Shown here: piece by piece, positions 1 through 64,000 of the stretch
Layout of the letters: the number at the start of each line of letters is the position of its first letter
Position numbering within the stretch: position 1 is the first letter of the stretch
Origin: Shigella phage SHSML-45
Reading direction: 5' to 3' (one strand)
Length of the DNA stretch: 64,000 bases
Sequence record: KX130863
Notes under the pieces: generated by a model
Databases searched by the model: none
Told to the model about the DNA's origin: nothing
Seen by the model: only the letters and a program-made list of their open reading frames with translations
Translations under genes and position numbers: made by a program

Positions 1-571
1 CTTGGATTACATCTCGATCCCATAAGTATGGTTCAACATGGTATCCAGGATGGTCATGTGGGTCTTCCTTAGCTGCTTCTACTTGTGCAATAAGGTTATC
101 CCATACTGGGGTTTCTACCTCATTACCACATTCTTTATACGTGAATGGTACACCACCATGAACAACACCATACTTCTTACCACGATGCAGCACAGTCAGG
201 AATACTGGAAGTTTTTCAGCCATGTCTTCGGCAATATTTTTAATGATATCTGTATCTAGTTCATTCATAGCCCACATACCACCGTTATACATCCAGTTAG
301 CCCAATCCCCTACAATCATAAACTGGTCATGATTTCCACGAACGCTACAGAAACGTGGATTATACAGGAATTTGGCTAAAACTTGTAGGTTTTGTGTGCC
401 TCGGTCAATTAAGTCCCCTACACATACAACGCAATCTTTCTTGCCGTTATAGCCAGCTAATTGTAGTGCATCTTCTAGTAAATCGTTGCATCCATGAATA
501 TCACCAACAAAGAATAAGTTAACATCATCAGGTACTACTAGTGTTTTATGCACATTAAATTCTTTTTTCAT
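1..571 (-). CDS. Ser/Thr protein phosphatase (calcineurin-like metallophosphatase), 3' end cut by window edge
   Basis: Reverse-complement translation from ATG at 571 gives MKKEFNVHK...FFVGDIHGC...CVGDLIDRG...VRGNHD, the GDxHG/GDxxDR/GNH(D/E) metallophosphatase motifs; not in the ORF track because it has no stop inside the window. Confidence 0.8.
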   Translation of the reverse strand, partial: MKKEFNVHKTLVVPDDVNLFFVGDIHGCNDLLEDALQLAGYNGKKDCVVCVGDLIDRGTQNLQVLAKFLYNPRFCSVRGNHDQFMIVGDWANWMYNGGMWAMNELDTDIIKNIAEDMAEKLPVFLTVLHRGKKYGVVHGGVPFTYKECGNEVETPVWDNLIAQVEAAKEDPHDHPGYHVEPYLWDRDVIQ

Positions 572-573
572 AA

Positions 574-819
574 TTATTCCCAAATAACATTTAAAATAGT
601 TGTACCATAGTTATTAGATAGTTTGAGAGTATAACCCTCTTTATAAATGGCTTTTATGGCCTCATAACTAATTTCATCACGGTTAAACTGCACATAAGAA
701 CCACCACATTCTACAGAAGATATAATCCGTCTTTTAACGTATCTATACGGTTTCTTTCTGCTCTTGAGAAGAGCAGCTCTATTAACTCTAGCTAAATGTT
801 TTGCTTGCTCTGCTAACAT
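574..819 (-). CDS. hypothetical protein (81 aa)
   Basis: ORF in the minus-strand gene array, tightly packed with neighbours. Confidence 0.4.
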   Translation of the reverse strand: MLAEQAKHLARVNRAALLKSRKKPYRYVKRRIISSVECGGSYVQFNRDEISYEAIKAIYKEGYTLKLSNNYGTTILNVIWE

Positions 820-823
820 TTAA

Positions 824-1201
824 TTATCTCCAATGGTTAGTATGTTTTTCAGCCTCTTCATCATTAGGCTCAAATACTACGTGGCAATCTACAGCTTCCC
901 AAAAGGCTTCACGGATTAAGGAGTTCTTAGCTGAAATATCTAACTCTTCCCACTCCTCTAAAGTCTCTAGGTCTGTATCAACTTCGGTATCACAGCCAAC
1001 CAAACCCAGAGACACAACAAGAGTAAGACGATCTTCACGTTCTTCGGGATAAACCTCAGCATACTCCCAAGCAGCTTCTTCAACATAATATTGTTGTTCC
1101 TTTTCTGGAAGTGACTTATACTTTTCCTCTGTAATACCCATCTCAACAGCGCGAGTACCACAAACTACGTTATTATTAATAATTAGATATGCATAGTTCA
1201 T
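824..1201 (-). CDS. hypothetical acidic protein (125 aa)
   Basis: ORF; E/D-rich; promoter-like TTGCTT-N17-TATAAT (minus) at 1259-1287 upstream. Confidence 0.4.
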   Translation of the reverse strand: MNYAYLIINNNVVCGTRAVEMGITEEKYKSLPEKEQQYYVEEAAWEYAEVYPEEREDRLTLVVSLGLVGCDTEVDTDLETLEEWEELDISAKNSLIREAFWEAVDCHVVFEPNDEEAEKHTNHWR

Positions 1202-1258
1202 TGGAATACTCCTATTTCTTGTAGTGCGTAGATAGCCTTCTCATCAATTTATATAAGT

Positions 1259-1287
1259 ATTATACCAAAATTTTTAGCAAAAAGCAA
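1259..1287 (-). promoter_or_regulatory. sigma70-like early promoter (TTGCTT-17-TATAAT on minus strand)
   Basis: Plus strand shows attata (1259-1264) and aagcaa (1282-1287) separated by 17 bp, followed (minus sense) by conserved ATAAATTGATGAGA leader and start of 824..1201. Confidence 0.5.
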
Positions 1288-1289
1288 GT

Positions 1290-1320
1290 AAAATAAAAGC
1301 CTGATCCGCTAAGATCAGGC
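1290..1320 (-). terminator. rho-independent terminator
   Basis: 8-bp stem gcctgatc/gatcaggc; on the minus transcript it is followed by UUUUAUUUU. Confidence 0.5.
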
Positions 1321-1328
1321 TTGGTTTA

Positions 1329-1625
1329 TTAATCCTCTGGATTATCATCCAGGAAATTTTTAATAGCTTCGTGCATAGTTTCTTTACGAAGCTGACGTCC
1401 AATCAAAATATGGTTAGCTTCTACTCGACCATTAGGTAAGCGATCTGCCAGAACTACTACAGGAACTTGGCGTACACCAAATTTCTGCATTAATTCTGTA
1501 TTATCAGTCTCTTTATGGACTTCCAAATTATATTCATTGACTACTTTATCAAACACAGGTTCGAAAAGAGCACAAGGACGACACGTGGAACCTTTTAATA
1601 AATAAATAACTTTGCTCATATACAC
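1329..1625 (-). CDS. thioredoxin/glutaredoxin-like redoxin (CxxC)
   Basis: KVIYLLKGSTCRPCALFEP...KFGVRQVPVVVL pattern resembles a thioredoxin fold with a CRPC active site; probable start at the 3rd codon (MSKVIY). Confidence 0.5.
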   Translation of the reverse strand: MYMSKVIYLLKGSTCRPCALFEPVFDKVVNEYNLEVHKETDNTELMQKFGVRQVPVVVLADRLPNGRVEANHILIGRQLRKETMHEAIKNFLDDNPED

Positions 1626-1632
1626 TCCTATT

Positions 1633-2172
1633 TTACTTGTTAAGCTCTTCTAAATCTGGTATATATCCAAGAAACTCCTCAATTAAAGCGTACTCCCCAG
1701 CAATCTCCTGTCTAGACTTATTTGCTAAGTCTACTGCCAGAGCTAAGTCTTCATAATTGAAAGTTCCTTTCATACGTTTTCGGCCTGTTTCATCCGTAAT
1801 TTGAACTCTCCATTTCTGCCTATCTTTAGCCCACATAACATTTGCATATCCAGATTTGGACTTTCTATGCTTCTTATTACGACAATTTTGTGGTTTAGAT
1901 GCAGAACGTAAGTTTTTCCATCGGTTATTTTGTGGATTTCTATCTATGTGATCCACAAATTCAGGTATATATCCTTCCATATATAGGAAGGCCCATCTAT
2001 GGGCTCCCTGCCTCTCCCCTTCCACCATTATCATTATGTAATCATTGTTGTATAGAGTTCCAGCTTCCATTCCCCTCTTTACATACTGATTATTACCATC
2101 TATCTTCCAGGTAAATATCCCGGTTTCTGGGTTATATTCTAGTAATTCTTTTAGTCTTTCTTGAGTAATCAC
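1633..2172 (-). CDS. HNH homing endonuclease (HNH plus AP2-like domain)
   Basis: MITQERLKELLEYNPETGIFTWK...AHRWAFLYMEGYIPEFVDHIDRNPQNNRWKNLR; paralogous to nine other ORFs in the window. Confidence 0.8.
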   Translation of the reverse strand: MITQERLKELLEYNPETGIFTWKIDGNNQYVKRGMEAGTLYNNDYIMIMVEGERQGAHRWAFLYMEGYIPEFVDHIDRNPQNNRWKNLRSASKPQNCRNKKHRKSKSGYANVMWAKDRQKWRVQITDETGRKRMKGTFNYEDLALAVDLANKSRQEIAGEYALIEEFLGYIPDLEELNK

Positions 2173-2573
2173 AATTTATTAATGGCCTCTAAGAAGTTTT
2201 TCATGCACTTAACAGTTGCGGTGCTCAGATCAAGATTTACACCCAAACACTCGGTTAATGCTTCCTGATAAGGAGCCTTTAATCTGCCTTCTGGGACTTC
2301 TACCTTCTTATATTCTTTATTTTTGACCTTTTTAATCATAGTCTCTAGTACAAGAAGCGGTAATTTAGCACCTTCAATATCAGTACCCAAAAGTTCAGTT
2401 AAAATTTTATTAAGATCAAGACGAGTTAACTTTTTGCCCTTAGACATAGTAGTTCCTGCCTTCTTCTCAAGTTTTTTACGCTCTGGTGAATCGAGGTCAC
2501 GTAATGCGATGTTCAACTCATATGGAGCCATGTTATAATGTTCCGCCATTTGAGTGTAGAAACGATCAGACAT
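2169..2573 (-). CDS. hypothetical protein (134 aa)
   Basis: ORF; its start overlaps the stop of the downstream HNH gene by 4 nt. Confidence 0.4.
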   Translation of the reverse strand: MSDRFYTQMAEHYNMAPYELNIALRDLDSPERKKLEKKAGTTMSKGKKLTRLDLNKILTELLGTDIEGAKLPLLVLETMIKKVKNKEYKKVEVPEGRLKAPYQEALTECLGVNLDLSTATVKCMKNFLEAINKL

Positions 2574-2648
2574 AATATATACCTCTCTTAACTAATTTAT
2601 GTATATATTATATAATAACTAGGGCTAAAAGTCAACTACTTTTTTATC

Positions 2649-3065
2649 TTAATCTACTACATGTATAAATCTTTTCCTAACTAGATACATAGTTATTGGG
2701 TAAATTGAGTACATAAGTATCGGGGAGAAAAGGGTGAAATACGCTGTAACTCCCCCAGCTAACATCAAAGGTATTAATGCTAGAGTAAGGGCCATAAGAA
2801 TCATACCGAATGAAACAGCCAAAGCTATGGATATAGGATTCTCTAGTTCCATCCATAACCAACAATATTTCGTATCTCTATGGCAATTGCATTTACAAAC
2901 GCCGAATGAACCCATAATTATATACTCTAGTCCGTGAATAACCTTTATTAATAAGCTATTTCGGGTAGTTAATGCAAGGATAGTAAAGACTATCATTAAA
3001 ACGAATACTACTAGACTTATTTTCCAGATACCTAGCAGCATCATAGTGAATAGTTCTGCAAACAT
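2649..3065 (-). CDS. multi-pass membrane protein, possibly lysis-associated
   Basis: Several hydrophobic segments; lies immediately downstream of the endolysin gene. Confidence 0.35.
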   Translation of the reverse strand: MFAELFTMMLLGIWKISLVVFVLMIVFTILALTTRNSLLIKVIHGLEYIIMGSFGVCKCNCHRDTKYCWLWMELENPISIALAVSFGMILMALTLALIPLMLAGGVTAYFTLFSPILMYSIYPITMYLVRKRFIHVVD

Positions 3066-3140
3066 GGCTTTCTCCTATCTTCAAAAATTATTAAAGCCCC
3101 CTTTGCCTAAAAAGGCGGGAATACTCCCGCCGTATCTTAC

Positions 3141-3554
3141 TTAAATCAATTCTATATGTGGGCCATCAAAAGTACCACGTTGGATTTCATCCTTATAACT
3201 TCCGTTCTGGTTCCAATCACCACCCCATCTAATCTTTACCCCTAGCTCTTCTGCTGCCTTAAAGAAGGCATCTGCCACTAATTTGAATGATTCTAAATCA
3301 TTCCAATCAATCTTCCCATTTTTAAGAGGAGCAAAGTCAACGGCCAGCCCTTGTACGTGTTTTGACTTGCTCGGGTCTTTTAAAAACGAGGTTCCATTCT
3401 TAATATTTTGGGCGCTTTGTTCTAAGGAACGTAATCCTTCTGTAATCGTAAAATCATATGGGCTTAATTCTAAAGCTCTATGAGTTACTCTTACTAAATC
3501 TGGATGAACACCCTTTAATCTATCTAAACTTCTTTTACCAAATTTAAAACTCAT
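3141..3554 (-). CDS. endolysin, L-alanyl-D-glutamate peptidase (M15/VanY-like)
   Basis: 137 aa; HVQGLAVDF and GPHIEL fit the zinc-ligand H-x6-D...H pattern of M15 peptidases; length matches the T5 endolysin as recalled. Confidence 0.7.
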   Translation of the reverse strand: MSFKFGKRSLDRLKGVHPDLVRVTHRALELSPYDFTITEGLRSLEQSAQNIKNGTSFLKDPSKSKHVQGLAVDFAPLKNGKIDWNDLESFKLVADAFFKAAEELGVKIRWGGDWNQNGSYKDEIQRGTFDGPHIELI

Positions 3555-4207
3555 ATTGATCTACCTAAAGATCTCTGTTGTGGGGAACAGAGCTTTGTTA
3601 AATACTCGTTAAATTTCTCAGAATCGGCTGCATCTACAGGATTATCTTTCCAAGCAATACCAATATATCCAGCATAGATATTGTTTAGATTGAAATAGGG
3701 ACAAGTGTATATGTAATTAAAAGTAACGTTCTTAAACGCAGGTATATTTAACCCCATGTATTTATTTACTTTTACACTTAAATCCGATGCGTAGTTAAAG
3801 CCTTCCAAGTGACGTCTATATAGCTCAGACGTTTTATTTACCGCTTTATCGGCCAAGTCAGCCCTATCTAATTGCGCATTGCTTTCCCATGCAATAATGT
3901 TAGAATAATCATTAATGGCATCGGGTTTATACTTGACGACAAAAACAGCATCCGCACCCGTTTGAGAAAAGAGTACCATGCTCTTTTCTCTAGCTACATT
4001 AGGAAAGTTATCTATCCTTTGAGTTTGAACATCCTGTAGAACCGCAGACGTGGAGAAAGTCTTTAAGAATGACATCACCTCGCTAGTATTACTAACAAAT
4101 AAGAAAATAATGACAGCAACTAAGATAGTTAGCAGACGTTTAAGAAGCGATGCTGGATCTTTCGCTTCTTGGAGCAGTACCGTTAATAATTGTAAGAACT
4201 TTTCCAA
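3551..4207 (-). CDS. membrane protein, candidate holin
   Basis: 218 aa with one N-terminal TM helix (ILVAVIIFLFV); directly upstream of and overlapping the endolysin gene. Confidence 0.35.
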   Translation of the reverse strand: MEKFLQLLTVLLQEAKDPASLLKRLLTILVAVIIFLFVSNTSEVMSFLKTFSTSAVLQDVQTQRIDNFPNVAREKSMVLFSQTGADAVFVVKYKPDAINDYSNIIAWESNAQLDRADLADKAVNKTSELYRRHLEGFNYASDLSVKVNKYMGLNIPAFKNVTFNYIYTCPYFNLNNIYAGYIGIAWKDNPVDAADSEKFNEYLTKLCSPQQRSLGRSI

Positions 4208-4320
4208 TTGTAACCTCCTCTAACCAGTACCATTATACTAATTTTGGAGGAAAATTACAATGTGTTTTTAAAGATCACTTCTGGAGCACAAAATTATGTC
4301 GTTGTCAAGAAGAATTTTAG

Positions 4321-4353
4321 ATAAAAGAAAAGCCAGGGTACTTAACCCTGGCT
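4321..4353 (-). terminator. rho-independent terminator
   Basis: Stem agccagggt/accctggct followed on the minus transcript by a U-rich run. Confidence 0.45.
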
Positions 4354-4362
4354 TAAAATTAC

Positions 4363-4962
4363 TTACTCTTCGTTGTGCTCCTCGGATTGAGGTAACTGAG
4401 CTTTATTATATTGCTCAGATCGATATTTTGCCAAGATTTCAGTACGCTTATGAATTTCCTTGCTATCTAGATAGATATTTTTGTTGTCTTTTACCATCTC
4501 GTCGATTTCATCTATTGAGAAGAACGGATAGTAGACATCTAGCATCATATCTTCTACAAACTTGTTGTAAGATTCATAGGCTTTCTTGATTTCTTGACCT
4601 TTCTCACAGAACCCGCCAGAGAACGTGTGCCCCATTAGCGTAGCATGTGGATGTACTACCCATCCATGACAAGATAGGAAAATTGTGCAGTAAGCAGAAG
4701 CACTAGGACCAATCAGGTGTCCTATAACTGTTCCACGGCAATTAGCAATTAAGTTAGATAACTGTGCAGCAGTATCAACATAACCACCTGGACCATTAAT
4801 CATCAGATTAATTTCGTCGTCCTCATTTGCCTGCATAAGTACCATTGATAAATCACGGTATTCATCCGGTGGGCCTAATTCTTCATCAAAGAAAAAGGTA
4901 TACTCGTTAGATTGGCGAATGGAGTGAAACAGGTTAGTCTTTTCTTCTTTTTTATTAGTCAT
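4363..4962 (-). CDS. ClpP-like serine protease
   Basis: INLMINGPGGYV and IGPSASAY resemble the ClpP INSPGG and GxSAS signatures. Confidence 0.55.
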   Translation of the reverse strand: MTNKKEEKTNLFHSIRQSNEYTFFFDEELGPPDEYRDLSMVLMQANEDDEINLMINGPGGYVDTAAQLSNLIANCRGTVIGHLIGPSASAYCTIFLSCHGWVVHPHATLMGHTFSGGFCEKGQEIKKAYESYNKFVEDMMLDVYYPFFSIDEIDEMVKDNKNIYLDSKEIHKRTEILAKYRSEQYNKAQLPQSEEHNEE

Positions 4963-4974
4963 AGCGATCCTTGA

Positions 4975-5727
4975 TTATCCAACTAGTGGTTCTAGCTCTA
5001 AGTCACAGAAGTTATAAACTTCTAGTTTAAGGTTATTGATACCATCGAATTTATTAACTAATTCGTGAGTAATATATTTTGCAGGAATACCACTTTCAGA
5101 TGGATGATCTGATTTAATAGTGAACTTCTGCTCAGCGGGTACTACATTTACTATCAAAGAATCCATATCTAAATGGTTTGTTTCTCTGAGTAACTCTCCT
5201 TCATTGGGGAATCTAACATCTGTTATTACGGCGACATCTGGGTCGTCTTTAGCGATGGATTGCTCCAGAATTATGAGCCAAATGCGTTCATGCACCAGCT
5301 GCCTTCCTAGCTCTGTCCCTACGAGCTGTAACATTTTTCTCGGAGAAATAAATAAACTATAAAGACCATCTTCTTTACTCTCTGAGATAAGTTGTTGAGG
5401 ATTAAGATATTTTTCCTCAAAAATAGGCCAAACGTACGAGAAGTCTTCAAACTTATCGATACCATACTTAACCCACACATCTCTAGCTCGCTCCAACTGA
5501 GATTGTGTGACCGTAAACCATTGGTCAATTTCTTTTCCCCTGCGCTCTCCTAGAAACTCTGGAGTTACCCCGAGGATTACGGATGCAAGCTCATAAACTG
5601 GTTTAGCAAAACTGTAACGACGGGGTAAACACGTTGGATACGTGTCATTACACCAATCGATAATTAATTTTGCAACGGTATCTTTTCCTGCACCTGCCTC
5701 GCCATGTAAACCTACTAATACTGACAT
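4975..5727 (-). CDS. deoxynucleoside monophosphate kinase
   Basis: N-terminal P-loop LHGEAGAGKDTVAKLI resembles the T4-type dNMP kinase GxxGxGKDT motif; 250 aa. Confidence 0.6.
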   Translation of the reverse strand: MSVLVGLHGEAGAGKDTVAKLIIDWCNDTYPTCLPRRYSFAKPVYELASVILGVTPEFLGERRGKEIDQWFTVTQSQLERARDVWVKYGIDKFEDFSYVWPIFEEKYLNPQQLISESKEDGLYSLFISPRKMLQLVGTELGRQLVHERIWLIILEQSIAKDDPDVAVITDVRFPNEGELLRETNHLDMDSLIVNVVPAEQKFTIKSDHPSESGIPAKYITHELVNKFDGINNLKLEVYNFCDLELEPLVG

Positions 5728-6080
5728 TAATCTTTCCTATTGTTAATGGGTGGATAGTAAATTAAGCAACGTTTTTCTTGTAAATCTTGGCGATAAAAGC
5801 AAACCATACTAGTCAATCGTGAGATATATGAATATTCTGCCTCGCGGCATTTTGCCAACATATTCCAATCTTTATATGGTACGACTACTACTACGCCATC
5901 CTCCCCATTTGTAGCTAATTTCTTTTCGAATTTGAAATCAAAGCTACAAGGTTGAAGTCCTTTAGGCCAGTCCACATGAGCTGTTGGTAGTTCATGGGTA
6001 GGTTCTGGCTTTATTTCTTGTGCACAGCCTGTGATTGTGATTGCGGCTGCGAGCAGTATTCCAAGTTTTATTTTGTGCAT
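5727..6080 (-). CDS. lipoprotein
   Basis: Signal peptide with lipobox LAAAITITGC. Confidence 0.5.
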   Translation of the reverse strand: MHKIKLGILLAAAITITGCAQEIKPEPTHELPTAHVDWPKGLQPCSFDFKFEKKLATNGEDGVVVVVPYKDWNMLAKCREAEYSYISRLTSMVCFYRQDLQEKRCLIYYPPINNRKD

Positions 6081-6766
6081 CTACGCACCTCATAATGTGT
6101 TTCTATGTATTGTTCCACTTCTACTGGAGAAACATTGAAAAACTCTGTACTTCCACTAAACCCCCCATAACTGCATCTTTTATTTTTATAGACACTATGT
6201 AGGTCAGCTTCGATCTTAGCTGTTTCTTCCTTAGAACCCTTGCCACAAATATAGTAAGATGATACTCTCAGATCTTTAAAACCACTACAAGACTTAACTT
6301 CTAGAAGTCTTTTCTGCACACTCTTACTTATACCTATTTTTATGCCTTTATCTGAAACAAATATGTATAAAAATCCTTGTGTATCCCAAGCTGTTTTGGC
6401 ACAATTTGGGCACCCACTATGGTGTAAAACGTGGTTAGTGGTTGTCTCCCACTGATGGGAACATGTATTACATAAAAACTTTAGCTTAGAAGTAGAATTA
6501 GTATATTCACTTAGTAATACGATTTTTCTAGGACTGAGGAGTGAGTTAATCCTGTCTTTGGTTAACTTTTCATTGCCTGCACATTTTGGGCATCCTCTAC
6601 CTTTATTTCTGACATTTGTAGGGGCTGTTAACCATGTATTAGAGCATATAAGACACTTAAATTGTGTCTTTGTCTTATTATGTTCATATTCCCCTACTAA
6701 TCTTACTGTCCTACCTTGAGCTTCTAAATCTTTATTAAAGATTTCTTTATTTATTTTTACGCTCAT
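6068..6766 (-). CDS. Zn-ribbon repeat protein with GIY-YIG-like (T5orf172-type) C-terminal domain
   Basis: Three CxxC...CPxC repeats followed by GFLYIFVSDKGIKIGIS; paralog of 31953..32816. Confidence 0.5.
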   Translation of the reverse strand: MSVKINKEIFNKDLEAQGRTVRLVGEYEHNKTKTQFKCLICSNTWLTAPTNVRNKGRGCPKCAGNEKLTKDRINSLLSPRKIVLLSEYTNSTSKLKFLCNTCSHQWETTTNHVLHHSGCPNCAKTAWDTQGFLYIFVSDKGIKIGISKSVQKRLLEVKSCSGFKDLRVSSYYICGKGSKEETAKIEADLHSVYKNKRCSYGGFSGSTEFFNVSPVEVEQYIETHYEVRRCTK

Positions 6767-7172
6767 CCCTACAGTACTCCAAGCTACCAGAAAGACATGC
6801 TAATCTTTCCTCGAATTCCTTACTCTGCTTTTTAGCAATTAATGTAACCAATCCAGGCTTTGCAGCTATAATATCTTGACGACTAAGTGCTTTATCAAGC
6901 TGATTAATTTTCTTGTCTAGATCTGCTTGCGAAACATTATTCATTGTGAAATACTGATTCATTCGAGTCTCACGAAGTTCACTCTCAGCCCTCACATTAT
7001 TAAGGGAAGTTTCTAGAGAAGAGATCTTTTTAGTAGCTACTGCAAGATCACCTGCTAGAGTCTCAACCTTATTAACTAAGTGATAAGCACCGAATCCGAT
7101 GCCTATCGCCAAACCAGCTCCCAGGATATACCACTTACCTTGCCATAGAGAACTAATAAAGTTTTTTATCAT
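6747..7172 (-). CDS. membrane-anchored coiled-coil protein
   Basis: N-terminal TM segment followed by heptad-rich sequence. Confidence 0.35.
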   Translation of the reverse strand: MIKNFISSLWQGKWYILGAGLAIGIGFGAYHLVNKVETLAGDLAVATKKISSLETSLNNVRAESELRETRMNQYFTMNNVSQADLDKKINQLDKALSRQDIIAAKPGLVTLIAKKQSKEFEERLACLSGSLEYCRDERKNK

Positions 7173-7849
7173 CTTTTCATATTCCTGAATGACGTAACCG
7201 TATCAAATCCATGTGCTGCTAGGCGGTCTTTATCAGAAATGGTAATAATATCTGGTTCTCCTGTTCCAAGTACGCCCCAGATATATTGTTCAATTCTCTG
7301 GTGTAATCGGTATAAGTTGCTTTCAACTTCCTGCCACGGAATACCTGATAGATGTAGGCGTGGGTTAGTTATAACCTTGAAATACTTATTACTATCTTTA
7401 TCATTTGGAACTACTGAGTCTAGAACCGCTAAAGGTACTCTTAACTCAGCTAAGGCTTCTTCAGCTTTAGAGGTAACTTCTTCTTGCCAGGATAGAATAG
7501 ATTCTTTTGGCTTTCCTCTATTTATATCTAGTAGAGAAAATCCCGTTGACCATCCATTCTCTTTCAAAACTTCTAATGCTTTGTCTAGGTTGAAAGTTTT
7601 TACTTGAGTATCCAATACATCAATATGGTACATCCAGTAAATCTCTCCTGCTAGGAAAAACGGTAGAATTTTAAAGTAGCCTTTCTTTTCACCAACACGA
7701 GCAATCATACGTTCTTGCATAATCATGTAGTTGCCATCATCTGGAGCCTTTATTGTTAGCTCTTCAGTTTTACGCTCCCAAGCACGATCGGGGTCAAACA
7801 AGCTGTTCTGCAAATCGTATACATCTGCCCATTTACTAATAATTCTCAT
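7169..7849 (-). CDS. hypothetical protein (226 aa)
   Basis: ORF, 4-nt overlaps with neighbours. Confidence 0.4.
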   Translation of the reverse strand: MRIISKWADVYDLQNSLFDPDRAWERKTEELTIKAPDDGNYMIMQERMIARVGEKKGYFKILPFFLAGEIYWMYHIDVLDTQVKTFNLDKALEVLKENGWSTGFSLLDINRGKPKESILSWQEEVTSKAEEALAELRVPLAVLDSVVPNDKDSNKYFKVITNPRLHLSGIPWQEVESNLYRLHQRIEQYIWGVLGTGEPDIITISDKDRLAAHGFDTVTSFRNMKR

Positions 7850-7852
7850 AGT

Positions 7853-8368
7853 TTATCCTCTAAATCCCTCGTAAATAGCAAATTCACCAAAATACTCGAA
7901 TCTTAACTCATTAGCAGTTTCTACTGCTTCTTTAAGATCACTAAAGATTCCGCCATAGATTGTTTTTCTATCTTTAGTAACAGAAACTTGCCACTTATTA
8001 GCTCTTTTATTCCAACTTACATTTTTGTAACCTGAAGTATTATTAGAGTACTTTGACTTATTGGCATTATTCTGTGATTCAGTAGACTCCCTCAAGTTAT
8101 CCCAAACATTATTTGTTGGGTTAATATCTTTATGGTCTATGTTTTCTGGTATATAACCTTTCTTATATAGAAAGGCTAACTGATGAGCATAGTAAGGTTT
8201 TCCATCAATTCTTATAGAAATATACCCATTGGATTTTCCACCAGCTAAACATCCAGCATGTCTGGCATTCCATGCATTATCTAACTCTTTTCTGAACTTC
8301 CACCTAAAATTTCCAATATGTTCATCATACTCCAGAATACTTTTTAGGTATTCTTGTGTTAATTCCAT
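7853..8368 (-). CDS. HNH homing endonuclease
   Basis: AHQLAFLYKKGYIPENIDHKDINPTNNVWDNLRE...YKNVSWNKRANKWQV; paralog family. Confidence 0.75.
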   Translation of the reverse strand: MELTQEYLKSILEYDEHIGNFRWKFRKELDNAWNARHAGCLAGGKSNGYISIRIDGKPYYAHQLAFLYKKGYIPENIDHKDINPTNNVWDNLRESTESQNNANKSKYSNNTSGYKNVSWNKRANKWQVSVTKDRKTIYGGIFSDLKEAVETANELRFEYFGEFAIYEGFRG

Positions 8369-8440
8369 AATATAATTGATCCTTTTGCCTCAATCTATAA
8401 ACATATTATACAATACTTGTGGCATCTGAGCAACTGAAAT

Positions 8441-8483
8441 TTTATTACAAAAATAGCCCAGTCGCAAAATTGCAGGCTGGGCT
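8441..8483 (-). terminator. rho-independent terminator
   Basis: agcccag...ctgggct stem followed on the minus transcript by a U-run. Confidence 0.4.
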
Positions 8484-8518
8484 TTGTCATTATTATTCTT
8501 GCTAGGAGGTGATTATCA

Positions 8519-8908
8519 TCACTCTTGTTTACTTAATTCTCTAGCACGACGTAGCGATCCAGCGGTTCTCCATAGTTTAATGTCGTCAACAACTTCTTTG
8601 TAGGGAGCAATAGTAAGACCTAGCGGCCCCGCTACCAACAGTCCAAAGAAACCAATTACACGCATGTAAAGCAAGCATTCTTTGGGAGTCATTGACTGGA
8701 CAGCCTGTCTTTCCTCAGCACTGTCGAACTCGTGTTCTTGATAGTCTAAACGTAGGTACTTAATAAACCATTCAGCAGAATATTCATCCAGATGACGAAT
8801 AACTGCAATAGCATAGCCTAAACCAATAATAAACCATGCTGCTACAATGAATAAAATAAAGCTCATGATATCTCCAGTTAAAGTTGAGGTCAGCGACCAA
8901 CTCACCAC
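8519..8908 (-). CDS. small membrane protein
   Basis: Hydrophobic N-terminus; probable start at the internal MSFILFIV. Confidence 0.35.
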   Translation of the reverse strand: MVSWSLTSTLTGDIMSFILFIVAAWFIIGLGYAIAVIRHLDEYSAEWFIKYLRLDYQEHEFDSAEERQAVQSMTPKECLLYMRVIGFFGLLVAGPLGLTIAPYKEVVDDIKLWRTAGSLRRARELSKQE

Positions 8909-8982
8909 TTACCGCACTAAGGGGCACGACTCCCTTATCCGTAACAGTTGCAGGTGACGCAACTCGGTCCTACGCGAGTTCT

Positions 8983-9267
8983 TTACTTGCTCTGCATTTC
9001 AGCGCGAAACTTTTTCATCTTACGAGTTTTACGGAAGAAGAAGTAAGTAGCTACTGGCCCGAACAAGGTGTCCATGATAAGCATACCTGACATAATGAAT
9101 TTGAACATCTTTTCATCGTCAAATTCTGCTAATTCTGGTGGACGATATTTGTTTATAACATAAAGAATAACATCTTTATTTTTAGAGATATACAGATCAT
9201 CAATCAGGCTGTAAATCGCGACAACTGCACCAATAACAAACCACAAAGCAAATGGAGAGATAATCAT
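8983..9267 (-). CDS. small membrane protein
   Basis: ORF with hydrophobic helices. Confidence 0.35.
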   Translation of the reverse strand: MIISPFALWFVIGAVVAIYSLIDDLYISKNKDVILYVINKYRPPELAEFDDEKMFKFIMSGMLIMDTLFGPVATYFFFRKTRKMKKFRAEMQSK

Positions 9268-9557
9268 TTAAGATCCTTTTCATCAATTAGAATAGTAACA
9301 AACAATGGTACACAACCTGGGCACAAATCTTTACCAAACTTTTCCATCACATCCCAAAGTGGTAAAGTAATCACACCATTCTTAACTCTAGGATCTGTAT
9401 ACTCAGCTATTCGTTTATTTGCAAAATCAGTAGCTAAATCTGAGTTATGCTCGTAGCTATAATCAGTCCAGAATTTAACATGATCCTTTCTAAGATATTC
9501 TAGTACAGCATCAGTTGCTGGAATCTGTACTAGACTGTTGAGATTTAGCTCTTTCAC
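9264..9557 (-). CDS. hypothetical protein (97 aa)
   Basis: ORF. Confidence 0.35.
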   Translation of the reverse strand: MKELNLNSLVQIPATDAVLEYLRKDHVKFWTDYSYEHNSDLATDFANKRIAEYTDPRVKNGVITLPLWDVMEKFGKDLCPGCVPLFVTILIDEKDLK

Positions 9558-10008
9558 GTTCTTCTCTCCGACGTTTGCGTTCTTTCATCATGTAAGCTGC
9601 TACAACTTCATGGTAGTAGTCGTTAATGTTACCTTCAGGCAAGAAATGCTTAATCGTTTCTAGCTGGCAGACAACACGGTAAAGATGTTTATTTGGTAAA
9701 CATAATTTCATGCCCATAACAAATCCAGAGAAGCCTGGAACACTGAACATGGGTTGGGCTTCTACGTTGCCCTCTGGATTGATACTAAGTTCAATCGAGA
9801 TGCCCATTTTCATGCTATAAAGCTGACAGCCTTCACCATTGCCAAATCTTGACCAAACAGTGAAGTCCTCATCTATCTGATCTTGGATTTCTTCGACTGC
9901 ATGTTTAATTCTAGGGTCTAAATTACTCATCTTCACCTTCAAAGCCGCAGTCATAACGGCAAGTAAAAGAATCAGAACTATTAGTACGTTGAGTAGTGAT
10001 TTCACCAC
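9511..10008 (-). CDS. hypothetical protein with N-terminal TM helix
   Basis: ORF; overlaps flanking ORFs in different frames, so boundaries are uncertain. Confidence 0.3.
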   Translation of the reverse strand: MVKSLLNVLIVLILLLAVMTAALKVKMSNLDPRIKHAVEEIQDQIDEDFTVWSRFGNGEGCQLYSMKMGISIELSINPEGNVEAQPMFSVPGFSGFVMGMKLCLPNKHLYRVVCQLETIKHFLPEGNINDYYHEVVAAYMMKERKRRREERERAKSQQSSTDSSN

Positions 10009-10288
10009 GTTTACTAACAGTAATAGCCGGAGTAGAGAAGTTTTTATTAGTATAGATTTCTACTTTGCCATTACGTTCTTTAACATCACGTACTTTACCA
10101 TATTCGGTGGTAATGCCGTTCTGTTGTATCCTAACACTACCATTTTTCATAGAAACTTTGGTAGATGCCAGAGAACCGAAACTAACTGCTGAGATTACTA
10201 GAGCAATAATAAACTTATTCATCTTCATCGTCCTCTTTACAGTCACGGCATACATCATAATCATTGAAAGAATGTTCGTGAGCTTCAC
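9923..10288 (-). CDS. secreted protein (signal peptide)
   Basis: MNKFIIALVISAVSFGSLAS signal-like segment; real start probably at an internal Met near 10222. Confidence 0.35.
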   Translation of the reverse strand: MKLTNILSMIMMYAVTVKRTMKMNKFIIALVISAVSFGSLASTKVSMKNGSVRIQQNGITTEYGKVRDVKERNGKVEIYTNKNFSTPAITVSKRGEITTQRTNSSDSFTCRYDCGFEGEDE

Positions 10289-10496
10289 ACCACCAAGAAC
10301 AAGAATCGCACAAGAAAATTTCTGTTTTCTCTATTGACTGTCCAAGCAGTTCGTCTGCTTCATCTTCTGTGATTTTCAAACTACAAACATCAGCAACACG
10401 TTTAACAATCATTTTACCTGCTTCATGATAAGACATACAAGTCCCAACAACATCATGCTCAAGTACATGAACAGCACAGTCTAAGTGAGTTTTCAT
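10215..10496 (-). CDS. Cys-rich small protein (probable zinc-binding)
   Basis: CDSCSWWC...CRDC pairs and acidic tail. Confidence 0.35.
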   Translation of the reverse strand: MKTHLDCAVHVLEHDVVGTCMSYHEAGKMIVKRVADVCSLKITEDEADELLGQSIEKTEIFLCDSCSWWCEAHEHSFNDYDVCRDCKEDDEDE

Positions 10497-10573
10497 TTCA
10501 AAGCCCTCTCTATCAATTTATATAAATATTATATCAATAAAGAGGCTCTTTAGCAAATGAATTATTTACGAAA

Positions 10574-10921
10574 TTAGTCGTAGCACCACCATAAACCACG
10601 CTTACGCATGTCATGGTCGCGATTATAATCATAATTTTCTGGATCTTTCATCACGCGGTGGAGTTCTTGACGATTCCCTTGACGAACCATTTTATTAGAA
10701 TGCCACTTAACATTCTTACTAATAGAATTCCAGTTATAACCATCCTTTTTCTCATTACGAATGGTTGCTTCCTTCATTTCTTTTTTGATGTCGTCCCAAG
10801 ATTTGGCATAAGTAACACGAATGTAGTAGCCACTTGCTTTGAGGAAAGTATATCCCTGGGTGTAATTAGCTTTAGACTTCCACCACTGATCACCAGTTTG
10901 TCTACGATAAGTACGGCTCAT
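10574..10921 (-). CDS. hypothetical protein (115 aa)
   Basis: ORF, W/Y-rich. Confidence 0.35.
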   Translation of the reverse strand: MSRTYRRQTGDQWWKSKANYTQGYTFLKASGYYIRVTYAKSWDDIKKEMKEATIRNEKKDGYNWNSISKNVKWHSNKMVRQGNRQELHRVMKDPENYDYNRDHDMRKRGLWWCYD

Positions 10922-11000
10922 ATTACCTCCATTAAGTCTTTTAAATTAACCTAATGTGGATGAATTTTATTATACATAAACTATTTTCCTGTACACAGAA

Positions 11001-11034
11001 AAACCCCAGACTACTTATTCAATAGCTGGGGTTT
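11001..11034 (-). terminator. rho-independent terminator (possibly bidirectional)
   Basis: Stem aaaccccag/ctggggttt, T-runs on both sides. Confidence 0.45.
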
Positions 11035-11042
11035 GTTATTAA

Positions 11043-11357
11043 TTACAGATCGGGGCGTTCATCTTCGAAACAGCCTGAGCTAATTCCTTCTCCGAATCCT
11101 ACAAAGCCATCAAATTCGTCATTTGAGATGCCCATAATCATTGCTTCCATTTTCCTAATCTCCGAGATTTTCATGCCTGCTTTACTATTCTTATAGTACT
11201 TGCGAGGGTTCCCACACATCCAACAAGAACAGATGCAAGGAGTAGTAGTGATAATACCTAACCGTTTAGGGCTTTCTTCATGTGGGAAGACTGTCCAATA
11301 CTTTTTGCGATTGTTCTTCACACGTTGCCGGTGATGGCGTCTCAATGCTCGATCCAC
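11043..11357 (-). CDS. Cys-rich small protein
   Basis: CICSCWMCGNP motif. Confidence 0.35.
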   Translation of the reverse strand: MDRALRRHHRQRVKNNRKKYWTVFPHEESPKRLGIITTTPCICSCWMCGNPRKYYKNSKAGMKISEIRKMEAMIMGISNDEFDGFVGFGEGISSGCFEDERPDL

Positions 11358-11438
11358 ACATTTCTCCTAAAACTTGGGAGATAAATGGAGTTTGCTCGAC
11401 TACCTTGCGTAGCTGGGAGAAATCGTATCCAAACCCCA

Positions 11439-11807
11439 TTACATCGCCTGAGTAAATGTACGACTAATAACGTCGTTCTGTTGTTCACGAGTCAGTGCGT
11501 TAAAACGTACAGCGTACCCTGAAACACGGATAGTTAATTGAGGGTATTTTTCAGGATGTTTCTGTGCATCCAAAAGCTGATCACGACTTAACACATTGAC
11601 ATTTAGGTGCTGACCTCCCTCGATTTGAGGAACTACTTCCACCTTGACTTCACGGAAGGATTCGGGGTCAAAATGTGGTGTGATACCTTCTAGATCCTCA
11701 ACCAGAACTTTTTGTTTAAGTTCACCATCTTTAGAGTACAGTTGAATAATCTGATTATCATGAACAAGATTAATTACGCCAGACTTAAGATTTTGATATG
11801 CTTTCAT
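11439..11807 (-). CDS. grcA: autonomous glycyl-radical cofactor (GrcA/YfiD-like)
   Basis: C-terminus [59 protein letters not shown] closely resembles the PFL/GrcA glycyl-radical domain (RVSGY); start placed at the Met with AGGAGA SD because the longer ORF would overlap a tRNA. Confidence 0.8.
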
Positions 11808-11820
11808 TAGCTCTCCTGTT

Positions 11821-11896
11821 TGGTAGTTAGTAGTGGATTTGAACCACTGTAGTCGCTCCGTATGAAGGAGGTGCATAACCACTCTGCCAACTAACT
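11821..11896 (-). tRNA. tRNA, anticodon CAT (Met, fMet or Ile2)
   Basis: Hand fold: acceptor AGTTAGT/ACTAACT, anticodon loop TTCATAC, T-arm GGTTCAAATCC, encoded CCA. Confidence 0.6.
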
Positions 11897-11992
11897 ATTA
11901 TGTTTTACTAGGCTAAGTAAGTATTCTTTATACTCTTTAGACCAACTAGCTTTTTTAAACTTTCCTGGACGCATAGCCTTAATTCCTAGATT

Positions 11993-12069
11993 TGGTACTC
12001 CGGGAGGGATTTAAACCCCCGATCTCTCGGTTATCAGCCGAGTGCTTTAGATCGCTAAGCTACCGAAGC
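11993..12069 (-). tRNA. tRNA-Ile (GAT)
   Basis: Acceptor GCTTCGG, anticodon arm CTCGG-CTGATAA-CCGAG, encoded CCA. Confidence 0.7.
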
Positions 12070-12084
12070 ATTAAAATATTTACA

Positions 12085-12375
12085 TCACACACTGTCTAAG
12101 TAAGAAGTATAGTGGAATTTAGTTTCTCCAGTATTATCTACTTCTACCTCAGTTCGTGGTACTTGACGAACCACACCATGAATCATCTTATATCGGATGC
12201 CTCTAGCTGGTTCATGATCTTTTGGAAATACTTGTTTAACCGTCACTACTTTATATTCTTCACGCGGTGTTAGCACTACTACTTGATCACCCTCTTTGAT
12301 TTTCCAAGAAGATGGAAATTCATAGGTGTATCTTTGACCACCGGTAAGGAATATAACAGAAAGATAACGTTTCAT
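12085..12375 (-). CDS. hypothetical protein (96 aa)
   Basis: ORF between tRNA genes with its own promoter-like motif upstream. Confidence 0.4.
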   Translation of the reverse strand: MKRYLSVIFLTGGQRYTYEFPSSWKIKEGDQVVVLTPREEYKVVTVKQVFPKDHEPARGIRYKMIHGVVRQVPRTEVEVDNTGETKFHYTSYLDSV

Positions 12376-12452
12376 TTGGTTTCCCTCTCATTAATTTATA
12401 TAAATATTATAGCAATAAATAAGAGAGAAAGCAAATGAGTTTTTCTTGAAAT

Positions 12453-12527
12453 TGGTAGCGGGTTCCAGTACTGCCCTGGACTTACTTAGCTTATGAGACT
12501 AAGAAGAACTCTATGCCTCCCACCCGC
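12453..12527 (-). tRNA. tRNA-like, anticodon CAT, non-canonical T-loop
   Basis: Anticodon arm TTAGT-CTCATAA-GCTAA folds, but the T-loop (GGCAGTA) and acceptor pairing are imperfect. Confidence 0.35.
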
Positions 12528-12535
12528 AATTGTTT

Positions 12536-12660
12536 GGTCATTCTAGGCAGGACTCGAACCTGCTATCACTTGTGCGGACTTACGAGAACCATTCTTTCAC
12601 TCGAATCGAACGAGCTTCTGCCCTCGCCAAGTTGGTTTCCCCATCAACCACGCTAGAATG
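12536..12660 (-). ncRNA. tRNA-like or structured RNA region (two T-arm-like motifs)
   Basis: GCAGG-TTCGAGT-CCTGC and GCTCG-TTCGATT-CGAGT T-arm-like hairpins in an ORF-free stretch; I could not fold a complete cloverleaf by hand. Confidence 0.3.
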
Positions 12661-12781
12661 TTAGATTGTTTTCAGTGCAAGAGTCCGAGTCTTGGACACG
12701 ACCGCTTCGCAAGTACATAGGCAGCTTATCATGAGTCAGCACTTCCGAATTGCTAGCTCCGTGTTCTGCACTGAAATTCTG

Positions 12782-13129
12782 TTAGTTTAATCGTAAAGTA
12801 TTATCTACTTCACCATTAATTGTTCGGCATTCCTCTGGGATTGCCGGGGTGGCCTTGTATTCCCACCACTCAGCACCATCATATTCCCCACGTTCTAGCC
12901 AAGTTCCATCGGCAAACCATACATTACCATAAAGTAATTGTCCACCGTATCCAGAATCATATTCAAAGTCTAGGTTATTAAGAAAATCCTCAATGTATTC
13001 TTCTGTATAACCTAAAGGTAATACCCAAACTTTTTTATCCCCATAATACCCGAATTCTATTTTAATACACTTAACTTTAGAATTGGTATTTTTTAAGGCG
13101 AGTAACAGCTCTTCTTTAGCATTACGCAT
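12782..13129 (-). CDS. hypothetical protein (115 aa)
   Basis: ORF, W/Y-rich. Confidence 0.4.
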   Translation of the reverse strand: MRNAKEELLLALKNTNSKVKCIKIEFGYYGDKKVWVLPLGYTEEYIEDFLNNLDFEYDSGYGGQLLYGNVWFADGTWLERGEYDGAEWWEYKATPAIPEECRTINGEVDNTLRLN

Positions 13130-13153
13130 AGTATATTCTCATACTGAATTATT

Positions 13154-13231
13154 TTGGCGCGACCGATGGGATTTGAACCCACATTCCCTCCCGTGACAGG
13201 GGAGTACCATTACCAAGCCAGCCCCGGTCGC
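13154..13231 (-). tRNA. tRNA-Asp (GTC)
   Basis: Acceptor GCGACCG, anticodon arm CTCCC-CTGTCAC-GGGAG, T-arm GGTTCAAATCC, encoded CCA. Confidence 0.7.
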
Positions 13232-13240
13232 ATAATTTAT

Positions 13241-13426
13241 TTACTCAGCTTTGAGTTTTTCAATAGCTGCATTAAGTTCTTTAAGAAACTCTTTTCGTAC
13301 ATTAAGACGATTGAGACTTACTAGTATATCATGTTTAAGTTCTTCGATGTATTTCTTCTCAACTTCAATATTGTTGATAGTGCTATCACGATGAACTTCT
13401 AGCTGCGCAATCACATTCTTGGACAT
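13241..13426 (-). CDS. small coiled-coil protein (61 aa)
   Basis: ORF. Confidence 0.3.
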   Translation of the reverse strand: MSKNVIAQLEVHRDSTINNIEVEKKYIEELKHDILVSLNRLNVRKEFLKELNAAIEKLKAE

Positions 13427-13453
13427 GCTTGTTTCCTCAGTTATTAATGAAAA

Positions 13454-13526
13454 TGGTATCTGTGGCTGAATTCGATGTCAGCAATGATAGCTGGTTGGCT
13501 ACCGGTTTACTTAACTCTACACAGAA
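13454..13526 (-). tRNA. tRNA-like (anticodon unresolved)
   Basis: Canonical 3' half (GCTGA-CATCGAA-TCAGC T-arm, acceptor, CCA) but the anticodon arm folds with a 6-nt loop. Confidence 0.35.
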
Positions 13527-13528
13527 TT

Positions 13529-13611
13529 TGGCGGGCCGTGTAGGATTCGAACCTACGTTGTCTTTCGACACGGATTAACAATCCGCCGCCAAACCGCTTG
13601 GCTAACGACCC
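13529..13611 (-). tRNA. tRNA with anticodon GTT (Asn) and an extended variable arm
   Basis: Acceptor GGGTCGT/ACGGCCC, anticodon arm GCGGA-TTGTTAA-TCCGT, 13-nt variable region, T-arm GTAGG-TTCGAAT-CCTAC, CCA. Confidence 0.5.
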
Positions 13612-13763
13612 TAAATTTATATTGCTGACTAGGATTTTCACCTAGACGGAGTTAGCACCGTAGCGTGTAGCGGCATACCTCTCCAAACCGTGCCTCATCT
13701 TTCAATTACGGAGACAGTGTTCCTACGCGTGCCTGAATTGATTTAACAATTCTTTCAGCAAAT

Positions 13764-13839
13764 TGGACGACCGCATGAGATTTGAACTCACATAAAAAGG
13801 ATTTGCAATCCTTCGCCTAAGCCATTCAGCCAACGGTCG
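13764..13839 (-). tRNA. tRNA-Cys (GCA)
   Basis: Anticodon arm AAGGA-TTGCAAA-TCCTT, T-arm GGTTCAAATC, CCA. Confidence 0.7.
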
Positions 13840-14017
13840 ATCTATCTTGTTTTTCGAGATCTTCAAATTCTAGATCATTGAAGTTCCCTAGAGTACGGGT
13901 GTAGAACCTATCTCCTGAGTCATAGCCTGATTTACCACAATCATACATTTTAAATTCACGAAGAGGTGTGAAAATGTGTTCAGAACCACAACACTTAAAT
14001 CTAACTAATCGTTTCAT
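13826..14017 (-). CDS. small protein (63 aa)
   Basis: ORF; its 3' end overlaps the tRNA-Cys call, so one of the two is misplaced. Confidence 0.25.
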   Translation of the reverse strand: MKRLVRFKCCGSEHIFTPLREFKMYDCGKSGYDSGDRFYTRTLGNFNDLEFEDLEKQDRSTVG

Positions 14018-14066
14018 TAGCTTCTCCAGTTCAATTTATGTAATTATTATATAGAACTTTTGGAAA

Positions 14067-14345
14067 CTAAGCGACTACATTTTTTAAGAATTTGATGCCT
14101 TTCTTTTTCTTCTTATATTTCCACGTTAATGGATTTTGTCGATTATGAGCGCTTGAGATCTTTGTCTCGTCAAAGTTCTTCAATATCATGTAATCACAGG
14201 ATAATTGTTCTAGTGGAATGTGATCACCGTCAAAAGCGTATACATAAGGCTGTTGACTAGCACGATAATGATAGACTTTGTTAATTCTACGTTTCAGCGA
14301 CTTATCCGCGCAGTAAATAAAGAAGTTTTCAGGATGCATCAGCAT
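14067..14345 (-). CDS. hypothetical protein (92 aa)
   Basis: ORF. Confidence 0.4.
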   Translation of the reverse strand: MLMHPENFFIYCADKSLKRRINKVYHYRASQQPYVYAFDGDHIPLEQLSCDYMILKNFDETKISSAHNRQNPLTWKYKKKKKGIKFLKNVVA

Positions 14346-14356
14346 CTACTTCAATT

Positions 14357-14440
14357 TGGTGCATCGTGATGGATTTGAACCACCAACCCCGAAGGGCACG
14401 GATTTACAGACCGCTGCAATAGACATTCTGCCAACGATGC
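14357..14440 (-). tRNA. tRNA-Tyr (GTA), class II
   Basis: Anticodon loop CTGTAAA identical to E. coli tRNA-Tyr, long variable arm GCCCTTCGGGG, T-arm GGTGG-TTCAAAT-CCATC, CCA. Confidence 0.65.
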
Positions 14441-14568
14441 ACATTTAAAAGTATTCAAATACTAGTTTAAACACTTTTAAATATGTTTCCAAATTAGATA
14501 ACTATTATACCAAGTTTTAAGGCACTGAGCAAGTCAAATTTCGAAGAACTTGCTCAGTGCTGTATTAG

Positions 14569-14844
14569 TTAGTCGAACTTAGGAGTGACAGTTAAGGAGA
14601 ACGGAAGTTCAAAAACTTCTTCCCCCTCATTACTAACTGTAACTACACGACCTTTAAGTTCAGACATTAAAATATCAATATCAGCTTTTGCATCTGGAGC
14701 CATGCCAGCTTCAACACATTTAGCTTTAACTTCCGGAAGGAGTTCTACATCGTAGAAATAAAGCCATTCAATCTCACCTTCCCAGCCTTCCCAGGATTTA
14801 CAGATTGCACTTTCAATACCAGTTGCTATAACACGATTTTGCAT
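14569..14844 (-). CDS. hypothetical protein (91 aa)
   Basis: ORF. Confidence 0.4.
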   Translation of the reverse strand: MQNRVIATGIESAICKSWEGWEGEIEWLYFYDVELLPEVKAKCVEAGMAPDAKADIDILMSELKGRVVTVSNEGEEVFELPFSLTVTPKFD

Positions 14845-14934
14845 TCGTTAACTCCTTCATCAATTTATATAACTATTATATCAGAAATTTAAAGTAAAAG
14901 GCAAGTACATTTTTAAAAATTCTATTCGGAGGAG

Positions 14935-15141
14935 CTAAACTCCAGATTCTTCGGCCAAGTCTAGACTAATAAGAGTTATAGCCATAATTGCCGCACCATG
15001 TTCTTTTTCCCCGGTGTTTTTAGCAGAGTCTATAATATCCTTAATCTGTTCGTAATAACTTTTTACTTCTTGTTCAATACCTGCCTCGGCTATCATGCCT
15101 TTAGTCATGATTCGTTGCATAGTAATTTCACGGTTAGCCAT
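14935..15141 (-). CDS. hypothetical protein (68 aa)
   Basis: ORF; a possible unlisted 39-codon ORF (15133-15249) overlaps its start in an ATGGCTAA arrangement. Confidence 0.35.
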   Translation of the reverse strand: MANREITMQRIMTKGMIAEAGIEQEVKSYYEQIKDIIDSAKNTGEKEHGAAIMAITLISLDLAEESGV

Positions 15142-15316
15142 GATGTTTCTCCAGCTTCATTTTTAATAGTTTACAAATGAAGTCAACGTCTTCATCTGTG
15201 CCTAGATCTCTATCTTCAAGAGTTGCCTTGAAGTTTTTCGTTAGTTCCATAAGAACTACTTCTCTAGAACGACGTGTTGGCGGGGGTGGATGTCTATACA
15301 TCTTATTTCCTTAATT

Positions 15317-15391
15317 TGGTGGGTCGGAGGAGAATCTAACTCCTACTCGTTAGCTTATGAGGCCACCGCTTTAACTTTAAGCTACCGACCC
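15317..15391 (-). tRNA. tRNA, anticodon CAT (Met-type)
   Basis: Acceptor GGGTCGG/CCGACCC, anticodon loop CTCATAA, encoded CCA; T-loop is non-canonical (TTAGATT). Confidence 0.5.
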
Positions 15392-15397
15392 TATGTT

Positions 15398-15486
15398 TGG
15401 CGGAAGAAGGGGGAATCGAACCCACAAGGCTATATTTCAAACCGACAGATTAGCAATCTGCTGCAATACCGTTATGCTATTCTTCC
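15398..15486 (-). tRNA. tRNA-Ser (GCT), class II
   Basis: Acceptor GGAAGAA, anticodon arm GCAGA-TTGCTAA-TCTGT, long variable arm, T-arm TGGG-TTCGATT-CCCC, CCA. Confidence 0.7.
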
Positions 15487-15507
15487 GAATTTATAAGATA
15501 TATTATA

Positions 15508-16026
15508 TTAGAAATTTAGCTTCATGGCAAGAAAATTTTTCAAGTTTTCGGTAGACATCTCATCCACATCTATAGGAGAAACAAACCCATTTAATTGTCT
15601 AGCAAACTTTTCGCCAGCAGGATCATTATCCCCAACAGCTACCAATTTAAAAGGTAGTAATTTCAATTGCTTTAATAGCGGTTTTCCTGGAGAAGAACCC
15701 AACATTGCTAGAGCAGGATACCCAGCATTATGTAATGCTACAGCCTTAAATACAGATTCAGCAATTAATACTACTTTTTCATCCCCATTGAGAGTTTCTA
15801 GTCCCCATACACACTGTGTAGTAGAATAAGTAAAATATCTAGCTTCAAAGGGGCACTTACCATGACCTTTTGGAGCAGAAGGATTATAAGTCTGATAGCC
15901 TCTCAACATTCCAGAGAAGTCATACAATGGGACTGTTAGCCATCCTTCTGGGCTTAACCAGCAGTGATATTTATCTGTATCAAACCCTCTAGATAAGAGA
16001 TGTTCTGTTAGTTCATCAATAGTCAT
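15508..16026 (-). CDS. hypothetical protein with Toprim-like DxD segment
   Basis: KLVAVGDNDPAGEKFA resembles a Toprim acidic motif; start moved to the Met with GAGAGGAA SD (MTIDELTEHL). Confidence 0.4.
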   Translation of the reverse strand: MTIDELTEHLLSRGFDTDKYHCWLSPEGWLTVPLYDFSGMLRGYQTYNPSAPKGHGKCPFEARYFTYSTTQCVWGLETLNGDEKVVLIAESVFKAVALHNAGYPALAMLGSSPGKPLLKQLKLLPFKLVAVGDNDPAGEKFARQLNGFVSPIDVDEMSTENLKNFLAMKLNF

Positions 16027-16246
16027 ACTAGATTCCTCTCTCAAATTTATAAATATATTATGCAGAGAATTTAGCATTCAAGCAATTGAATTTTTTAACT
16101 TTTTAGAGGAAAATCACAGGATGCTTAAGGGTAGCAGGTAAGTGGGTAGACCCCAAAATTGTTATCCCCACTTGATTTTCAATGTGATATAGTGTAAAGT
16201 ATTTGTCATAGCTGAGTGACCAAAGAGACACACTTATCCTCTACCT

Positions 16247-16287
16247 TAAAACAGAAAAGCCCTGCGCTCTCCAGGGAACACAGGGCT
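16247..16287 (-). terminator. rho-independent terminator
   Basis: gccctg...cagggc stem followed on the minus transcript by UUUUCUGUUUU. Confidence 0.45.
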
Positions 16288-16311
16288 TACTTCGAATATT
16301 ACGTGTGGGAA

Positions 16312-17259
16312 TTACTTGTTACGCATATCCATAATCATCTGGCCATCGTAACCAGTGCCAACTACTGTTTGAGGTACACCGCCTTGATATTTCTGAGCAC
16401 GAATCATTTCAACTTCTAGTTGTTTCCAGCGAATCATCTCAGGAGTAATAGTACGTTGCAGAGCGGCGTTAGCTTCGGCTTCCTTCTTAGCTGCGTACAG
16501 TTTAGCATCTGCATCACGTTCGTTTGCAATAGCTTGGTTGTTACGAGCTTCACGATCTGCTTCTGCTTGTTTAACCTTCTGCTGTGCTTCTTGTTCAACA
16601 CGAGCCAACTCAGCTTTCGCAGCATTAACTTGTTCCTCACGAACTTTGGTATTCTGTACCTGTTCCACGATTACAGGCGGCAAAGTAATATCCTGAAGGA
16701 ACACTTGCTTAACTGTGTAACCATAAGGGCGTGCATACTCTTCAACTTCCTGTTGAATTGCGGTTTGTAATTGAGCCTGGATTTTAGCATCAAACAAATC
16801 TTGTGCTTTAGGAACAGACTTACCGAACTCACGAATAGTGGACAGTAATTTTTCAGTTACATATTTGTCTAATGCTTGATCCTGGGTACCTGCGTTAATA
16901 CGGTTAATCGGTGCCTTAGAACCATCAAACTGCAACATAACAGTCAGGTCAACAGTGGATTTAAACTTATCCTGACTAGGAACCTGAAGTTTATCTAATT
17001 TTACAGCAATGTCTTTTGTACTAAAAGTATCGAAAGATGCAAATGGGTTTACAAGATGAAAACCAGGTAATACAGGATTAGGGTCTACTTTACCCAGAAA
17101 TGTTTGGGTTTTAACCGTACCATCAGAAACAATAGTATATGAATTAAAAGCTAGGATTAAACCTGCTAAACCAACTACAGCACCAATACCCCAACGTTTA
17201 ATAGTGCGAATTACTTTTTGCTCAGAAGTCAGTTCTTTCATATTTTTAGTATTAAACAT
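16312..17259 (-). CDS. SPFH/band-7 (prohibitin/HflC-like) membrane protein
   Basis: N-terminal TM (GIGAVVGLAGLILAF), SPFH-like core, then an Ala/Glu/Gln-rich coiled coil (EQVNAAKAELARVEQEAQQKVKQAEADREARNNQAIA) as in HflK/HflC. Confidence 0.65.
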   Translation of the reverse strand: MFNTKNMKELTSEQKVIRTIKRWGIGAVVGLAGLILAFNSYTIVSDGTVKTQTFLGKVDPNPVLPGFHLVNPFASFDTFSTKDIAVKLDKLQVPSQDKFKSTVDLTVMLQFDGSKAPINRINAGTQDQALDKYVTEKLLSTIREFGKSVPKAQDLFDAKIQAQLQTAIQQEVEEYARPYGYTVKQVFLQDITLPPVIVEQVQNTKVREEQVNAAKAELARVEQEAQQKVKQAEADREARNNQAIANERDADAKLYAAKKEAEANAALQRTITPEMIRWKQLEVEMIRAQKYQGGVPQTVVGTGYDGQMIMDMRNK

Positions 17260-17270
17260 ATATTTCCTTA

Positions 17271-17471
17271 TTATTTAGAAGAGTTAGCTACTACAGTTAC
17301 TTTAGTTGCAGAAATAAACAGGCTAGCATCCACAGCAAATTCAGGAGCTTTGATATCTCCATTATGAAATATGACTATACCGGAGACTACTTCAAATGCT
17401 AGTGCTGTAACATCGGTGGTATTTACTTGTGAATGTTCACCTACTACTTTTACTATATATCGTGTTTTCAC
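17271..17471 (-). CDS. small protein (66 aa)
   Basis: ORF directly upstream of the SPFH gene. Confidence 0.35.
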   Translation of the reverse strand: MKTRYIVKVVGEHSQVNTTDVTALAFEVVSGIVIFHNGDIKAPEFAVDASLFISATKVTVVANSSK

Positions 17472-17497
17472 TTTATTTTCCTAGCAGTTAATAAAAT

Positions 17498-17572
17498 TGG
17501 CCGAGGTGACAGGATTCGAACCTGCATAAAGGAATTTAGAAGACTCCTGCCTCTCCCTTAGACTACACCCCG
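17498..17572 (-). tRNA. tRNA-Arg (TCT)
   Basis: Acceptor CGGGGTG/CACCTCG, anticodon arm GGAGT-CTTCTAA-ATTCC, T-arm GGTTCGAATCC, CCA. Confidence 0.7.
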
Positions 17573-18074
17573 TTTAAGTATTTTTAAGAACTCTCGTAAA
17601 AACTCTTAAAAATACAGACGATACCGGGAGAGTCATAAGTCTCACTCATTAAGTATTTCAAGACAAAATACAGTAACGTCTATTATTTTCCAGTTTAAGT
17701 CAAGGTGACTTAGTGGTTATGTCCTGCGGTATACTGAGGACTCGGTTAGGTTAGGGTCATGACTCCCCACCTTTTGCTGCTACTCAACAGGAGTTATCGC
17801 GAATTACCTGTGCTATTGTGCACCATTAGTGACATCTCTCATGTCAGCATTTCCCACTTTGTGGATAGCTTGAAAAACTACTCCGATATGGAGAAAGAAC
17901 TTCACTATCCTAGAATACCTTCTAAAGTTCTTCTTTAGCCTGGACATAGTTAAATCGTAATAAAACTATTCAGCAGACTGGTTGGTTAGTCTGGAACCAA
18001 CTACCGCGTGGTTTAGGCAGTGCGCAACTAACCTCGGAAGCTTTTACGTTAAAAGCACCAGTTATCCAGTTCTT

Positions 18075-18146
18075 ACCGACCGTAGGATTCGAACCTACAT
18101 CTTCCACCAGTTACGGCTTGATAATACCGTTTATACTAGATCGGCA
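18075..18146 (-). tRNA. tRNA-like (anticodon unresolved; CCA not encoded)
   Basis: Perfect T-arm GTAGG-TTCGAAT-CCTAC and acceptor GCCGATC/GGTCGGT (two G-U pairs); anticodon arm did not fold by hand. Confidence 0.4.
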
Positions 18147-18258
18147 GTGTTACTACATAAGTGATTTCCACACCCCACTATTTATAAATTAGAGAAGAAT
18201 TACTCTCTAATTTATGAATATATTATACAGAATTTATAAGCATTTAGCAAATGAATTT

Positions 18259-18693
18259 TTAGAAAAACTCGCTAGCAATCAAGGCGGCTGTTTTACCATC
18301 ATAACGCCCCGGAAACTCTGCCTTAATAGTTTTCATTAGGAGAGCTTTGGTAATACCTGGGTTTAGCTTAACCAATTCTGCAAAATATTTACGAATTTCA
18401 GTTTCAGTTAGCTGTTGTAGTGCATAATCATGCTCTAAACGCGCTAAAAGATCTAAGTATTCAGCATCAGGAGTATAGTCAACATTCGATTTTTCAGCGG
18501 CAATCCGTGTATTCTCAATTGCTTTGAGTTGTGATTTCAACCAGTTAGTAAACTCCAGCTCAGTTACGCAATCTTTATCAATACGTTGCAGGTCTCCTAG
18601 AACCGTACTTAGATGCTTAACTGATACAGCGTCACCACTTTTGCGAGCAGCTTCAATCAACTCTCGCAGTACATAAAGCATGTTCATGCCCAT
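18259..18693 (-). CDS. hypothetical protein (144 aa)
   Basis: ORF. Confidence 0.4.
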   Translation of the reverse strand: MGMNMLYVLRELIEAARKSGDAVSVKHLSTVLGDLQRIDKDCVTELEFTNWLKSQLKAIENTRIAAEKSNVDYTPDAEYLDLLARLEHDYALQQLTETEIRKYFAELVKLNPGITKALLMKTIKAEFPGRYDGKTAALIASEFF

Positions 18694-18931
18694 TATTTCA
18701 TCCCCAATGCTTGGTTAAAAGATTGTTCTGTCATAACTACTGAGACTTTGGCGAAATCAAACTTTTTAGGGTTCGTAGTGATCTCAGCAACGTTGGAAGT
18801 TTTAACAGTTTTCGTAGTACGAATACCGCGAGTGCTAACACCAATGACGATCAAGTTTTTCATATTTCGCTTCCTCTCATTAATTTATGAAAGTATTATA
18901 CAGAAGTTTAAGTATTTAAGCAAATAAATTT

Positions 18932-19381
18932 TTAAGTTTTAGTGACAGCAGGCTTATAAAATGTATGTCCCTTAATCTTAGTTGTTTTCTTAAACTTCTT
19001 TGTCCAGTATGGTTTATCTTTACCACTATGGAAGTATAAAGCTCCATGTGTAGGATCTTGTGGTAAATCAACGTAGTATATCACTCTAGCTAAATTCTTG
19101 GCAGTTTGCCAAGCCTCATCGGTTTTATCAACTTTTGGTCTCTTAGATACCCAAGAGAACTGGTTAGACTGATATACTACTTTACAGTAGGAATCTGGAA
19201 ATTTGCCGGAGTTTACACGGTTTTTAGTAACCTGTGCAACCGCCATCATTCCCTTTATGCCCTCACCACGACTCTCGAAATAGATATTTTTAGCAATGCA
19301 ATCTATTTCTTTTGCATCGTGCGATGCTTGACTACTAAAGCTGAAGGTAAGGGCAGCTACTAAAAGCAAAGCTGCCTTCAT
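18932..19381 (-). CDS. secreted cell-wall hydrolase (SleB/CwlJ-like)
   Basis: Signal peptide MKAALLLVAALTFSFSSQA; IAKNIYFESRGEGIKGMMAVAQVTKNR...FPDSYCKVVYQSNQFSW matches the SleB-type hydrolase pattern. Confidence 0.55.
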   Translation of the reverse strand: MKAALLLVAALTFSFSSQASHDAKEIDCIAKNIYFESRGEGIKGMMAVAQVTKNRVNSGKFPDSYCKVVYQSNQFSWVSKRPKVDKTDEAWQTAKNLARVIYYVDLPQDPTHGALYFHSGKDKPYWTKKFKKTTKIKGHTFYKPAVTKT

Positions 19382-19393
19382 TCTTTTTACTCC

Positions 19394-20215
19394 TTAAAAT
19401 AGATCATATTCTAATCTATTGGGATTTTCTCGGTATCCATAAGACGTAAGAGTACCCCTCATATACTCTGCGTCAACAGGATTAGATGTTACTAGAACCA
19501 CTTTTAGTGGTCTTTGACCTAAAAATAGTATATGATCTAATAAGTCTTTTCCTTGTACCTCTGGATCTCCTAAATCTGAGTCCATAAATAAATAGGATCC
19601 TGTGAAACTAAATATATCTGATAGCTCCAGCGCACCTATAACTGTACGACAAATAATGGACATTTCAGGTAGATCTCTAACATCGTCTATTAGAATATTG
19701 GTCTGCTTCCCAATTTCTGCATTACATAAACCATTTACTAGTTTTTCTCTTTCCCCTTTAGCTTGTTCGAAAGTGGTGAAGCCAGGAGATACGAAAAACT
19801 TTCCACCTAATGTAATGCTATACACAAAACCCTCGGGGAGGAGTTCTACACCTACGGTTTTATTAGTATTAATCCTATTTAACTTAAAATTTGTCTCTCT
19901 TAGATTAATAATTCTGTTATCCCACGGTATAGTATTTATATGGTCGATCATATCAGGCGGCTCTTCACCATAATGGAGCAACCACGCTATTCGGTGTCCA
20001 TAAATAATTGTGGGTTTATTATCTAAGAGCAAACTAACTCTGATGTACCCATCAGAGTTCTTACTACATATTTCTCTCCCAGCATATAGGGTGTGCCAAG
20101 TTTTATTCTTGTATTTATTAGGCCTATAAAATAATTTACCGGTATAAGGATTATACTCTATAATTTCTCGAATATAATCTATATATGGTAGTATTTGTTT
20201 TTGTAATTTACCCAT
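19394..20215 (-). CDS. HNH-AP2 homing endonuclease with ~100-aa C-terminal extension
   Basis: YGHRIAWLLHYGEEPPDMIDHINTIPWDNRIINLR and an AP2-like segment, then an unassigned C-terminal domain. Confidence 0.55.
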   Translation of the reverse strand: MGKLQKQILPYIDYIREIIEYNPYTGKLFYRPNKYKNKTWHTLYAGREICSKNSDGYIRVSLLLDNKPTIIYGHRIAWLLHYGEEPPDMIDHINTIPWDNRIINLRETNFKLNRINTNKTVGVELLPEGFVYSITLGGKFFVSPGFTTFEQAKGEREKLVNGLCNAEIGKQTNILIDDVRDLPEMSIICRTVIGALELSDIFSFTGSYLFMDSDLGDPEVQGKDLLDHILFLGQRPLKVVLVTSNPVDAEYMRGTLTSYGYRENPNRLEYDLF

Positions 20216-20657
20216 AATAGCCTCGTTTCATCAATTTAAAAATATATTATACAGATAACTTAATAAATTAGCAAATACATTTTTAAATTGTGAAACTAGT
20301 AAACCGATAAACAGCCTAGAGGCGCCACAGGCCATATCTTATGAGCCATGTACCTTTGATCTAGGGTTTGAATCATCAACGAATACTTTGCATCTTTTAG
20401 CTTTAGAAGTTTAGAAGTTTGAGTTCTTTAAACTTTTCAGCTTTCATACTTAAATGTTGATCTTTGAAGTTGTGTCGGTAATATCAACGACGCTTTGTTC
20501 TTACGTGTCAGCTTAAAAGGCTGGTGTAATAAACATAATCTCCAATAGATTATACTTTATAGTATGGTCAGCGGTCTTATTTAACCTCGTATTTCAACCG
20601 CTGCTGCGAGGTAAGATGCTTGGGCTTTCGTCTACCGATTTACTAGCTTTTAAATTA

Positions 20658-21296
20658 TTACTCTACTTCAATGAAGGTAGAGGCGTTAGACTCGGACAGA
20701 ACAAAGTCAACATTTGTTGCAAAGTCCTGGTATTCCTCGTCATGCTGCTTAATCAGCTTCTCCAGTTCCAGCGGATCAATCAAGAATGGAGTATTCTTGA
20801 GTTCCAGCAGGTTGAGCTGCATTTTAACTTCATCTTCGGAAGTTTTCTTATCGCGGGTAGCCATGCTATCCTGCAAACGCTCATATTTAGCATCAAACTG
20901 TGCTTTCTGCGTATTAAACTTAACTGTAGCGGCATGGAACTGCTTACGCATATTAGCCAGCAACTGAGCTTTAAGCTCCATAGAACGCTTAGCTTCAATT
21001 GCTTCTGCAACAGTCATTCTACGAGAACCGATCTCAACGATCGTTTCTGCGTTGCTCTTAATCAGGGCAGCTTTGATACGATCACGCTGGGACATCATAT
21101 CCAGCAGAGACTGGAAATCAGTCTTAATACGAGTAGACAGGTCATCTACTTCGATTGCAGCGCCAACTACAACCTGGTTTTTATCCTTACCTTCACCAAC
21201 AGCGATCAAAAGCTGTTGTTCAGTAGCTTTACGGATTTTAGCTTCCAGAGATTTGATGGTTGCCAGAGCACGAGTTTTAGAAATACGAGTGGTCAT
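20658..21296 (-). CDS. hypothetical protein (212 aa), host-like codon usage
   Basis: ORF; overlapping plus-strand ORFs judged spurious. Confidence 0.45.
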   Translation of the reverse strand: MTTRISKTRALATIKSLEAKIRKATEQQLLIAVGEGKDKNQVVVGAAIEVDDLSTRIKTDFQSLLDMMSQRDRIKAALIKSNAETIVEIGSRRMTVAEAIEAKRSMELKAQLLANMRKQFHAATVKFNTQKAQFDAKYERLQDSMATRDKKTSEDEVKMQLNLLELKNTPFLIDPLELEKLIKQHDEEYQDFATNVDFVLSESNASTFIEVE

Positions 21297-21348
21297 TGTT
21301 TCTTCCTTATATGAAGTTTAAGATTTGAATTTGTTTAAAGTTGGTCTA

Positions 21349-21531
21349 TTACAGACCAATTGCCAGCAGAGTGCGTAGAACAGTATCGTTACTGTTATCA
21401 ATTTTAGGGTTAGCACGATTTAGCAGATCAAAGATTTTCTGGATGCCGGACTGACGTTCAGCCATACGACGCAGACCCAGGTTACGTTTTGCTACTTTAC
21501 CATTTTTACGGACGTTTTTAGATACTGGCAT
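21349..21531 (-). CDS. small basic protein (60 aa)
   Basis: ORF. Confidence 0.35.
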   Translation of the reverse strand: MPVSKNVRKNGKVAKRNLGLRRMAERQSGIQKIFDLLNRANPKIDNSNDTVLRTLLAIGL

Positions 21532-21601
21532 AATTATTTTCCTTTTGTTGTTTTCTCAAATTTATGAATATATTATACAGAATTTTGGAGCCGGAAGCAA
21601 A

Positions 21602-22303
21602 TCAAATTTTCATTTTTTCGATCATAGCTGCAACACAATAGCTCTCAACTAAGGCATCGAATGCTGGGTCATGTTTAACTGGGTAGATTCCATAACGAAT
21701 GGTATCCATCTTCTCCATCTTAGCTTTTGCCCAGCTAATCCCCTCTGCTTCTAGGTCTTTGTAACTATAACCAGCCTGCATCCAGAGATTGCGGAGAGAT
21801 CGAACATTACCCAAATTCCAGAATTTCCACGGAACTATTTCTTCATTGGTTCCAGCATGGAAAGTGTTTGCAGAGTAGATAGTCATATCAAACTCTGGGC
21901 CGTTGCCATAATACAAAGCATTCTCTCCTAGAGCCAACTCCATAATATTTTGAGCCATAGAGAAGGCAGCATAGTTTGAGCCTAATTTATTAGTGCAATG
22001 ATGTTTACCATTTTGGAAGGCAATCAGTTTTGGATTACGTTCCTTCATAGCTTCCATAATGTGGATAGCAGACGGGCTATTTTTAGCTTGATCCATCCAG
22101 AATGCTAGAGTAGATGCTGTAACTTTGGCACCAGAATTAAGCTGATCCTGCACATCCAAAGTAACAAATACTAGATCAGGGTCTTTATCAACCCCATGCA
22201 TAGCCACAAAAGCGAAAGAAGGCATTACGATATGAGTAGTACCACAATCTCCTGGAGTTCCTAGAGATTCAATATCTAGCATACCAAATGGTTTTACTTT
22301 CAT
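21602..22303 (-). CDS. putative 3'-5' exonuclease (DnaQ/DEDD-like)
   Basis: N-terminal MLDIESLGT resembles the Exo I DxE motif; 233 aa. Confidence 0.45.
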   Translation of the reverse strand: MKVKPFGMLDIESLGTPGDCGTTHIVMPSFAFVAMHGVDKDPDLVFVTLDVQDQLNSGAKVTASTLAFWMDQAKNSPSAIHIMEAMKERNPKLIAFQNGKHHCTNKLGSNYAAFSMAQNIMELALGENALYYGNGPEFDMTIYSANTFHAGTNEEIVPWKFWNLGNVRSLRNLWMQAGYSYKDLEAEGISWAKAKMEKMDTIRYGIYPVKHDPAFDALVESYCVAAMIEKMKI

Positions 22304-22331
22304 AACTTATCCTTTATTGTGTAGAAAACTA

Positions 22332-22568
22332 TTAAAGAGCTGTCTCTTTAATAGACTCCCACTTCTTGGGGTCTTTAAAACCAGGAAGCATATCCTCACT
22401 AACATCCCAGTTCTCTTCCATAGAGAAGTCAGGCCATTCATTCCAGCTACCTTCCAGCTCTTCATAACAGGTATTCATTACCTCATGACTAGAAAGTCGT
22501 GTATAATCTCTAGCGGATTTATGGGTGCTAGCACGGTTAAAATCATTCTTTGCTACAAAATTACGCAT
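22332..22568 (-). CDS. hypothetical protein (78 aa)
   Basis: ORF. Confidence 0.35.
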   Translation of the reverse strand: MRNFVAKNDFNRASTHKSARDYTRLSSHEVMNTCYEELEGSWNEWPDFSMEENWDVSEDMLPGFKDPKKWESIKETAL

Positions 22569-22611
22569 AGTTTCTCCAAAATATGAGGGGCTTTCGCCCC
22601 CTATTTATCTA

Positions 22612-23127
22612 TTACTTCGCTTTACGCTTGCGAGCTGGTTTAGCAGATTTACGAGCAGAATCGCCTGTGAATTTAATTCCTACACCGTAACACAGAGCAC
22701 GAACGTTATCTTTGCTATATTCTACGCCAAAGATATTTGGTTTAACAGAACCAAACTGGCCACGAGTGTCACGAAGCACATCTGCCGTTGGTTTACGCTT
22801 CTGGTTAACTGCTTTCTCATAGTCTTTCATGGCCATGCCATTACGAGAGAACAATTCTGCTCCAGCATTGAAACTCAGTGCTACTGGAACAGATTTGTGA
22901 CCATAACCCTGTACATAGGTCACAAGGCGGGCTACAGAACGAGTAGCATTCTTAGCCTTCGGCTTTTGACGAATCGTAGCCGGACGATTCAGTGCCTGTG
23001 CAGCTTGAGCATCAGTAGGATGCTTGCGCAGGTGGCGTTCCAGACGAGCTTTGCGGTTAGCCTCAGTCTGCGGGAAAGTTTTAACTGTAGTAGCTGCTTG
23101 AGTTTTTGCGTTTTTCTGCTTAGCCAT
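22612..23127 (-). CDS. basic protein, probable nucleic-acid binding
   Basis: Lys/Arg-rich termini; host-like codon usage. Confidence 0.4.
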   Translation of the reverse strand: MAKQKNAKTQAATTVKTFPQTEANRKARLERHLRKHPTDAQAAQALNRPATIRQKPKAKNATRSVARLVTYVQGYGHKSVPVALSFNAGAELFSRNGMAMKDYEKAVNQKRKPTADVLRDTRGQFGSVKPNIFGVEYSKDNVRALCYGVGIKFTGDSARKSAKPARKRKAK

Positions 23128-23210
23128 TATTTGTTTTCCTTTTTGTTTATTAATTTATGAAGTATATTATACGAGAATTTGAAGCGTTTAGCAAATGAAT
23201 TTTTTAAAAA

Positions 23211-23489
23211 TTATCTACCAACCATCTTGGCTTGTTCTGCATCGGAAACATATTGATACGCTCCTTTATTATATGCTGGAGCAGTACACATTTTCTTACG
23301 CTCAATCTCTTCTTGAGCTTTTCTTTCGCGTTCAGCTAATTCTTTATCCAAATAAACTAAACGTTGTTCTGGAGGAGGTGGAAGACGTGTTTCTGGCTCA
23401 CCAATATTAGCCTCTCTTATTTGACGAGGTGATTGCGCACGTTTTCTCAATGGTTTAAATCCTAATGAATTTGAGTTATAAATTCGCAT
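23211..23489 (-). CDS. hypothetical protein (92 aa)
   Basis: ORF. Confidence 0.35.
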   Translation of the reverse strand: MRIYNSNSLGFKPLRKRAQSPRQIREANIGEPETRLPPPPEQRLVYLDKELAERERKAQEEIERKKMCTAPAYNKGAYQYVSDAEQAKMVGR

Positions 23490-23564
23490 AAAGCCCCTTA
23501 ACTTTCAATACGAATATTATACTAAATTAGTGGGCTTTAAGCAAGAAAATTTTTAATTTATTTA

Positions 23565-24053
23565 TCACATCTCGGCAAGTTCTTGCTCAGTAATAACAGT
23601 ATTACATAATGCGTCAACTTCTTCATTACCTCTAATACCTGAGTGCCCTTTAACCTTAATAAAGGTAGGGTTAGTATTATGAAAATTAATATACTGTTGG
23701 GTTAGTTTAAATGCTTCTTGCCATAGTTCTAAATTGAGAGGAGCTTCACCATCTCCCTTCTTCCAGCCTTTCTTCTGCCAAGACCACATCCAGCTTTCCA
23801 TACCATTTTTACAGTATGCAGAGTCAGTGTAGATTATAACTGGACGTTTATCATTCTTAGTAGCCCAGCGCAGAACTTCAACAATAGCTGTGAGTTCCAT
23901 TTCATTGTTTGTGGTTTTTGGACTGAAACCCGACTTAGAACCCAAACGTTCGTCATTAGGATCATAAACTACGAAACCCCAAGCACCTAAACCAGGATTA
24001 CCCTTACAAGCGCCATCTGTATAAACATGGAAAACTGACATTATTTGCTCCAA
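23565..24053 (-). CDS. rnh: ribonuclease H (RNase HI)
   Basis: VYTDGACKGNPGLGAWGFVV...NNEMELTAIVEVL...IYTDSAYC...VKGHSGIRGNEEVDAL, the RNase HI D-E-D-D/H pattern. Confidence 0.85.
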   Translation of the reverse strand: MEQIMSVFHVYTDGACKGNPGLGAWGFVVYDPNDERLGSKSGFSPKTTNNEMELTAIVEVLRWATKNDKRPVIIYTDSAYCKNGMESWMWSWQKKGWKKGDGEAPLNLELWQEAFKLTQQYINFHNTNPTFIKVKGHSGIRGNEEVDALCNTVITEQELAEM

Positions 24054-24174
24054 TTAATAGTTACCCAATAGCTTTCACGTTGATTATGATCAAGTAAAAT
24101 ATATTATATTTGAGATTATACCTAATAAGCAAGTACAATTTCAAATATAATAGCCCCCGAAAGGGCTATTTGAG

Positions 24175-25014
24175 TTAAGAAGACATCTTAGCTTTAAGAG
24201 CTGGGTGAGGATCGTACCCCTCTAAATGGAATGACCAAGCTGCCGTATTATTATCCAGTAAATCGTAGAGATCTACAAATTCTGGCATTACTAGAGTTGG
24301 CAAAGGACGTGGTTTGCGTTTCATTTGCTCCTCTACTTGCTCTATATGATCATTATAGATATGAGTATCACCGCCACTAAAGATAAGATAACGAGGTTTT
24401 AATCCTGTCAGTTTTGCTAATATGTGCGTTAATAAAGCATAACTAGCAATATTGAAAGGTAGGCCTAGAAAACAGTCTACAGAACGTTGTGTCCATTTAA
24501 GATCTAAGTATCCATCATTACTTACGTAACACTGAAAACCATAATGACATGGTGGTAGTGCCATCTTATCCAGTTCAGCAACGTTCCATGCGGATACTAG
24601 GTGTCTACGACCATGTGGATTATTCTTGAGTCCCTCAATGAGTTCTAAAATCTGATCTCGTCCGCCAAAGTTGCGCCATTGTTTACCATATACTGGTCCT
24701 AGATTACCATTGTCATAACCCATGCTTATAGCTTGGTCTTCATAATTTGGGGTCCAGATAGTCCACTGTCCTTCGTCACGCCCAAATGTGAATACACGCA
24801 GATCATGGAGATTTGTAGACCCAGATAGGAACCATAAGAGTTCTCCAACTACCGATTTCCAAGCTAGACGTTTAGTGGTTACGGCAGGGAATCCCTCACG
24901 TAGATCGAACTTAGCATAGGAATCAAAAATTGAAACTGTGCCTGTTCCTGTACGGTCATTACGGGGTTCACCTAGTAAAATTACATCTGTCAAAATTTTT
25001 AAGTATTGTTGCAT
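24175..25014 (-). CDS. thyA: thymidylate synthase
   Basis: 279 aa with the ThyA active-site region LPPCHYGFQCYV. Confidence 0.9.
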   Translation of the reverse strand: MQQYLKILTDVILLGEPRNDRTGTGTVSIFDSYAKFDLREGFPAVTTKRLAWKSVVGELLWFLSGSTNLHDLRVFTFGRDEGQWTIWTPNYEDQAISMGYDNGNLGPVYGKQWRNFGGRDQILELIEGLKNNPHGRRHLVSAWNVAELDKMALPPCHYGFQCYVSNDGYLDLKWTQRSVDCFLGLPFNIASYALLTHILAKLTGLKPRYLIFSGGDTHIYNDHIEQVEEQMKRKPRPLPTLVMPEFVDLYDLLDNNTAAWSFHLEGYDPHPALKAKMSS

Positions 25015-25547
25015 TAATAAGTAACCAATTCCTGTACAAATCGCAGGCTGTTATCACTGTTTGCGCCAACTGCATAGACTAATCGAGTGGATTCATAGTT
25101 ATAATCCAGTATCATACTATCTAGGTGTGTATCTGCCTCTAGCTTCTGCTCGCTAAAAATTGTAGATACAAAAGCACTTTCAATATGTCCATGTTGGTAC
25201 ATTTCTAGAAGAAGATTAGCTCCACCTAGAACTAATGTTTGCTGATCTTTTAGGAAAGTAGGTAATGTATCACCTATCATTGATATGGGAGTGTAAATAT
25301 CGTGTGTAATATCATCTGGCAGTGGACGATCAGCACGAATAAATAGGTCAGAAGCTCCAATCATACGTTCTCTAACGGCGTATGGAAGAGCTAAATAAGT
25401 ACCAGCACCAATGATGATGTTATCTGGATTCAACACGTCCAGTTGAGAATAGAAAGCATCTAGTTCTTCTTTGAAGGAACCCCAGGGAAGTTTACCTCGG
25501 AGGCCGAACTCCCCATTCGGCCCAACTGCATACATTGCTGTAATCAT
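25014..25547 (-). CDS. frd: dihydrofolate reductase
   Basis: N-terminal GPNGEFGLRGKLPWG resembles the DHFR GxxxxLPW motif; sits next to thyA as in T4-like frd-td. Confidence 0.7.
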   Translation of the reverse strand: MITAMYAVGPNGEFGLRGKLPWGSFKEELDAFYSQLDVLNPDNIIIGAGTYLALPYAVRERMIGASDLFIRADRPLPDDITHDIYTPISMIGDTLPTFLKDQQTLVLGGANLLLEMYQHGHIESAFVSTIFSEQKLEADTHLDSMILDYNYESTRLVYAVGANSDNSLRFVQELVTY

Positions 25548-26689
25548 AAGAAATCTCCAAATTCATTACCCAGATCTTTCAGAGTATCAGTAGAGGTTTC
25601 GGTGACTTGACCTACACGATATGCTGCACCAATCTGGATTTCTTGTGGAGCAGGCTGTAAAGAAGTGGTATCCAGCCAGTTCATGATCCACGGAATGGGG
25701 TTCTTGGTGATTACTGGTAAATGACTAGGCCATTCTACACCGATGTGCATAAATGCATTACGCCCCACAAAGTACAGATATTCTTCTAGAAGTTCTGCGT
25801 TCAAGCCAATCAGACTACGACCTTTGAAAATGAAATGACCCCATTCAATTTCAGTTTTCAGAGTTTTCAGGAGCTGTGCTGGTGCTTTAGCCACTGCTTC
25901 ATCCACCAGATCTTTGTCAAACTGCTGGAACATAATCTGGATGATTGCTTTAGACATCTGAGTGTGCAGAGCTTCATCTTTAGCGATTAATTGCAGATTT
26001 TTAGCAATACCTTGCAGAATATCGTTCTCTGCTAACGCAAAGGTACATGCAAAGGATGCATAGAACTGCATTGCTTCCAGACCGTAGATTGCAAAATAAG
26101 CGTCTAATAACTTAGCCTGGGTTTCACGTTTAACTTCAGGAAACTCTGTTTCTGGGTAAGTATTATCACCACGATGATCGCGTACTGCGATGAAATACTG
26201 ACCTAACTGGTATAGTTCATCGAACAGTTCAACAGAATCAGCGATACGTGCAAATGCTTCTTGGTTTTTAGTTACAGAATCAATAAATTCTGCTGGATCA
26301 GTCAGCACATTACGAATAATATTACTATATGCACGGCTATGCAGATCTTCGAAGTAGCTCCACTGCTTGAGCATACCTTCCAATTCTGGACGACTTACAA
26401 GTGGCATAATAGCTGCTTCAGGCGCTCGACTGATAAAGGAATCAGTTTGAGTCTGCCATGCTAAATTCAGAAGTGTAATTTCCTGAATTTCACGTGGGAG
26501 ATTAGGCCATTGTTTCTTATCTGCTTCCAGACTGATTTCAGTTTCAGTCCAAAATTGAGAGCGAGCTAATAACGCCAGCCTTTCTAGCTCTGGATGGGCT
26601 ACCCTTACATAGTCTGCAATACCAAGTGAATCACCCAGGAAAAGATCTGGATTAGTATGATCCCATTTTAAATTAAGTAAAGTTGTCAT
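25544..26689 (-). CDS. nrdB: ribonucleotide reductase small subunit (class Ia NrdB)
   Basis: 381 aa ferritin-like di-iron protein, adjacent to nrdA. Confidence 0.8.
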   Translation of the reverse strand: MTTLLNLKWDHTNPDLFLGDSLGIADYVRVAHPELERLALLARSQFWTETEISLEADKKQWPNLPREIQEITLLNLAWQTQTDSFISRAPEAAIMPLVSRPELEGMLKQWSYFEDLHSRAYSNIIRNVLTDPAEFIDSVTKNQEAFARIADSVELFDELYQLGQYFIAVRDHRGDNTYPETEFPEVKRETQAKLLDAYFAIYGLEAMQFYASFACTFALAENDILQGIAKNLQLIAKDEALHTQMSKAIIQIMFQQFDKDLVDEAVAKAPAQLLKTLKTEIEWGHFIFKGRSLIGLNAELLEEYLYFVGRNAFMHIGVEWPSHLPVITKNPIPWIMNWLDTTSLQPAPQEIQIGAAYRVGQVTETSTDTLKDLGNEFGDFL

Positions 26690-27213
26690 TAGTTCTCCTG
26701 TTTATCTGTGTTTCTAAGTAGTGTTGGGTCTTTGGTTATAGAGAGAATTAAAGAATCTCGATACTCTATCGCCTCTTCTAGAGTTGGGAGAGTTTTCACA
26801 TATTCTTTTCCGTTAATGTATTTTCTAACTTGAAATCCAGACCCTTTCTTCCGAATATTCTTAGTACCCAATATATTGTTTTTACTGGTTTTTCTATTTT
26901 GACTATTTAACTGCCAGTCTGCTTCTCTTAGATTAGTCCACTTATAGTTTAGTGAATCTCCATCTATATGGTCAACCATAATTTTAGGTAAGTTTCCTGT
27001 CATGTACAGGAAAGCAATATTTTGTGCGGGATACTTCTTACCCTTGATTTGTATTACTAAGTCTTTTCGGTTAGGATCTACTGAGTGTGGTTTTAAACAG
27101 CCAGCAGGTAGTCCTCTTACTTTATTATGTACTTCCTGGTTATTTAACCAAGTAAATGTTCCTTCATCTGGATTATACTCCAGAATCCTTTTTAATTCAT
27201 CTTGTGTTATCAA
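26689..27213 (-). CDS. HNH homing endonuclease
   Basis: MITQDELKRILEYNP...AQNIAFLYMTGNLPKIMVDHIDGDSLNYKWTNLRE; inserted between nrdA and nrdB. Confidence 0.8.
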   Translation of the reverse strand: MITQDELKRILEYNPDEGTFTWLNNQEVHNKVRGLPAGCLKPHSVDPNRKDLVIQIKGKKYPAQNIAFLYMTGNLPKIMVDHIDGDSLNYKWTNLREADWQLNSQNRKTSKNNILGTKNIRKKGSGFQVRKYINGKEYVKTLPTLEEAIEYRDSLILSITKDPTLLRNTDKQEN

Positions 27214-27315
27214 AATTAATCTCCTTAACTAATGGAGATATTATAGCAAATCAGGTAGCGATTAGCAAGTAAAATTTCAAAGAAAAAAGGAGACCCGAAG
27301 ATCTCCTTGTTTTTA

Positions 27316-30300
27316 TTATAACTGACAGCCTCCTGATGCACAGCCTACTGCTTCTTCACCAGCTCCACCACCATTTTCAGTATTAAAATTAGCATAATAC
27401 CAAGTTTTTATACCATACTTAACAGCGATCATGAAGTCACGAACTACTACTGGGCCTGGAATGATTTCATTCTCGAATTTAGAGTAGTCATAATACGACT
27501 GGAAGCTTGAAGACTGATTCAGGAACTTCTGGTAAACAGCATTCCACTTAATATACTCTACCCTATCAATGTCATAAGCCAGTTTATAGCTCATTAATGT
27601 ATCCCAATCAGTTGCACCTGGAGCAATTGCAATTACTTTATTCACTGCACTACCCTTGATAGATACGATCTTACGGGGCGGTTCGATAGAGTTAGTAACA
27701 CCTAGCAGTACAGAGGAACTTTCACCTGGCATCTGAGCAGTCAGAACAGAGTTGCGCATACCATATTTCAGAATATCTGCACGCAGAGATTCCCAATCCA
27801 TTTCTAGACCTACAGTTACCAGTTCATCAACAGTTTTCTTGTACGTGTCGATTACCAGAGTTCCTTGCGAAGGCTTAGTACGATTAAACCAGTCACATGC
27901 ACCTTGTTCTTTAGCCAGACGTACAGAGGCTTTATGTAGGAAGTAGGACAGCTTTTCAGCTTCACGGTGAATCCAGTTACGGGCTTCAACACCTTCGTAA
28001 GCCAAACCTTCTGCTGCCATTGCACCTGCTGCGTTCATCAGACCAATACCAACGTTACGACGTTTCTTAGCCGTGTACTCCATAGTTGGGAATGGGTAAT
28101 CCTGAATCTCGATGATTGTATCAACGAATTTCAGAAGAATGTAGCAAGTTTTCTCCCATTCAGCCAGAGATTCCATACGACCTAGTACAACACCACCTAA
28201 GTTACACAGAGATACTTCACCAATATCTTCTGGACGCATATCGTCTAACTGATCTTGGGTCTTATACAGCTCCATAATGTGATGGAATGGACGGGTTGGC
28301 TGAGTAATTTCAACACAAAGGTTGGTCATACGAATCGGGTCAAGGAAGTTACCATGACGGTTAGATTCACCAATGTGATGAGCATACATACGCCCTGTTT
28401 CCATACGGATACGTAACCAAGTATCTAGGATTTCTTTTGCAGAGATTCTAGGAGCTGCTGGAATTGTTTTTCCTTCGTGGTCGATCTTTGTAAGAGAAGC
28501 CACACGTTTCTCCGCTGCCACGTAGATTTCTTCAAACTTAGCCTCATCTTCGCCATAAAACGCTTCATGAACTTCTGGTGCGTAGAAGTATGACATTAGC
28601 GTAATATCTTCATTTTTCAGATAACGTTTTAACAAAAGATTGTTGAAGCTCAGAGAATAATCCATCTTATCGATTTTATTCTCGTCTGTAGCACGTTGTT
28701 GCTTAACCTGCATCAACTGGATGATTTCAGGGTCAAAGTAAGGATAGGATACAGTAGCAGAACCACCACGGCTATTACCACAGACTATGGTATGCCCGTT
28801 ACGGCGCACTACTAACTTATTGGTGGGTACTTCCACACAATAAACTTTACCAATATACTCAACTTCAGTTTCCTTGATACCCTCTGCTGTCATATCTAGT
28901 TGGTCAAAATAGACATAGCAACGGTCTTTAGTGCTTGTATTTGAGCGTAATCCAGCAATTGCTGCTAGAGCCTGCACCACATGTTGTTGCCCTGCGTGGC
29001 TTGAGTATTCTCCAACATTTTCGGATTTCCAGTACCCATCCCACTCCATGATTTCTTTCAATGCTTCTTTCGCAGCATTAGATGTTAAATCCTTCTCTAG
29101 CAGGAAAGATAAGTCTTTCGAATAGTATAGCTGCCCATGCCCAATATGAATGGTAGTTACACCTTGTTCATTTAGCTTCTTAGAATATTTAAGACCTAAA
29201 TCATCTAGGATATGTACTAAACGATCTACCTTGCGTTGCTTTTTAAATCCGAAACGATACGCTCTACCTGTATTTGTTTCTACGATTGAACCATCAGCCT
29301 GCAATGCAATACGGAAGCGGTCTAGCATGGTGATAGTATCAGTACCATTTGTTTTCTGCGCTGAACCAAAATCTAGTGCATGGGTTCTTTTTGGTTGCCA
29401 ATCTTCTGCTAGGATTTTCTGATACCCAGGTTTACGTTGGATATTCTTATTATTATACGATACTTGACGGTATACCATAGTATGGTTAGGGGTTACTAGA
29501 AGATCTACCCCTCTTTTCTCGAAACGTAACATTGTACCTTCGTAATCATACTCGAACACATTAAGAGGTAATACCCATTCTAACCCCCTACTATCAGTAA
29601 TCTGAGCGACTAACTCATCTCCAGTAAGTTCTGAGAATAACTTCCAACCATTCTTAGTTAAGACTTCAGTATCCTCGGAGTAGCACTGTTGGGTATTTGC
29701 CTTTACTGAGCGGTCAATGTGTCGATAATATGGCAGTTTTCCGGAATGCGGGAATGCCCCATTTCGCACCGGATCAGCAATTGATCGGCTTTCAAGATGA
29801 TACCCGATTCCCGCTCTGGCTGCGACCATTTTGAAGACGATGTGCTCGGCTGTGTCGATTGAATCCAACGTGTCAGTGGAATCCACGAGGCAGCAACTAG
29901 CAAATCCACGGTCACTAGAACGCAAACCAACCAGTGGCGGCGTAGGAACGTTGATTTTGTGGAGCGACATTGCATTGTAGAGATCGATTGCATCTAGAAT
30001 TGTCCAGTTGGGTTGAGATAACATCGCCATTGCCATGCCCATATAGGCAAATTGCGGGGTTTCGTAAATTTCACCAGTGGCTATATTACGACGGGAATAT
30101 TTATCAAAGAACTGTTTCAGTCCACCACTAGTAAAAAGACGGTCACGATCGTGGTCTATAACCTGATTCAGAGCTTCAAATTGCTCATCGGTAATCCATG
30201 CACTCATGTCTTCCCATGCACCTACACTAACCATATGATCGTGGAAGAAGCGTAGAGAAGGTGGTTCGAAGGAATCATAAAGGCGTTTACGCATCTGCGC

Positions 30301-30618
30301 AAGACGTAATTCCTTTGCTGGCACGTCGTATGCTGGATTATCTTTAATAAGACTTTCGGCAGCTTTAATTAACGCATCCATCAGAGTATCGGAATCTACA
30401 ACCCCTTTAGGCAGAGTTTTTTGAGCAGCCATAGTAATGGCTGACCAACTTACATCAACTGTTTTGCAGCCATACTCTGCCCAACCATTGAGTTTTTCAG
30501 GAGCAAAGTCTTCTACAGTACCGTCACGTTTAATTACTTTTTCAATGCGATGGCTCATTTGGTTTTCCTTTTTATAGTTATCAGGATTTAGGAAATAGTT
30601 TACTTTATTCTCAGTCAT
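27316..30618 (-). CDS. nrdA: ribonucleotide reductase large subunit (class Ia NrdA) containing an intein
   Basis: Aligns by eye to E. coli NrdA over its length except for a ~304-aa insertion; product 1100 aa against ~760 expected; real start may be the second Met (MSHRIEK). Confidence 0.85.
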   Translation of the reverse strand: MTENKVNYFLNPDNYKKENQMSHRIEKVIKRDGTVEDFAPEKLNGWAEYGCKTVDVSWSAITMAAQKTLPKGVVDSDTLMDALIKAAESLIKDNPAYDVPAKELRLAQMRKRLYDSFEPPSLRFFHDHMVSVGAWEDMSAWITDEQFEALNQVIDHDRDRLFTSGGLKQFFDKYSRRNIATGEIYETPQFAYMGMAMAMLSQPNWTILDAIDLYNAMSLHKINVPTPPLVGLRSSDRGFASCCLVDSTDTLDSIDTAEHIVFKMVAARAGIGYHLESRSIADPVRNGAFPHSGKLPYYRHIDRSVKANTQQCYSEDTEVLTKNGWKLFSELTGDELVAQITDSRGLEWVLPLNVFEYDYEGTMLRFEKRGVDLLVTPNHTMVYRQVSYNNKNIQRKPGYQKILAEDWQPKRTHALDFGSAQKTNGTDTITMLDRFRIALQADGSIVETNTGRAYRFGFKKQRKVDRLVHILDDLGLKYSKKLNEQGVTTIHIGHGQLYYSKDLSFLLEKDLTSNAAKEALKEIMEWDGYWKSENVGEYSSHAGQQHVVQALAAIAGLRSNTSTKDRCYVYFDQLDMTAEGIKETEVEYIGKVYCVEVPTNKLVVRRNGHTIVCGNSRGGSATVSYPYFDPEIIQLMQVKQQRATDENKIDKMDYSLSFNNLLLKRYLKNEDITLMSYFYAPEVHEAFYGEDEAKFEEIYVAAEKRVASLTKIDHEGKTIPAAPRISAKEILDTWLRIRMETGRMYAHHIGESNRHGNFLDPIRMTNLCVEITQPTRPFHHIMELYKTQDQLDDMRPEDIGEVSLCNLGGVVLGRMESLAEWEKTCYILLKFVDTIIEIQDYPFPTMEYTAKKRRNVGIGLMNAAGAMAAEGLAYEGVEARNWIHREAEKLSYFLHKASVRLAKEQGACDWFNRTKPSQGTLVIDTYKKTVDELVTVGLEMDWESLRADILKYGMRNSVLTAQMPGESSSVLLGVTNSIEPPRKIVSIKGSAVNKVIAIAPGATDWDTLMSYKLAYDIDRVEYIKWNAVYQKFLNQSSSFQSYYDYSKFENEIIPGPVVVRDFMIAVKYGIKTWYYANFNTENGGGAGEEAVGCASGGCQL
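28774..29685 (-). mobile_element. intein in nrdA (aa 312-615) with LAGLIDADG-like endonuclease region
   Basis: Insertion begins CYSEDTEVLTKNGW (Cys1 plus block A-like) and ends VYCVEVPTNKLVVRRNGHTIVCGN followed by Ser+1; internal LQADGSIVE motif; flanking exteins align to NrdA ...VK/SRGGSATV. Confidence 0.65.
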
Positions 30619-30900
30619 TTGGCAAATAAAATTTCTGATAGAAAAGGCCCGAGTATTTTCATACCCAGGCCTCCTGTGTTGTCAGTCTAGTTTTTGGCCA
30701 CTTAAGTTCTCAGCAGAATATCTATTGAGGTACTTAGTTCATTATAATTGAAGGGCCGATTTGGATTTGAGGTTACAATTTTCCACGCTAGGGTAGTCTT
30801 AGGACTTTCTTCCCCTTCCTTACGTGTAATCATATTAGCAGCACTCAGTGAAGTACGATGTATTTTAGTTTTACGGTGTAGATGTACGACGTTTCCCATA

Positions 30901-31662
30901 TTACACCTTCCCCATGTCTTTAAAAATATCGTAGAATGCTTTAGACTCAGCAGAACGAACGTTATCAATCAATTCGATCATAGAGAAAGGAGAGTTTTCA
31001 TACTTCTCATAGACTTCCATAAGAAGTGCTAGACCTGAGTCACCTTTAATGTCTTTCTGAGCTATATCCCCGCAGATAATTAAACGGCAGTCTTGTCCTA
31101 CACGAGTTAGGAGACAAACCATTGCCTCAACGGAAATATTCTGAGCTTCATCGACAATTACATAGGAGTTGTTGAAAGTTCTGCCACGAGCATGTTCTAT
31201 AGCCAAAAATTTAATTTTCTGACGTTCGACATATCCCTTATAGGCATGATCACCGATGGCCCATTTCATACCATCAGCTATTGGCTCTAACCAAGGCTCT
31301 AGCTTTTCTGCTAGATCACCAGGAAGCATACCAAGAGACTTACCTAGAGGTTCATTAGGACGTACGAGGATCACTTGCTCAATATCTGAGTGAATGTCTA
31401 CGAGTTCCTGAGCTGCAAGAACAGACGGGATAAAGGTTTTACCAGTACCCGGCTCACCGATACCCACAGTCACTGTGTTGTTCTTGATCATATTAATATA
31501 TGATTTTTGCTCTCGGTTTTTACCTACTAGGGATTTAGCAACTGGGTTAGCGTAATCATTAGAAAAATCAGCCTGAATTACGTTACTCCCATATTTGTTG
31601 CCACGCTTTCTTGAACCATTGCGGTTCTCTCTTTTTTGACGTGCTTTTCCCATAAATAACAC
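30901..31662 (-). CDS. phoH: PhoH-like ATPase
   Basis: Walker A GIGEPGTGKTF and Walker B region LIICGDIAQKD. Confidence 0.8.
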   Translation of the reverse strand: MLFMGKARQKRENRNGSRKRGNKYGSNVIQADFSNDYANPVAKSLVGKNREQKSYINMIKNNTVTVGIGEPGTGKTFIPSVLAAQELVDIHSDIEQVILVRPNEPLGKSLGMLPGDLAEKLEPWLEPIADGMKWAIGDHAYKGYVERQKIKFLAIEHARGRTFNNSYVIVDEAQNISVEAMVCLLTRVGQDCRLIICGDIAQKDIKGDSGLALLMEVYEKYENSPFSMIELIDNVRSAESKAFYDIFKDMGKV

Positions 31663-31867
31663 TCCTATAGTGTACTTCGCTTCTAACAGAGGATCAACAA
31701 AGAGATCTTGTTTATCAACTTACAAATATATTATAACAAGGTTTACAGCAAAAAGCAAGTATAATTTTAAATAAACCTATGATATTGCTTTTAAGTAAAA
31801 AATTTACTTGCTTATAAAGGTAGAAATATGATACTAGATAATCATTTATTTATATGCGAAATATTAC

Positions 31868-31896
31868 AGTATTAGATGGCGAAAGAAAATTTTAAT
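31868..31896 (+). promoter_or_regulatory. sigma70 consensus promoter (TTGACA-17-TATAAT)
   Basis: ttgaca 31868-31873, 17-bp spacer, tataat 31891-31896; first plus-strand promoter after the strand switch. Confidence 0.6.
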
Positions 31897-31952
31897 TGAC
31901 ATAGTGGATAATGTTTAGTATAATAGGTGTAAAAATTCTGTGGAGAAGTGGA

Positions 31953-32816
31953 ATGCCGAAAAAATTAACTCAAGAAGAAGTAGATAAATGCCTAGCCGAG
32001 CGTGGTTTTACTATGGTGGATAAGCCATATCAAAATTCTAGGTATAGGCATACGTATCAGTGTGAATACGGTCACCAATGGACAGCTAAATTTGACGCTA
32101 TTAGGAATGGAAAGACCAATTGTCCTACTTGCTCTATTAGTAGCCGTAAACTAGATATTGATAAAATTAATACTATATTACAGGACAGAGGTATTACATT
32201 GTTGAACGGCTATAAAAATAGTGCCGATATAAATACTAAATTTAGGTGTGTTTGTGGTCATGAGTGGGCTACTACACTTAATAGTATAATTAATAGAGGT
32301 AGTGGCTGCCCATCTTGTGCTGCTAATAAACAGAAACTTAGTGTTAATACTATAAATGATCGTCTTGCTGCCAGAAATATCAGAATAGTGGGTGAGTATA
32401 GTAATGCGAATACTAAGACCGCCTTTCTTTGTGGTGCAGGGCATAGGTGGGAAGCTACTCCAGGGTCTGTATTAAGGGGGAACGGTTGTCCTTACTGTAG
32501 TTATAGAGATTTAGAAAGTACTAGGATATATGTTATGTATAGCCCCTCACATGGGGTTAAAATAGGTAGGTCTAACAATCCAGAGCGTAGACTTCTACAT
32601 ATTAGATCTAGTAGCCACCTTATTGATTTGGAAATAATTAAAGTATTTGAAATTGGGGAATATAGTAGTGCAGTTCGAATAGAAAAATTAGCCCATAACT
32701 ACTTTAAAGAGCAGAATTGCCAGTACAAAGATTTTGACGGCGCTACGGAATTCTTCAATATTGAACCAAAAGTAGCTATAAAGTTTATCGAGGAAATAAT
32801 CAATGACAGAGAATGA
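31953..32816 (+). CDS. Zn-ribbon repeat protein with GIY-YIG-like (T5orf172-type) domain
   Basis: Four CxxC...CPxC repeats then YVMYSPSHGVKIGRS; start moved to MPKK (GGAG SD) because the ORF-track start overlaps the promoter. Confidence 0.5.
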   Translation: MPKKLTQEEVDKCLAERGFTMVDKPYQNSRYRHTYQCEYGHQWTAKFDAIRNGKTNCPTCSISSRKLDIDKINTILQDRGITLLNGYKNSADINTKFRCVCGHEWATTLNSIINRGSGCPSCAANKQKLSVNTINDRLAARNIRIVGEYSNANTKTAFLCGAGHRWEATPGSVLRGNGCPYCSYRDLESTRIYVMYSPSHGVKIGRSNNPERRLLHIRSSSHLIDLEIIKVFEIGEYSSAVRIEKLAHNYFKEQNCQYKDFDGATEFFNIEPKVAIKFIEEIINDRE

Positions 32817-34629
32817 ATTAATTGAGAATTGCAAAGGTCTGCTCACTCTAACTGCGGATAAGGACTTACAGCATAATAATGCTAATAAGCCTAGTGAGAT
32901 GTTCCATACTCAAAGAGACTTATTGGCCGGAGAAATCAACAAATATTTAGTATCGCAGGAATTACCCAAACATCTATTAGACGCCCATAATCTAGGTAAG
33001 ATACACATTCATGATATGGATTACAGGGCGCAGGGGTACACTAACTGTTGCTTAGTAGACCTTGGTGGCATGCTGAAGAATGGTACTAAAATTGGTAATG
33101 CAAATATTGAAACTCCTAAATCCATAACTACTGCATGTGCAATCACTGCTCAGATTATTGCCCAAGTATCTGGTGCTCAGTATGGTGGCACCTCTATTGA
33201 TCGTATCGACGAGGTTCTAGCCCCGTATGTCAGAAAGTCTTACAATAAACATCTGGGTCGTGGGCTACGTTGGCTCAAGGATGAAAGAAAAGCTGCTGTG
33301 TATGCTACTGAGCTTACTGAAAAAGAGTGTTATGATGCATTCCAAGCTCTAGAGTATGAAACTAATTCATTATTTAACTCTAATGGGCAGACCCCTTTTG
33401 TTACGCATGGCTTTGGATTAGGTCAGGAGTGGGAGGAAAGGATGATTCAGAAAGCCATCCTCCAAAATCGTATTAAAGGTTTAGGTGCTGCTGAGTCAAC
33501 CCCTATCTTCCCTAAACTAGTATTCTCAGTTAAAGAAGGGTTAAATAAAAATCCAGGCGATCCTAACTACGATATAAAACAGCTAGCACTTGAGTGTTCT
33601 GCTACCCGTATGTACCCAGACTATTTAAGCTATGAGAAAGTTGTAGCTGTTACTGGTGATTTTAAAGCCCCTATGGGTTGTCGTAGCTTTTTATCTGCTA
33701 TCCCCTCCGGAGAAATTGCAGGGCGCAATAATTTAGGTGTAGTGTCTATTAATCTACCTATGGTTGCTGCTGAGGCAGATGGGGTTTTTGAAGATTTCTG
33801 GGATATTCTGGACAAATATGTGGATGAGGCTTTTGAAGCTCATGATTTTTTCTTGGATAGACTTAAGAAAGTGAAGGCTAAACAAGCCCCTATTCTTTAT
33901 ATGCACGGTGGTTTTGGTGTGCGTTTAGATGGGGAAGAGTATGTATGGCCTATTTTTGAGGGTAGATCTTCTGTATCTCTTGGATACATTGGGGTCTATG
34001 AGATGTGCCAAATAATGTTTAGTCTACCACAAACCCATAGGGATTGTATTGAATTTACAGAAGAAGTTCTTACTCACCTAAAAAATCGTTGCGAAGTTAA
34101 AGCTAATGAGACTAATCTTGGATTTAGCTTATACGCTACCCCTAGTGAGTCTCTATGTAATCGTTTTAATAAATTACTAGAACGTAGATTCCCAGAGTAT
34201 TCTTGGTTAACAGACAAAGGCTATCTTACTAATAGTCACCATTTGGACGTAAGAGAGAAGGTAGCCCCAGATACTAAATTTGAGTACGAAGCTCATTTTA
34301 CCAAAATAGCTAATGGTGGTAATATATCGTTTGTGGAATTACCACAAATGAAAAAATTCCATAAAGCTCTTGAATACGTAGTAGATAAGGGACTAGAGTG
34401 TAGCCATTATATCGGTGTTAATATACCGATTGACGAGTGTTTCAACTGTGGATATATGGGTGAATCTATTGCCTCTGAGCGTGGGTTTGTATGTCCAAGT
34501 TGTGGGTCTGAAGAAATAGAGGTTACACGTAGGGTTTGCGGGTACCTGGGATCCCCGGGCAGTAGGCCTTTCAATTCTGGGAAACAAAAAGAAGTGCTTG
34601 GTAGAGTAAAACACTTAAATCTTAAGTAA
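32803..34629 (+). CDS. nrdD: anaerobic ribonucleoside-triphosphate reductase (class III NrdD)
   Basis: 608 aa; C-terminal zinc ribbon CFNCGYMGE...CPSCGS and glycyl-radical motif TRRVCGYLGS. Confidence 0.85.
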   Translation: MTENELIENCKGLLTLTADKDLQHNNANKPSEMFHTQRDLLAGEINKYLVSQELPKHLLDAHNLGKIHIHDMDYRAQGYTNCCLVDLGGMLKNGTKIGNANIETPKSITTACAITAQIIAQVSGAQYGGTSIDRIDEVLAPYVRKSYNKHLGRGLRWLKDERKAAVYATELTEKECYDAFQALEYETNSLFNSNGQTPFVTHGFGLGQEWEERMIQKAILQNRIKGLGAAESTPIFPKLVFSVKEGLNKNPGDPNYDIKQLALECSATRMYPDYLSYEKVVAVTGDFKAPMGCRSFLSAIPSGEIAGRNNLGVVSINLPMVAAEADGVFEDFWDILDKYVDEAFEAHDFFLDRLKKVKAKQAPILYMHGGFGVRLDGEEYVWPIFEGRSSVSLGYIGVYEMCQIMFSLPQTHRDCIEFTEEVLTHLKNRCEVKANETNLGFSLYATPSESLCNRFNKLLERRFPEYSWLTDKGYLTNSHHLDVREKVAPDTKFEYEAHFTKIANGGNISFVELPQMKKFHKALEYVVDKGLECSHYIGVNIPIDECFNCGYMGESIASERGFVCPSCGSEEIEVTRRVCGYLGSPGSRPFNSGKQKEVLGRVKHLNLK

Positions 34630-34636
34630 GCTAATC

Positions 34637-34670
34637 AGCCAGGTTGCTAGTCGACCTGGCTTTTATTTTA
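34637..34670 (+). terminator. rho-independent terminator
   Basis: Stem agccaggt/acctggct followed by TTTTATTTTATTT. Confidence 0.55.
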
Positions 34671-34671
34671 T

Positions 34672-34700
34672 TTGCTTTCAGCTAAAAATATATGTATAAT
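34672..34700 (+). promoter_or_regulatory. early promoter (TTGCTT-17-TATAAT)
   Basis: ttgctt 34672-34677, tataat 34695-34700, then conserved ATAAATTTGAGAGGAG leader and ATG at 34729. Confidence 0.55.
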
Positions 34701-34728
34701 AGATTTATAAATTTGAGAGGAGAAAGCT

Positions 34729-35010
34729 ATGAGAGAGTTGCTTCCTAAAGTAGATGTCTCCCATCTTGGAGAGCCTAGTGAAGAACGTAAGGCTCTAGAT
34801 TGGTTGGGTGGATTTGATTATCGTCGTGTTGTTGCAACATGGAATGATAAGAAAGTTAAGAAGTTTCGGGTACATTATGTAGGTAAAGACAAGTGGCTCT
34901 GGATTGATTATGAAGAATCGAAGGGGTCTACTAAGGCTGTGAAAATTTATTGTATGTATGGGTATTATTATGCTCACTGTGACAAGAATGAATTTACAGT
35001 ACAGAACTAA
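34729..35010 (+). CDS. hypothetical protein (93 aa)
   Basis: ORF with promoter and SD. Confidence 0.45.
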   Translation: MRELLPKVDVSHLGEPSEERKALDWLGGFDYRRVVATWNDKKVKKFRVHYVGKDKWLWIDYEESKGSTKAVKIYCMYGYYYAHCDKNEFTVQN

Positions 35011-35019
35011 GGAACAAGA

Positions 35020-35223
35020 ATGAAAAACGTAAAACACCTTAAATATCGCTTAATTTACAACGGACGTATGGAAACAGAAGACCTAGCTCAATTAGCTATT
35101 AATTCTAATGAGGTCACGGTACGTGCGTTAGCTATTGAAAAGTTGCGGGCTTCTTATGAAAGTCGTATTATGGAACTAGAGGAGAAACTTTATGGCATTC
35201 TCGAAGCCGATGCTACCAGATAA
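35020..35223 (+). CDS. hypothetical protein (67 aa)
   Basis: ORF. Confidence 0.35.
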   Translation: MKNVKHLKYRLIYNGRMETEDLAQLAINSNEVTVRALAIEKLRASYESRIMELEEKLYGILEADATR

Positions 35224-35581
35224 GGGTTTAAACGCCGCTTTGGAAAACGCATTAATGCAGCACTGGTTCTCTGTCAGGAATGAGATGGAGAACGTTCAGA
35301 TTATGACCGGATTAGATCTTATCGATCGTTTTCTTGGTACAACGGATTTTACTGGTGGTGGGCTATCTAGGGGTAATTCTGTTCTTCGCTTCGTTGAAAA
35401 GCATAAGCTCAAACATTGGTGTGTGCTGGATGATGCTGGTGCTATGATGTATCAGTACCCAACGGTTATAGTCAACGGTAGAACTGGAATAAATCTTCAA
35501 GATTTAAGAGCTGTTAGCTATATGCTAGAATTTAGCCCAGATCTTGAAATGTGTAAATCCTTACAACAATTTAAGGTGTAA
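35192..35581 (+). CDS. hypothetical protein (129 aa)
   Basis: ORF. Confidence 0.4.
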   Translation: MAFSKPMLPDKGLNAALENALMQHWFSVRNEMENVQIMTGLDLIDRFLGTTDFTGGGLSRGNSVLRFVEKHKLKHWCVLDDAGAMMYQYPTVIVNGRTGINLQDLRAVSYMLEFSPDLEMCKSLQQFKV

Positions 35582-35583
35582 AT

Positions 35584-36012
35584 ATGTTCAATAATGTATT
35601 CTCTAAAGAAGCTAACCCAATTTTGGTTAACTTTTGGCGTACTCTCCCGGCTAGCCTGTATAATGAGGCTATTAATGCTCTGAAAATATGGTGTGAAAAT
35701 AATGAAATCTCCTTTGCTTTTAAAGATGATATTGATGAGGCCCCCTGTATTGGTTTAGTTGTGCAGGTAGAGGATGGTCTTGAAGAGATTGTGGGCTGGA
35801 AAGAGTTGGATGAAATGGGGTTGGTTTTTGCATTAAACTATAAGCTATTTATGCCCAATAAACACCGTATTGTTGTTAATTATAAAACCAGTGAATCTCC
35901 TGGTTTTCAAGTTAATGAACACTACGGTTGGTCTTACTCACCGGAAGAAGTAAATGATGGTATCCAAAAACTTCGTCGTTTTGGTTATCAAATTCCCGGT
36001 TTAACTGCCTAA
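35584..36012 (+). CDS. hypothetical protein, paralog A of a tandem pair
   Basis: Shares ...ELD(W/E)xELxxMGL(I/V)xALN(Y/F)xLF...P(D/E)...(F/I)(Y/Q)IPGL with 36022..36414. Confidence 0.45.
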   Translation: MFNNVFSKEANPILVNFWRTLPASLYNEAINALKIWCENNEISFAFKDDIDEAPCIGLVVQVEDGLEEIVGWKELDEMGLVFALNYKLFMPNKHRIVVNYKTSESPGFQVNEHYGWSYSPEEVNDGIQKLRRFGYQIPGLTA

Positions 36013-36021
36013 GGGGACACA

Positions 36022-36414
36022 ATGGAACAAGTATATTGGCGTCAGATTGATCCTAGTTTGGTGAATCGTGCGGAGAAGCTGCTACAACGTTGGTTGGGGG
36101 TAAGACAAGCCTCCTTCACTTTTCCAGAGCAGCAAATAGATGATCCCTGTGTTGATGTTTTCCTATCAGGCTACGCTAGGGAATGGGAATTGGATTGGAA
36201 TGAGTTGTCTGCTATGGGTTTAATTGTTGCCCTAAATTTCTCTTTGTTCCATCCACGTGGTTTGGCCATATGTCGTGTGCCTGATGACGGTTGTTCGCCC
36301 CATCTTTTACAGGTGGAAGATGATATTTGGGAGTACACTCCAGATATTCTCAAAGAAGCCAAAGAACAATTAAACCGTGTTGGAATTTATATTCCAGGCC
36401 TGAATGATGAATGA
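36022..36414 (+). CDS. hypothetical protein, paralog B of a tandem pair
   Basis: See paralog A; same length class (130 vs 142 aa). Confidence 0.45.
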   Translation: MEQVYWRQIDPSLVNRAEKLLQRWLGVRQASFTFPEQQIDDPCVDVFLSGYAREWELDWNELSAMGLIVALNFSLFHPRGLAICRVPDDGCSPHLLQVEDDIWEYTPDILKEAKEQLNRVGIYIPGLNDE

Positions 36415-36553
36415 TTTTTATTAGCTGAAATTTGTAATCCGGGCTATTAGTGCTCGGATTATTACATAATCTTTCCAGTCGATTGACAGTCAAAATAAAA
36501 TGTCGTTGACAATTTGGATGGATTATGTAATAATATATGTATTGGAGGTGAGG

Positions 36554-37006
36554 ATGTCATTCACACAGCAAGAACTTTTAGATAACTTCCGATATGAAGA
36601 TGGTAAGTTATTTAGAACTACAGGAAGAAATGCAGGGAAAGAATGTTGTGTTTCTACGGGTAACGGATATTATCGTATATCTCTAGGGAATAGGACTATG
36701 CTTCGGCATAGAGCAATATTTTTAATGCATCATGGATACTTACCTGATTTAGTAGATCATGTGAATACTATAAAAGGTGATGATCGTATTGAAAATCTTA
36801 GAGAGCAGACAGTGTCCGGTAATCTAAGAAATATCAAATATAAGAAAGGAATGCATGTTTACCCTTCTGGTAGTAAGAACTGGCAAGTAGTATTTACTAT
36901 TAACCGTAAACGTATAGTTAAAGGAACATATGACAACTATGAGGTTGCATGTTCTATGGCCAAGATGTTTAGAGGTCAATTATACGGTAGGGAATCAATC
37001 CAGTAA
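36554..37006 (+). CDS. HNH homing endonuclease
   Basis: RHRAIFLMHHGYLPDLVDHVNTIKGDDRIENLRE; start set at the Met after GGAGGTGAGG SD. Confidence 0.7.
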   Translation: MSFTQQELLDNFRYEDGKLFRTTGRNAGKECCVSTGNGYYRISLGNRTMLRHRAIFLMHHGYLPDLVDHVNTIKGDDRIENLREQTVSGNLRNIKYKKGMHVYPSGSKNWQVVFTINRKRIVKGTYDNYEVACSMAKMFRGQLYGRESIQ

Positions 37007-37015
37007 AATTTCATT

Positions 37016-37044
37016 TGCAAGGGAGTATTATTTTATAGTATAAT
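37016..37044 (+). promoter_or_regulatory. promoter copy 1 (TTGCAA-17-TATAAT) of a tandem pair
   Basis: ttgcaa 37016-37021, tataat 37039-37044, followed by 39-bp repeat copy 1. Confidence 0.5.
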
Positions 37045-37055
37045 ATTCCCATAAA

Positions 37056-37094
37056 TGAGAGACATTAGTAAAAATTGATTTTGCTAATTTTTCT
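37056..37094 (+). repeat. 39-bp direct repeat, copy 1
   Basis: tgagagacattagtaaaaattgattttgctaatttttct, identical to 37179-37217. Confidence 0.8.
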
Positions 37095-37136
37095 CTATGT
37101 TCAAAGACACTGGTAGCAGCCCCGGGAAAAATTTAC

Positions 37137-37165
37137 TTGCATGATGCCCAAAATCTTGATATAAT
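37137..37165 (+). promoter_or_regulatory. promoter copy 2 (TTGCAT-17-TATAAT)
   Basis: ttgcat 37137-37142, tataat 37160-37165, followed by repeat copy 2. Confidence 0.45.
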
Positions 37166-37178
37166 ATTTATATTGAAT

Positions 37179-37217
37179 TGAGAGACATTAGTAAAAATTG
37201 ATTTTGCTAATTTTTCT
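37179..37217 (+). repeat. 39-bp direct repeat, copy 2
   Basis: Identical to 37056-37094; period 123 bp. Confidence 0.8.
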
Positions 37218-37662
37218 TGTTTACAATCCGCGATACGGAACAGTTAGGCTGCCCCATTAAGGGTTGTTTTAACTATTACTAGTGTTTATATTGCATTAGT
37301 TAATCTTCAATTAAGTGATCTGTGTACCCTGAATTCGGAAAGGTAAATCCAAACCGTGCATGTTTAGCTCGTTATATAGGCAGAGCTTTATATGGGGGTG
37401 CGAACGAAAAGAGCAGCGAATGGCGGCACGTACAGTAGTCACCTACCAATAGGATAGTGAGGACAAATAGAATCGGCTTAGCGGCCAATGACCTAGGTTC
37501 TATTCTGTATAAGAGCGAAGAGAGCACAGCACTGAGATATGATAACTTATTCATATTGTTTGATGATAATTGATGTTTACGTAAATAGTAGTAATAGTTG
37601 TTCTATTCTTTCTGAATAGTCCTAAAGAAAACTTATTTCATTTCCAACACAGGAGTATTGTT

Positions 37663-40452
37663 GTGTTTTCAATCCTACAAGGTCATGCAGGATTTCATCG
37701 CGATTTAGCCACAGGCAATTGGCGAGAAATCAAAGCGGAAGATTATACCTTTGCCAAGCGATTCTCGAAAGAGCATCCAGAAGGTAAACCAGCTTCTATG
37801 CCCTTCAAATTTGATGTAATAGAAGAGCACGACCCACAAAGCCTGGCCGAAATGTTACCCCTTATGAGACGTTTAACGTCTGACCCTCATATCGTTGCGG
37901 TACGAGGTCGATGTCTTGCACCTAAAAATAATGTGCGGCGTAAGAAAGGTAACTTTAATGTATCTAATCCTAGTAATATTATTGCTATGGACGTGGATGG
38001 TATCCTAGATACCGGTGGGTACGACAAATTTAATCTTGTTGGTATGGCCCGCCACATTATTAAGATGTTGAATAGTATTAGTGAGGATATGTTTCCTCTT
38101 AATGCAGGCTTTATAGCTCATGCATCGTCTTCGGCTGGGCTAAAACCAGGTATCCGAATGCACTTAATGCTAGAATCTAACGTCAAGGTAACTCAGGGTC
38201 AGCTAAAGTTCTTATTTACATCTATCAACGATAGTAGTAAGCAAAAATTTGGTTTTGATATTGCCGACCTAGCTTATTATTCATCTGTCCAGCTCCACTA
38301 TTTTGCCGACCCCTTATTTAGCGATGGTATTGTTGATCCGTTTAAAGCGGAGAGTAAGCCACGTCTGGTGTATGTTAAAGGTTCGAAAGTAAATTTGCCC
38401 AATAATCTGGTTGACTATGAAACAACTAGAGGGGAGTTTAAGGAAGAGTTTTATTCTTTACTTGATCAAATTAAAGGCAAAAAGATTGCTTCTGATAAAG
38501 TAGAAGAAACCATCAGCGAGTTAGAAGAAGCTGATGATGGAGTGTATTTGCGTATTATCCCCAAACTATACCATAGGGCATTAGAGGATGGTGTTGATTT
38601 TGCATGGCTAGAACGTGAGATTAAACCAGCTTTATCTGAATATATTGCAACTAAAGATAACAGTCGTAACATTCAAGATTACTTTAATAACGGTCGTAAG
38701 CAGGCTCTCAAAGCGTTTGTTAATAATTCTAAACGTGAGATTCCATTAAATCTGAAAGGTGTTCCACTTAAGAAATTAGAAGTGGATTCTCCACCAGAAG
38801 TTCCATACCTGAAGATTAACATTGTGCCACCAAAAGGCCATATAACATTTGTTAAGGCAAGTCTTGGTACTGGTAAAACTACGGCAGTAACTAAATGGCT
38901 GGACGCAGGTGTTCTTCCGGGCAACTTTTTAGCAGTTACAAATACTAGAGCACTGGTATCTTCAAATGCCAAGAAATTTAGTGCAGGACAATACGATAAG
39001 TCTGTAGATATGCTCAACTTTAAACGTGGAGCTATTGATCGTATGTCCACAACTATTCACTCTTTGCATAAGTTCAAAAGTTTTATTGGTCAAATAGACA
39101 CCATTTTTATTGACGAATGTGACGCTGTAATGAATGATCTATTATTCGCCCCTGTTGTTAAACAACGCCGCGAGTGTATTCAAGTTCTACGTGACATCCT
39201 CATGACAGCTAAGACTGTAATTTTATCCGATGGTGATATTAGTGCTGAGACGATTGAAGCATATGGTTCTCTAATTGATTTTGATAAACCAGTAGCATTT
39301 TATAATCATCACCGTAAAATGCTGTCAAAAGCTCATGCTTATGAATTCCCTGACGAATCCAGTATTTGGGTTGCACTTCAGACTTCTCTAGAGATGGGTG
39401 AGAAATCTATTCTAGTATCTGATTGTGGCCCAGATGAGCTGAATGAGAAAGGTATGGCATTACGTCGTAATACTGGTGCGTTAGTTAAAGAAATCCATTC
39501 AAACTCCACTTCAGATGTGGATATTCGACGTATTCTGGATTACACGACTAATGAGCTAATTGATCAACAAATTGATTGCTTATTATGTAGTCCATCCGTA
39601 ACGAGTGGTGTTGACTTCAATTACTTTGATAACGTATTTGTTATTACTAGAACTAGTAATCAAGCGCCAAACATGCGTTTTCAAGCAATCAGGCGCGACC
39701 GTGGTGCTCAGAATATCTATTATTTTATTGATAAATCCACTAGTGGGTTCTCCGCAGGTTCTGAACAATATAATATTGATGAAGGTTGGCTGGAGTTAGC
39801 ACAGCAATTATATGCACGTCGTAGGGAATTAGAATCTAGGAACTATACTAGTACCTTACGTTATTACTTGCTTGATCAGGGTGCAACTATTGATATTTTC
39901 AGTGAAAGCTGGGGAACTATTGAAGGTGCTGGTAAAGAGTACACAGAAGAGCGAATAAAAGCTATTCTGCACTCAACTCCTGATTATTGTGCTCCACGTC
40001 ATGCGGATGCGTATGAAGCTAAACTACTTCTTGTTCGCTATTATCATCTTGAGTCTATTAAAGATGTAACAGTTGAGCATGTTGAACAATATATCAAAGA
40101 TAAACCGAATGATCGAGCTGCATTCTTCCATAAGATGCACGAGATGTTCTGGGAAGATATTAAGAAGTGTTCAAACGTCACTATCAAACCATTCATAGAA
40201 GCTCTGAAAGGTAAGAAGAAAGATTTCTTCCTTAAAACAGGTCAGAGTGCTAATCCAAAATATGCTAGAATGTATCTTGGTATGATGGGTATTGGTAAGG
40301 ATATGAACACTGAAAATATCGTAGACTGGTATAGAACCTACTGCAAAATCGAATGTATGCCGATTCCTTATAAGTTTATGACTGATGAGGAGAAACATAT
40401 GCATGATGAAGCAATGTCAGAGCTAGGTGCTAGAAATGACAGTGAAGAATAA
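37663..40452 (+). CDS. large P-loop NTPase, helicase-like (candidate replication initiator/origin-binding protein)
   Basis: 929 aa; Walker A SLGTGKTTAVTKW, Walker B IFIDECDAVMND; GTG start with AGGAG SD; preceded by a ~640-bp untranslated leader. Confidence 0.55.
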   Translation: MFSILQGHAGFHRDLATGNWREIKAEDYTFAKRFSKEHPEGKPASMPFKFDVIEEHDPQSLAEMLPLMRRLTSDPHIVAVRGRCLAPKNNVRRKKGNFNVSNPSNIIAMDVDGILDTGGYDKFNLVGMARHIIKMLNSISEDMFPLNAGFIAHASSSAGLKPGIRMHLMLESNVKVTQGQLKFLFTSINDSSKQKFGFDIADLAYYSSVQLHYFADPLFSDGIVDPFKAESKPRLVYVKGSKVNLPNNLVDYETTRGEFKEEFYSLLDQIKGKKIASDKVEETISELEEADDGVYLRIIPKLYHRALEDGVDFAWLEREIKPALSEYIATKDNSRNIQDYFNNGRKQALKAFVNNSKREIPLNLKGVPLKKLEVDSPPEVPYLKINIVPPKGHITFVKASLGTGKTTAVTKWLDAGVLPGNFLAVTNTRALVSSNAKKFSAGQYDKSVDMLNFKRGAIDRMSTTIHSLHKFKSFIGQIDTIFIDECDAVMNDLLFAPVVKQRRECIQVLRDILMTAKTVILSDGDISAETIEAYGSLIDFDKPVAFYNHHRKMLSKAHAYEFPDESSIWVALQTSLEMGEKSILVSDCGPDELNEKGMALRRNTGALVKEIHSNSTSDVDIRRILDYTTNELIDQQIDCLLCSPSVTSGVDFNYFDNVFVITRTSNQAPNMRFQAIRRDRGAQNIYYFIDKSTSGFSAGSEQYNIDEGWLELAQQLYARRRELESRNYTSTLRYYLLDQGATIDIFSESWGTIEGAGKEYTEERIKAILHSTPDYCAPRHADAYEAKLLLVRYYHLESIKDVTVEHVEQYIKDKPNDRAAFFHKMHEMFWEDIKKCSNVTIKPFIEALKGKKKDFFLKTGQSANPKYARMYLGMMGIGKDMNTENIVDWYRTYCKIECMPIPYKFMTDEEKHMHDEAMSELGARNDSEE

Positions 40453-40669
40453 AAAATGGGAAACAAGGAAGTTTCCAGTAAAAGAACGTAAAGTTCCTGT
40501 TTATGATACTTCGGAAAAGCTATGTAGGGTGGTTCCTGCTAGACTAGCTGGTATCCCTAACATATCCGAGTGGTTACTTAAACAACGGAGGACTAACGTA
40601 TCCCTTCGCATAGGGTTTGAGTTAGATAAAGTATATGCTGAGCTTTCTTCTTTGCTCAAAGAATCATAA
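40427..40669 (+). CDS. hypothetical protein (80 aa)
   Basis: ORF overlapping the end of the upstream gene. Confidence 0.35.
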   Translation: MLEMTVKNKKWETRKFPVKERKVPVYDTSEKLCRVVPARLAGIPNISEWLLKQRRTNVSLRIGFELDKVYAELSSLLKES

Positions 40670-40678
40670 AAAATTTAT

Positions 40679-40707
40679 TTGCTTTCAGGAAAAATTTTCT
40701 GTATAAT
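40679..40707 (+). promoter_or_regulatory. early promoter (TTGCTT-17-TATAAT)
   Basis: ttgctt 40679-40684, tataat 40702-40707, conserved ATAAATTTGAGAGAGGAG leader, ATG at 40739. Confidence 0.55.
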
Positions 40708-40738
40708 AGATTCATAAATTTGAGAGAGGAGTTTAAAT

Positions 40739-41443
40739 ATGGCTGGTTCTCGCAGAAAGAAACATATCCATGAAATCCCGGATGAAGTCTTTAAAAAAGT
40801 TATAGAGCATCTGGAAAACGGTGGTACTAAGAAAGCAGCATGCGAAATGCTCGGCGTATCATCCAACCCAACTATGGAAAGGATGATAGAAGAGTGGCAA
40901 GACCGTCAGATCCAAGTTGCCGAGATGAAGAAAAAGAAACGTGGTACACTCATTGAAGGTATTGAGTTGGCCAACGTTATTGAACAGTATCTATCTGGTG
41001 ATTCTTTTGAAGAGATTGCCGATCGTAATTACCGCTCCGTAGCAATGGTTAAATCTGTTCTGGAACGCTATGGTGCTCTGCTTCGTTTGAACGATATTGT
41101 AGATCCATTGAATCCACCAATTATTCCTGATGATGCTGTAGCAGAAGAATTTGAGGTAGGTGAGCTTGTTTGGGTTCCTGGATACCAGTGTATCGGTGAA
41201 ATCAAAAAAGCAATGGATAACCCTGTTGGTTGTTACCGTGTATGGCTTCTATCGGAAGGCAAACAACAGAACGTTCATTATATGAATTATGAGTTGGCTT
41301 CTGTTAAACACCTGGAAAAGTTAGGGGTAGACGTAAAATCTCTGGGGTACAAGTGGACTCGTGAAGAAGTTATTACGTTGATTAACGAAGCTGTTAAGGC
41401 TGCCCTGAAACTTGATAAAGAAAAAGGAAAACGCCGTGAGTAG
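40739..41443 (+). CDS. putative DNA-binding regulator (HTH)
   Basis: N-terminal ...GGTKKAACEMLGVSSNPTMERMIEEW resembles an HTH. Confidence 0.4.
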   Translation: MAGSRRKKHIHEIPDEVFKKVIEHLENGGTKKAACEMLGVSSNPTMERMIEEWQDRQIQVAEMKKKKRGTLIEGIELANVIEQYLSGDSFEEIADRNYRSVAMVKSVLERYGALLRLNDIVDPLNPPIIPDDAVAEEFEVGELVWVPGYQCIGEIKKAMDNPVGCYRVWLLSEGKQQNVHYMNYELASVKHLEKLGVDVKSLGYKWTREEVITLINEAVKAALKLDKEKGKRRE

Positions 41444-41672
41444 ACTAACTGATTTACTTAAAGATGGAGATGTAAAATATCTCCAGCGGGATAGCTGGGA
41501 AAATAATAAAGAGTATACTGTATTATTGAAATTTGACGTATACAGCAATACTGTACGCCAATACGTGTGGATGCCTTCAGATACTACGCTGCTGCCTAGT
41601 GATGAAGAGGTTGAATTAACACTAGACGAAGCTCTAGCGGATGATTGGGAGATTGTTGAGCTAGATGTGTAG
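41412..41672 (+). CDS. hypothetical acidic protein (86 aa)
   Basis: ORF. Confidence 0.35.
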   Translation: MIKKKENAVSRLTDLLKDGDVKYLQRDSWENNKEYTVLLKFDVYSNTVRQYVWMPSDTTLLPSDEEVELTLDEALADDWEIVELDV

Positions 41673-41778
41673 CAATTACCGAAAAATTTCAGTTGCTTAA
41701 TCCTACAATTCTTGATATAATATTCTCATAGTTTGAAAGAACTATTCTGTTTAATTCTTAATTAAGGAAATATAAAAT

Positions 41779-42189
41779 ATGACTACTCCAACTCAGTGGA
41801 CTGATGAACTGTTCGAAAAAATGTCTTCCGAATACGTTGCTCGTATGGAGCAATTCCCAGAGGATGAACGTCCGGGTGTTAGCATGGAAATTGTTAGCGA
41901 AATTGCCCAGGAAAATGGTGTAACTCCGAACGGTTTTCGTATGAAGCTGACTAAAGCAGGTTTGTATATCAAGAAAGCTGCTGGCTCTGCTTCTAAATCT
42001 AGCGCATCTACTGGAGAAAAAGCTTCTGGTGGTTCTCGTACTTCCAAAGCCCAAGCTCATGCCGATCTTCGTTCAGCATTCTCTGATGCTGGCCTAGCAC
42101 CAGATTTTCTGGATGATGCAATTATCGACAAACTGACCGGTAAAGCAGCTGCTCATCTGGCAGAAGCAATCCGAGCTATCACTAAGTAA
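41779..42189 (+). CDS. hypothetical protein (136 aa), host-like codon usage
   Basis: ORF with SD; Ala/Ser-rich linker; codons typical of highly expressed genes. Confidence 0.45.
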   Translation: MTTPTQWTDELFEKMSSEYVARMEQFPEDERPGVSMEIVSEIAQENGVTPNGFRMKLTKAGLYIKKAAGSASKSSASTGEKASGGSRTSKAQAHADLRSAFSDAGLAPDFLDDAIIDKLTGKAAAHLAEAIRAITK

Positions 42190-42225
42190 TTCTTAGATAA
42201 ATCCACCAACACAAGGAATACAGTT

Positions 42226-42522
42226 ATGACCAAAGCTGAAATTATCGCACAATGTGAAAAATTTGGTGAGTTTTATCTTCATTACGAGAAACTTCGTCAG
42301 AAAGGAACCACGTACCTTCAGGGTACAATGGAATTTGATCCAGCCCAAGATAAATATCTGGCTGAGCGTATTAAACGTGAACGTATTCGTAAAGCGAAAG
42401 ATGATGAAATCCTTGTCTTCTCTCGTACTAATGATAGCTTCCGTTTCATTCCTGTTGCGAAAGTTCGCCGTGTGACGAGCCTCCAGTCAGAGTTAGATCG
42501 TGCTTCTCCAGTAGGCCGATAA
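42226..42522 (+). CDS. hypothetical protein (98 aa)
   Basis: ORF followed by a terminator. Confidence 0.4.
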   Translation: MTKAEIIAQCEKFGEFYLHYEKLRQKGTTYLQGTMEFDPAQDKYLAERIKRERIRKAKDDEILVFSRTNDSFRFIPVAKVRRVTSLQSELDRASPVGR

Positions 42523-42532
42523 GAAACCAATT

Positions 42533-42557
42533 AGCCCCTATATGGGGCTTTTTGTGT
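42533..42557 (+). terminator. rho-independent terminator
   Basis: agcccc-tatat-ggggct hairpin followed by TTTTTGTGTATTT. Confidence 0.55.
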
Positions 42558-42572
42558 ATTTGGGATATGTAA

Positions 42573-42881
42573 ATGAGCGATCAGGTAAATCAAAACTATG
42601 AAGGACACGTTGACGACCAGTCCATCATGCTTTGGGAGAAGGAGGGAGAACAAGTAAGACTAACCGTATCTGAATTTCGTGGGAATCTATACATGGGAAT
42701 TCGTTACTGGCTCCAAGATATTACTGGAGAGTGGTTTCCAACGAAATCCGGCTTCTCTTTTCCTTATACCCTAGAAACTACGTCACAGCTATTCTACGCT
42801 TTTACGCAAATCCTCAGTGAATCCGAGGTCTTGCATGAAGTACAGAAACGAGCTGAAGAACTCAAAGCCAAGAATGCCTAG
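42573..42881 (+). CDS. hypothetical protein (102 aa)
   Basis: ORF. Confidence 0.4.
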   Translation: MSDQVNQNYEGHVDDQSIMLWEKEGEQVRLTVSEFRGNLYMGIRYWLQDITGEWFPTKSGFSFPYTLETTSQLFYAFTQILSESEVLHEVQKRAEELKAKNA

Positions 42882-42908
42882 TTCTTGGCTTTTTCTTTAT
42901 AAATGTAC

Positions 42909-42937
42909 TTGCTTTCGACTCAGTTTTCATATATAAT
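42909..42937 (+). promoter_or_regulatory. early promoter (TTGCTT-17-TATAAT)
   Basis: ttgctt 42909-42914, tataat 42932-42937, leader ATAAATTGATGAGAGA, ATG at 42969. Confidence 0.55.
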
Positions 42938-42968
42938 ATTTATATAAATTGATGAGAGATATAAATAA

Positions 42969-43940
42969 ATGACTAATGTAAAAGAATTTATTAAACGCTG
43001 TCAAGAAGCATATTATCAGGGTATGTCTTTAATCTCTGATGAGGAGTATGATTGCCTGGTAAAACGCTTCCCGTTAGAAGAAGAGATCGGGCCTAAGGGT
43101 GATATTCCACACCTATATCGTATGTATTCTTTACAGAAAGTTTATTATAACCGTGGGGATAAATCACCATTTAATCCTTTAGGTCAGGTAGAAACTGATA
43201 AGTTAGATGGTTGTGCAATTTCTCTGCTATATATTAACGGTGAATTTGTTCAAGCATTAACCCGTGGTAATGGTATTCTGGGAAATGATGTCACAAGCAA
43301 CGTAAGATTGCTGAACATCCCTAAAAAGATTTCCCAAAAAGTACCTACTCAAATCACTGGTGAAGTTCTAATTACAAAAGAAGTAGAAAATAAACGTAAC
43401 TTTGCCTCTGGTGCTATTAACCTCAAAGATAGTGATGCTTTCATACAACGCATTGGAGAAGGCGGTTTAATCTTTGTTGCTTATGGTATCCAATGTTCTG
43501 CTGAAGCTGTAGGTATTACAGAAGCATACTTAAAAGATATGCTTTGGCTAGAGAATGAGAACTTCTTAACAGTTGTTAATGTGCGTTCCTTCTTTAAATG
43601 GATTCCGACGGACGGTAAAGTTGTTCGTATTAATGACAACAACAAATTCTTCCGTGAGGGCTGGACAAATAAATTCCCTCGTGGAGCATTCGCCATTAAA
43701 GAGGATGAAGAAGGCGAGATTACAACTCTTACTAAAGTTGAATGGCAGGTAGGGGCTTCTGGTAAAGTAACTCCAGTTGGTTATTTCGAACCGGTAATTA
43801 TTGATGATGCTACGATTGTTAAAGCGACTCTTAATAACGTTGATTATATTAACTCTCTCGATCTAGAGATCGGTTGCCAGATTCGAGTGATTCGTGCCGG
43901 TGGTGTAATCCCGTGCATAGTAGAGCGAGTATACGATTAA
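42969..43940 (+). CDS. ligA: NAD-dependent DNA ligase, N-terminal portion (adenylation domain)
   Basis: KxDG adenylation motif in ETDKLDGCAISLLY; N-terminal LigA-like Ia region; stop codon before the Zn-finger domain. Confidence 0.7.
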   Translation: MTNVKEFIKRCQEAYYQGMSLISDEEYDCLVKRFPLEEEIGPKGDIPHLYRMYSLQKVYYNRGDKSPFNPLGQVETDKLDGCAISLLYINGEFVQALTRGNGILGNDVTSNVRLLNIPKKISQKVPTQITGEVLITKEVENKRNFASGAINLKDSDAFIQRIGEGGLIFVAYGIQCSAEAVGITEAYLKDMLWLENENFLTVVNVRSFFKWIPTDGKVVRINDNNKFFREGWTNKFPRGAFAIKEDEEGEITTLTKVEWQVGASGKVTPVGYFEPVIIDDATIVKATLNNVDYINSLDLEIGCQIRVIRAGGVIPCIVERVYD

Positions 43941-44083
43941 TACATAACCCTTTGCTACCCATCTACCATATCGGAATTATAAAGTGGTTATTGACATTTT
44001 CGCCGCTTAGGTATATACTATTATCATTCAGTTGAGGGATAGAAAGTTATGGCGAGGGTAAGCAAAGTTAGTTAAAATTGTAG

Positions 44084-44112
44084 TTGCTAAATGCTTAAAT
44101 ACTTGCTATAAT
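44084..44112 (+). promoter_or_regulatory. promoter (TTGCTA-17-TATAAT) inside the ligase gap
   Basis: ttgcta 44084-44089, tataat 44107-44112. Confidence 0.5.
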
Positions 44113-44139
44113 ATTTATATAAATTGATAAGGAAGAAAT

Positions 44140-44922
44140 TTGATGAAAATCGAAATTCCAACACAATGTCCCTCTTGTGGTTCTAAGCTCGATCTTGTCA
44201 ACGGACAATTATTCTGTCGTAATAAGTCCAACTGTCCAGCTCAATCAAGTAAGTTAATTGAGAACTTCTGTACAAAAATGAAGTTAAAGGGTTTTGGCCC
44301 GAAAACTATTGAGAAGCTGGAGCTGACGAAGATTTCAGAACTATTTTACCTAACCGAAGAAGATTTGGTTAGAGCCGTGGGTAGCAAGGTTGCCGCTAAG
44401 TTAATTAGCGAATTAAATACTAAAGTTCGCGGAGACATTGACTTTGGTTCAGTTCTCGGTTCTTTAGGAATCCCTCTAATTGGAGAGGTTGCAGCAAAGA
44501 AATTGTCCCAAAATTGCACCAGTTTTCAAGATGTGAGAGCTGATGGCAAAGCTGGAGAAAATTATAAAGCCTGGCTAAATTCCCCACAAGGCAAGGATGT
44601 TATCGAATTACCGTGGAAATTCACAACTGGTATTAAAGGTGCTAAAGCTGAGGTCATCATCACTGATGGTCTAGTAGCCCAACCAAACGGAATAACGGTA
44701 TGTATTACCGGATCTTTGCAAGATTTTGCAAATAGAACGGATGCAACAAACTATTTAGAAGGTCTAGGATATACGGTTAAGAAATCCGTTACCAAAGACG
44801 TCAAATACCTAATCTGTGAGGATGAATCGAAGCGTTCTTCCTCATCTTATAAGAAAGCCGAAACGAATGGGATAGAAATCCTGTCGATTAAAGAACTATT
44901 GGAGAAAAATAATAATGTCTAA
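44140..44922 (+). CDS. ligB: NAD-dependent DNA ligase, C-terminal portion (Zn-finger, HhH, BRCT-like)
   Basis: Begins with Cys4 zinc finger CPSCGSKLDLVNGQLFCRNKSNCPAQ as in LigA domain 3; C-terminal BRCT-like ITVCITGSL. Confidence 0.7.
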   Translation: MMKIEIPTQCPSCGSKLDLVNGQLFCRNKSNCPAQSSKLIENFCTKMKLKGFGPKTIEKLELTKISELFYLTEEDLVRAVGSKVAAKLISELNTKVRGDIDFGSVLGSLGIPLIGEVAAKKLSQNCTSFQDVRADGKAGENYKAWLNSPQGKDVIELPWKFTTGIKGAKAEVIITDGLVAQPNGITVCITGSLQDFANRTDATNYLEGLGYTVKKSVTKDVKYLICEDESKRSSSSYKKAETNGIEILSIKELLEKNNNV

Positions 44923-45682
44923 ACTGAACTGGAACGTAGAAGGTGTAACCGAGTCTCTGAAAGCAAAAGCCACTGCTCTGGGTGTTGCTGTAATCTCTCA
45001 AGAACAAGTAGCTGCTATCGCTGCTGAACTAGCTGCTGAAACTGGCAAAGACGTTACTGCTCGCTCTGTTGGCTCTAAGCTGCGTAAAGAAGGTTTCGAA
45101 GTACAGAAAGCTAACGAAGTACAGAAATCCCCGTGGACTCCTGAGCAGGAAGCTGAACTGGTTGATTTCCTGAACGCTCATGCTGGTCAGTATACCTATG
45201 CTGAAATCGCTGCTGCTGTAGCTGGTGGTCAGTTCGGTGCTAAACAGGTACAGGGTAAGATCCTGAGTCTGGAAATGACCGCTTCTGTTAAGCCAACCGA
45301 AAAAGCTGCTGCTGTTCGTTCCTTCACTCCGGATGAAGAAACTGATTTTGTTAATCAGGTTGTTGCTGGTGCTACTATTGAAGCTATCGCTGCTCACTTC
45401 GGTCGCAATATTAAGCAGATCCGTGGTAAAGCTCTGAGTCTGCTTCGTGAAGGTCGTATTGCTGCTATGCCGGTACAGGAAACTTCAAGTGCTAAAACTC
45501 GTGAAGATCTGTTAGAAGGTCTGGATCTGGTTAACATGACTGTTGCTGAGATCGCTGAGAAAACTGGTAAGTCTGAGCGTGGTGTTAAATCTATGCTGTC
45601 TCGTCGTGGTCTGGTTGCTAAGGACTATGATGGTGCCGCTAAGCGTGCTAAACTGGATGCAAAAGCTGCGGCTGCTGTATAA
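44915..45682 (+). CDS. DNA-binding protein with three internal HTH-like repeats
   Basis: Three ~60-aa repeats (AEIAAAVAGGQFGAKQVQGKILSL / IEAIAAHFGRNIKQIRGKALSL / VAEIAEKTGKSERGVKSMLSR); strongly host-like codon usage. Confidence 0.45.
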   Translation: MSKLNWNVEGVTESLKAKATALGVAVISQEQVAAIAAELAAETGKDVTARSVGSKLRKEGFEVQKANEVQKSPWTPEQEAELVDFLNAHAGQYTYAEIAAAVAGGQFGAKQVQGKILSLEMTASVKPTEKAAAVRSFTPDEETDFVNQVVAGATIEAIAAHFGRNIKQIRGKALSLLREGRIAAMPVQETSSAKTREDLLEGLDLVNMTVAEIAEKTGKSERGVKSMLSRRGLVAKDYDGAAKRAKLDAKAAAAV

Positions 45683-45695
45683 TTAGAAGGCAGAT

Positions 45696-45724
45696 AAGGA
45701 GAACTTCGGTTCTCCTTTCTTGTA
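45696..45724 (+). terminator. rho-independent terminator
   Basis: aaggagaac-ttcg-gttctcctt hairpin followed by TCTTGTAT. Confidence 0.5.
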
Positions 45725-45741
45725 TATTAGAAGGCTACATA

Positions 45742-46323
45742 ATGGGGGAGATTACCCAGCAGTATCTTAAAACATTATTAAGATATGAGCCTGATACTGG
45801 AAATTTTTACTGGCTACCTAGAGAAAATAATCCTGCGTTCAATGCTAAGCACGCTAACAAACCTGCAGGCTATATGCATTCATCAGGCTATATTTATATA
45901 AAGATAACCTTAGAGTCAGGTATACAAAAATCTATGGGAGCACATAGGTGGGCCTTTCTATATATGGAAGGAGAAATCCCTGACAAGGTTGATCATAAAA
46001 ATAGAATTAAAACTGATAATACTTGGAATAACTTACGTGAAGTTACTTCCTCTCAAAATTCCGCTAATAGCTTTATAGGTAACAAGCTAGGCATTCGTAA
46101 CATAGAAGTAACAAAAAATAACACATTTAAAGTAACCATATCTAAAAACTCCAAAGTATTTAGAAAAACCCTAAAAACTCTAGGAGAAGCTCTGTGGTAT
46201 AGAGATAAGCTGCTTTTAGCCTTGTACGGAGATTTCGCAGCCCTAGATGCTCTAGATATAGAGAGGGTTAAACCGCAGAATATAGTGGATAACTTTACAG
46301 AGGAGTTGCTAGATAATGTTTAA
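45742..46323 (+). CDS. HNH homing endonuclease
   Basis: AHRWAFLYMEGEIPDKVDHKNRIKTDNTWNNLRE; between the ligase/DNA-binding genes and the helicase. Confidence 0.75.
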   Translation: MGEITQQYLKTLLRYEPDTGNFYWLPRENNPAFNAKHANKPAGYMHSSGYIYIKITLESGIQKSMGAHRWAFLYMEGEIPDKVDHKNRIKTDNTWNNLREVTSSQNSANSFIGNKLGIRNIEVTKNNTFKVTISKNSKVFRKTLKTLGEALWYRDKLLLALYGDFAALDALDIERVKPQNIVDNFTEELLDNV

Positions 46324-47782
46324 CGTGCAAGCTGTAGTGTTGAAGATGCTTCTAGCTTCCGAACAGAAGCAAATAGCATTGGAAACATTCTCAAAACTGC
46401 ATAAAGATCATTTTAATGACGCTTTCTCCTCAATTTACCAAGCCGTCCAGAATTATTATAAAAAATATAACACAATGCCGTCCATTGACGCACTGATGCT
46501 TGAGGCTAATAGGAACGCCCGCCTTTCTCAAGCTCTAGTCGTCTTAGCTAACACTCAAATTCCAGAAGTGAGCATGGAACAGGCACTTGAAGTCCTAGAA
46601 GCCGAATATACACAGGATTTATTCCTGAAGCTTCTAGAAACAGACGTGCTTCAAGATTTAACAATGCTGGATCAGGGAGAAATTCTCAACCGAGTTGCCT
46701 CCCTTCACTTAAAATTAGAAGAGAAAGTAACGAATACTGGAAAAGTATTCAACGCAGACACAATGCGTATTTTCCAGAGAGAAGAAGATACCAAACTGAA
46801 CTTGATCGCTCTTGGTATTTGTAATGAGTTCGACGCTCAAATTGGTTTAGCTCGCACAGAAACGTTACTGCTTGGTGGTTGGCGTGGTACTGGTAAATCC
46901 ATTATCTGTTCAAACATACAGGTTCAGCAATATTTGAATGGAGATATTGCTCCATACTTCTCAATTGAGATGAAAGAACATGAAGTATTTAGACGTAATC
47001 TAGCCATGTTAGCTGGTGTATCAGCACTAGCAATGCGTAATAATACTCTAGAAGGTGCAGCTCTGTTGAGATTAGCCAGAACTAGAGCTAGGATGTTTAA
47101 TGGTGGTGAAGAGCTTTTCGATAACTTCGTTAAACAGTACACAATGGCTAAGATGAGTGATTTCTACGATATGGAAAGTAAGCTAATAGAAGGGTATGAA
47201 CTACATACTCCTATGATTATTGTTTATGATCCTGAGCTGTCTATTACAACAGTTGACGTAGAATTAAATAAATTAGTTGCTAGATATGGGGATAAAGTTA
47301 CAGTAGCTTTACTGGACTATATTAACCAAACCCGACTTCCAGACTCTAAAACCATTGATATGTATGACTGGAAAGAACAGATGGTTGTTAGCTCGTCTTT
47401 CAAATCTATCTGCCAGAAACATAACGTGGCTGGTGTAGCTCCTTACCAGATTGATCAAGATGGTAGAACACGTATGTCAAAAGGGATTCTTGATTCCGCA
47501 GACATGGCTGCTAATCTTAATGCTGCAAAAGCTGATAATGGTCAAGGTGCTATTATGTTTGACTTCGTTAAGACCCGTTCTTCTGATAGCGTGAAGTTTA
47601 TGCCTAAAATGAACTGGGAAACCCTGCGGATGGATAACACTACCAACCTAGCAATGGAAGATATATCTCAAATGGAAGCTGAGTTCGTTATCCCTATTGA
47701 GAAGGATAAGCCAGCTCAATCTAAACGTGCTAAGAAAGACAAAGCTGAAAATTCAACAGGTGAACAGGCCAGCGATATATGA
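46316..47782 (+). CDS. replicative DNA helicase (DnaB-like)
   Basis: Walker A LLGGWRGTGKSI; 488 aa; immediately upstream of the primase. Confidence 0.55.
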   Translation: MFNVQAVVLKMLLASEQKQIALETFSKLHKDHFNDAFSSIYQAVQNYYKKYNTMPSIDALMLEANRNARLSQALVVLANTQIPEVSMEQALEVLEAEYTQDLFLKLLETDVLQDLTMLDQGEILNRVASLHLKLEEKVTNTGKVFNADTMRIFQREEDTKLNLIALGICNEFDAQIGLARTETLLLGGWRGTGKSIICSNIQVQQYLNGDIAPYFSIEMKEHEVFRRNLAMLAGVSALAMRNNTLEGAALLRLARTRARMFNGGEELFDNFVKQYTMAKMSDFYDMESKLIEGYELHTPMIIVYDPELSITTVDVELNKLVARYGDKVTVALLDYINQTRLPDSKTIDMYDWKEQMVVSSSFKSICQKHNVAGVAPYQIDQDGRTRMSKGILDSADMAANLNAAKADNGQGAIMFDFVKTRSSDSVKFMPKMNWETLRMDNTTNLAMEDISQMEAEFVIPIEKDKPAQSKRAKKDKAENSTGEQASDI

Positions 47783-48312
47783 TAACACAGGAACGACTAA
47801 AAGAACTGTTTGACTACTCCCCAGAGACTGGGGAGTTTATTAGAAAAGTATCTAGAGGCAACCAGAAAGCCGGGAGTATAGTAACTAGAAAGGATTCAAA
47901 CGGTTATATAATTATCGGTATAGATGGTAGGGATTATAAAGCCCATCGTATGGCCTTCCTATTTATGGAAAACACGTTACCTGAAAAAGTAGACCATATA
48001 AACCGTATACGAAGTGATAATCGATGGTGTAATCTAAGAGACGCCACAGCCCAGGAAAATAGTAGAAATAAAACCGCATGTAGTAAGTCTGGATATTTGG
48101 GAGTTGCTTGGGATATAGAAAAACAAAGATGGAGAGTTCAAGTAAGAGACTCTAATAGCACTCTTAAAAATGGTGGCAGATTTAAGTATGAAGAGCTAGA
48201 GCTAGCTGTAAATTCAGCAAATATATTAAGGACTAAGTTACATGGAGAACGTGCTGTTATAGAATTTTTTGATACATCTAATTATCCTTCACTGGAGGAG
48301 TTAAATTCATGA
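47779..48312 (+). CDS. HNH homing endonuclease
   Basis: AHRMAFLFMENTLPEKVDHINRIRSDNRWCNLRD; inserted between helicase and primase. Confidence 0.8.
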   Translation: MITQERLKELFDYSPETGEFIRKVSRGNQKAGSIVTRKDSNGYIIIGIDGRDYKAHRMAFLFMENTLPEKVDHINRIRSDNRWCNLRDATAQENSRNKTACSKSGYLGVAWDIEKQRWRVQVRDSNSTLKNGGRFKYEELELAVNSANILRTKLHGERAVIEFFDTSNYPSLEELNS

Positions 48313-49199
48313 GTAGAATAACAGAGTTACTTGATCTAAAAGGAATTGAGTACAAGGATACAGGCGGGGATATTCTTATATGCTGCCTGAATCCTGAACA
48401 CGAGGATAAACACCCAAGTTTGCGTATTGATCCTGAAACCGGGATTATGCACTGCTTGAGTTGCGGTTTTGGCAAAGGTATACCTAGTATTTATCATTAT
48501 TTTAATGAGACTCAATATAGACAATCTCCAAGACTATCCCAAGTACGTAAAAAAATTTCTGAGATTAGAAATGGATCTACGAATCTTGCAATCCCAGAAT
48601 CTGCTTTTCTTTTTGAAGGTGATTTCCGAGGTATCAGTTCTAAGACCTTAAAGAAATATTTTGCTTTCCAACACCAAGAGGACTGGGAAGGCAGAATTGT
48701 ATTCCCAATCACAGATGCTGTTGGACGCAATATCCTATTTTTGGGTCGTTCTATAAACAGTTCTGCCCCTCCTAAATACTTAGTAAAACCAAAACAAGTT
48801 TCACCACCAATTTTTCCTGTACGATATAATACTCCAGTTCTTATTCTAGTTGAAGGCATCTTTGATATGCTGAACCTAGAGGATAATGGTATAGACTATG
48901 CTTCTTGCTGCTTTGGTACACATCAGTTTACTTCGGATAACATTGCTGATAAGTTCAGTCCTTACATTATTGCTGGAGTAAGAGTAGTTGTTATCTTGCT
49001 AGATAATGATGCCTCTGGTAATAAAGCTGCTCAAGCACTAGCGAAGCTAATTCGTACAAAAACACGTTTAACACCTGTAGTTGGTAACTTCCTTCTTCCA
49101 GAAGGTAAAGACCCAGGTGATTTAAATAAAGAAGAGATCGATATGTTGGCTCAACGTATTGAAATTTTAGTTGCCGAATCGCTCAAAGATTTGGTATAA
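48309..49199 (+). CDS. DNA primase (DnaG-like zinc finger plus Toprim)
   Basis: Zinc finger CCLNPEHEDKHPSLRIDPETGIMHCLSCG; Toprim acidic motifs LVEGIFDMLNL and VVILLDNDASG. Confidence 0.75.
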   Translation: MSRITELLDLKGIEYKDTGGDILICCLNPEHEDKHPSLRIDPETGIMHCLSCGFGKGIPSIYHYFNETQYRQSPRLSQVRKKISEIRNGSTNLAIPESAFLFEGDFRGISSKTLKKYFAFQHQEDWEGRIVFPITDAVGRNILFLGRSINSSAPPKYLVKPKQVSPPIFPVRYNTPVLILVEGIFDMLNLEDNGIDYASCCFGTHQFTSDNIADKFSPYIIAGVRVVVILLDNDASGNKAAQALAKLIRTKTRLTPVVGNFLLPEGKDPGDLNKEEIDMLAQRIEILVAESLKDLV

Positions 49200-49261
49200 T
49201 ATATTGGTAAGTTAGAGAAGAAACACTGAAGTTATACTTACTTACCAAAAGGAGACTAAAT

Positions 49262-51829
49262 TTGAAAATTGCAGTAGTTGATAAAGCTCTAAATAACACT
49301 CGTTATGATAAACACTTCCAGCTTTATGGTGAGGAAGTTGATGTATTCCATATGTGTAACGAGAAGTTATCTGGTCGTTTGCTGAAAAAGCATATTACAA
49401 TCGGAACTCCAGATAACCCGTTCGATCCGAACGATTACGATTTTGTTGTGCTAGTTGGTGCTGAACCTTTCCTGTATTTCGCAGGTAAGAAAGGTATCGG
49501 TGATTATACTGGTAAACGTGTAGAGCATGGCGGCTATGCCAACTGGATTGCAAGTATTAGTCCAGCTCAGCTACACTTTAAACCTGAAATGAAACCAGTT
49601 TTCGATGCTACTGTTGAAAGTATTCACGACATTATTAATGGTCGTGAGAAGATTGCAAAAGCTGGTGATTATCGTCCTATTACTGATCCAGACGAAGCTG
49701 AAGAATACATCAAGATGGTGTATAACATGGTTATCGGACCTATCGCATTCGACTCCGAAACCTCAGCTCTGTATGCTCGTGATGGTTATCTTCTTGGTGT
49801 TTCTATGTCTCACCAAGAGTATCAGGGTGTATATATCGATTCTGACAGCATCACCGAAGTAGCTGTACATTATCTCCAGAAAATTCTGGATAGCAAGAAT
49901 CATCAGATCGTTTTTCATAACTTGAAGTTCGATATGCACTTTTATTCCTATCATCTAGGACTTTCCTTTGAGAAAGCGCATAAAGAGCGTAGACTTCACG
50001 ATACCATGTTGCAGCACTATGTTCTAGATGAACGTCGTGGTACTCATGGCTTGAAATCTCTAGCAATGAAGTATACCGATATGGGTGACTATGACTTCGA
50101 ACTAGATAAGTTCAAGGATGATTATTGCAAGGCACATAAGATCAAAAAAGAGGATTTCAGCTATGATCTGATTCCTTTTGATATTATGTGGCCATATGCT
50201 GCAAAAGATACCGATGCTACTATACGTTTACATAACTTCTTCTTACCAAAAATTGAGAAGAACGAAAAACTTTGTAGTCTGTACTACGATGTTTTGATGC
50301 CTGGTTGCGTATTCTTGCAACGTGTTGAGGATCGTGGAGTACCTATCTCTATTGATCGCTTGAAAGAAGCTCAGTATCAGTTGACACATCGATTAAATAT
50401 GGCTCGTGAGAAGCTGTACACTTATCCAGAAGTCGTTCAGCTGGAGAAGGATCAGAACGAAGCGTTTAACCCGAACTCTGTTAAGCAACTCCGTGTTCTT
50501 CTGTTTGATTATGTTGGTTTGACTCCAACTGGTAAACTGACGGATACAGGTGCAGATTCTACAAATGCAGAAGCTCTGAATGAACTGGCTACGCAGCATC
50601 CAATTGCTAAAACTCTGCTAGAGATTCGTAAGCTGACTAAGCTGATTTCTACTTATGTTGAGAAGATTCTTCTGAGCATCGATGCAGATGGTTGCATTCG
50701 TACAGGTTTCCACGAACACATGACTACTTCTGGTCGTCTGAGTTCTTCTGGTAAGCTGAACCTGCAACAGTTACCACGTGATGAATCTATTATCAAGGGT
50801 TGTGTAGTTGCACCACCTGGATACCGTGTAATCGCGTGGGACTTAACAACTGCGGAAGTTTATTATGCTGCTGTTCTATCTGGTGATAGAAATATGCAAC
50901 AAGTATTTATCAACATGAGAAATGAACCTGATAAATACCCTGACTTCCACTCTAACATCGCACACATGGTATTTAAATTGCAATGTGAACCCCGTGATGT
51001 TAAGAAGCTGTTCCCAGCTCTGCGTCAGGCTGCTAAGGCAATTACCTTTGGTATTTTGTATGGTTCTGGCCCAGCGAAAGTAGCTCATTCTGTTAACGAA
51101 GCTCTTCTGGAACAGGCTGCTAAGACAGGCGAACCGTTTGTTGAATGTACCGTTGCAGATGCGAAGGACTATATCGAAACTTACTTCGGTCAGTTCCCTC
51201 AGCTTAAGCGTTGGATTGATAAGTGCCACGATCAGATCAAGAACTTTGGATTCATCTATAGTCACTTTGGTCGTAAGCGTCGTCTGCACAACATCCATTC
51301 CGAAGATCGTGGTGTTCAGGGTGAAGAAATCCGTTCTGGATTTAACGCAATCATTCAGTCTGCATCTTCTGATAGCCTGTTGTTAGGTGCTATTGATGCT
51401 GATGAAGAAATCCTGTCACTGGGTCTAGGAAAAGAGATGAAGATCGTCATGTTGGTTCACGACTCCGTGGTTGCCATTGTACGTGAAGATCTGATCGATC
51501 AGTATAACGAGATTCTGATTCGTAACATCCAGAAGGATCGTGGTATTAGTATCCCTGGCTGCCCAATCGGTATTGATTCTGATTCTGAGAAAGGTGGTTC
51601 TCGCGACTACTCTTGTGGTAAGATGAAGAAACAGCACCCATCAATCGCTTGTATTGATGATGATGAATATACTCGTTATGTTAAGGGTGTATTACTCGAT
51701 GCAGATTTCGAGTATAAGAAGTTAGCTGCAATGGATAAAGAGCATCCAGACCACAGCAAGTACAAGGATGATAAGTTTATTGCTGTATGTAAAGATTTGG
51801 ATAATGTAAGAAGGATTCTCGGTGCTTAA
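49262..51829 (+). CDS. DNA polymerase (family A) with 3'-5' exonuclease domain
   Basis: 855 aa; pol motif B-like KAITFGILYGSG, exo DxE region IAFDSETSAL; TTG start at 49262. Confidence 0.85.
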   Translation: MKIAVVDKALNNTRYDKHFQLYGEEVDVFHMCNEKLSGRLLKKHITIGTPDNPFDPNDYDFVVLVGAEPFLYFAGKKGIGDYTGKRVEHGGYANWIASISPAQLHFKPEMKPVFDATVESIHDIINGREKIAKAGDYRPITDPDEAEEYIKMVYNMVIGPIAFDSETSALYARDGYLLGVSMSHQEYQGVYIDSDSITEVAVHYLQKILDSKNHQIVFHNLKFDMHFYSYHLGLSFEKAHKERRLHDTMLQHYVLDERRGTHGLKSLAMKYTDMGDYDFELDKFKDDYCKAHKIKKEDFSYDLIPFDIMWPYAAKDTDATIRLHNFFLPKIEKNEKLCSLYYDVLMPGCVFLQRVEDRGVPISIDRLKEAQYQLTHRLNMAREKLYTYPEVVQLEKDQNEAFNPNSVKQLRVLLFDYVGLTPTGKLTDTGADSTNAEALNELATQHPIAKTLLEIRKLTKLISTYVEKILLSIDADGCIRTGFHEHMTTSGRLSSSGKLNLQQLPRDESIIKGCVVAPPGYRVIAWDLTTAEVYYAAVLSGDRNMQQVFINMRNEPDKYPDFHSNIAHMVFKLQCEPRDVKKLFPALRQAAKAITFGILYGSGPAKVAHSVNEALLEQAAKTGEPFVECTVADAKDYIETYFGQFPQLKRWIDKCHDQIKNFGFIYSHFGRKRRLHNIHSEDRGVQGEEIRSGFNAIIQSASSDSLLLGAIDADEEILSLGLGKEMKIVMLVHDSVVAIVREDLIDQYNEILIRNIQKDRGISIPGCPIGIDSDSEKGGSRDYSCGKMKKQHPSIACIDDDEYTRYVKGVLLDADFEYKKLAAMDKEHPDHSKYKDDKFIAVCKDLDNVRRILGA

Positions 51830-52319
51830 TTTCAAATTGCCCGTCTATGCGTTACGGGCGTTTGTATCAATTGAGCAAGAAGGTGATTATTCTGTAATTA
51901 CAACAAGATATAATAAATATGTGCTAGATAACAGGAAGTTGCCTGGCACGTTTTCTCAGCGTAGGCTTATTCTATTTGAGAAACGGAAAGAATTACCTTA
52001 TAAGCTCTATCCTATTCGTGGTAGAATATCAATGTTGTCCCAATTAGTTGGGTCAAAGCGTAGCCAGTTCATAGATTCTGATGGAAATCTTATTAACTGG
52101 AAGAAAACTACGTTCTATGATGTTGTCACCGCTAAAGTTTTGCATTCAGCTAGAATTTATAATGGAAAATACCAATGCTATGTGGCTAAAGTCCCTTATC
52201 CATTTGTATTATCCTACGTTCCAGCTTATATAAGCTATATTCTGGTAAATAATAGCCCTGTTATTTATCAAGTCCATCAAGAGGAGCCTGAAATTCCTAG
52301 ACTTAGAATAAAATTATGA
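51822..52319 (+). CDS. hypothetical protein (165 aa)
   Basis: ORF overlapping the polymerase stop. Confidence 0.4.
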   Translation: MLNFKLPVYALRAFVSIEQEGDYSVITTRYNKYVLDNRKLPGTFSQRRLILFEKRKELPYKLYPIRGRISMLSQLVGSKRSQFIDSDGNLINWKKTTFYDVVTAKVLHSARIYNGKYQCYVAKVPYPFVLSYVPAYISYILVNNSPVIYQVHQEEPEIPRLRIKL

Positions 52320-53662
52320 AGGTTGTTATATCTAATAAAGCCTATTTCAAGCCCGATGATGAACTTTGGGATTATTGTAGTAAGCAAACCACTTATCATG
52401 TAGAGACAATGACAAGTAAATACCCTATTATGTATAAGAATAGTGGTGTTGTTGCTAAAGAGATTAAGTGGATTCCCATTACTCGTCTAGATTTACTAGA
52501 TGCTAAAGGAATAAAATACGAATTAGTCGATAAACGCACATTAGCTCCGGTAGATATACCAGAACCGTCGTTTAAACTGCGTGAAGAAGATCAGCTTCCA
52601 ATATACGAAGAATGCGATGATACCTGTATTATTAATGGTAAGCCTGGGTTTGGTAAAACTATCCTAGCACTAGCACTTGCGTATAAATTTGGTCAGAAAA
52701 CTTTGGTAATCTGTACGAATACATCCATTCGTGAAATGTGGGCGGCAGAAGTTCGTAAATGGTTTGGGTTTGAACCAGGTATCATAGGTTCTGGGAAATA
52801 TAATATTGATCCACCAATTGTGGTTAGTAATATTCAAACAGTGAATAAACATGCGAATAATCTTTCTAAAGTATTCGGTACTGTTATAGTTGATGAAGTT
52901 CACCATTGTGTGGCTACAACTTTCACTAACTTCCTAGAAATATCATGTGCTCGCTATAAAATTGGACTATCCGGTACACTAAAACGAAAAGATGGTTTAC
53001 AAGTTATGTTCAAAGATTTCTTTGGATATAAGATATTTAGCCCACCGGTTAATAATACTGTTGCACCTACAATCCATAGGTACTCCGTGCCTGTTGAGCT
53101 ATCAGGAAACCAAAACGTACCGTGGGCATTACGTGCTAACGATGTGTATAACCATCCTGAATACCGAGAGACTATTATAAACCTAGCACATCTATATGTG
53201 AATATGGGGCATAAAGTACTCATTCTAAGTGATAGAACAGAGTTAATCCAAACAGTACTAGAAGCTCTTGCACAGCGTGGTGTTACAACCTATGAGATTA
53301 TAGGTGCAACTCCTTTGGATGATCGATTGAGAATCCAGAAAGATGTAGCGGAGGGCGGACCTTGTGTACTTGCAGCAGCTCAGAGTATCTTCTCAGAAGG
53401 TATTTCTCTTAACGAGCTATCTTGTTTAATAATGGGAAGTCTCATTAATAATGAATCTCTCATAGAACAGCTAGCAGGTCGCGTTCAACGTATTGTTGAC
53501 GGAAAGCTAGATCCGATTGTTGTAGATTTAATTATGAAAGGAGGTACTGGTTTAAGACAGGCTTCTGGACGTATGGCCGTGTATCGCAATAACGCGTGGA
53601 AAGTAATCACAATGACCCCTGAGAAAGCTGTGAGATTAGCACAAGAAATATTTAAAACTTGA
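52316..53662 (+). CDS. SF2 helicase (DEAH-type)
   Basis: Walker A NGKPGFGKT, Walker B VIVDEVHHC. Confidence 0.7.
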   Translation: MKVVISNKAYFKPDDELWDYCSKQTTYHVETMTSKYPIMYKNSGVVAKEIKWIPITRLDLLDAKGIKYELVDKRTLAPVDIPEPSFKLREEDQLPIYEECDDTCIINGKPGFGKTILALALAYKFGQKTLVICTNTSIREMWAAEVRKWFGFEPGIIGSGKYNIDPPIVVSNIQTVNKHANNLSKVFGTVIVDEVHHCVATTFTNFLEISCARYKIGLSGTLKRKDGLQVMFKDFFGYKIFSPPVNNTVAPTIHRYSVPVELSGNQNVPWALRANDVYNHPEYRETIINLAHLYVNMGHKVLILSDRTELIQTVLEALAQRGVTTYEIIGATPLDDRLRIQKDVAEGGPCVLAAAQSIFSEGISLNELSCLIMGSLINNESLIEQLAGRVQRIVDGKLDPIVVDLIMKGGTGLRQASGRMAVYRNNAWKVITMTPEKAVRLAQEIFKT

Positions 53663-53663
53663 C

Positions 53664-54197
53664 ATGATAACTCAACAAAGATTAAAAGAATTACTAATAT
53701 ATGATCCAGATTCTGGCCACTTTATTAACAAGGTGTCCAGGGGCAGAGGAGGTAAAATTGGGGCTATTGCTGGAAGTCCTGATAAAGATGGATATATAAT
53801 CATAGGTATAGATAGGAAATCTTATAAAGCCCATCGCTTAGCCTTCTTGTACATGGAAGGCTATATGCCTACTGAAGTAGACCACGATAATAGAATACCT
53901 TATGATAATAAATGGAGTAACTTAAAAGATTCTTCTCATTCGGAAAATATGAAAAACCGTAACCCTTATAGTAAATCTGGTTATAAAGGAGTTACGTGGA
54001 ATAAGGTTAAGAAGAAATGGCAAGTACAAGTGTGTAGGTCAGATGGTTCTACAGTTTATGGTGGGTTATTCCCTTATGAAGAATTAGAGTTAGCTATAAA
54101 TAAAGCTAACGAACTTAGAGCACAGCATCTAGGTATGGATTCCAGGCAAGAACTATTCAAAGGATATATTTGCCGACGTGAGGACTTAGATAAGTAA
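53664..54197 (+). CDS. HNH homing endonuclease
   Basis: AHRLAFLYMEGYMPTEVDHDNRIPYDNKWSNLKD. Confidence 0.8.
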   Translation: MITQQRLKELLIYDPDSGHFINKVSRGRGGKIGAIAGSPDKDGYIIIGIDRKSYKAHRLAFLYMEGYMPTEVDHDNRIPYDNKWSNLKDSSHSENMKNRNPYSKSGYKGVTWNKVKKKWQVQVCRSDGSTVYGGLFPYEELELAINKANELRAQHLGMDSRQELFKGYICRREDLDK

Positions 54198-54362
54198 AAT
54201 TGCATTTGGCAACTGCTCATAATTATTGTATAATATATACATAAATTTGAGAGAGAAAGTTTCGGATTGATAAGAAAGTCCGAAGCAGAAAAATAAAAAT
54301 TGTACTTGTCAAATCCTCCCGATTTAATGTATAATATATACATAAATTGATGAGAGACAAAA

Positions 54363-54725
54363 ATGAAATTCTTTGATTACGAGAGAATTTACCTCTTAGC
54401 TAGAGGAAACTCCGACCTGATTGTCAAGCTATTTAGTAGAATGCTTGCAGAGCCTGATGCTCACCAATTACTGGTCGGTTCTTCATTCATCTTGAATGAA
54501 TCAACTATTGTTGATAACCCTTACAAATTGTCTAATAGACAACTGGCAGAATATCTAGGAATTCTAAGTCTACGAAATTATGCCGAATATAAGTTTACAA
54601 ACGATCCGAGTTTGGACATGCAATATGTTCCCGTATGGATACCACGTTCTGTAATCGACACTAACCCACTAATTGCAATCAATAAATCGAAGATAATCTT
54701 TAAAGAGGAAATAAAATATGGCTAA
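54363..54725 (+). CDS. hypothetical protein (120 aa)
   Basis: ORF preceded by tandem promoter-like motifs at 54201-54362. Confidence 0.4.
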   Translation: MKFFDYERIYLLARGNSDLIVKLFSRMLAEPDAHQLLVGSSFILNESTIVDNPYKLSNRQLAEYLGILSLRNYAEYKFTNDPSLDMQYVPVWIPRSVIDTNPLIAINKSKIIFKEEIKYG

Positions 54726-55491
54726 GTCTTGGGGCGAAACTACTGGCGGTTCTAACGATAAAATCGACTTCCTGAAATTCAACAACGGTGTAACTCGTGT
54801 TCGTATCGTTTCTGGTGTTCTTCCACGTTATGTCTACTGGCTGACTAACAAAGATGGTAATGCAGCTCCGTTTGAGTGTCTGCGTTTCAACCGTACTAAA
54901 GAGAGCTTCGTTCGCGGTAAAGCTGACCCGATTCACGAAATGGGTTTCTTCGAGAAAGAGTTGGACAAAGATGGTAATCGTGTTCCGCTGAAACCGAAGA
55001 AAAACTACATTGCTTTCGTTATCGACCGTTCCGATAACAAACTGAAAGTTATGGAAGTTAAAGCTACTATCCTGAAAGGCATCCAGTCTATCATGAAGCA
55101 GCTTGAACTGGCAGATCCATTCGATATCGATATTTCTATCGAGAAGAAAGGTAAAGGCTTCGATACTGAGTACGATGTACAGCAGATCGCAGCAATGCAG
55201 TTCCAGATGAAACTGAAAGATCCTACCAGTGCTGAGTCTAAACTGCACGCCGCTGATGTTGATATCCTCGGTGAAGCTATGTGTGATGATACTGGTGAGT
55301 TCATCAAGTTCGAAAAAGTTCCTTCTCTGGAGCAAACCTATCCGGTTCCTACCTATGAAGAGCAGAAAGAAGCAATTCAAGCCTTCATGGAAGGTCGTGA
55401 GAATAAAGATGATGATGCCAAATCTGGTAACAGCAATGCTGGTTCCCAGAAAGGTATTGACCAAGAAGCTGCTAGCGATCTGGACGACTAA
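54718..55491 (+). CDS. putative ssDNA-binding protein
   Basis: Acidic C-terminal tail ...DQEAASDLDD, host-like codon usage, replication-gene neighbourhood; no motif-level proof. Confidence 0.4.
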   Translation: MAKSWGETTGGSNDKIDFLKFNNGVTRVRIVSGVLPRYVYWLTNKDGNAAPFECLRFNRTKESFVRGKADPIHEMGFFEKELDKDGNRVPLKPKKNYIAFVIDRSDNKLKVMEVKATILKGIQSIMKQLELADPFDIDISIEKKGKGFDTEYDVQQIAAMQFQMKLKDPTSAESKLHAADVDILGEAMCDDTGEFIKFEKVPSLEQTYPVPTYEEQKEAIQAFMEGRENKDDDAKSGNSNAGSQKGIDQEAASDLDD

Positions 55492-55500
55492 TAAACCAAG

Positions 55501-55526
55501 GGGAGCTACGGCTCCCTTTCTTTTTA
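55501..55526 (+). terminator. rho-independent terminator
   Basis: gggagc-tacg-gctccc hairpin followed by TTTCTTTTT. Confidence 0.55.
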
Positions 55527-55530
55527 ACTT

Positions 55531-56061
55531 ATGAGAAATAAGCTATATTCCTTATTTTTGGAAGACCCTAAAAAATTCATTTTATTAGTAAATAAATTCA
55601 GAGAAAGATTTTCCTATGATCCTGAGTCCGGGCTACTCTCTAGGGAAATAGGAACGGGTGGTCAGTTACCAGGATCTATAGTAGGCACGGATAATGGAAA
55701 AGGATATTTAAGAACCTCATTTAATAAGGAGCAGTATCTTGTACATTTAATTATTTATGCCATGCAGACTAATGAAATGGCAGAAGTAGTAGATCACAAA
55801 GACTTAGATAAGAAGAATAATAGATGGAGTAATCTAAGACCAACTAATAAATCAGGTAATGAAAGAAACACAAGCGTAAGATCTAATAGTACCACAGGTG
55901 TTAAAAATGTATATTGGATACCTGGGAGACATAAGTATAGGGTTCAGTTTAAAATCCACGGAGAAACAAAATACTTTGGATATTATGATACTATTCAAGA
56001 AGCAGAAGTAGTAGCTGATAGGGAACGTAGGCGACTACACGGAGAATTTGCCAGATCATGA
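55531..56061 (+). CDS. HNH homing endonuclease (divergent member)
   Basis: VHLIIYAMQTNEMAEVVDHKDLDKKNNRWSNLR...YWIPGRHKYRVQ. Confidence 0.65.
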   Translation: MRNKLYSLFLEDPKKFILLVNKFRERFSYDPESGLLSREIGTGGQLPGSIVGTDNGKGYLRTSFNKEQYLVHLIIYAMQTNEMAEVVDHKDLDKKNNRWSNLRPTNKSGNERNTSVRSNSTTGVKNVYWIPGRHKYRVQFKIHGETKYFGYYDTIQEAEVVADRERRRLHGEFARS

Positions 56062-57035
56062 AAATACTATTTAGTGCTGATCACCATATAAAACTTGGGC
56101 AAGATAAAATTCCCAAAGAATGGCAGAAGAAAAGATTCTTAATGCTGGGAGACCGTCTAAATGATATATTCCATAATCATAACTGTGATTTGCATATTAT
56201 TGGTGGTGATTTATTTGATCATTCCGACCCGTCGTCGGAAGAAGTAGAACTTCTAGAAAAATTTATGTCTAGGCTAGATCATATAGGAATGGTATTTACA
56301 GGTAATCATGAATTAATAACTAAAACGATTTCATGTCTATACCATTATGCAGGAGTTATTAATAAAGTAACAAATGGAAATTGGGAAGTAATTACCAAAC
56401 CATATCGTTCCCCTGAATTTGATATTGTTCCGTATGATGAGATCCATAAATCCAAATGGAAACCGTCTGAATCAAAACTATGTTTCACGCATGTTCGTGG
56501 TGAAATCCCTCCACATGTAAAACCAGAAATTGATCTAACTAAGTATAACTGTTATGATACTGTAATTGCTGGCGATTTACATTCTTATACTAATAGCCAG
56601 ACTATCGGATCTACTAGACTTCTCTACCCAGGGTCTCCATTAACTACATCGTTCCATAGAGAACGCACAAAAGGTACAAATGGTTGCTTTATCGTTGATA
56701 CCGACACATTAAAAGTAGAATGGATTGAACTAGGTGATTTACCACAACTGATTCGTAAAACAATCGGAGCCGGTGAAGAGATGGAACCTAGTGATTATGA
56801 TCGTGTAGTCTATGAAGTTACTGGTGACGTTGTTCAATTAAAGTCAATCAAAGACTCTGATTTATTAGATAAGAAGATTAACCATCGAGTTACTAAAGAC
56901 GCTAAGTTAAATCTTGTCGATCTCGATATGTTAGGTGAACTTGAACTTTACTTCCGTGAAGTCGAGAAGCTATCTCAAGGCGACATTGATAGAATCTTAG
57001 CTAGAGCTGCTAAATATGTCAAAGATTATAATTAA
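56058..57035 (+). CDS. SbcD/Mre11-like recombination nuclease
   Basis: Metallophosphatase motifs ILFSADHH, IIGGDLFDH, FTGNHE. Confidence 0.75.
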   Translation: MKILFSADHHIKLGQDKIPKEWQKKRFLMLGDRLNDIFHNHNCDLHIIGGDLFDHSDPSSEEVELLEKFMSRLDHIGMVFTGNHELITKTISCLYHYAGVINKVTNGNWEVITKPYRSPEFDIVPYDEIHKSKWKPSESKLCFTHVRGEIPPHVKPEIDLTKYNCYDTVIAGDLHSYTNSQTIGSTRLLYPGSPLTTSFHRERTKGTNGCFIVDTDTLKVEWIELGDLPQLIRKTIGAGEEMEPSDYDRVVYEVTGDVVQLKSIKDSDLLDKKINHRVTKDAKLNLVDLDMLGELELYFREVEKLSQGDIDRILARAAKYVKDYN

Positions 57036-58854
57036 GACACTAAAATTCAGCAACGTTATGTCTTACGGTAAGGATATCGTAATTCATTTCGATAAGAATC
57101 CAGTTACTCAGTTAATCGGAGGAAACGGTCTAGGGAAGTCCACTATTGCTACTGTTATCGAGGAATTGTTCTATAACAAGAACTCACGTGGTATCAAGAA
57201 GGACGCCCTATTCTCTTGGGGTTCTCCGAAGAAAGAGTACGATATGCACGCTTACTTCTCGAAAGATGAAGATGAGTATGAGTTGCATAAAGTAGTTAAA
57301 TCAACTGCTAAGGTTACACTGATTAAGAATGGAGAAGATATCAGTGGACACACAGCAACTCAAACGTATAAGATGATTGAAGAGATTATGGGTGGTGACT
57401 TCCAAACATTCACTAAACTGATCTATCAATCTGTAGGTTCCAATCTAGACTTCCTCAAAGCAACTGATGCGACACGTAAAGCTTTTCTTGTTAATCTGTT
57501 CAATCAGGAACAGTATAAAGAGATGTCAGAAACTATTAAGGCTGATCGTAAAGAAGTGGCAAGTACGTTAAGTAACTTGCAAGGCCAGATGGCCGTAATT
57601 ACGAAGATCCTCAATGGAAAAGGCAATCTCGGAAGTTTACAAGAACCAGTTGAAGTTCCAGAGTTTGATGAAGAACCGTTAGCACAAGAACTTACTGAAT
57701 CGAAAATTAAGGCGGCATTAGCCAAGTCACAAGAGGCTAATATTACTAAACTCCGTAATTTGGACAAAGCTGTACAAGTTGCCGAACAATCTTTCGAGCC
57801 TTTCAAAAATTTCCCTGCGCCCACCGACCAATCTGAAGAGATCTCAAGTGTTACGCGTGACTTAACGATTGTTACCTCACGTGCGGGAGAAGTCAAGAAA
57901 CGTTATCAGAAGTTTAAGCAAGAGGCTTCAAATACTGAATGTCCTACTTGTGGTACGCATCTTGATACAACTGCTGCTCAAAAAGCAATGGATATGGCTA
58001 GAACAGAATATGATCCTCTGTTTAAAGAGAAACAATCTCTCGAAGCTACATTGGAGCAGTTAAAGAAAGAACAACTCGAGTACGCTGCGTATACTAGAGC
58101 TAAGGATGCTTTAGATAAGGCAGTAGCAGCTAGAGACGAGTTCAAAAATTCAATGAGTGATGCTTCTTTTGAAGAACTCAATGTGCAGATCCTACAGGTG
58201 CAAATCCGACAATTAGAACAGGAAATCGCTGATGGCCGTTCTAAAGTTGCAATTGCCAAAGAGCATAATGCAAATGTCGAATTAGCCAATGCAAAATATA
58301 AAGCGAAACTAGAACAGATTGAAAAAGCTGAGGCAGAAATGTCTGAGATAACGTCCAAACTGGATGGAGTATCAGAAGCTGTTGCTGATCTTGATATTCT
58401 GATCGCTGCATTGAAAAATCTGGTAGGATATAAACTAGAGCATAGTGTGAAAGTATTTGAGGAATTGATTAATAAATATCTTTCTATTATGACTGGTGGT
58501 AAGTTCGCACTTGGATTTGAACTTGATGAAACTAAATTACAAGTAGTAATCTTCAATGATGGAAACCGTACCAGTATGGAGAACTGCTCTACTGGTCAGC
58601 AAAGTAGAATTAACCTAGCAACTCTGTTAGCAATTCGAATGCTGTTAACATCTATTAGTAAAGTTAATATTAATCTTCTGTTCCTTGACGAAGTTATTAG
58701 CTTTATTGATACGAAAGGACTTGATACTCTCGTTGAATTATTAAATGAGGAAGATAGTCTGAATTCTATCATTGTTTCTCATGGGCACTCCCATCCGCTG
58801 GCACATAAGATTACTGTCAAAAAAGATGCAGAAGGATTTTCTTACTTAGAATAA
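57016..58854 (+). CDS. SbcC/Rad50-like ATPase
   Basis: Walker A GGNGLGKST, long central coiled coil with CPTCG zinc hook, signature/Walker B region LLFLDEV. Confidence 0.75.
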   Translation: MSKIIIKTLKFSNVMSYGKDIVIHFDKNPVTQLIGGNGLGKSTIATVIEELFYNKNSRGIKKDALFSWGSPKKEYDMHAYFSKDEDEYELHKVVKSTAKVTLIKNGEDISGHTATQTYKMIEEIMGGDFQTFTKLIYQSVGSNLDFLKATDATRKAFLVNLFNQEQYKEMSETIKADRKEVASTLSNLQGQMAVITKILNGKGNLGSLQEPVEVPEFDEEPLAQELTESKIKAALAKSQEANITKLRNLDKAVQVAEQSFEPFKNFPAPTDQSEEISSVTRDLTIVTSRAGEVKKRYQKFKQEASNTECPTCGTHLDTTAAQKAMDMARTEYDPLFKEKQSLEATLEQLKKEQLEYAAYTRAKDALDKAVAARDEFKNSMSDASFEELNVQILQVQIRQLEQEIADGRSKVAIAKEHNANVELANAKYKAKLEQIEKAEAEMSEITSKLDGVSEAVADLDILIAALKNLVGYKLEHSVKVFEELINKYLSIMTGGKFALGFELDETKLQVVIFNDGNRTSMENCSTGQQSRINLATLLAIRMLLTSISKVNINLLFLDEVISFIDTKGLDTLVELLNEEDSLNSIIVSHGHSHPLAHKITVKKDAEGFSYLE

Positions 58855-58858
58855 TAAC

Positions 58859-59350
58859 ATGGTAGATCCAAGAGTAACCCCAGAATACCTATGGGATAGA
58901 TACGAGTATAGAGATGGCACTCTTATCAATAAACATTCAAAAGGCAGAATGAAAGCAGGAGTACCAGCAGGTACTCCTAATAAGGCAGGATACCTAAGAG
59001 TAACATTATTCCAAAAACAAGAGTATATACATAGAATCATATTTTTTATGTTTAATGGTTATTGGCCTAAGGAGATAGATCATATTGATAGAGATAATAC
59101 TAACAATAGGATAGAGAATCTTAGAGAAGCAACAAGATCTCAAAATATGGCTAATCGTATAGGATCAAATAATTTTAGAGGAATCCAATTTAATGGTAGT
59201 AACTACACCGCTAGAATTGGTAATCCTTTTAATAGGAAAACTGAGTATATAGGTAGTTACCCAACCGCCGAGGATGCGGCAAGAGCCTATGATATTAAAG
59301 CAAAAGAATACTTCGGAGATTTCGCAGTATTAAACTTTGGTGAAGATTAA
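58859..59350 (+). CDS. HNH homing endonuclease
   Basis: IHRIIFFMFNGYWPKEIDHIDRDNTNNRIENLRE. Confidence 0.75.
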   Translation: MVDPRVTPEYLWDRYEYRDGTLINKHSKGRMKAGVPAGTPNKAGYLRVTLFQKQEYIHRIIFFMFNGYWPKEIDHIDRDNTNNRIENLREATRSQNMANRIGSNNFRGIQFNGSNYTARIGNPFNRKTEYIGSYPTAEDAARAYDIKAKEYFGDFAVLNFGED

Positions 59351-59832
59351 TGGCTATTGATAGTCGAGAAAAGGGAAAAAGAGCGGAGTATCAGGTAAGA
59401 GATATTCTTCGGGAGAGAACAAAATTAGAATGGGAACGGGTACCAGGGTCTGGTGCTTTTGGTCAAAGTCATGAGCTAAAAGGAGATATATATCTCCCCC
59501 CACAAAGCGGACACATTAGTAAATACTGCTTTGAAGTTAAACATTATAAAGATGATAATATTTCAAGTAACTTATTTAATGTTGGTGAATCCACTCTAGA
59601 GAAGTGGTGGCAGCAATGTTCACGAGAAGGTGAGCAGATGAACTCCAAACCAGCCTTAATATTCAAGAAAGACAGAGGACAGTGGTTAATTGCTTTGGAT
59701 AGCTCAGACCCTATGGTCGACAACTTAATGAGTCGTACCCATATGGTGTTAAATAAGAAAGACATGGAAATCGTAATCGGGTTATTCGAACCGTGGTTAC
59801 ATCACGCATCTGTTGAGGACTTAATTAAATAA
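59350..59832 (+). CDS. PD-(D/E)xK nuclease, Holliday-junction-resolvase-like
   Basis: KGKRAEYQVRDILRERT...GSGAFGQSHELKGDIYL...FEVKHYK fits the Hjc-type G-x-ER...D...EVK arrangement. Confidence 0.45.
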   Translation: MAIDSREKGKRAEYQVRDILRERTKLEWERVPGSGAFGQSHELKGDIYLPPQSGHISKYCFEVKHYKDDNISSNLFNVGESTLEKWWQQCSREGEQMNSKPALIFKKDRGQWLIALDSSDPMVDNLMSRTHMVLNKKDMEIVIGLFEPWLHHASVEDLIK

Positions 59833-60707
59833 TGAGTAAATCCTGGGGAAAATTTATTGAAGAGGAAGAAGCTGAGCTGGCTTCTCGTCGCAACCTAATG
59901 ATTGTTGATGGAACTAACTTGGGCTTCCGCTTCAAACATAATAATAGTAAGAAACCATTCGCATCAAGTTATGTTTCTACAATTCAATCTCTCGCAAAAT
60001 CCTATTCAGCTAGAACCACAATCGTTCTCGGCGATAAAGGAAAGTCTGTATTCCGTTTAGAACATCTTCCTGATTACAAAGGGAACCGTGACGAAAAGTA
60101 TGCACAACGTACAGAAGAAGAGAAAGCACTGGATGAGCAGTTCTTTGAGTATCTTCGTGATGCTTTCGAGTTGTGTGAAACCACATTCCCAACTTTCACT
60201 ATTCGTGGTGTAGAAGCAGATGATATGGCAGCTTATATTGTTAAGCTCATTGGTCATTTATATGATCATGTTTGGCTGATATCTACTGATGGTGACTGGG
60301 ATACTCTATTAACTGATCGAGTTTCTCGCTTCTCCTTCACCACACGTCGTGAGTACCATCTTCGTGATATGTATGAACACCATAACGTTGATGATGTTGA
60401 TCAGTTTATCTCTCTAAAAGCAATTATGGGAGATCTAGGTGATAACATTCGTGGTGTTGAAGGCATTGGTGCAAAACGTGGTTATAATATTATCCGTGAA
60501 TTTGGTAATGTTCTGGATATTATTGATCAGCTCCCTCTGCCTGGGAAACAGAAATATATGCAGAATCTAAATGCATCGGAGGAGTTGCTTTTCCGAAATC
60601 TGATTCTGGTTGATTTACCGACCTATTGTGTAGATGCTATTGCTGCTGTGGGTCAAGACGTATTAAATAAGTTTACGAAAGATATTTTGGAGATCGCGGG
60701 ACAATGA
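59832..60707 (+). CDS. 5'-3' exonuclease / flap endonuclease
   Basis: 291 aa; N-terminus MSKSWGKFIEEEEAELASRRNLMIVDGTNLGFRF matches my recollection of the T5 D15 exonuclease; H3TH-like GDLGDNIRGVEGIGAKRG. Confidence 0.85.
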   Translation: MSKSWGKFIEEEEAELASRRNLMIVDGTNLGFRFKHNNSKKPFASSYVSTIQSLAKSYSARTTIVLGDKGKSVFRLEHLPDYKGNRDEKYAQRTEEEKALDEQFFEYLRDAFELCETTFPTFTIRGVEADDMAAYIVKLIGHLYDHVWLISTDGDWDTLLTDRVSRFSFTTRREYHLRDMYEHHNVDDVDQFISLKAIMGDLGDNIRGVEGIGAKRGYNIIREFGNVLDIIDQLPLPGKQKYMQNLNASEELLFRNLILVDLPTYCVDAIAAVGQDVLNKFTKDILEIAGQ

Positions 60708-61150
60708 TTAAAATTAAACTAACTCATCCAGATTGCATGCCAAAGATTGGTTCTAATGATGCCGCAGGTATGGATCTGCGTGCATTCTTTGGTACTAACC
60801 TTGCAGCAGATTTACGTGCTATTGCACCAGGCAAATCCCTTATGATTGACACCGGTGTCGCGGTGGAAATTCCGCGAGGTTGGTTTGGTTTGGTAGTTCC
60901 TCGCAGCTCTTTAGGTAAACGTAAACTGATGATCGCAAACACCGCAGGAGTGATCGACTCAGACTACCGTGGTACTATTAAGATGAACCTTTATAACTAC
61001 GGTTCTGAAATGCAAACTCTGGAGAATTTCGAGAGACTTTGTCAGCTAGTAGTACTACCACACTACTCAACTCATCATTTTGAAATCGTTGACGAACTAG
61101 AGGAGACTGATCGTGGAGAAGGCGGCTTTGGAAGCTCAGGAAGCAAGTAA
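60704..61150 (+). CDS. dut: dUTPase
   Basis: dUTPase motifs AAGMDLRA, GLVVPRSSLG, GVIDSDYRG. Confidence 0.85.
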   Translation: MIKIKLTHPDCMPKIGSNDAAGMDLRAFFGTNLAADLRAIAPGKSLMIDTGVAVEIPRGWFGLVVPRSSLGKRKLMIANTAGVIDSDYRGTIKMNLYNYGSEMQTLENFERLCQLVVLPHYSTHHFEIVDELEETDRGEGGFGSSGSK

Positions 61151-61376
61151 TTTTGTTGATCCTAACATGGTAGGTATTGATACTAATATGTCAACTTATC
61201 AGATTAAAACTACTGAACCAGAAAAGTTTGTACTAAGAACCGATAAAGAAGGTAATGTTACTTTCTGGGATCCTGAAGGTTTTGTAGAACTCTGCACTAA
61301 CAGTGACAATGAGCACTTAAAAATACTATTGACTATTTATAATCTTGGTATTATAGAAGGTTGTAGAAGTGAATAA
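61113..61376 (+). CDS. small hypothetical protein (start uncertain)
   Basis: ORF overlapping the dut 3' end; last plus-strand ORF before the convergent terminators. Confidence 0.3.
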   Translation: MEKAALEAQEASNFVDPNMVGIDTNMSTYQIKTTEPEKFVLRTDKEGNVTFWDPEGFVELCTNSDNEHLKILLTIYNLGIIEGCRSE

Positions 61377-61384
61377 TAGAAAAA

Positions 61385-61419
61385 CCCCAGTGGATTTTGT
61401 CCACTGGGGTTTCTTTTTT
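61385..61419 (+). terminator. rho-independent terminator at end of the plus-strand block
   Basis: ccccagtgg-attttgt-ccactgggg hairpin followed by TTTCTTTTTT, preceded by AAAA. Confidence 0.6.
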
Positions 61420-61602
61420 ACTATGCACACATTATTAGTTATCTGGATTAATGGCCTCATTCACATGTTTTTCAGTTCGATTAATTCTTGCTCAAGTTTA
61501 TTAAGCTGGTATAGCCAACGGGTTACGAAGTAAGGCATAGAGTTTTTTACCACCTCTTTACAAATGATTTATATGTAAAGAGGTGGTAAATTAGGATTGG
61601 CA

Positions 61603-61630
61603 AGAAAAAAGCCCATCCTGGGACGGGCTT
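61603..61630 (-). terminator. terminator for the minus-strand tail-fibre transcript
   Basis: Minus transcript reads agcccgtcccaggatgggc followed by UUUUUU. Confidence 0.45.
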
Positions 61631-61637
61631 GATATTC

Positions 61638-64000
61638 TTATGACATGTTGGAATCTTCTGGAGAAGTTCCATGCAGTTTTAAAAGGTTGTCTACAACAGC
61701 TTTAAGTTCCTCAATCTCTTTTTGTAGTCTGGATATCTTTTCCTTATTTTCATTATCACGTTTTGTTAAAGCTTGGATGGCTGCTAGACCATCAAGCAAC
61801 ATCGGAGTCGTGTCAAGATGCAACTTATCTCCGACTTTTGTCGTGTATTCGCGGTCAATCCACCTGACTTGCTGAGCAATAACACCTCGTCTGGTGCTTC
61901 GTTCAGGGGAATCGTTCAGATAACGGAATAGCTTAAATTCCATTCTGTTAATATTATCTAATGCACCTTCAACATTAAGATTGCCTTTAATATCTTTCAG
62001 GCTTTCATCAGATACGGCGGCGGTTGTTACTTTCAACCAGTCCTTCCATACTTTCTTACCGTCATCCCTTACCCTTGTATATAATCGGCCAGAATCTTTA
62101 TCCCAGCATAGGTGACCGACATAGCAGCCAGCTGCAGCAGTATTACCAGTACCGAATGCAGCCAGTACTCCGTAAGTCGCTGGAAGAATATGTGTCTTAC
62201 GCCCATTTATATACGATATCGCTTTTGTTGTATATACTTCATCTGCTGTATATCCAGCGGCTAAAAAATCAACTATATCAGTATTTTCTAGTGCAAATTT
62301 CTTCCACTCCTTCCAGCTATTATTCTCCATGCATCTACCGTAAAAGCCATTGTCTCTTGCCGCTATCTGCATTGCGTAGGAATTACTGTATCCAACGTGT
62401 ATCCCCCCGTGCACCAAATCAACGGGTGCATTAGCTTGCCCGGCCATAAATAAGCCACGGTTAACTGTGGCATTGCCGTTATTCCAGTTCATGCTTGTGG
62501 CAGTCGTAATTCCCTCCGGAGACCAAAAGCGACCAGACTTATCAAATTCCCACACAGCAACGCCACCAGAAGTACCTGGAGATCTGTTTAGGATTTGTAA
62601 GTTTGATGCCCCAGCACGAAATTCCGCCTGACTAACTAGCTCGCTATTTGAGTTATACAGCCTTGATATAAAAGATGATCCAGTAAGATTTAGATTCTCA
62701 CCATCCGCAAAAATCCCAGACGTACCCCTTGATGTGATGCTTGAGAATCTAACGGCCGATGAATACCCAAGACCAATAAATGTCCTAAATGGATCATCAC
62801 TCCTCGGCATTACCCATCTATTCCATGCTGTCCACTGGGATACTTCGCCAATAAAATTATAATAACGAGCGTAATAATTGGTTGTGTTATTGTATGGGTA
62901 GTAAAACTGAATACAACACTCAACACTATTTGCACTATTCCTGAGCACTACAAGAGTACCAGCAGTACGCTCTGGATAGTTCAGTTCAGGCGTTGCAGAA
63001 GCAACGGCAACCTGCATGTAAATACCTGATTTAGTACCAGTGAGAGTATTTAAATCAGTGTTACCGAGGTTGCCGCTTGATTCATAGAATGCCGATAGGT
63101 TTTTACGCGCATTGCTTGCGTCAGCCGCACCAGTACCACCATTACCAATACTAAGAGCTATCCATTGACCATTCCACCCGCCCCAAGTGTTATTATCCTG
63201 AACACGAAGACGCATAGCACCATTCGCACTTAAAAAGTCTGAATACGATGCGCCTTGAACAACCTTGTCAACTTTTAGGTTTGTCCTTGCTGTATTGATA
63301 TTAGCAACATCTGCAAGGTTTTGATCTTTTTTCAACGTACCGGATGCAGCTTGCTCAGCCCGGGCAGCAGCGGCCTCCGCATCACTTGCTTTCTGCGTAG
63401 CAATGTCAGCTTTACTGGTGGAAGTAGCGGCACTCTGCTCCGCCTGGGTAGCTTTATCTGTAGCTGTACTTGCAGCGGTAACGGCTGTATTTTTTAGCGC
63501 TGTAGTTTCAGCAACCGCGTCATCTTTAATCTTCTGTGTATCAACCTTAATTTGATTTATTGTGACTACAGCAGCACTAGCTGTGTTAGCAGATTCCGCC
63601 GCTTCGGCTTGTGCTTGTTTAGCAGCGTCTTCACTAGCTTTTGAGTTAATTTCGCTAGTCTTTGTATTAATTTCTGAGTTTTTTGCTGCTAATGCTGATG
63701 TGGAGGCTTGTGCAGCGAATGCTTCTGCTTCATCCCTGAATCCTTTGGAGTCAGAAGCAGAGGCAGCGGAAGCAGCAGCATTAGTCTCGCTAGTTTTTGC
63801 TGCTGCTGCATATGCTGCTGCATTAGTCTCGCTAGTTTTTGCGTTAGTCTCACTAGTTTTTGCATTAGTCTCACTAGTTTTTGCTGCAGCTGATGATTCT
63901 AGAGCGTTAGTTTCACTAGTTTTTGCTGCAGCTGATGATTCTGCAGCTTTAGTAGCGGACGCAGCAGATTGAGAAGCAGAGCAGAGGCATCGGCACTATC
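61638..64000 (-). CDS. tail fibre protein with C-terminal intramolecular chaperone domain; 5' end beyond the window
   Basis: C-terminal 110 aa resemble a self-cleaving chaperone (peptidase S74-like) domain; I found no in-frame stop upstream of the ORF-track TTG start out to 63900, and 63600-63900 encodes Ala-rich AKTSETN heptad repeats. Confidence 0.7.

What the first reader, a model, noticed from the sequence alone, without database searches (positions are those of the whole stretch)
37016..37662. 640-bp leader with tandem promoter-repeat units and a GC-rich structured core upstream of the large helicase-like gene
Two promoter-like units each drive an identical 39-bp sequence (37056-37094 and 37179-37217; copy 1 encodes a 7-codon mini-ORF MRDISKN). 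They are followed by ~400 bp without ORFs containing a GC-rich, inverted-repeat-bearing segment around 37400-37520 and a palindromic ccccggg at 37120-37130. Its position directly upstream of a candidate origin-binding helicase makes it a candidate replication origin or cis-regulatory RNA.
Basis: partly seen in the sequence, partly recalled or inferred. Interest (0 to 1): 0.6.

Follow-up and report, generated by a model that had tools for sequence, protein, structure and literature searches.

The report
Structured leader RNA before T5 helicase
The long gap in front of this T5-like phage's big replication helicase gene encodes a conserved, intricately folded RNA leader of about 490 bases that matches no catalogued RNA family, while the "tandem promoter repeat" in it is only a scar left by an inserted homing-endonuclease gene.

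Summary
The window is a T5-like phage, 99.9% identical to Salmonella phage Shivani.

Region 37007-37662 lies between an HNH homing-endonuclease gene and the T5 "D2" bipolar helicase, which is annotated "replication origin binding protein".

The tandem promoter plus 42-nt repeat occurs in one piece in only 3 of 522 related records. It is a junction scar of the HNH cassette, not a conserved design.

The conserved part is a plus-strand leader RNA running from a typical T5 early promoter (start about 37172) to the GTG at 37663. It has four elements:
- a 5' hairpin;
- a covarying hairpin at 37232-37258;
- a roughly 330-nt multi-helix domain (37270-37600) closed by a long interrupted stem;
- a terminal hairpin next to the ribosome-binding site.

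Base-pairing is kept through many compensatory changes:
- within T5-type sequences, 12 pairs against 5.5 expected;
- across five other, much more divergent lineages, 35 of 50 pairs against 15.8 expected.

No open reading frame is conserved, and no Rfam family matches. Among T5-like phages the element was found only directly upstream of this helicase gene.

The replication-origin reading has no support. The function is inferred: most likely control in cis of helicase expression. An RNA partner of the helicase is not excluded.

The parts
36554..37006 (+). HNH homing-endonuclease gene with its own promoter-like site at 36506-36534. It is an insertion relative to phage T5.
   Evidence: Pfam HNH_3, E = 2.9e-11. 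Annotated CDS in Shivani and AKFV33. Absent from T5, DT57C and others, where a terminator directly follows the T5.107 homologue.
37015..37044 (+). Cassette-borne promoter P' (TTGCAA, 18 nt, TATAAT).
   Evidence: Promoter scan. Annotated as a T5-consensus promoter in AKFV33. In AKFV33 it is the only promoter in front of the leader.
37053..37094 (+). Repeat copy 1: a duplicate of the first 42 nt of the leader (5' hairpin plus U-run) carried by the HNH cassette. It contains the mini-ORF at 37056-37079.
   Evidence: The junction to native sequence lies at the TTTTCT microhomology at 37089-37094.
37095..37136 (+). Remnant of the native intergenic sequence downstream of the T5.107 terminator. It includes the non-conserved CCCCGGG at 37120-37126.
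   Evidence: Aligns to T5 and DT57C sequence upstream of the native promoter; the palindrome varies between phages.
37137..37172 (+). Native T5-type early promoter: -35 TTGCAT at 37137-37142, -10 TATAAT at 37160-37165, inferred start near 37172.
   Evidence: Sequence. The signature TATAATA-N11-TTGAGAGA has 26 matches against 5.6 expected. T5 annotates a promoter at the homologous place. The start site is inferred by analogy with promoter PN25 from my own knowledge and was not measured.
37176..37218 (+). Repeat copy 2: the true 5' end of the leader. It is an A/U-rich hairpin (37180-37218) followed by UUUUUCUU.
   Evidence: Invariant in all type A and type B phages. Predicted in every fold. Covaries in L043 (GUAAAA/UUUUGC becomes GACAA/UUGUC). 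Shivani annotates it as a terminator, but the terminator scan does not call it, and the Klebsiella-phage version has no U-run.
37232..37258 (+). Conserved hairpin GAUACGGAACAGUUAGGCUGCCCCAU, the most sequence-conserved element across lineages.
   Evidence: Single copy in the window. Helix 1 of the cross-lineage alignment has 9 pairs, 97.5% paired, 4 of them with compensatory changes.
37270..37600 (+). Core structured domain of about 330 nt. The closing stem P1 is 37270-37289 with 37581-37600, continued by 37293-37310 with 37560-37576 and 37314-37330 with 37519-37533. Inside is a multi-helix junction.
   Evidence: MFE -97.3 kcal/mol, z = -2.95 on the plus strand against -71.0, z = -1.08 on the minus strand. 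In alignment A5, which spans 37215-37642 and so also includes the flanking hairpins, 136 pairs are 99.6% paired, with 12 compensatory pairs against 5.5 in shuffles and 0-1 in slid controls.
37466..37504 (+). Signature sub-motif H2: outer stem 37466-37474 with 37496-37504, inner hairpin GGCU-UAGC-GGCC at 37475-37486, and a 9-nt 3' bulge. CUUAGCGG is the only stretch invariant in all lineages.
   Evidence: Outer-stem sequences differ completely between seven lineages yet always pair. All 8 pairs show compensatory changes. A covariance model finds one copy in the window, at 37462-37509 with 72 bits.
37603..37623 (+). Terminal hairpin CUAUUC-UUUCU-GAAUAG (37603-37619) followed by UCCU, a possible anti-Shine-Dalgarno sequence.
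   Evidence: Nearly invariant in types A and B (the loop is 1 nt shorter, UUUU, in four Epseptimavirus-type rows), with positional analogues in the other lineages. It is the best or second-best predicted partner of the ribosome-binding region in all five type A and B representatives tested. The pairing itself is inferred.
37651..37665 (+). Shine-Dalgarno AGGAG (37651-37655) and GTG start codon (37663-37665) of the helicase gene, lying inside a small CAACA/UGUUG hairpin.
   Evidence: Sequence. Shivani annotates a ribosome-binding site here.
37663..40452 (+). T5 "D2" bipolar SF2 helicase, annotated "replication origin binding protein". It is the gene the leader precedes.
   Evidence: The published D2 cloning primer matches the homologous T5 start (PMC3632103). 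Pfam Herpes_ori_bp matches only residues 389-533. PDB UL9 chains match only residues 389-532.

Best explanation
The region is the 5' leader of the early transcript that encodes the T5 D2 helicase. It is about 490 nt long, from about 37172 to 37662.

The leader is transcribed from a typical T5 early promoter and folds, as plus-strand RNA, into a conserved architecture of four elements:
- a 5' hairpin;
- a small covarying hairpin at 37232-37258;
- a roughly 330-nt multi-helix domain (37270-37600) closed by a long, A/U-rich, interrupted duplex;
- a terminal hairpin just upstream of the ribosome-binding site.

I propose that it acts in cis on the helicase message. The long closing duplex is a likely entry site for a double-strand-specific RNase such as RNase III. 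The terminal hairpin and its UCCU tail can pair with the Shine-Dalgarno and spacer sequence. Folding or processing of the domain would then set how much helicase is translated.

The tandem promoter-repeat units are not part of this design. A free-standing HNH homing-endonuclease cassette, carrying its own promoter and a copy of the leader's first 42 nt, recombined into the native intergenic region at a TTTTCT microhomology. This left both promoters and both copies in Shivani-like phages.

Shown: the promoter signature, the plus-strand RNA structure and its conservation, the absence of a conserved ORF, the fixed position before the helicase gene, and the origin of the repeat.

Inferred: the transcription start site, RNase III processing, control of translation, and action in cis.
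For: Identity and context:
- The window is 99.9% identical to Shivani. 522 phage records match by megablast and 526 by the more sensitive blastn.
- The downstream gene is the D2 helicase.

Promoter:
- It carries the T5 early-promoter signature. T5 annotates a promoter at the same place.

Structure within T5-type sequences:
- 136 pairs are 99.6% paired.
- 12 pairs have changes on both sides, against 5.5 +/- 1.1 in shuffles (0 of 500 reach the observed value) and 0-1 in slid controls.

Structure across lineages, using type B, Klebsiella phages, My1, L043 and L064:
- 50 pairs are 90.8% paired.
- 35 pairs have compensatory changes, against 15.8 +/- 2.4 in shuffles (0 of 500) and 9-13 in slid controls.
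- The covariation score is 0.552 against 0.10-0.15 in slid controls.

Strand:
- Single-sequence fold: plus strand -97.3 kcal/mol, z = -2.95; minus strand -71.0, z = -1.08.
- Consensus fold: -111.0 against -84.6 kcal/mol for alignment A5, and -23.3 against -14.7 for A8.
- One-sided changes are almost all G-U to A-U or G-C. In A5, 267 cells are G-U and only 3 are A-C.

Selection:
- T5 and Epseptimavirus-type phages are 93% identical in the leader (99% in its 5' part) but only 85-87% identical in the first 1200 nt of the helicase gene.

Not coding:
- No ORF is conserved. A 1-nt indel in phage rutana shifts the frame.

Position:
- The element is single-copy in the window.
- Every real occurrence recovered lies directly upstream of the helicase gene.

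Repeat origin:
- A three-way alignment of Shivani, AKFV33 and T5 shows it.
- Only 3 of 522 records cover the tandem arrangement in one piece.

Anti-Shine-Dalgarno lead:
Against: - No expression data were available. The transcription start, read-through past the 5' hairpin and U-run, processing and effect on translation are all untested.
- A 330-nt multi-junction fold is far more elaborate than known translational operators or RNase III sites need. That favours some additional or different function.
- Two very different core alleles (type A and type B, 57% identical) sit between nearly identical flanks. A simple operator model does not predict this.
- Folding-energy z-scores of the leaders of Klebsiella, Providencia, Serratia and Vibrio relatives are not significant. 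Structure there rests on covariation only, or is unproven for Serratia and Vibrio phages.
- The covariance model built from types A and B scores the other lineages only weakly.
- The proposed anti-Shine-Dalgarno pairing is short and has no covariation support.
Confidence: 0.55

Rival explanations
1. The folded domain is a functional RNA in its own right. It would be cut out of the leader, for example at the long closing duplex, and act in trans or as an RNA partner of the helicase encoded just downstream. Other large structured RNAs encoded directly upstream of a nucleic-acid enzyme serve as that enzyme's guide, template or scaffold (IscB omega-RNA, IS110 bridge RNA, retron and DRT RNAs; from my own knowledge).
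For: - The size and complexity of the fold are typical of RNP scaffolds or ribozymes rather than operators: about 330 nt, several junctions, and invariant short motifs such as CUUAGCGG.
- The closing stem has 12 + 7 near-continuous base pairs, suitable for excision.
- The RNA is more conserved than the adjacent coding sequence.
- It is strictly linked to the helicase gene in every lineage examined.
- The helicase has a 390-aa N-terminal region with no recognised domain.
- Type A and type B alleles suggest exchangeable functional modules.
Against: - No terminator follows the domain, so it is co-transcribed with the helicase gene.
- There is no evidence of a stable processed species.
- There is no evidence of co-variation between RNA allele and helicase sequence. 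Shivani combines a type A core with a helicase 98% identical to T5's, while type B phages simply belong to a more divergent lineage.
- No homology to any known functional RNA.
Confidence: 0.25
2. The region is a transcription-activated replication origin. A strong promoter would produce a structured pre-primer RNA that forms a persistent hybrid or is processed into a primer next to the initiator helicase gene, as with ColE1 RNA II, the T7 primary origin or T4 oriF.
For: - A strong early promoter drives a long non-coding structured transcript.
- A/T-rich flanks surround the G+C-richer core.
- The homologous site lies near the middle of the T5 genome, at 59.5 of 121.75 kb.
- The neighbouring helicase has been proposed as an initiator (PMC3632103).
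- Multiple internal origins were reported for T5, and two are inferred for phage Bas33, but none is mapped to sequence.
Against: - There are no iterons. The only DNA repeat is the non-conserved cassette scar.
- The cumulative G-C skew minimum and the switch in transcription direction are at about 31.7 kb, not 37.3 kb. Skew is, however, confounded with transcription direction.
- The helicase's "origin-binding" label rests only on helicase motifs.
- Recombitron editing suggested predominantly unidirectional replication from one genome end in T5 (PMC10055335).
- Selection is on RNA pairing of one strand. This is compatible with a primer RNA but gives no evidence for one.
Confidence: 0.12
3. The region encodes one or more small proteins: the 60-aa minus-strand ORF at 37372-37554, the 38-aa plus-strand GTG ORFs, or the 7-codon leader peptide. 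On this reading the conservation is protein-coding.
For: - These ORFs exist in the window.
- Both type A and type B have a 38-aa plus-strand ORF reading GLAA through the invariant GGCTTAGCGGCC.
Against: - The 60-aa ORF is confined to close T5 relatives. It is truncated in BSP22A, lost in rutana and absent in types B to G.
- A 1-nt insertion in rutana shifts the 38-aa ORF out of frame.
- Indels of 1-3 nt are common between alleles.
- Substitutions follow base-pairing, not codon positions.
- The mini-ORF has no ribosome-binding site and differs in length (5-8 codons) in other genera.
Confidence: 0.03
4. The inverted repeats act at the DNA level, as a cruciform or recombination hotspot, or are merely a by-product of mosaic recombination, with no RNA function.
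For: - Long inverted repeats are present.
- Recombination breakpoints fall inside or next to the closing stem in DT57C compared with DT571/2, and in Shivani.
- An HNH cassette and a roughly 100-nt insertion have landed nearby.
Against: - Strand asymmetry: G-U is tolerated and A-C is not, and the plus strand folds much better than the minus strand.
- Compensatory changes occur in short internal hairpins that would not extrude as cruciforms.
- The leader is more conserved than the neighbouring gene.
Confidence: 0.05

Closest known systems
Phage early-mRNA leaders with RNase III-sensitive duplexes (lambda N leader; T7 early processing sites R0.3 to R1.3). Cited from my own knowledge.
   Same: - Long 5' untranslated region of an early phage gene.
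- A long imperfect duplex just upstream of the ribosome-binding site.
- Plausible coupling of processing to translation or stability.
   Different: - Those sites are single hairpins of about 60-100 nt. Here the duplex closes a 250-nt multi-helix interior with invariant motifs.
- No cleavage data exist for this leader.
- There is no sequence similarity.
Autogenous translational operators of phage replication proteins (T4 gene 32 pseudoknot leader, T4/RB69 gene 43 operator). Cited from my own knowledge.
   Same: - A structured RNA directly upstream of a replication-protein gene.
- The ribosome-binding site is embedded in or next to structure.
   Different: - Those operators are 20-70 nt; this element is five to ten times larger.
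- Binding of the D2 helicase to its own leader is untested.
ColE1 RNA II, the T7 primary origin and T4 oriF/oriG (transcription-primed origins). Cited from my own knowledge.
   Same: - A strong promoter drives a non-coding, structured transcript in a replication-gene neighbourhood.
- In Shivani there are tandem promoters, as at the T7 origin.
   Different: - The tandem promoters are not conserved.
- No origin has been mapped here.
- The G-C skew switch lies elsewhere.
- No conserved G-rich hybrid-forming segment was identified.
Large structured bacterial and phage RNAs of unknown or recently found function (ROOL, GOLLD, OLE, raiA, HEARO/omega-RNA)
   Same: - Size class above 300 nt.
- Multi-junction fold supported by covariation.
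- Association with phage.
- Like HEARO, it lies directly 5' of a nucleic-acid enzyme gene.
   Different: - It matches none of their Rfam models, even at E <= 10 for the window or E <= 1 for other lineages.
- It is much narrower in distribution, limited to enterobacterial Demerecviridae.
- It is embedded in an mRNA leader rather than forming its own transcription unit.
Free-standing HNH homing-endonuclease cassettes of T5-like and T4-like phages
   Same: This concerns the repeat only.
- HNH_3 domain.
- Presence or absence varies among close relatives.
- The insertion lies in an intergenic region and carries its own promoter.
   Different: Here the cassette carries a copy of the target's promoter-proximal 42 nt, producing a tandem promoter-leader duplication in a few phages. 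The cleavage site of this endonuclease is unknown.

Membership tests
Any Rfam 15 RNA family (including RNase P, tmRNA, 6S, group I/II introns, riboswitches, T-box, HEARO, ROOL, GOLLD) | A covariance-model match at or near the family's gathering score. | tested here: not met
   Only tRNAs reach gathering score in the window, at 11.8-18.1 kb. In 36900-37800 the best hits have E = 0.6-9 and lie far below threshold. Six other lineages plus the Serratia phage Kamaji give nothing in the leader at E <= 1.
T5 early (sigma-70-dependent) promoter | TTGCTT-like -35 hexamer, 17-18 nt spacer, TATAATA, an A-rich upstream block, and the downstream TTGAGAGA box. | tested here: met
   37137-37185 reads TTGCAT, 17 nt, TATAATA, 11 nt, TTGAGAGA with 0 mismatches. 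The motif has 26 matches in the window against 5.6 expected. T5 and AKFV33 annotate promoters at the homologous sites. Promoter activity was not measured.
Intrinsic (rho-independent) terminator or attenuator, for the 5' hairpin 37180-37218 | A G+C-rich stem followed by a U-tract, conserved as such in relatives. | tested here: not met
   The core stem (UUAGUAAAA/UUUUGCUAA) has a single G-C pair. The terminator scan does not report it. The Klebsiella-phage counterpart has a stem but no U-run. Shivani's authors did annotate it as a terminator, so partial termination cannot be excluded.
Structured non-coding RNA (generic criteria) | Base pairs maintained by compensatory substitutions beyond controls, strand specificity, and no conserved ORF. 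| tested here: met
   (0 of 500 shuffles reach the observed values; slid controls are far lower). Strand asymmetry is shown. ORFs are not conserved.
RNase III processing site | About two helical turns of near-continuous double-stranded RNA. | tested here: inconclusive
   The predicted closing stem has 12 bp, a 1-nt interruption, then 7 bp, followed by further helices. Cleavage cannot be tested with these tools.
Replication origin (iteron type or skew-defined) | Conserved repeated initiator-binding sites, and/or an A/T-rich unwinding element at the strand-skew switch. | tested here: not met
   The only direct repeat is the non-conserved 42-nt cassette scar. The skew minimum is at about 31.5 kb.
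Mobile group I intron | The group I core, and presence or absence polymorphism with precise empty sites. | tested here: not met
   There is no Intron_gpI hit. Every T5-like relative recovered carries either a type A or a type B core, and none has an empty site. The element sits in an untranslated region.
Protein-coding gene | An ORF conserved in frame across relatives. | tested here: not met
   (frameshifting indel in rutana; ORFs absent in the other alleles).
Herpes UL9-type origin-binding protein (the neighbouring gene) | An SF2 helicase core plus a UL9-like sequence-specific origin-binding domain. | tested here: inconclusive
   Only the helicase-motif region (residues 389-533) matches Pfam PF02399 and the UL9 structures. 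No match covers a DNA-binding domain. The N-terminal 390 aa match nothing except the phage family phrog_3712.

The most novel reading that the evidence does not exclude
The roughly 330-nt domain could be a new class of large functional RNA specific to T5-like phages, and not merely a leader. It might be an RNA cofactor or loading platform for the D2 helicase encoded immediately downstream, or a processed pre-primer. That would make initiation of T5 replication RNA-dependent. The exchangeable type A and type B cores would then be specificity modules. It would join the recent series of structured RNAs encoded directly upstream of the nucleic-acid enzyme they serve.
Probability: 0.2. Interest if true: 0.8.

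Novelty: new member of a known kind. Interest (0 to 1): 0.55.

Why it matters
T5 is a classic model phage, but how its replication starts and how its early replication genes are controlled remain poorly defined.

A conserved, covariation-supported RNA fold of this size, sitting directly in front of the proposed initiator helicase and absent from Rfam, is a concrete and testable handle on both questions.

If it only tunes helicase translation, it adds an unusually elaborate example to phage post-transcriptional control. It should then be annotated, so that genome annotators stop calling spurious small genes there, as several records already do.

If it is an excised RNA or a helicase cofactor, it would be a new functional RNA class in a well-studied phage family.

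The analysis also corrects a tempting misreading. The tandem promoters are a homing-endonuclease scar, not an origin-like design.

Tried and rejected
- Rfam at gathering score and at permissive E-values, on the window and on six other lineages plus the Serratia phage Kamaji: nothing relevant.

- A covariance model of the H2 motif built from types A and B. It found the single window copy but scored other lineages only at E = 0.5-6, and found nothing in Serratia or Vibrio phage leaders. It was too sequence-specific to extend the family.

- A degenerate DNA pattern (GAACRGTYNGGCYG, 205-235 nt, YTTAGCGG).
  - In viral contigs: 30 T5-like genomes plus 2 chance hits that lie in sequence that looks protein-coding.
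  - In 596 Gb of bacterial genomes: 74 hits in unrelated taxa. By my own rough information-content estimate this is about the number expected by chance, so there is no bacterial homologue.

- blastn against E. coli genomes: no match.

- Folding-energy z-scores for leaders of distant relatives were not significant. I therefore do not claim structure in the Vibrio or Serratia phages. The first attempt at this timed out.

- The idea that the conserved GGAACAG motif is a single-stranded "anti-start-codon" element was dropped. The motif forms its own covarying hairpin.

- A possible tertiary contact between the H2 loop (UUAGCG) and an upstream UGCUAA. The upstream sequence is present in lineages A, B, D and E but absent in C, F and G, so it is not general.

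- Resemblance to RNase P conserved regions and to group I intron R/S elements, recalled from memory, was not backed by any model hit.

- Structure prediction for the helicase N-terminal domain was abandoned. The protein search returned only two partial homologues, and the tool does not accept sequences from fetched loci.

- Literature searches found no description of this RNA, no T5 transcript map and no sequence-level origin map. The T5-family anti-retron factor Rad is a protein encoded in the tRNA region and is unrelated.
Full report
**What the window is.** A 901-nt query around the finding is 99.9% identical to Salmonella phage Shivani (Tequintavirus) and matches 522 phage records. In Shivani, region 37007-37662 lies between an HNH homing-endonuclease gene and a 929-aa gene annotated "replication origin binding protein".
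- The published cloning primer for the T5 "D2" bipolar helicase (GTGTTTTCTATCCTCCAAGG) matches the start of the T5 homologue. The downstream gene is therefore that biochemically characterised SF2 helicase (PMC3632103).
- Its "origin-binding" name rests only on residues 389-533, which match Pfam Herpes_ori_bp and the helicase-motif part of solved UL9 structures.
- The N-terminal 390 aa match nothing outside the phage family itself.

**Checking the observation.**
- The direct repeat is 42 nt with one mismatch (37053-37094 and 37176-37217); 38 nt are exact. None is expected by chance.
- A promoter-like site precedes each copy. The first is TTGCAA-18-TATAAT at 37015-37044.
- The second is TTGCAT-17-TATAAT at 37137-37165. 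The generic scan missed it, but it carries the full T5 early-promoter signature TATAATA-N11-TTGAGAGA. That signature occurs 26 times in the window against 5.6 expected, on the minus strand up to about 27 kb and on the plus strand from about 34 kb.
- G+C rises to 0.475-0.50 at 37320-37500, between flanks of about 0.30.
- Long-range inverted repeats bracket this core.
- CCCCGGG at 37120-37126 is real, but it varies among relatives and lies upstream of the promoter.

**The tandem units are an insertion scar.** I aligned Shivani, AKFV33 and T5.
- T5 has the T5.107 terminator, one promoter and then the leader.
- In AKFV33 that terminator-promoter segment is replaced by a cassette. The cassette consists of a different terminator-like hairpin, a promoter, the HNH gene, a second promoter P', and then the leader directly.
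- Shivani has the same cassette including the first 42 nt of the leader. At a shared TTTTCT it then continues into the remaining native intergenic sequence, the native promoter and the full leader.
- Only three of the 522 records cover the tandem arrangement in one piece.
- The "two promoters each driving an identical 39-bp sequence" is thus a recombination junction of a homing-endonuclease cassette (HNH_3 domain), not a conserved regulatory design.
- The 7-codon mini-ORF has no ribosome-binding site, and its counterparts in other genera differ in length.

**What is conserved: a folded plus-strand RNA.** Aligning nine T5-like phages showed nearly invariant flanks around a core that exists in two very different alleles.
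- Type A is found in T5, Shivani and Epseptimavirus. Type B is found in DT57C, IME178 and EASG3.
- T5 compared with a type B phage is 100% identical in the 5' flank, 57% in the core and 89% in the 3' flank.
- Every sequence folds into the same outline: a 5' hairpin, a long interrupted stem closing about 330 nt, and a small terminal hairpin.

Within type A (18 sequences, 14 distinct), the consensus fold gives these results:
- 136 pairs are 99.6% paired.
- 12 pairs changed on both sides, against 5.5 +/- 1.1 in column shuffles (0 of 500 reach the observed value) and 0-1 when partners are slid by 1-3 columns.

Within type B, five pairs show compensatory changes.

Using the helicase as an anchor, I fetched upstream regions from viral and metagenomic contigs. 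Homologous leaders turned up in Klebsiella Sugarlandvirus phages, Pectobacterium phage My1, two further enterobacterial lineages (L043, L064) and Providencia phages.
- All share short motifs at matching positions: GAUCU, CUUAGCGG, GAGAAGUG and GUUGCCAYCCC.
- An alignment of nine sequences from five of these lineages gave 50 consensus pairs, 90.8% paired. Of these, 35 have compensatory changes, against 15.8 +/- 2.4 in shuffles (0 of 500) and 9-13 in slid controls. The covariation score is 0.552 against 0.10-0.15.
- Helices supported in this way include the hairpin formed by the most conserved motif (window 37232-37258), the closing stem, an internal CCCGU/ACGGG helix, a junction carrying two hairpins, and a hairpin near the 3' side.
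- The clearest signature is sub-motif H2 (37466-37504). Its outer stem is entirely different in sequence in each of seven lineages yet always complementary. It encloses the invariant hairpin with CUUAGCGG and a 5-10-nt 3' bulge.

**Strand, coding potential and selection.**
- The plus strand folds to -97.3 kcal/mol (z = -2.95, 0 of 100 shuffles as good). The minus strand folds to -71.0 (z = -1.08).
- Consensus folding also favours the plus strand: -111.0 against -84.6 kcal/mol, and -23.3 against -14.7.
- One-sided substitutions at paired positions are almost all G-U to A-U or G-C. A-C combinations are nearly absent. This is expected for RNA of this strand and not for DNA or for the opposite strand.
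- No ORF is conserved. The 60-aa minus-strand ORF is confined to close T5 relatives, is truncated or lost in Epseptimavirus-type phages, and is absent in the other alleles. A 1-nt insertion in rutana also shifts the 38-aa plus-strand ORF out of frame.
- Between T5 and Epseptimavirus-type phages the leader is 93% identical, while the first 1200 nt of the helicase gene are 85-87% identical. The non-coding leader is therefore under stronger constraint than its essential neighbour.

**Is it known, and where else does it occur?**
- Rfam 15 gives only the tRNA cluster for the window. It gives nothing meaningful for the region even at E <= 10, and nothing in the leaders of six other lineages or of Serratia phage Kamaji.
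- The element is single-copy in the window.
- A degenerate two-anchor pattern found it in 30 T5-like genomes in IMG/VR. Two further hits lie in sequence that looks protein-coding and are chance matches.
- The 74 hits in 596 Gb of bacterial genomes are scattered over unrelated taxa. By my own rough estimate this is about the number expected by chance.
- E. coli genomes have no match.
- Literature searches found no description of this RNA, no T5 transcript map and no sequence-level origin map.
- More distant relatives (Serratia phage Kamaji, Vibrio phages) also have long intergenic regions before the helicase gene. I could show neither homology nor significant folding energy, so I make no claim for them.

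**How it most likely works.**
- Shown: a T5-type early promoter, a conserved plus-strand fold, no terminator between the fold and the helicase gene, and a fixed position directly 5' of that gene in every lineage.
- Inferred: the RNA acts in cis on the helicase message.
- Two features suggest how. First, the closing stem is 12 bp, a one-base interruption and 7 bp, followed by further helices. That is long enough to be an RNase III substrate, as in the lambda N leader or the T7 early processing sites (from my own knowledge).
- Second, the nearly invariant terminal hairpin and its UCCU tail (37603-37623) are the best or second-best predicted partner of the Shine-Dalgarno and spacer region in all five type A and B representatives tested. 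Analogous pyrimidine-rich hairpins occur in the Klebsiella and L043 lineages.
- I give this cis-regulatory reading 0.55.
- Its main weakness is that a 330-nt multi-junction fold with exchangeable alleles is far more than such control needs.
- The main rival (0.25) is that the domain is excised and functions as an RNA in its own right, possibly together with the helicase encoded downstream.

**The origin reading (0.12).** It has nothing specific in its favour beyond the location.
- No conserved DNA repeats are present.
- The cumulative G-C skew minimum and the divergent-transcription switch lie at about 31.7 kb.
- Published data on T5 origins are either unmapped at sequence level or point to replication from one end.

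**Verdict.**
- This is a real, conserved, structured leader RNA that is not in Rfam and, as far as I could find, not described. I rate it a new member of a known kind.
- The tandem promoter repeat is a homing-endonuclease scar, and the origin idea is unsupported.
- Interest is moderate to good (0.55), because the element sits in a model phage, directly in front of its proposed replication initiator, and is readily testable.

Noticed in passing
window 11821-18146, minus strand: A cluster of 10 tRNA genes (Met x2, Ile, Asp, Asn, Cys, Tyr, Ser x2, Arg). This is the usual T5-family tRNA region. The tRNA-Ser with anticodon ACT at 18073-18146 scores lowest (36.8 bits).
   Followed up: no
window 31663-31910: A divergent intergenic region of about 250 bp, where transcription switches from the minus to the plus strand. 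It coincides with the minimum of cumulative G-C skew for the whole window (sign change at about 31.5 kb). If skew marks an origin in this phage, it points here rather than to the helicase leader.
   Followed up: partly
L006 (DT57C) about 527-626 and L003 (DT571/2) about 2124-2223: An insertion of about 100 nt sits between the leader's 5' hairpin and the conserved hairpin, flanked by a TTTTTCTT direct repeat. It occurs with both type A (DT571/2) and type B (DT57C) cores. Hit lengths suggest it is also present in several other phages. It is predicted to fold on its own, and it has no Rfam match.
   Followed up: partly
window 37200-37205 / 37479-37484, and the homologous positions in L006, L012, L043: The invariant H2 loop UUAGCG is complementary to a conserved UGCUAA 250-270 nt upstream in lineages A, B, D and E (about 370 nt upstream in DT57C, which carries the 100-nt insertion). 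No such partner exists in the Klebsiella, L064 or Providencia lineages. This may be a lineage-limited tertiary contact or a coincidence.
   Followed up: partly
window 37663-38832 (helicase residues 1-390): The N-terminal 390 aa of the D2 helicase have no Pfam or PDB match. A search of the large protein collection returned only two partial homologues. The domain's function is unknown, and the "origin-binding" annotation has no support from this part of the protein.
   Followed up: partly
L014 (Vibrio phage Achelous) about 1005-1022 and 1305-1322: The long region upstream of the helicase gene in this distant relative carries two similar 18-nt boxes exactly 300 nt apart (AGTGATCTCTGTGGGAGT and GATGATCTCTGAGGGAGT). 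They overlap two small annotated ORFs. Their meaning is unknown.
   Followed up: no
several phage records, e.g. MT233524.1, MK947459.1, MZ571828.1 (L011 1039-1161, 1350-1442): Public annotations place small "hypothetical protein" genes inside the leader RNA. These ORFs are not conserved and are probably annotation artefacts.
   Followed up: partly
window 36428-36460: The HNH cassette brings its own terminator-like hairpin (AATCCGGGCTATTAGTGCTCGGATT). It replaces the T5.107 terminator seen in T5 (ACCGAGTCATTTTGGCTCGGT).
   Followed up: no

What the first reader, a model, noticed from the sequence alone, without database searches (positions are those of the whole stretch)
42969..44922. NAD-dependent DNA ligase encoded as two ORFs separated by a promoter-bearing gap
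The adenylation half (KxDG motif) ends at 43940. The Zn-finger/HhH/BRCT half restarts at 44140 after 199 bp that contain a TTGCTA-17-TATAAT promoter and an SD. Either a two-subunit ligase is made, or the gene was split by a lost insertion.
Basis: partly seen in the sequence, partly recalled or inferred. Interest (0 to 1): 0.55.

Follow-up and report, generated by a model that had tools for sequence, protein, structure and literature searches.

The report
Phage T5 split DNA ligase genes

Summary
ORF1 (42969-43940) carries domain Ia, the KxDG adenylation domain and the OB domain of a LigA-type ligase. ORF2 (44143-44922) carries the Cys4 zinc finger, HhH and BRCT domains. They lie in different frames, 202 nt apart, and the gap has stops in all three frames.

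The window is a T5-like phage, and these are T5 genes ligA (T5.116) and ligB (T5.117). The gap holds two promoters, which T5 records annotate as P-K28b and P-K28a.

The split is conserved at the same residue boundary in all seven Demerecviridae groups sampled (46-99% aa identity). Both halves are under strong purifying selection. A homologous pair from phage PR1 has been solved as a "heterodimeric DNA ligase" on nicked DNA (PDB 9HU3). The T5 split was already noted in the literature in 2005-2006, so the finding is already known.

What this analysis adds:
- Uncultured T5-like phages with the same gene order carry an unsplit 555-586 aa ligase.
- In some relatives, GIY-YIG-type endonuclease genes or small accessory genes sit in the ligA|ligB slot.
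- The promoter-bearing gap is more conserved than the two genes.

The parts
42864..42892 (+). Terminator-like hairpin followed by a T run. It ends the upstream unit (the PC4-like gene 42573-42881).
   Evidence: Scan (12-pair stem).
42909..42937 (+). ligA promoter: TTGCTT, 17-nt spacer, TATAAT.
   Evidence: Read from the sequence. It lies inside the unnamed promoter feature annotated in T5 record AY543070, which maps to window 42889-42963. The -10 opens the 25-nt module found.
42969..43940 (+). ligA: catalytic subunit, 323 aa (domain Ia, nucleotidyltransferase domain with K78xDG, OB fold).
   Evidence: Pfam PF01653 and PF03120. 98% aa identity to T5 ligA. E = 1e-102 to PDB 9hu3 chain A. dN/dS 0.04-0.15.
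43941..44142 (+). 202-nt intergenic gap with stops in all frames. It is more conserved than the flanking genes.
   Evidence: The gap is 100% identical to T5, against 96.1% for ligA and 97.3% for ligB. No Rfam family matches it.
43991..44019 (+). Upstream gap promoter (T5 P-K28b): TTGACA, 17-nt spacer, TATACT.
   Evidence: Scan (11/12). The T5 feature 'promoter P-K 28b' maps to window 43971-44045. It is conserved upstream of ligB in all 13 phages compared.
44084..44112 (+). Downstream gap promoter (T5 P-K28a): TTGCTA, 17-nt spacer, TATAAT, with TG before the -10.
   Evidence: Scan. The T5 feature 'promoter P-K 28a' maps to window 44064-44138. Conserved in all 13 phages.
44107..44131 (+). 25-nt module (-10 plus leader) TATAATATTTATATAAATTGATAAG. 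It is 96% identical to the module at 42932-42956 in front of ligA.
   Evidence: the repeat finder. Seven copies in the window against 0 expected.
44129..44135 (+). Shine-Dalgarno AAGGAAG for ligB.
   Evidence: Read from the sequence.
44143..44922 (+). ligB: DNA-binding subunit, 259 aa (Cys4 zinc finger, HhH, BRCT). Its stop overlaps the D5 start at 44915 by 8 nt.
   Evidence: Pfam BRCT and HhH. 99% aa identity to T5 ligB. E = 8e-80 to PDB 9hu3 chain B. AF2 model with pLDDT 82; best PDB matches are 9hu3_B and E. coli LigA 2owo. dN/dS 0.05-0.11.

Best explanation
These are the ligA and ligB genes of a T5-like phage (Tequintavirus, Demerecviridae). Together they encode a naturally split, heterodimeric NAD+-dependent DNA ligase.

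LigA (323 aa: Ia, adenylation and OB domains) should react with NAD+ to form the lysyl-AMP intermediate at K78. LigB (259 aa: Zn finger, HhH, BRCT) supplies the DNA-binding half, which completes the clamp around a nicked duplex and is needed for the steps after self-adenylation. The break falls in the short linker between the OB fold and the zinc finger, at about residues 391-401 of E. coli LigA.

Each gene is transcribed and translated on its own. ligA has its own early promoter. ligB is preceded by two tandem early promoters (T5 P-K28b and P-K28a) and an SD, and it is translationally coupled to D5. The ligA promoter and P-K28a share one 25-nt module (-10 plus leader), which may help to balance the two subunits.

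Shown here: domain content, identity with T5 ligA/ligB, the family-wide conserved breakpoint, purifying selection, and a solved heterodimer of homologues.
Inferred: NAD+ use and nick sealing by this particular pair, balanced expression, and the origin by fission of a fused ancestor.
For: - Identity: the region is 96.7-97.7% identical in nucleotides to T5 and relatives, where it is annotated as NAD-dependent DNA ligase subunits A and B.
- Domains: see Pfam results. ORF1 residues 214-320 align to E. coli LigA 284-390 and ORF2 residues 3-123 to 402-530, so nothing is missing or added at the junction.
- Conservation: the breakpoint is the same in 13 phages from 7 genera or subfamilies, down to 46-51% aa identity. 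Both halves have dN/dS of 0.04-0.15. All 120 best homologues of each half are stand-alone proteins of 310-340 aa or 247-263 aa, apart from three shorter entries (two flagged partial).
- Experiment on homologues: PDB 9HU3/9I5I hold chain A (339 aa) and chain B (248 aa), titled 'PR1 phage heterodimeric DNA ligase in complex with 21-mer nicked DNA containing phage nick sequence'.
[quoted passage not shown] The same paper shows that an Ia+NTase+OB fragment of another LigA-type enzyme self-adenylates but cannot ligate (PMC1684257).
- Gap: both promoters are conserved upstream of ligB in all 13 phages.
Against: No experiment on this phage's proteins is available here, and no paper describing the PR1 structure was found in the searchable library. 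The HhH Pfam hit is just below its cutoff (25 against 27 bits). How the subunits hold together cannot be read from the sequence, since no extra dimerisation segment is visible. Balanced expression from the shared promoter module is conjecture, because the same module heads at least five other units in the window.
Confidence: 0.93

Rival explanations
1. The two ORFs are remnants of a ligase gene disrupted by an insertion that was later lost. On this reading they are decaying and non-functional, and the phage relies on the host LigA.
For: Unsplit 555-586 aa relatives exist in the same synteny in uncultured T5-like phages. In some relatives the slot holds GIY-YIG or T5orf172 endonuclease-like genes.
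Against: Both halves are intact and share the same breakpoint in more than 450 genomes and in lineages only 46-51% identical. dN/dS is 0.04-0.15, and catalytic and zinc-binding residues are invariant. Homologous halves form a solved heterodimer on nicked DNA.
Confidence: 0.02
2. One full-length ligase polypeptide is restored after transcription or translation, by a split intein (trans-splicing), an intron, translational bypass or a frameshift.
For: Phage genes fractured by homing endonucleases and rejoined by split inteins are known (PMC2677866, listed). T4 gene 60 bypass is a precedent (my own knowledge).
Against: - There is no room for intein halves. ORF1 ends at the end of the OB fold, ORF2 starts 8 residues before the first zinc cysteine, and no Hint or intein Pfam hits appear.
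- No intron or other Rfam family matches the gap.
- The gap has stops in all frames and carries two promoters.
- Relatives have 1-3 whole genes in the gap.
- The PDB homologue is deposited as two chains.
Confidence: 0.01
3. The halves are both functional but not an obligate complex. For example, LigB could act on its own as a nick- or DNA-binding or BRCT scaffold factor for the replication proteins encoded downstream, and LigA as a separately regulated adenylyltransferase.
For: The genes have separate promoters. ligB is co-transcribed and translationally coupled with D5 and the replication genes rather than with ligA. In Vibrio phages the two genes are up to 1.4 kb apart.
Against: The two genes always co-occur next to each other and diverge at similar rates: LigA and LigB identities to the window track each other from 99% down to about 50%. 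The solved PR1 structure is a heterodimer on a nick. LigA-type N-terminal fragments alone do not ligate.
Confidence: 0.05

Closest known systems
Bacteriophage T5 ligA (T5.116) / ligB (T5.117), NAD-dependent DNA ligase subunits A and B
   Same: Same genes: 98% and 99% aa identity, the same 202-nt gap (100% identical), and the same promoters P-K28b and P-K28a. The neighbours also match: a PC4-like gene upstream, D5 and the DnaB-like helicase downstream.
   Different: Only point differences. This phage also has an HNH homing-endonuclease gene between D5 and the helicase, which T5 lacks.
PR1 phage heterodimeric DNA ligase (PDB 9HU3, 9I5I; released 2026-01-14)
   Same: Same two-chain architecture. 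Chain A matches ORF1 (E = 1e-102) and chain B matches ORF2 (E = 8e-80, 54% identity). It was solved on nicked DNA.
   Different: It comes from a Providencia T5-like phage whose sequences resemble those of the Priunavirus PSTCR5. Identity to the window proteins is about 53-55%. The proteins of this window have not been tested.
Bacterial single-chain LigA (e.g. E. coli LigA, PDB 2OWO)
   Same: Same domain order: Ia, NTase, OB, Zn, HhH, BRCT. The KxDG lysine, Cys4 finger and BRCT are present.
   Different: E. coli LigA is one 671-aa chain. Here there are two chains totalling 582 aa, with a shortened NTase and HhH region. The break is at the OB|Zn linker, and identity is only about 25%.
Compact unsplit LigA of uncultured T5-like phages (P0273 566 aa, P0277 557 aa, P0300 578 aa)
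   Same: 36-45% identity over the whole of ORF1. Total length and gene order are the same: PC4-like, ligase, D5-like, DnaB helicase, DnaG primase, PolA.
   Different: They are one polypeptide with a roughly 10-20 aa linker where T5 has stop, 202 nt and ATG. No strong sigma-70-like promoter lies in or next to the gene.
Fractured genes with split inteins and a homing endonuclease (Dassa et al. 2009, PMC2677866)
   Same: A phage replication or repair gene divided into two adjacent ORFs. In some relatives an endonuclease gene lies between them.
   Different: There are no intein halves at the junction. The halves stay separate and associate non-covalently.

Membership tests
NAD+-dependent DNA ligase (LigA family) | Nucleotidyltransferase domain with motif I KxDG and the other adenylation motifs | tested here: met
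   PF01653 at 84 bits. K78, D80, G81, R99, G100, E132, D215, G216 and K244 are invariant in 40 homologues.
NAD+-dependent DNA ligase (LigA family) | N-terminal domain Ia, which confers NAD+ specificity | tested here: inconclusive
   The motif AYYQG..ISDEEYD is present, with Y15 and Y27 invariant and Y16, E26 and D28 nearly so. It aligns weakly to the 'ISDAEYDRL' segment of a bacterial LigA (stretch 1, not significant alone).
NAD+-dependent DNA ligase (LigA family) | OB-fold domain following the NTase domain | tested here: met
   PF03120 at 78.5 bits, ORF1 residues 252-321.
NAD+-dependent DNA ligase (LigA family) | Cys4 zinc finger, HhH domain and BRCT domain | tested here: met
   C9, C12, C25 and C31 are invariant. 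BRCT scores 35 bits. HhH scores 25 bits, under its 27-bit cutoff. The AF2 model matches the 2owo Zn-HhH region, and phmmer aligns ORF2 to LigA residues 400-653.
NAD+-dependent DNA ligase (LigA family) | All domains on a single polypeptide | tested here: not met
   Two ORFs in different frames, 202 nt apart, with stops in all frames of the gap.
NAD+-dependent DNA ligase (LigA family) | NAD+-dependent nick-sealing activity | not testable with these tools
   Only inferred, from the PR1 homologue structure title and from domain content.
T5-type split (heterodimeric) LigA/LigB ligase of Demerecviridae | Adjacent ligA then ligB genes, with the break between the OB fold and the zinc finger | tested here: met
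   LigA ends ..IVERVYD and LigB starts MKIEIPTQCPSCG. This is the same boundary as in the 12 relatives compared.
T5-type split (heterodimeric) LigA/LigB ligase of Demerecviridae | Orthology to T5 T5.116/T5.117, and homology to the two chains of the PR1 heterodimer | tested here: met
   98% and 99% aa identity to T5. E = 1e-102 and 8e-80 to 9hu3 chains A and B.
T5-type split (heterodimeric) LigA/LigB ligase of Demerecviridae | Physical association of the two subunits | not testable with these tools
   Shown only for the PR1 homologues, and only through the PDB entry title.
Split-intein fractured gene | N- and C-intein halves flanking the break | tested here: not met
   No extra residues at either end relative to LigA and no intein or Hint Pfam hits.
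Intron-interrupted gene (group I or II) | A structured intron RNA between the exons | tested here: not met
   The Rfam E-value scan of 42800-45000 finds nothing in the gap. The gap holds promoters instead.

The most novel reading that the evidence does not exclude
The fission of the ligase gene may have been caused, or fixed, by insertion of a strong tandem early-promoter module (P-K28b and P-K28a) into the OB|Zn linker of a fused ancestral gene. That insertion would have created the transcription start for the ligB-D5-helicase-primase-polymerase replication unit. On this reading the split is kept because the promoter block, not the split itself, is under selection. Three observations fit:
- The gap is more conserved than either gene.
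- The promoter pair is kept directly upstream of ligB even where other genes have entered the slot.
- Unsplit relatives in the same synteny lack any such promoter.

A further possibility is that separate subunits allow regulated assembly of the ligase, so that the site-specific nicks of T5-type genomes escape sealing.
Probability: 0.3. Interest if true: 0.4.

Novelty: already known. Interest (0 to 1): 0.15.

Why it matters
A naturally split ligase shows that the catalytic and DNA-clamping halves of LigA can work as separate proteins. That is useful for enzyme engineering and for understanding ligase assembly on nicks, and perhaps for how T5-type phages manage their genomic nicks. However, the T5 case has been annotated since 2004-2005, and a heterodimer structure of a homologue was released in 2026, so this window adds no new kind of system. 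The modest new points are evolutionary: unsplit relatives in the same synteny, a slot reused by mobile genes, and a promoter block under stronger constraint than the genes.

Tried and rejected
- Sequencing error or frameshift: rejected. The ORFs are in different frames, the gap has stops in all frames, and the layout is identical in more than 450 genomes.
- Intron or known RNA in the gap: the Rfam scan was negative.
- Split intein: no extra residues and no intein domains.
- Insertions in close relatives: those seen in oldekolle, chee24 and MET_P1 lie upstream of ligA, not in the gap.
- Intervening genes of Vibrio phages: tested as homing endonucleases, and none is one. One is DprA-like, one is crAss001_48-like and the rest are unknown.
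- Mini-ORF MARVSKVS* (44050-44076) after P-K28b: not conserved in phiKp27 or My1, so probably not a gene.
- NJ tree of the LigA part, meant to count fission events: fused and split forms are interleaved on very short internal branches with no support values, so a single event and multiple events cannot be told apart.
- Literature searches for a paper on the PR1 or T5 heterodimeric ligase found none in the library.

Full report
**What is there.** The region contains two clean ORFs on the + strand: 42969-43940 (323 aa) and 44140/44143-44922 (260/259 aa).
- Pfam places the NAD-dependent ligase adenylation domain (PF01653, 84 bits) and the ligase OB domain (PF03120, 78.5 bits) in ORF1.
- Pfam places BRCT (35 bits) and an HhH motif (25 bits, just under its cutoff) in ORF2.
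- The KxDG lysine is K78.
- ORF2 begins MKIEIPTQCPSCG...FCRNKSNCPAQ, a Cys4 zinc finger whose four cysteines are invariant in 37 homologues.
- ORF1 residues 214-320 align to E. coli LigA 284-390, and ORF2 residues 3-123 to 402-530. The break therefore sits in the short linker between the OB fold and the zinc finger, with nothing missing and nothing added.

The two ORFs are in different frames, and the 202-nt gap (counted to the ATG at 44143) has 7, 4 and 5 stops in its three frames. A second and better match, TTGACA-17-TATACT, lies at 43991-44019 and was missed. No terminator-like hairpin lies between the genes. One lies upstream of ligA at 42864-42892.

**Identity.** The 2.3-kb region matches 452 phage records at 90-99% identity for nearly all of them, all T5-like (Tequintavirus/Epseptimavirus), including T5 itself at 96.7%.
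- The gap carries two annotated promoters, P-K28b and P-K28a. They map onto the two hexamer pairs found here.
- An unnamed promoter precedes ligA.
- The neighbours match T5: a PC4-like gene upstream, and D5 and the DnaB-like helicase downstream.
[quoted passage not shown] 2005 (PMC1684257). T5 papers list ligA/ligB as two subunits (PMC3632103).

**Is the split functional?**
- *Conserved breakpoint.* I compared 13 phages from Tequintavirus, Epseptimavirus, Sugarlandvirus, Myunavirus, Priunavirus, Thalassavirus and Pogseptimavirus (LigA 50-99% and LigB 46-99% aa identity). LigA always ends at the same point (..GG[VI]IP.I[VI]E...) and LigB always starts a few residues before the first zinc cysteine.
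- *Purifying selection.* Where dS is not saturated, dN/dS against the window is 0.04-0.15 for both halves.
- *Stand-alone homologues.* All 120 best database homologues of ORF1 are 310-340 aa except one partial entry. All those of ORF2 are 247-263 aa except two shorter entries.
- *Solved heterodimer.* PDB entries 9HU3 and 9I5I contain a 339-aa chain A (E = 1e-102 to ORF1) and a 248-aa chain B named 'DNA ligase subunit B' (E = 8e-80 to ORF2). An AlphaFold model of ORF2 (pLDDT 82) retrieves 9hu3_B first. That entry is titled 'PR1 phage heterodimeric DNA ligase in complex with 21-mer nicked DNA containing phage nick sequence' and was released 2026-01-14. E. coli LigA 2OWO follows lower in the hit list.
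- *N-terminal half alone is insufficient.* An Ia+NTase+OB fragment of another LigA-type enzyme self-adenylates normally but cannot ligate (PMC1684257).

Together these support a two-subunit enzyme. LigA does the NAD+-dependent self-adenylation chemistry. LigB provides the Zn/HhH/BRCT DNA-binding half needed for nick sealing. For this phage's own proteins this remains an inference from homology.

**Alternatives excluded.**
- Decay after an insertion is contradicted by the selection data.
- A split intein is excluded because there are no extra residues at the junction and no intein domains.
- An intron or other known RNA is not detected.
- Bypass or frameshifting over 202 nt with stops in all frames is implausible. 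It is incompatible with relatives that have whole genes in the gap.

**Origin and the 'lost insertion' idea.** An exhaustive search of cluster representatives found compact unsplit ligases of 555-586 aa (323 + 259 = 582). They are 36-45% identical to ORF1 over its full length, and their scores are interleaved with those of split forms.
- Three of them lie on metagenomic contigs with T5-like gene order: PC4-like, fused ligase, D5-like protein, and (on the two longer contigs) DnaB helicase and DnaG primase, with PolA following on one. Related phages with an unsplit gene at this site therefore exist.
- Their junction is a short linker, e.g. ..IIPKIINVLSSGTGRIIAPTECPSC...
- A quick NJ tree does not resolve whether fission happened once or several times.
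- The slot is used by other genes in some split lineages. Vibrio phages carry 1-3 small accessory genes there (gap 443-1374 nt).
- Klebsiella phages vB_Kpn24-P3 and AmPh_EK80 carry a T5orf172/MUG113-type gene and a GIY-YIG-type endonuclease-like gene respectively, directly after the ligA stop. Serratia phage Kamaji carries an unassigned 204-aa gene.

An insertion origin is therefore plausible but unproven. It does not conflict with the enzyme being functional now.

**The gap itself.** The gap is more conserved than the genes.
- Window against T5: gap 100%, ligA 96.1%, ligB 97.3%.
- Window against TrudiGerster: gap 97.0%, ligA 82.2%, ligB 90.7%. Binomial P is about 1e-3 for T5 and about 1e-7 for TrudiGerster.
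- Across the phage collection the gap is at least 95% identical in 436 records, whereas the whole region is only 90-95% identical in 307 records.
- The tandem pair TTGAC[AG]-17-TATA[CA]T and, about 93 nt downstream, TTGC..-17/18-TATAAT lies directly upstream of ligB in all 13 phages. This includes the Vibrio phages, where it follows the inserted genes.
- The unsplit relatives have no comparable promoter in or next to the ligase.
- The -10 and leader of P-K28a (TATAATATTTATATAAATTGATAAG) is a 25-nt module. It also precedes ligA and occurs 7 times in the window against 0 expected. It is therefore a general early-promoter class rather than a ligase-specific device.
- ligB overlaps D5 by 8 nt. The gap promoters thus probably head the ligB-D5-replication gene unit.

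This suggests, without proving, that selection acts mainly on the promoter block and that the fission is tied to it.

**Verdict.** However, this is the well-annotated T5 ligA/ligB split ligase, now with a solved heterodimer from a related phage. Novelty: already known. Interest: low (0.15). The only new material is comparative detail on the evolution of the split.

Noticed in passing
window 45742-46323 (+): An HNH_3 homing-endonuclease ORF (193 aa, Pfam E = 5.5e-14) lies between D5 and the DnaB-like helicase, overlapping the helicase start. T5 has no gene here. Only 10 records in the phage collection carry it (e.g. Salmonella phage Shivani at 100%, HildyBeyeler at 99%), so it is a sporadic mobile insertion.
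   Followed up: partly
window 1240, 10509, 12387, 14856 (-) and 42932, 44107, 54330 (+): A 25-nt module (-10 plus leader), TATAATATTTATATAAATTGATRAG, occurs 7 times with at most 2 mismatches (0 expected by chance). It looks like a class of near-identical T5 early promoters and 5' leaders heading several transcription units on both strands.
   Followed up: partly
window 43941-44142: The ligA-ligB intergenic gap is more conserved than the flanking coding sequence: 100% against 96-97% versus T5, and 97% against 82-91% versus TrudiGerster. The stretch between the two promoters is conserved as well as the hexamers. Its role beyond promoter function is unknown.
   Followed up: partly
window 44050-44076 (+): A mini-ORF, ATG GCG AGG GTA AGC AAA GTT AGT TAA (MARVSKVS*), follows an SD-like GAGGGA downstream of P-K28b. 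The ATG is not conserved in Klebsiella phage phiKp_27 or Pectobacterium phage My1.
   Followed up: partly
L016 1759-2457; L018 1759-2418; L017 1870-2484: Some relatives carry a roughly 200-230 aa gene exactly in the ligA|ligB slot. Klebsiella phage vB_Kpn24-P3 has a gene with T5orf172/MUG113 domains and a zinc treble clef. AmPh_EK80 has one with a GIY-YIG domain. Serratia phage Kamaji has one with no Pfam hit. In the two Klebsiella phages the gene overlaps the ligA stop by 8 nt.
   Followed up: partly
L002 668-1141; L003 667-867; L004 668-940 (upstream of ligA in relatives); window 42882-42968: The space between the PC4-like gene and ligA is a second variable slot. Oldekolle, chee24 and MET_P1_179_112 carry one or two small hypothetical ORFs there that this window and T5 lack.
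   Followed up: no
window 42573-42881 (+): The gene upstream of ligA has a PC4 (transcriptional coactivator p15, ssDNA-binding) domain (Pfam E = 1.5e-8). It keeps its position next to the ligase even in one of the distant unsplit relatives (L019).
   Followed up: no
L019 1-1429 (-): The metagenomic T5-like contig with the unsplit ligase also encodes NAPRTase/NAMPT-like and ribose-phosphate pyrophosphokinase-like genes, which belong to NAD+ salvage. That would fit a phage carrying an NAD+-dependent ligase.
   Followed up: no

What the first reader, a model, noticed from the sequence alone, without database searches (positions are those of the whole stretch)
63560..63910. 21-bp tandem repeats encoding AKTSETN heptads in the tail-fibre gene
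Near-perfect repeats of the ttagtctc(a/g)ctagtttttgc unit encode (A)KTSETN(A) heptads embedded in Ala-rich sequence. The reading frame stays open from the TTG at 63335 to at least 63900, so the fibre gene continues past the window edge. Such repeats are hotspots for slippage or recombination that change fibre length or host range.
Basis: seen in the sequence. Interest (0 to 1): 0.45.

Follow-up and report, generated by a model that had tools for sequence, protein, structure and literature searches.

The report
Heptad repeats in a broken tail-fibre gene
The 21-base repeats are real and encode AKTSETN heptads of the helical shaft of a T5-type side tail fibre, an ordinary feature shared with over a hundred sequenced phages, but in this genome (Shigella phage SHSML-45) a 4-base deletion just upstream breaks the fibre gene.

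Summary
Five 21-nt units (18-21 of 21 identical, 0 expected by chance) lie on the minus strand at 63926-63906, 63884-63822 (three in tandem) and 63800-63780. Each encodes AKTSETN, and three 7-codon spacers keep the heptad register. The units belong to the L-shaped tail fibre gene (ltf, pb1-like) of a T5-like phage, identified as Shigella phage SHSML-45. This stretch is predicted to be alpha-helical with 3.5-residue apolar periodicity. It follows the N-terminal helix that forms a three-helix coiled coil in the DT57C cryo-EM structure.

About 130 related records have the same array length. Rare variants differ by -63, -42 or +21 nt, so the array is length-polymorphic but not hypervariable. A mosaic crossover maps to the degenerate heptads at 63650-63620.

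All 99 relatives that span the site carry 4 extra bases (TATT) at 63981/63980. The N-terminal frame therefore ends at TAG 63901-63899, and the repeat frame has no start codon until the TTG at 63335, where the public record begins its 565-aa "tail fibers protein". As sequenced, the gene is a frameshifted, probably fibre-less allele, or a local assembly error.

The feature is a known kind and of low interest.

The parts
61638..63995 (-). Distal 785 codons plus the stop of the L-shaped tail fibre gene (ltf, pb1-like). This is the frame that carries the repeats. It has no stop and no ATG, GTG, TTG or CTG between 63995 and 63336.
   Evidence: PHROG tail fibre families phrog_6578 (6.7e-176) and phrog_5481
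63981..64000 (-). Last 20 nt of the N-terminal reading frame of ltf (DSADASA). They are 20/20 identical to beppo, and relatives such as H8 match apart from the 4-nt gap. This frame differs from the repeat frame.
63980..63981 (-). Junction of a 4-nt deletion (TATT/ATTT in relatives, GCTATTTCT becoming GCTCT). It causes the frameshift in ltf.
   Evidence: alignment. In one search, every relative listed that covers query 1-101 spans 105 nt. The exact junction is absent from IMG/VR, metagenome and genome contigs.
63996..63998 (-). TAG stop in the repeat frame. It closes that frame upstream, so no upstream compensating indel could rescue it.
63899..63901 (-). TAG that ends the shifted N-terminal frame (…DSADASALLLNLLRPLLKLQNHQLQQKLVKLTL*).
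63906..63926 (-). 21-nt unit 1, AKTSETN
63822..63884 (-). 21-nt units 2-4 in strict tandem, AKTSETN x3
63780..63800 (-). 21-nt unit 5, AKTSETN
63927..63947 (-). Spacer heptad AAESSAA. Together with unit 1 it forms the first 42-nt superunit.
   Evidence: 38/42 identical to the second superunit
63885..63905 (-). Spacer heptad ALESSAA (second 42-nt superunit together with unit 2)
63801..63821 (-). Spacer heptad AAAYAAA
63717..63755 (-). SDSKGFRDEAEAF motif. The predicted helix breaks here and the AKTSETN-type register shifts by 3 residues. The motif is conserved in both parental lineages, and Shivani Ltf carries three GF/GYRD-type motifs (one identical to this one).
63624..63686 (-). Degenerate heptads AKNSEIN TKTSEIN SKASEDA (weak 21-nt repeat)
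63620..63650 (-). Mosaic crossover. Upstream the sequence is SE19/beppo-type (Epseptimavirus, 97-99%). Downstream it is the type of the ENA contig that encodes P0122 (88%).
63333..63335 (-). TTG used as the start of the 565-aa 'tail fibers protein' in the public record (ANN87205.1 / YP_009280326.1). No Shine-Dalgarno-like motif lies upstream. It is most likely an annotation artefact of the frameshift.
61863..62012 (-). Peptidase_S74 intramolecular chaperone domain (residues 662-711 of the 785-aa translation)
   Evidence: E 5.6e-8, 33.4 bits against a cutoff of 22
61609..61630 (-). Terminator-like hairpin plus T-run directly after the ltf stop codon

Best explanation
The repeats are in-frame 21-bp (and 42-bp) duplications inside the 5' third of the L-shaped tail fibre gene (ltf, the pb1/LtfA homologue) of a T5-like phage, identified as Shigella phage SHSML-45.

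Each unit encodes one heptad, AKTSETN, with Ala at position a and Ser at position d. The heptads lie in a long alpha-helix that, by homology with DT57C LtfA, packs as a three-helix coiled coil and forms the proximal shaft of the fibre. This is inferred. Adding or removing a unit lengthens or shortens the shaft by about 1 nm without disturbing the register.

The heptad-coding DNA is conserved between otherwise different fibre genes. It therefore serves as a homologous-recombination site through which distal receptor-binding modules are exchanged. One such crossover is visible at 63650-63620.

In this particular genome a 4-nt deletion about 55 nt upstream of the first unit shifts the frame. The N-terminal collar-attachment part ends at TAG 63901-63899. 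The repeat-bearing frame is closed upstream by TAG 63998-63996 and has no start codon for 220 codons. As sequenced, no full-length fibre can be made. The phage would be a fibre-less variant like T5hd1 or laboratory lambda (inferred), and the public 565-aa CDS is a truncated call.
For: - **Repeats and heptads:**. The units differ only at synonymous third-codon positions, which indicates selection on the peptide.
- **Tail-fibre identity:** Peptidase_S74 domain, PHROG tail-fibre families, 97-99% nucleotide identity to annotated L-shaped tail fibre genes, and synteny dUTPase - small ORF - ltf - ltfC - pb4 in relatives.
- **Helical coiled-coil character:** apolar periodicity of 3.5 residues with z = 4.9, and z = 3.4 outside the exact repeats. 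AlphaFold2 gives two long helices, 2-74 and 82-241, at mean pLDDT 83.8. In DT57C LtfA a long helix from T40 forms a trimeric coiled coil (PMC10713586). Ur-lambda Stf has a proximal coiled coil at residues 102-393 (PMC12617516).
- **Length classes in multiples of 21 nt:**
- **Mosaic crossover:**
- **Frameshift:**. Its junction is unique across the collections searched.
- **Assembly quality:** about 60 kb of the window is collinear with Shivani. The only uncompensated indels are two 1-nt indels, and both map between Shivani's annotated CDS.
- **Source genome:** 100% match of the 565-aa ORF to SHSML-45.
- **Fibres are dispensable on rough hosts:** PMC10713586 and PMC11313276.
Against: - The trimeric state and the coiled-coil packing of this segment are inferred, not modelled. 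The AlphaFold run was a single-sequence monomer.
- Ala/Ser at positions a and d make an unusually small and polar core.
- The 4-nt deletion could be a local assembly or consensus error. No reads are available and the upstream part of the gene lies outside the window.
- SHSML-45 is used against Shigella strains, some of which carry O antigen, and T5-like phages can need lateral fibres on such hosts (PMC10713586). That argues for an intact fibre in the real phage.
- The array length is the same in about 130 records, so unit gain or loss is infrequent.
Confidence: 0.8

Rival explanations
1. The gene is intact in the real phage. The missing TATT is an assembly or consensus error in the deposited genome, so the repeats are simply part of a functional fibre of about 900 aa.
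For: All 99 relatives that cover the site have the 4 bases. Intact fibres with the same distal part exist: P0122 at 952 aa and P0123 at 951 aa. Lateral fibres can be essential on O-antigen-bearing hosts (PMC10713586). The genome was assembled de novo with default CLC settings (PMC5376334).
Against: The data are Illumina MiSeq and the deletion is 4 nt long, not a single-base homopolymer miscount, which is not a typical error. Elsewhere in about 60 kb the window shows no frame-breaking indel relative to Shivani. Loss-of-fibre mutations during laboratory propagation are well documented for T5 and lambda.
Confidence: 0.35
2. The array is a contingency locus. Frequent slipped-strand changes in copy number would tune fibre length or switch host range.
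For: Variants at -63, -42 and +21 nt occur among close relatives. More distant T5-like fibres carry many more heptads, for example 11 exact KTSETN in chee130_1.
Against: The unit is a multiple of 3, so it cannot switch the gene on or off. About 130 records share one length. The units are interrupted by synonymous differences, and at most 3 are in tandem. The receptor-binding region lies more than 400 codons downstream. One heptad corresponds to only about 1 nm.
Confidence: 0.07
3. The public annotation is right. The real gene is the 565-aa ORF that starts at TTG 63335, and the repeats are non-coding upstream DNA.
For: The CDS is annotated in this way (ANN87205.1 / YP_009280326.1). It is the only mechanical ORF found.
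Against: There are 220 stop-free codons upstream in the same frame, at 97-99% identity to the coding sequence of intact fibres. The repeat units differ only synonymously. No Shine-Dalgarno motif precedes the TTG. A protein lacking the N-terminal beta-strand lasso could not attach to the LtfC collar (PMC10713586).
Confidence: 0.04
4. The frameshift is bypassed by programmed -1 ribosomal frameshifting or transcriptional slippage, giving a full-length fibre.
For: A -1 shift between 63980 and 63902 would restore the frame. A CAAAAAC run lies there.
Against: No X XXY YYZ heptamer exists in the N-terminal frame between 64000 and 63899. Five A residues are too few for efficient slippage. No relative needs recoding at this site.
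Confidence: 0.02

Closest known systems
L-shaped / lateral tail fibre of T5-like phages (T5 pb1/Ltf, DT57C LtfA; Demerecviridae)
   Same: The genomic position next to the dUTPase and early genes is the same, and the gene lies on the late strand. The Ala/Ser/Glu-rich heptad region follows the N-terminal domain. The C-terminus carries a Peptidase_S74 intramolecular chaperone. Nucleotide identity to Epseptimavirus ltf genes over the repeat block is 97-99%.
   Different: The gene is interrupted by a unique 4-nt deletion. The distal two-thirds comes from another lineage, 88% identical to the ENA contig encoding P0122 and 83% to MET_P1_100_107. The N-terminal collar-binding part is outside the window.
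Lambda side tail fibre Stf (Ur-lambda versus laboratory lambda)
   Same: It has a proximal trimeric coiled coil built from Ala/Ser/Thr-rich sequence. The laboratory strain carries a frameshift that abolishes the dispensable side fibres (PMC12617516). Relatives of the distal domain carry the Stf-type N-terminal domain PF08400.
   Different: The N-terminal attachment domain differs, and the phage family is different. That Stf contains the AKTSETN motif rests on my own recollection and was not tested here.
AKTSETN / NAKxSExN heptad arrays in unrelated phage fibre and baseplate proteins
   Same: The same heptad occurs, often as runs of exact KTSETN, in proteins of about 330-420 aa from many metagenomic phages. 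Some of these carry BppU_N (PF10651). More than 600 IMG/VR stretches match the peptide patterns. The unit also matches at the DNA level in Vibrio, Klebsiella and Corynebacterium phage fibre genes.
   Different: These proteins share only the repeat, not the flanking domains. No Pfam or NCBIfam model covers the repeat, and no solved structure matches it by sequence.
Fibre-less T5 mutants (T5hd1)
   Same: They have lost the L-shaped fibres yet retain plaque formation on laboratory hosts (PMC11313276). That is the phenotype predicted for this allele.
   Different: The lesion in T5hd1 was not compared. The phenotype of SHSML-45 is unknown.

Membership tests
T5-type L-shaped tail fibre (pb1/Ltf/LtfA) | Gene sits at the late/early boundary, downstream of ltfC (collar) and pb4 and convergent with the dUTPase/flap endonuclease block | tested here: met
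   The window shows the order D13-like nuclease, HNH, D14, flap endonuclease, dUTPase, small ORF, then ltf on the opposite strand. Relatives show ltfC and pb4 immediately upstream. The upstream side itself is outside the window.
T5-type L-shaped tail fibre (pb1/Ltf/LtfA) | N-terminal ~40 residues that insert as beta-strands into the LtfC/p132 collar | not testable with these tools
   These residues lie beyond the window edge. Only the last 7 codons of the N-terminal frame (DSADASA) are visible.
T5-type L-shaped tail fibre (pb1/Ltf/LtfA) | Long alpha-helical trimerisation or shaft region after the N-terminal domain | tested here: met
   Helices 2-74 and 82-241 in the AlphaFold2 model and 3.5-residue apolar periodicity with z = 4.9. 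The trimeric state is inferred from DT57C and was not tested.
T5-type L-shaped tail fibre (pb1/Ltf/LtfA) | C-terminal auto-cleaving intramolecular chaperone (Peptidase_S74) | tested here: met
   PF13884, E 5.6e-8, 33.4 bits against a cutoff of 22, residues 662-711
T5-type L-shaped tail fibre (pb1/Ltf/LtfA) | One uninterrupted reading frame from the N-terminal domain to the chaperone | tested here: not met
   A 4-nt deletion at 63981/63980, TAG 63998-63996 in the repeat frame, and TAG 63901-63899 in the N-terminal frame. This is a disrupted allele of the family, or a sequence error.
Alpha-helical coiled-coil heptad repeat | 7-residue periodicity with small or apolar residues at positions a and d, sustained over many heptads | tested here: met
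   Position 1 is Ala in most heptads and position 4 is mostly Ser or another small residue, across about 30 heptads. The spectral peak at 3.5 has z = 4.9. There is one register shift, at SDSKGF.
Alpha-helical coiled-coil heptad repeat | Oligomeric helix packing (a trimer for fibres) | not tested
   Only a monomer prediction was possible. No solved homologue of this segment was found.
Slipped-strand contingency (phase-variable) repeat | Unit length not divisible by 3 or a promoter location, with frequent copy-number change among near-identical isolates | tested here: not met
   The unit is 21 nt and lies inside the coding sequence. About 130 records share the same length, and only 5 distinct phages differ.
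Programmed -1 ribosomal frameshift site | Slippery X XXY YYZ heptamer in the zero frame upstream of the zero-frame stop | tested here: not met
   No such heptamer lies between 64000 and 63899.

The most novel reading that the evidence does not exclude
The 4-nt deletion is genuine. SHSML-45, a component of a commercial Shigella phage cocktail, would then be a naturally fibre-less T5-like phage whose host range rests on the central receptor-binding protein alone. The AKTSETN array would now be an untranslated remnant, and the 565-aa 'tail fibers protein' in the databases would be an artefact. A more remote possibility is that the break is bypassed by an unrecognised recoding or re-initiation event.
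Probability: 0.55. Interest if true: 0.35.

Novelty: already known. Interest (0 to 1): 0.22.

Why it matters
The repeat itself is a routine building block of phage fibre shafts. It is already present at 97-99% identity in more than 100 public genomes, and several of those records annotate it as a repeat_region. It matters mainly in three practical ways.

1. It marks the conserved DNA at which distal, host-specific fibre modules are swapped. This is useful for engineering or predicting the host range of T5-like phages.
2. The heptad is shared by many unrelated phage fibres but has no Pfam or NCBIfam model, so it goes unannotated.
3. The adjacent frameshift means that the database entry for this phage's tail fibre is a truncated call. 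The phage, a component of a food-safety and therapeutic cocktail, may lack lateral fibres, which would affect adsorption to O-antigen-bearing hosts.

Tried and rejected
- **Protein search with the repeat-rich N-terminal 240 aa.** It was swamped by low-complexity candidates and returned unrelated ~400-aa KTSETN-rich proteins instead of T5-like fibres. It showed how widespread the motif is but was useless for counting copies.
- **IMG/VR locus search.** The outcome was the same, and few T5-like contigs came back.
- **Copy-number comparison.** I did this instead from BLAST span differences and six fetched loci.
- **Exact search for the deletion junction.** There were no hits in IMG/VR, JGI metagenomes or GTDB genomes.
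- **The look-up of encoding contigs for the 565-aa ORF and for P0121.** Neither is on record, so the upstream half of the gene could not be read.
- **Accession KX130863.** I guessed it from memory, and it is not in the collections.
- **Search for an annotated N-terminal fragment carrying the frameshift tail.** Nothing from SHSML-45 was found.
- **PDB sequence search and NCBIfam.** Neither found anything for the repeat region.
- **Literature search for 'KTSETN'.** It returned 0 papers.
- **Fold search on the AlphaFold model.** I did not run it, because two long single helices would match any helical protein.
- **Programmed frameshifting.** I considered it and rejected it, because there is no slippery heptamer.
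- **Upstream compensating indel.** I rejected this as well, because the TAG at 63998-63996 closes the repeat frame whatever lies upstream.
Full report
**1. What is in the sequence**

On the minus strand of 63000-64000 there is a long frame rich in Ala, Ser, Thr, Glu and Lys. Tandem Repeats Finder reports three arrays:
- period 21 at 63778-63884, 5.1 copies;
- period 42 at 63775-63953, 4.3 copies;
- a weak 21-nt pair at 63630-63674.

A search with the unit GCAAAAACTAGTGAGACTAAT, allowing 3 mismatches, finds five copies. All are on the minus strand, at 63780-63800, 63822-63842, 63843-63863, 63864-63884 and 63906-63926. None appeared in 100 dinucleotide-preserving shuffles.

Written in register, the protein reads SAASATK AAESSAA AKTSETN ALESSAA AKTSETN AKTSETN AKTSETN AAAYAAA AKTSETN AAASAAS ASDSKGF RDEAEAF. 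The five units differ only at unit positions 12, 15 and 21. All three are third-codon positions and all changes are synonymous.

The stated interval is loose. 63560-63623 holds no repeat, and the array extends past 63910 to 63926, or 63947 for the 42-nt superunit.

**2. What gene it is and where the window comes from**

The last 8 kb of the window match T5-like Salmonella phages (Demerecviridae), with Shivani at 99.4% over the flanking genes. The gene order is D13-like nuclease, HNH endonuclease, D14, flap endonuclease, dUTPase, and then the fibre gene on the opposite strand.

The 785-codon frame carries a C-terminal Peptidase_S74 chaperone domain. It matches PHROG tail-fibre families, with phrog_6578 at E 6.7e-176. 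The repeat block is 97-99% identical in DNA to genes annotated as 'L-shaped tail fiber' or 'tail fiber protein' in more than 100 phages. In several records (beppo, ende, bastian and others) it overlaps an annotated repeat_region.

The mechanical ORF from TTG 63335 (565 aa) is 100% identical to ANN87205.1 / YP_009280326.1, 'tail fibers protein [Shigella phage SHSML-45]', on a 108,050-nt genome. SHSML-45 is the one siphovirus in the ShigActive/ShigaShield cocktail. It was sequenced on a MiSeq and assembled with CLC (PMC4745833; PMC5376334).

**3. The frame problem**

There is one: TAG at 63998-63996.

The first 20 nt at the window edge (64000-63981) read DSADASA in a different frame. They are identical to the corresponding codons of beppo, and H8 and other relatives match them apart from the 4-nt gap. 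The alignment shows that the window lacks 4 nt: GCTATTTCT in relatives is GCTCT here. Every relative listed that covers this spot spans 105 nt against the window's 101 (99 records cover at least 80% of the query), so none shares the deletion. The exact junction is absent from IMG/VR, JGI metagenome contigs and GTDB genome contigs.

The consequences can be read directly from the sequence:
- The N-terminal frame runs into TAG at 63901-63899, giving …DSADASALLLNLLRPLLKLQNHQLQQKLVKLTL*.
- The repeat frame is closed upstream by the TAG at 63998-63996, so no compensating indel beyond the window could rescue it.
- The repeat frame has no ATG, GTG, TTG or CTG in the 220 codons down to the TTG at 63335.
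- That TTG has no Shine-Dalgarno-like motif before it.
- There is no X XXY YYZ slippery heptamer in the N-terminal frame.

The deposited genome therefore cannot encode a full-length fibre, and the public 565-aa CDS is a by-product of the frameshift.

Whether the deletion is real cannot be settled without reads. About 60 kb of the window is collinear with Shivani. The only uncompensated indels are two 1-nt indels (4344 and 23497), and by the Shivani annotation both fall between CDS. The assembly is therefore not indel-prone. A 4-nt deletion is not a single-base homopolymer miscount and is not a typical Illumina error. Lateral fibres are dispensable on rough hosts and are lost in laboratory T5 (T5hd1) and laboratory lambda (PMC10713586; PMC11313276; PMC12617516). 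I put a genuine mutation at roughly 0.55-0.65 and a local assembly error at roughly 0.35.

**4. What the repeats do**

The 228 residues from SASQ… to …LADVANI are 31% Ala, 14% Ser and 12% Thr. Apolar residues recur with a 3.5-residue period (z = 4.9, and z = 3.4 in the part without exact repeats). In the AKTSETN register, position 1 is Ala in most heptads and position 4 is mostly Ser or another small residue.

A single-sequence AlphaFold2 model has mean pLDDT 83.8. It gives two long helices, residues 2-74 (the whole AKTSETN block) and 82-241. They are separated by a low-confidence break at ASDSKGF, exactly where the AKTSETN-type register shifts by three residues.

In the cryo-EM structure of the T5-like phage DT57C, LtfA residues 1-39 form beta-strands locked into the LtfC collar. 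A long helix starting at T40 forms a three-helix coiled coil that points away from the tail (PMC10713586). Ur-lambda Stf likewise has a proximal coiled coil at residues 102-393.

By inference, the AKTSETN heptads are part of this trimeric helical shaft. From standard helix geometry, each 21-nt unit adds about 1 nm. The trimeric packing of this segment was not tested.

**5. Is it a hotspot?**

Among close relatives the array length falls into four classes relative to the window:

| Length class | Records |
|---|---|
| 0 | about 130 records |
| -63 nt | Shivani only |
| -42 nt | phagemcphageface, falkor, S.Kent 1-2-1 |
| +21 nt | MET_P1_137_112 only |

All differences are multiples of 21, as expected for unequal exchange or slippage between units. 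They are rare, and the units are interrupted by synonymous differences.

More distant T5-like fibres carry very different numbers of heptads. chee130_1 has 11 exact KTSETN, and MET_P1_100_107 has 15 matches to a looser AKTSETN-like pattern, 5 of them exact. The shaft does therefore change length over evolutionary time. Because the unit is divisible by 3 and the receptor-binding part lies more than 400 codons downstream, slippage here cannot switch the gene or retarget it.

Recombination is better supported. The window is SE19/beppo-like (97.7%) down to 63610. From about 63650 downward it is like the ENA contig that encodes the intact 952-aa fibre P0122 (88% overall). The switch falls in 63650-63620, inside the degenerate heptads TKTSEIN SKASEDA, which both lineages share almost exactly.

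**6. How widespread the heptad is**

The repeat-rich query recovered hundreds of unrelated ~330-420-aa phage proteins with runs of NAKTSETN, some carrying the BppU_N domain. More than 600 IMG/VR stretches match the peptide patterns. The unit also matches at the DNA level in Vibrio, Klebsiella and Corynebacterium phage fibre genes. No Pfam or NCBIfam model covers the repeat, no solved structure matches it by sequence, and no paper in the library contains the string KTSETN.

**7. Verdict**

It is partly wrong: the frame does not continue past the window edge, and the array is not a hypervariable hotspot or a host-range switch.

The feature is a known, common element of phage fibre shafts. The one non-routine point is the 4-nt deletion, which breaks ltf in this cocktail phage and explains the truncated public annotation.

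Noticed in passing
window 63980-63998 (minus strand): A 4-nt deletion relative to all 99 relatives that cover the site shifts the frame of the tail fibre gene. The repeat frame is closed by TAG 63998-63996. The public record annotates only the 565-aa remainder from TTG 63335 as 'tail fibers protein' (ANN87205.1 / YP_009280326.1).
   Followed up: yes
window 63620-63650: A mosaic junction lies inside the fibre gene. Upstream the sequence is Epseptimavirus-type (SE19/beppo, 97-99%). Downstream it is the type of an ENA metagenome contig (P0122, 88%) and of MET_P1_100_107 (83%). The crossover lies in degenerate heptads shared by both lineages.
   Followed up: yes
window 63717-63755; also L001 (Shivani ltf): The motif S(D/E)SKGFRDEAEAF marks the only predicted helix break and a 3-residue register shift. 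GF/GYRD-type motifs occur three times in Shivani Ltf and are conserved across fibre lineages, which may indicate a hinge or stutter element.
   Followed up: partly
window 61609-61630 and 61380-61414: A terminator-like hairpin plus T-run lies directly after the ltf stop codon. A second hairpin of 14-15 bp is read as a terminator on both strands and sits between the convergent early and late transcription units.
   Followed up: no
window 11821-18146 (minus strand): A cluster of 10 tRNA genes. ARAGORN calls one of them tRNA-Ser with the unusual anticodon ACT (18073-18146). No counterpart appears among the tRNAs annotated in Shivani over the aligned region.
   Followed up: no
window ~42958-42969 versus L088 43615-43817: About 200 nt present in Shivani, covering its small hypothetical gene CPT_Shivani104, are missing from the window. 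The next 6 kb are more diverged (96.7%) than the rest (98.4-99.3%).
   Followed up: no
window 4344 and 23497: These are the only uncompensated single-base indels relative to Shivani in about 60 kb of alignment. By the Shivani annotation, both fall between annotated CDS.
   Followed up: partly
window 58859-59350 (+): A 163-aa ORF lies between the D13-like nuclease and D14. At the matching position Shivani annotates an HNH homing endonuclease with an AP2/ERF domain. Shivani annotates several such HNH homing endonucleases across the region aligned to the window.
   Followed up: no
proteins P0001-P0120; loci L006-L082: Runs of the same NAKTSETN heptad occur in hundreds of unrelated metagenomic phage proteins of about 330-420 aa, some with BppU_N. 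The motif has no Pfam or NCBIfam model and no literature hit.
   Followed up: partly
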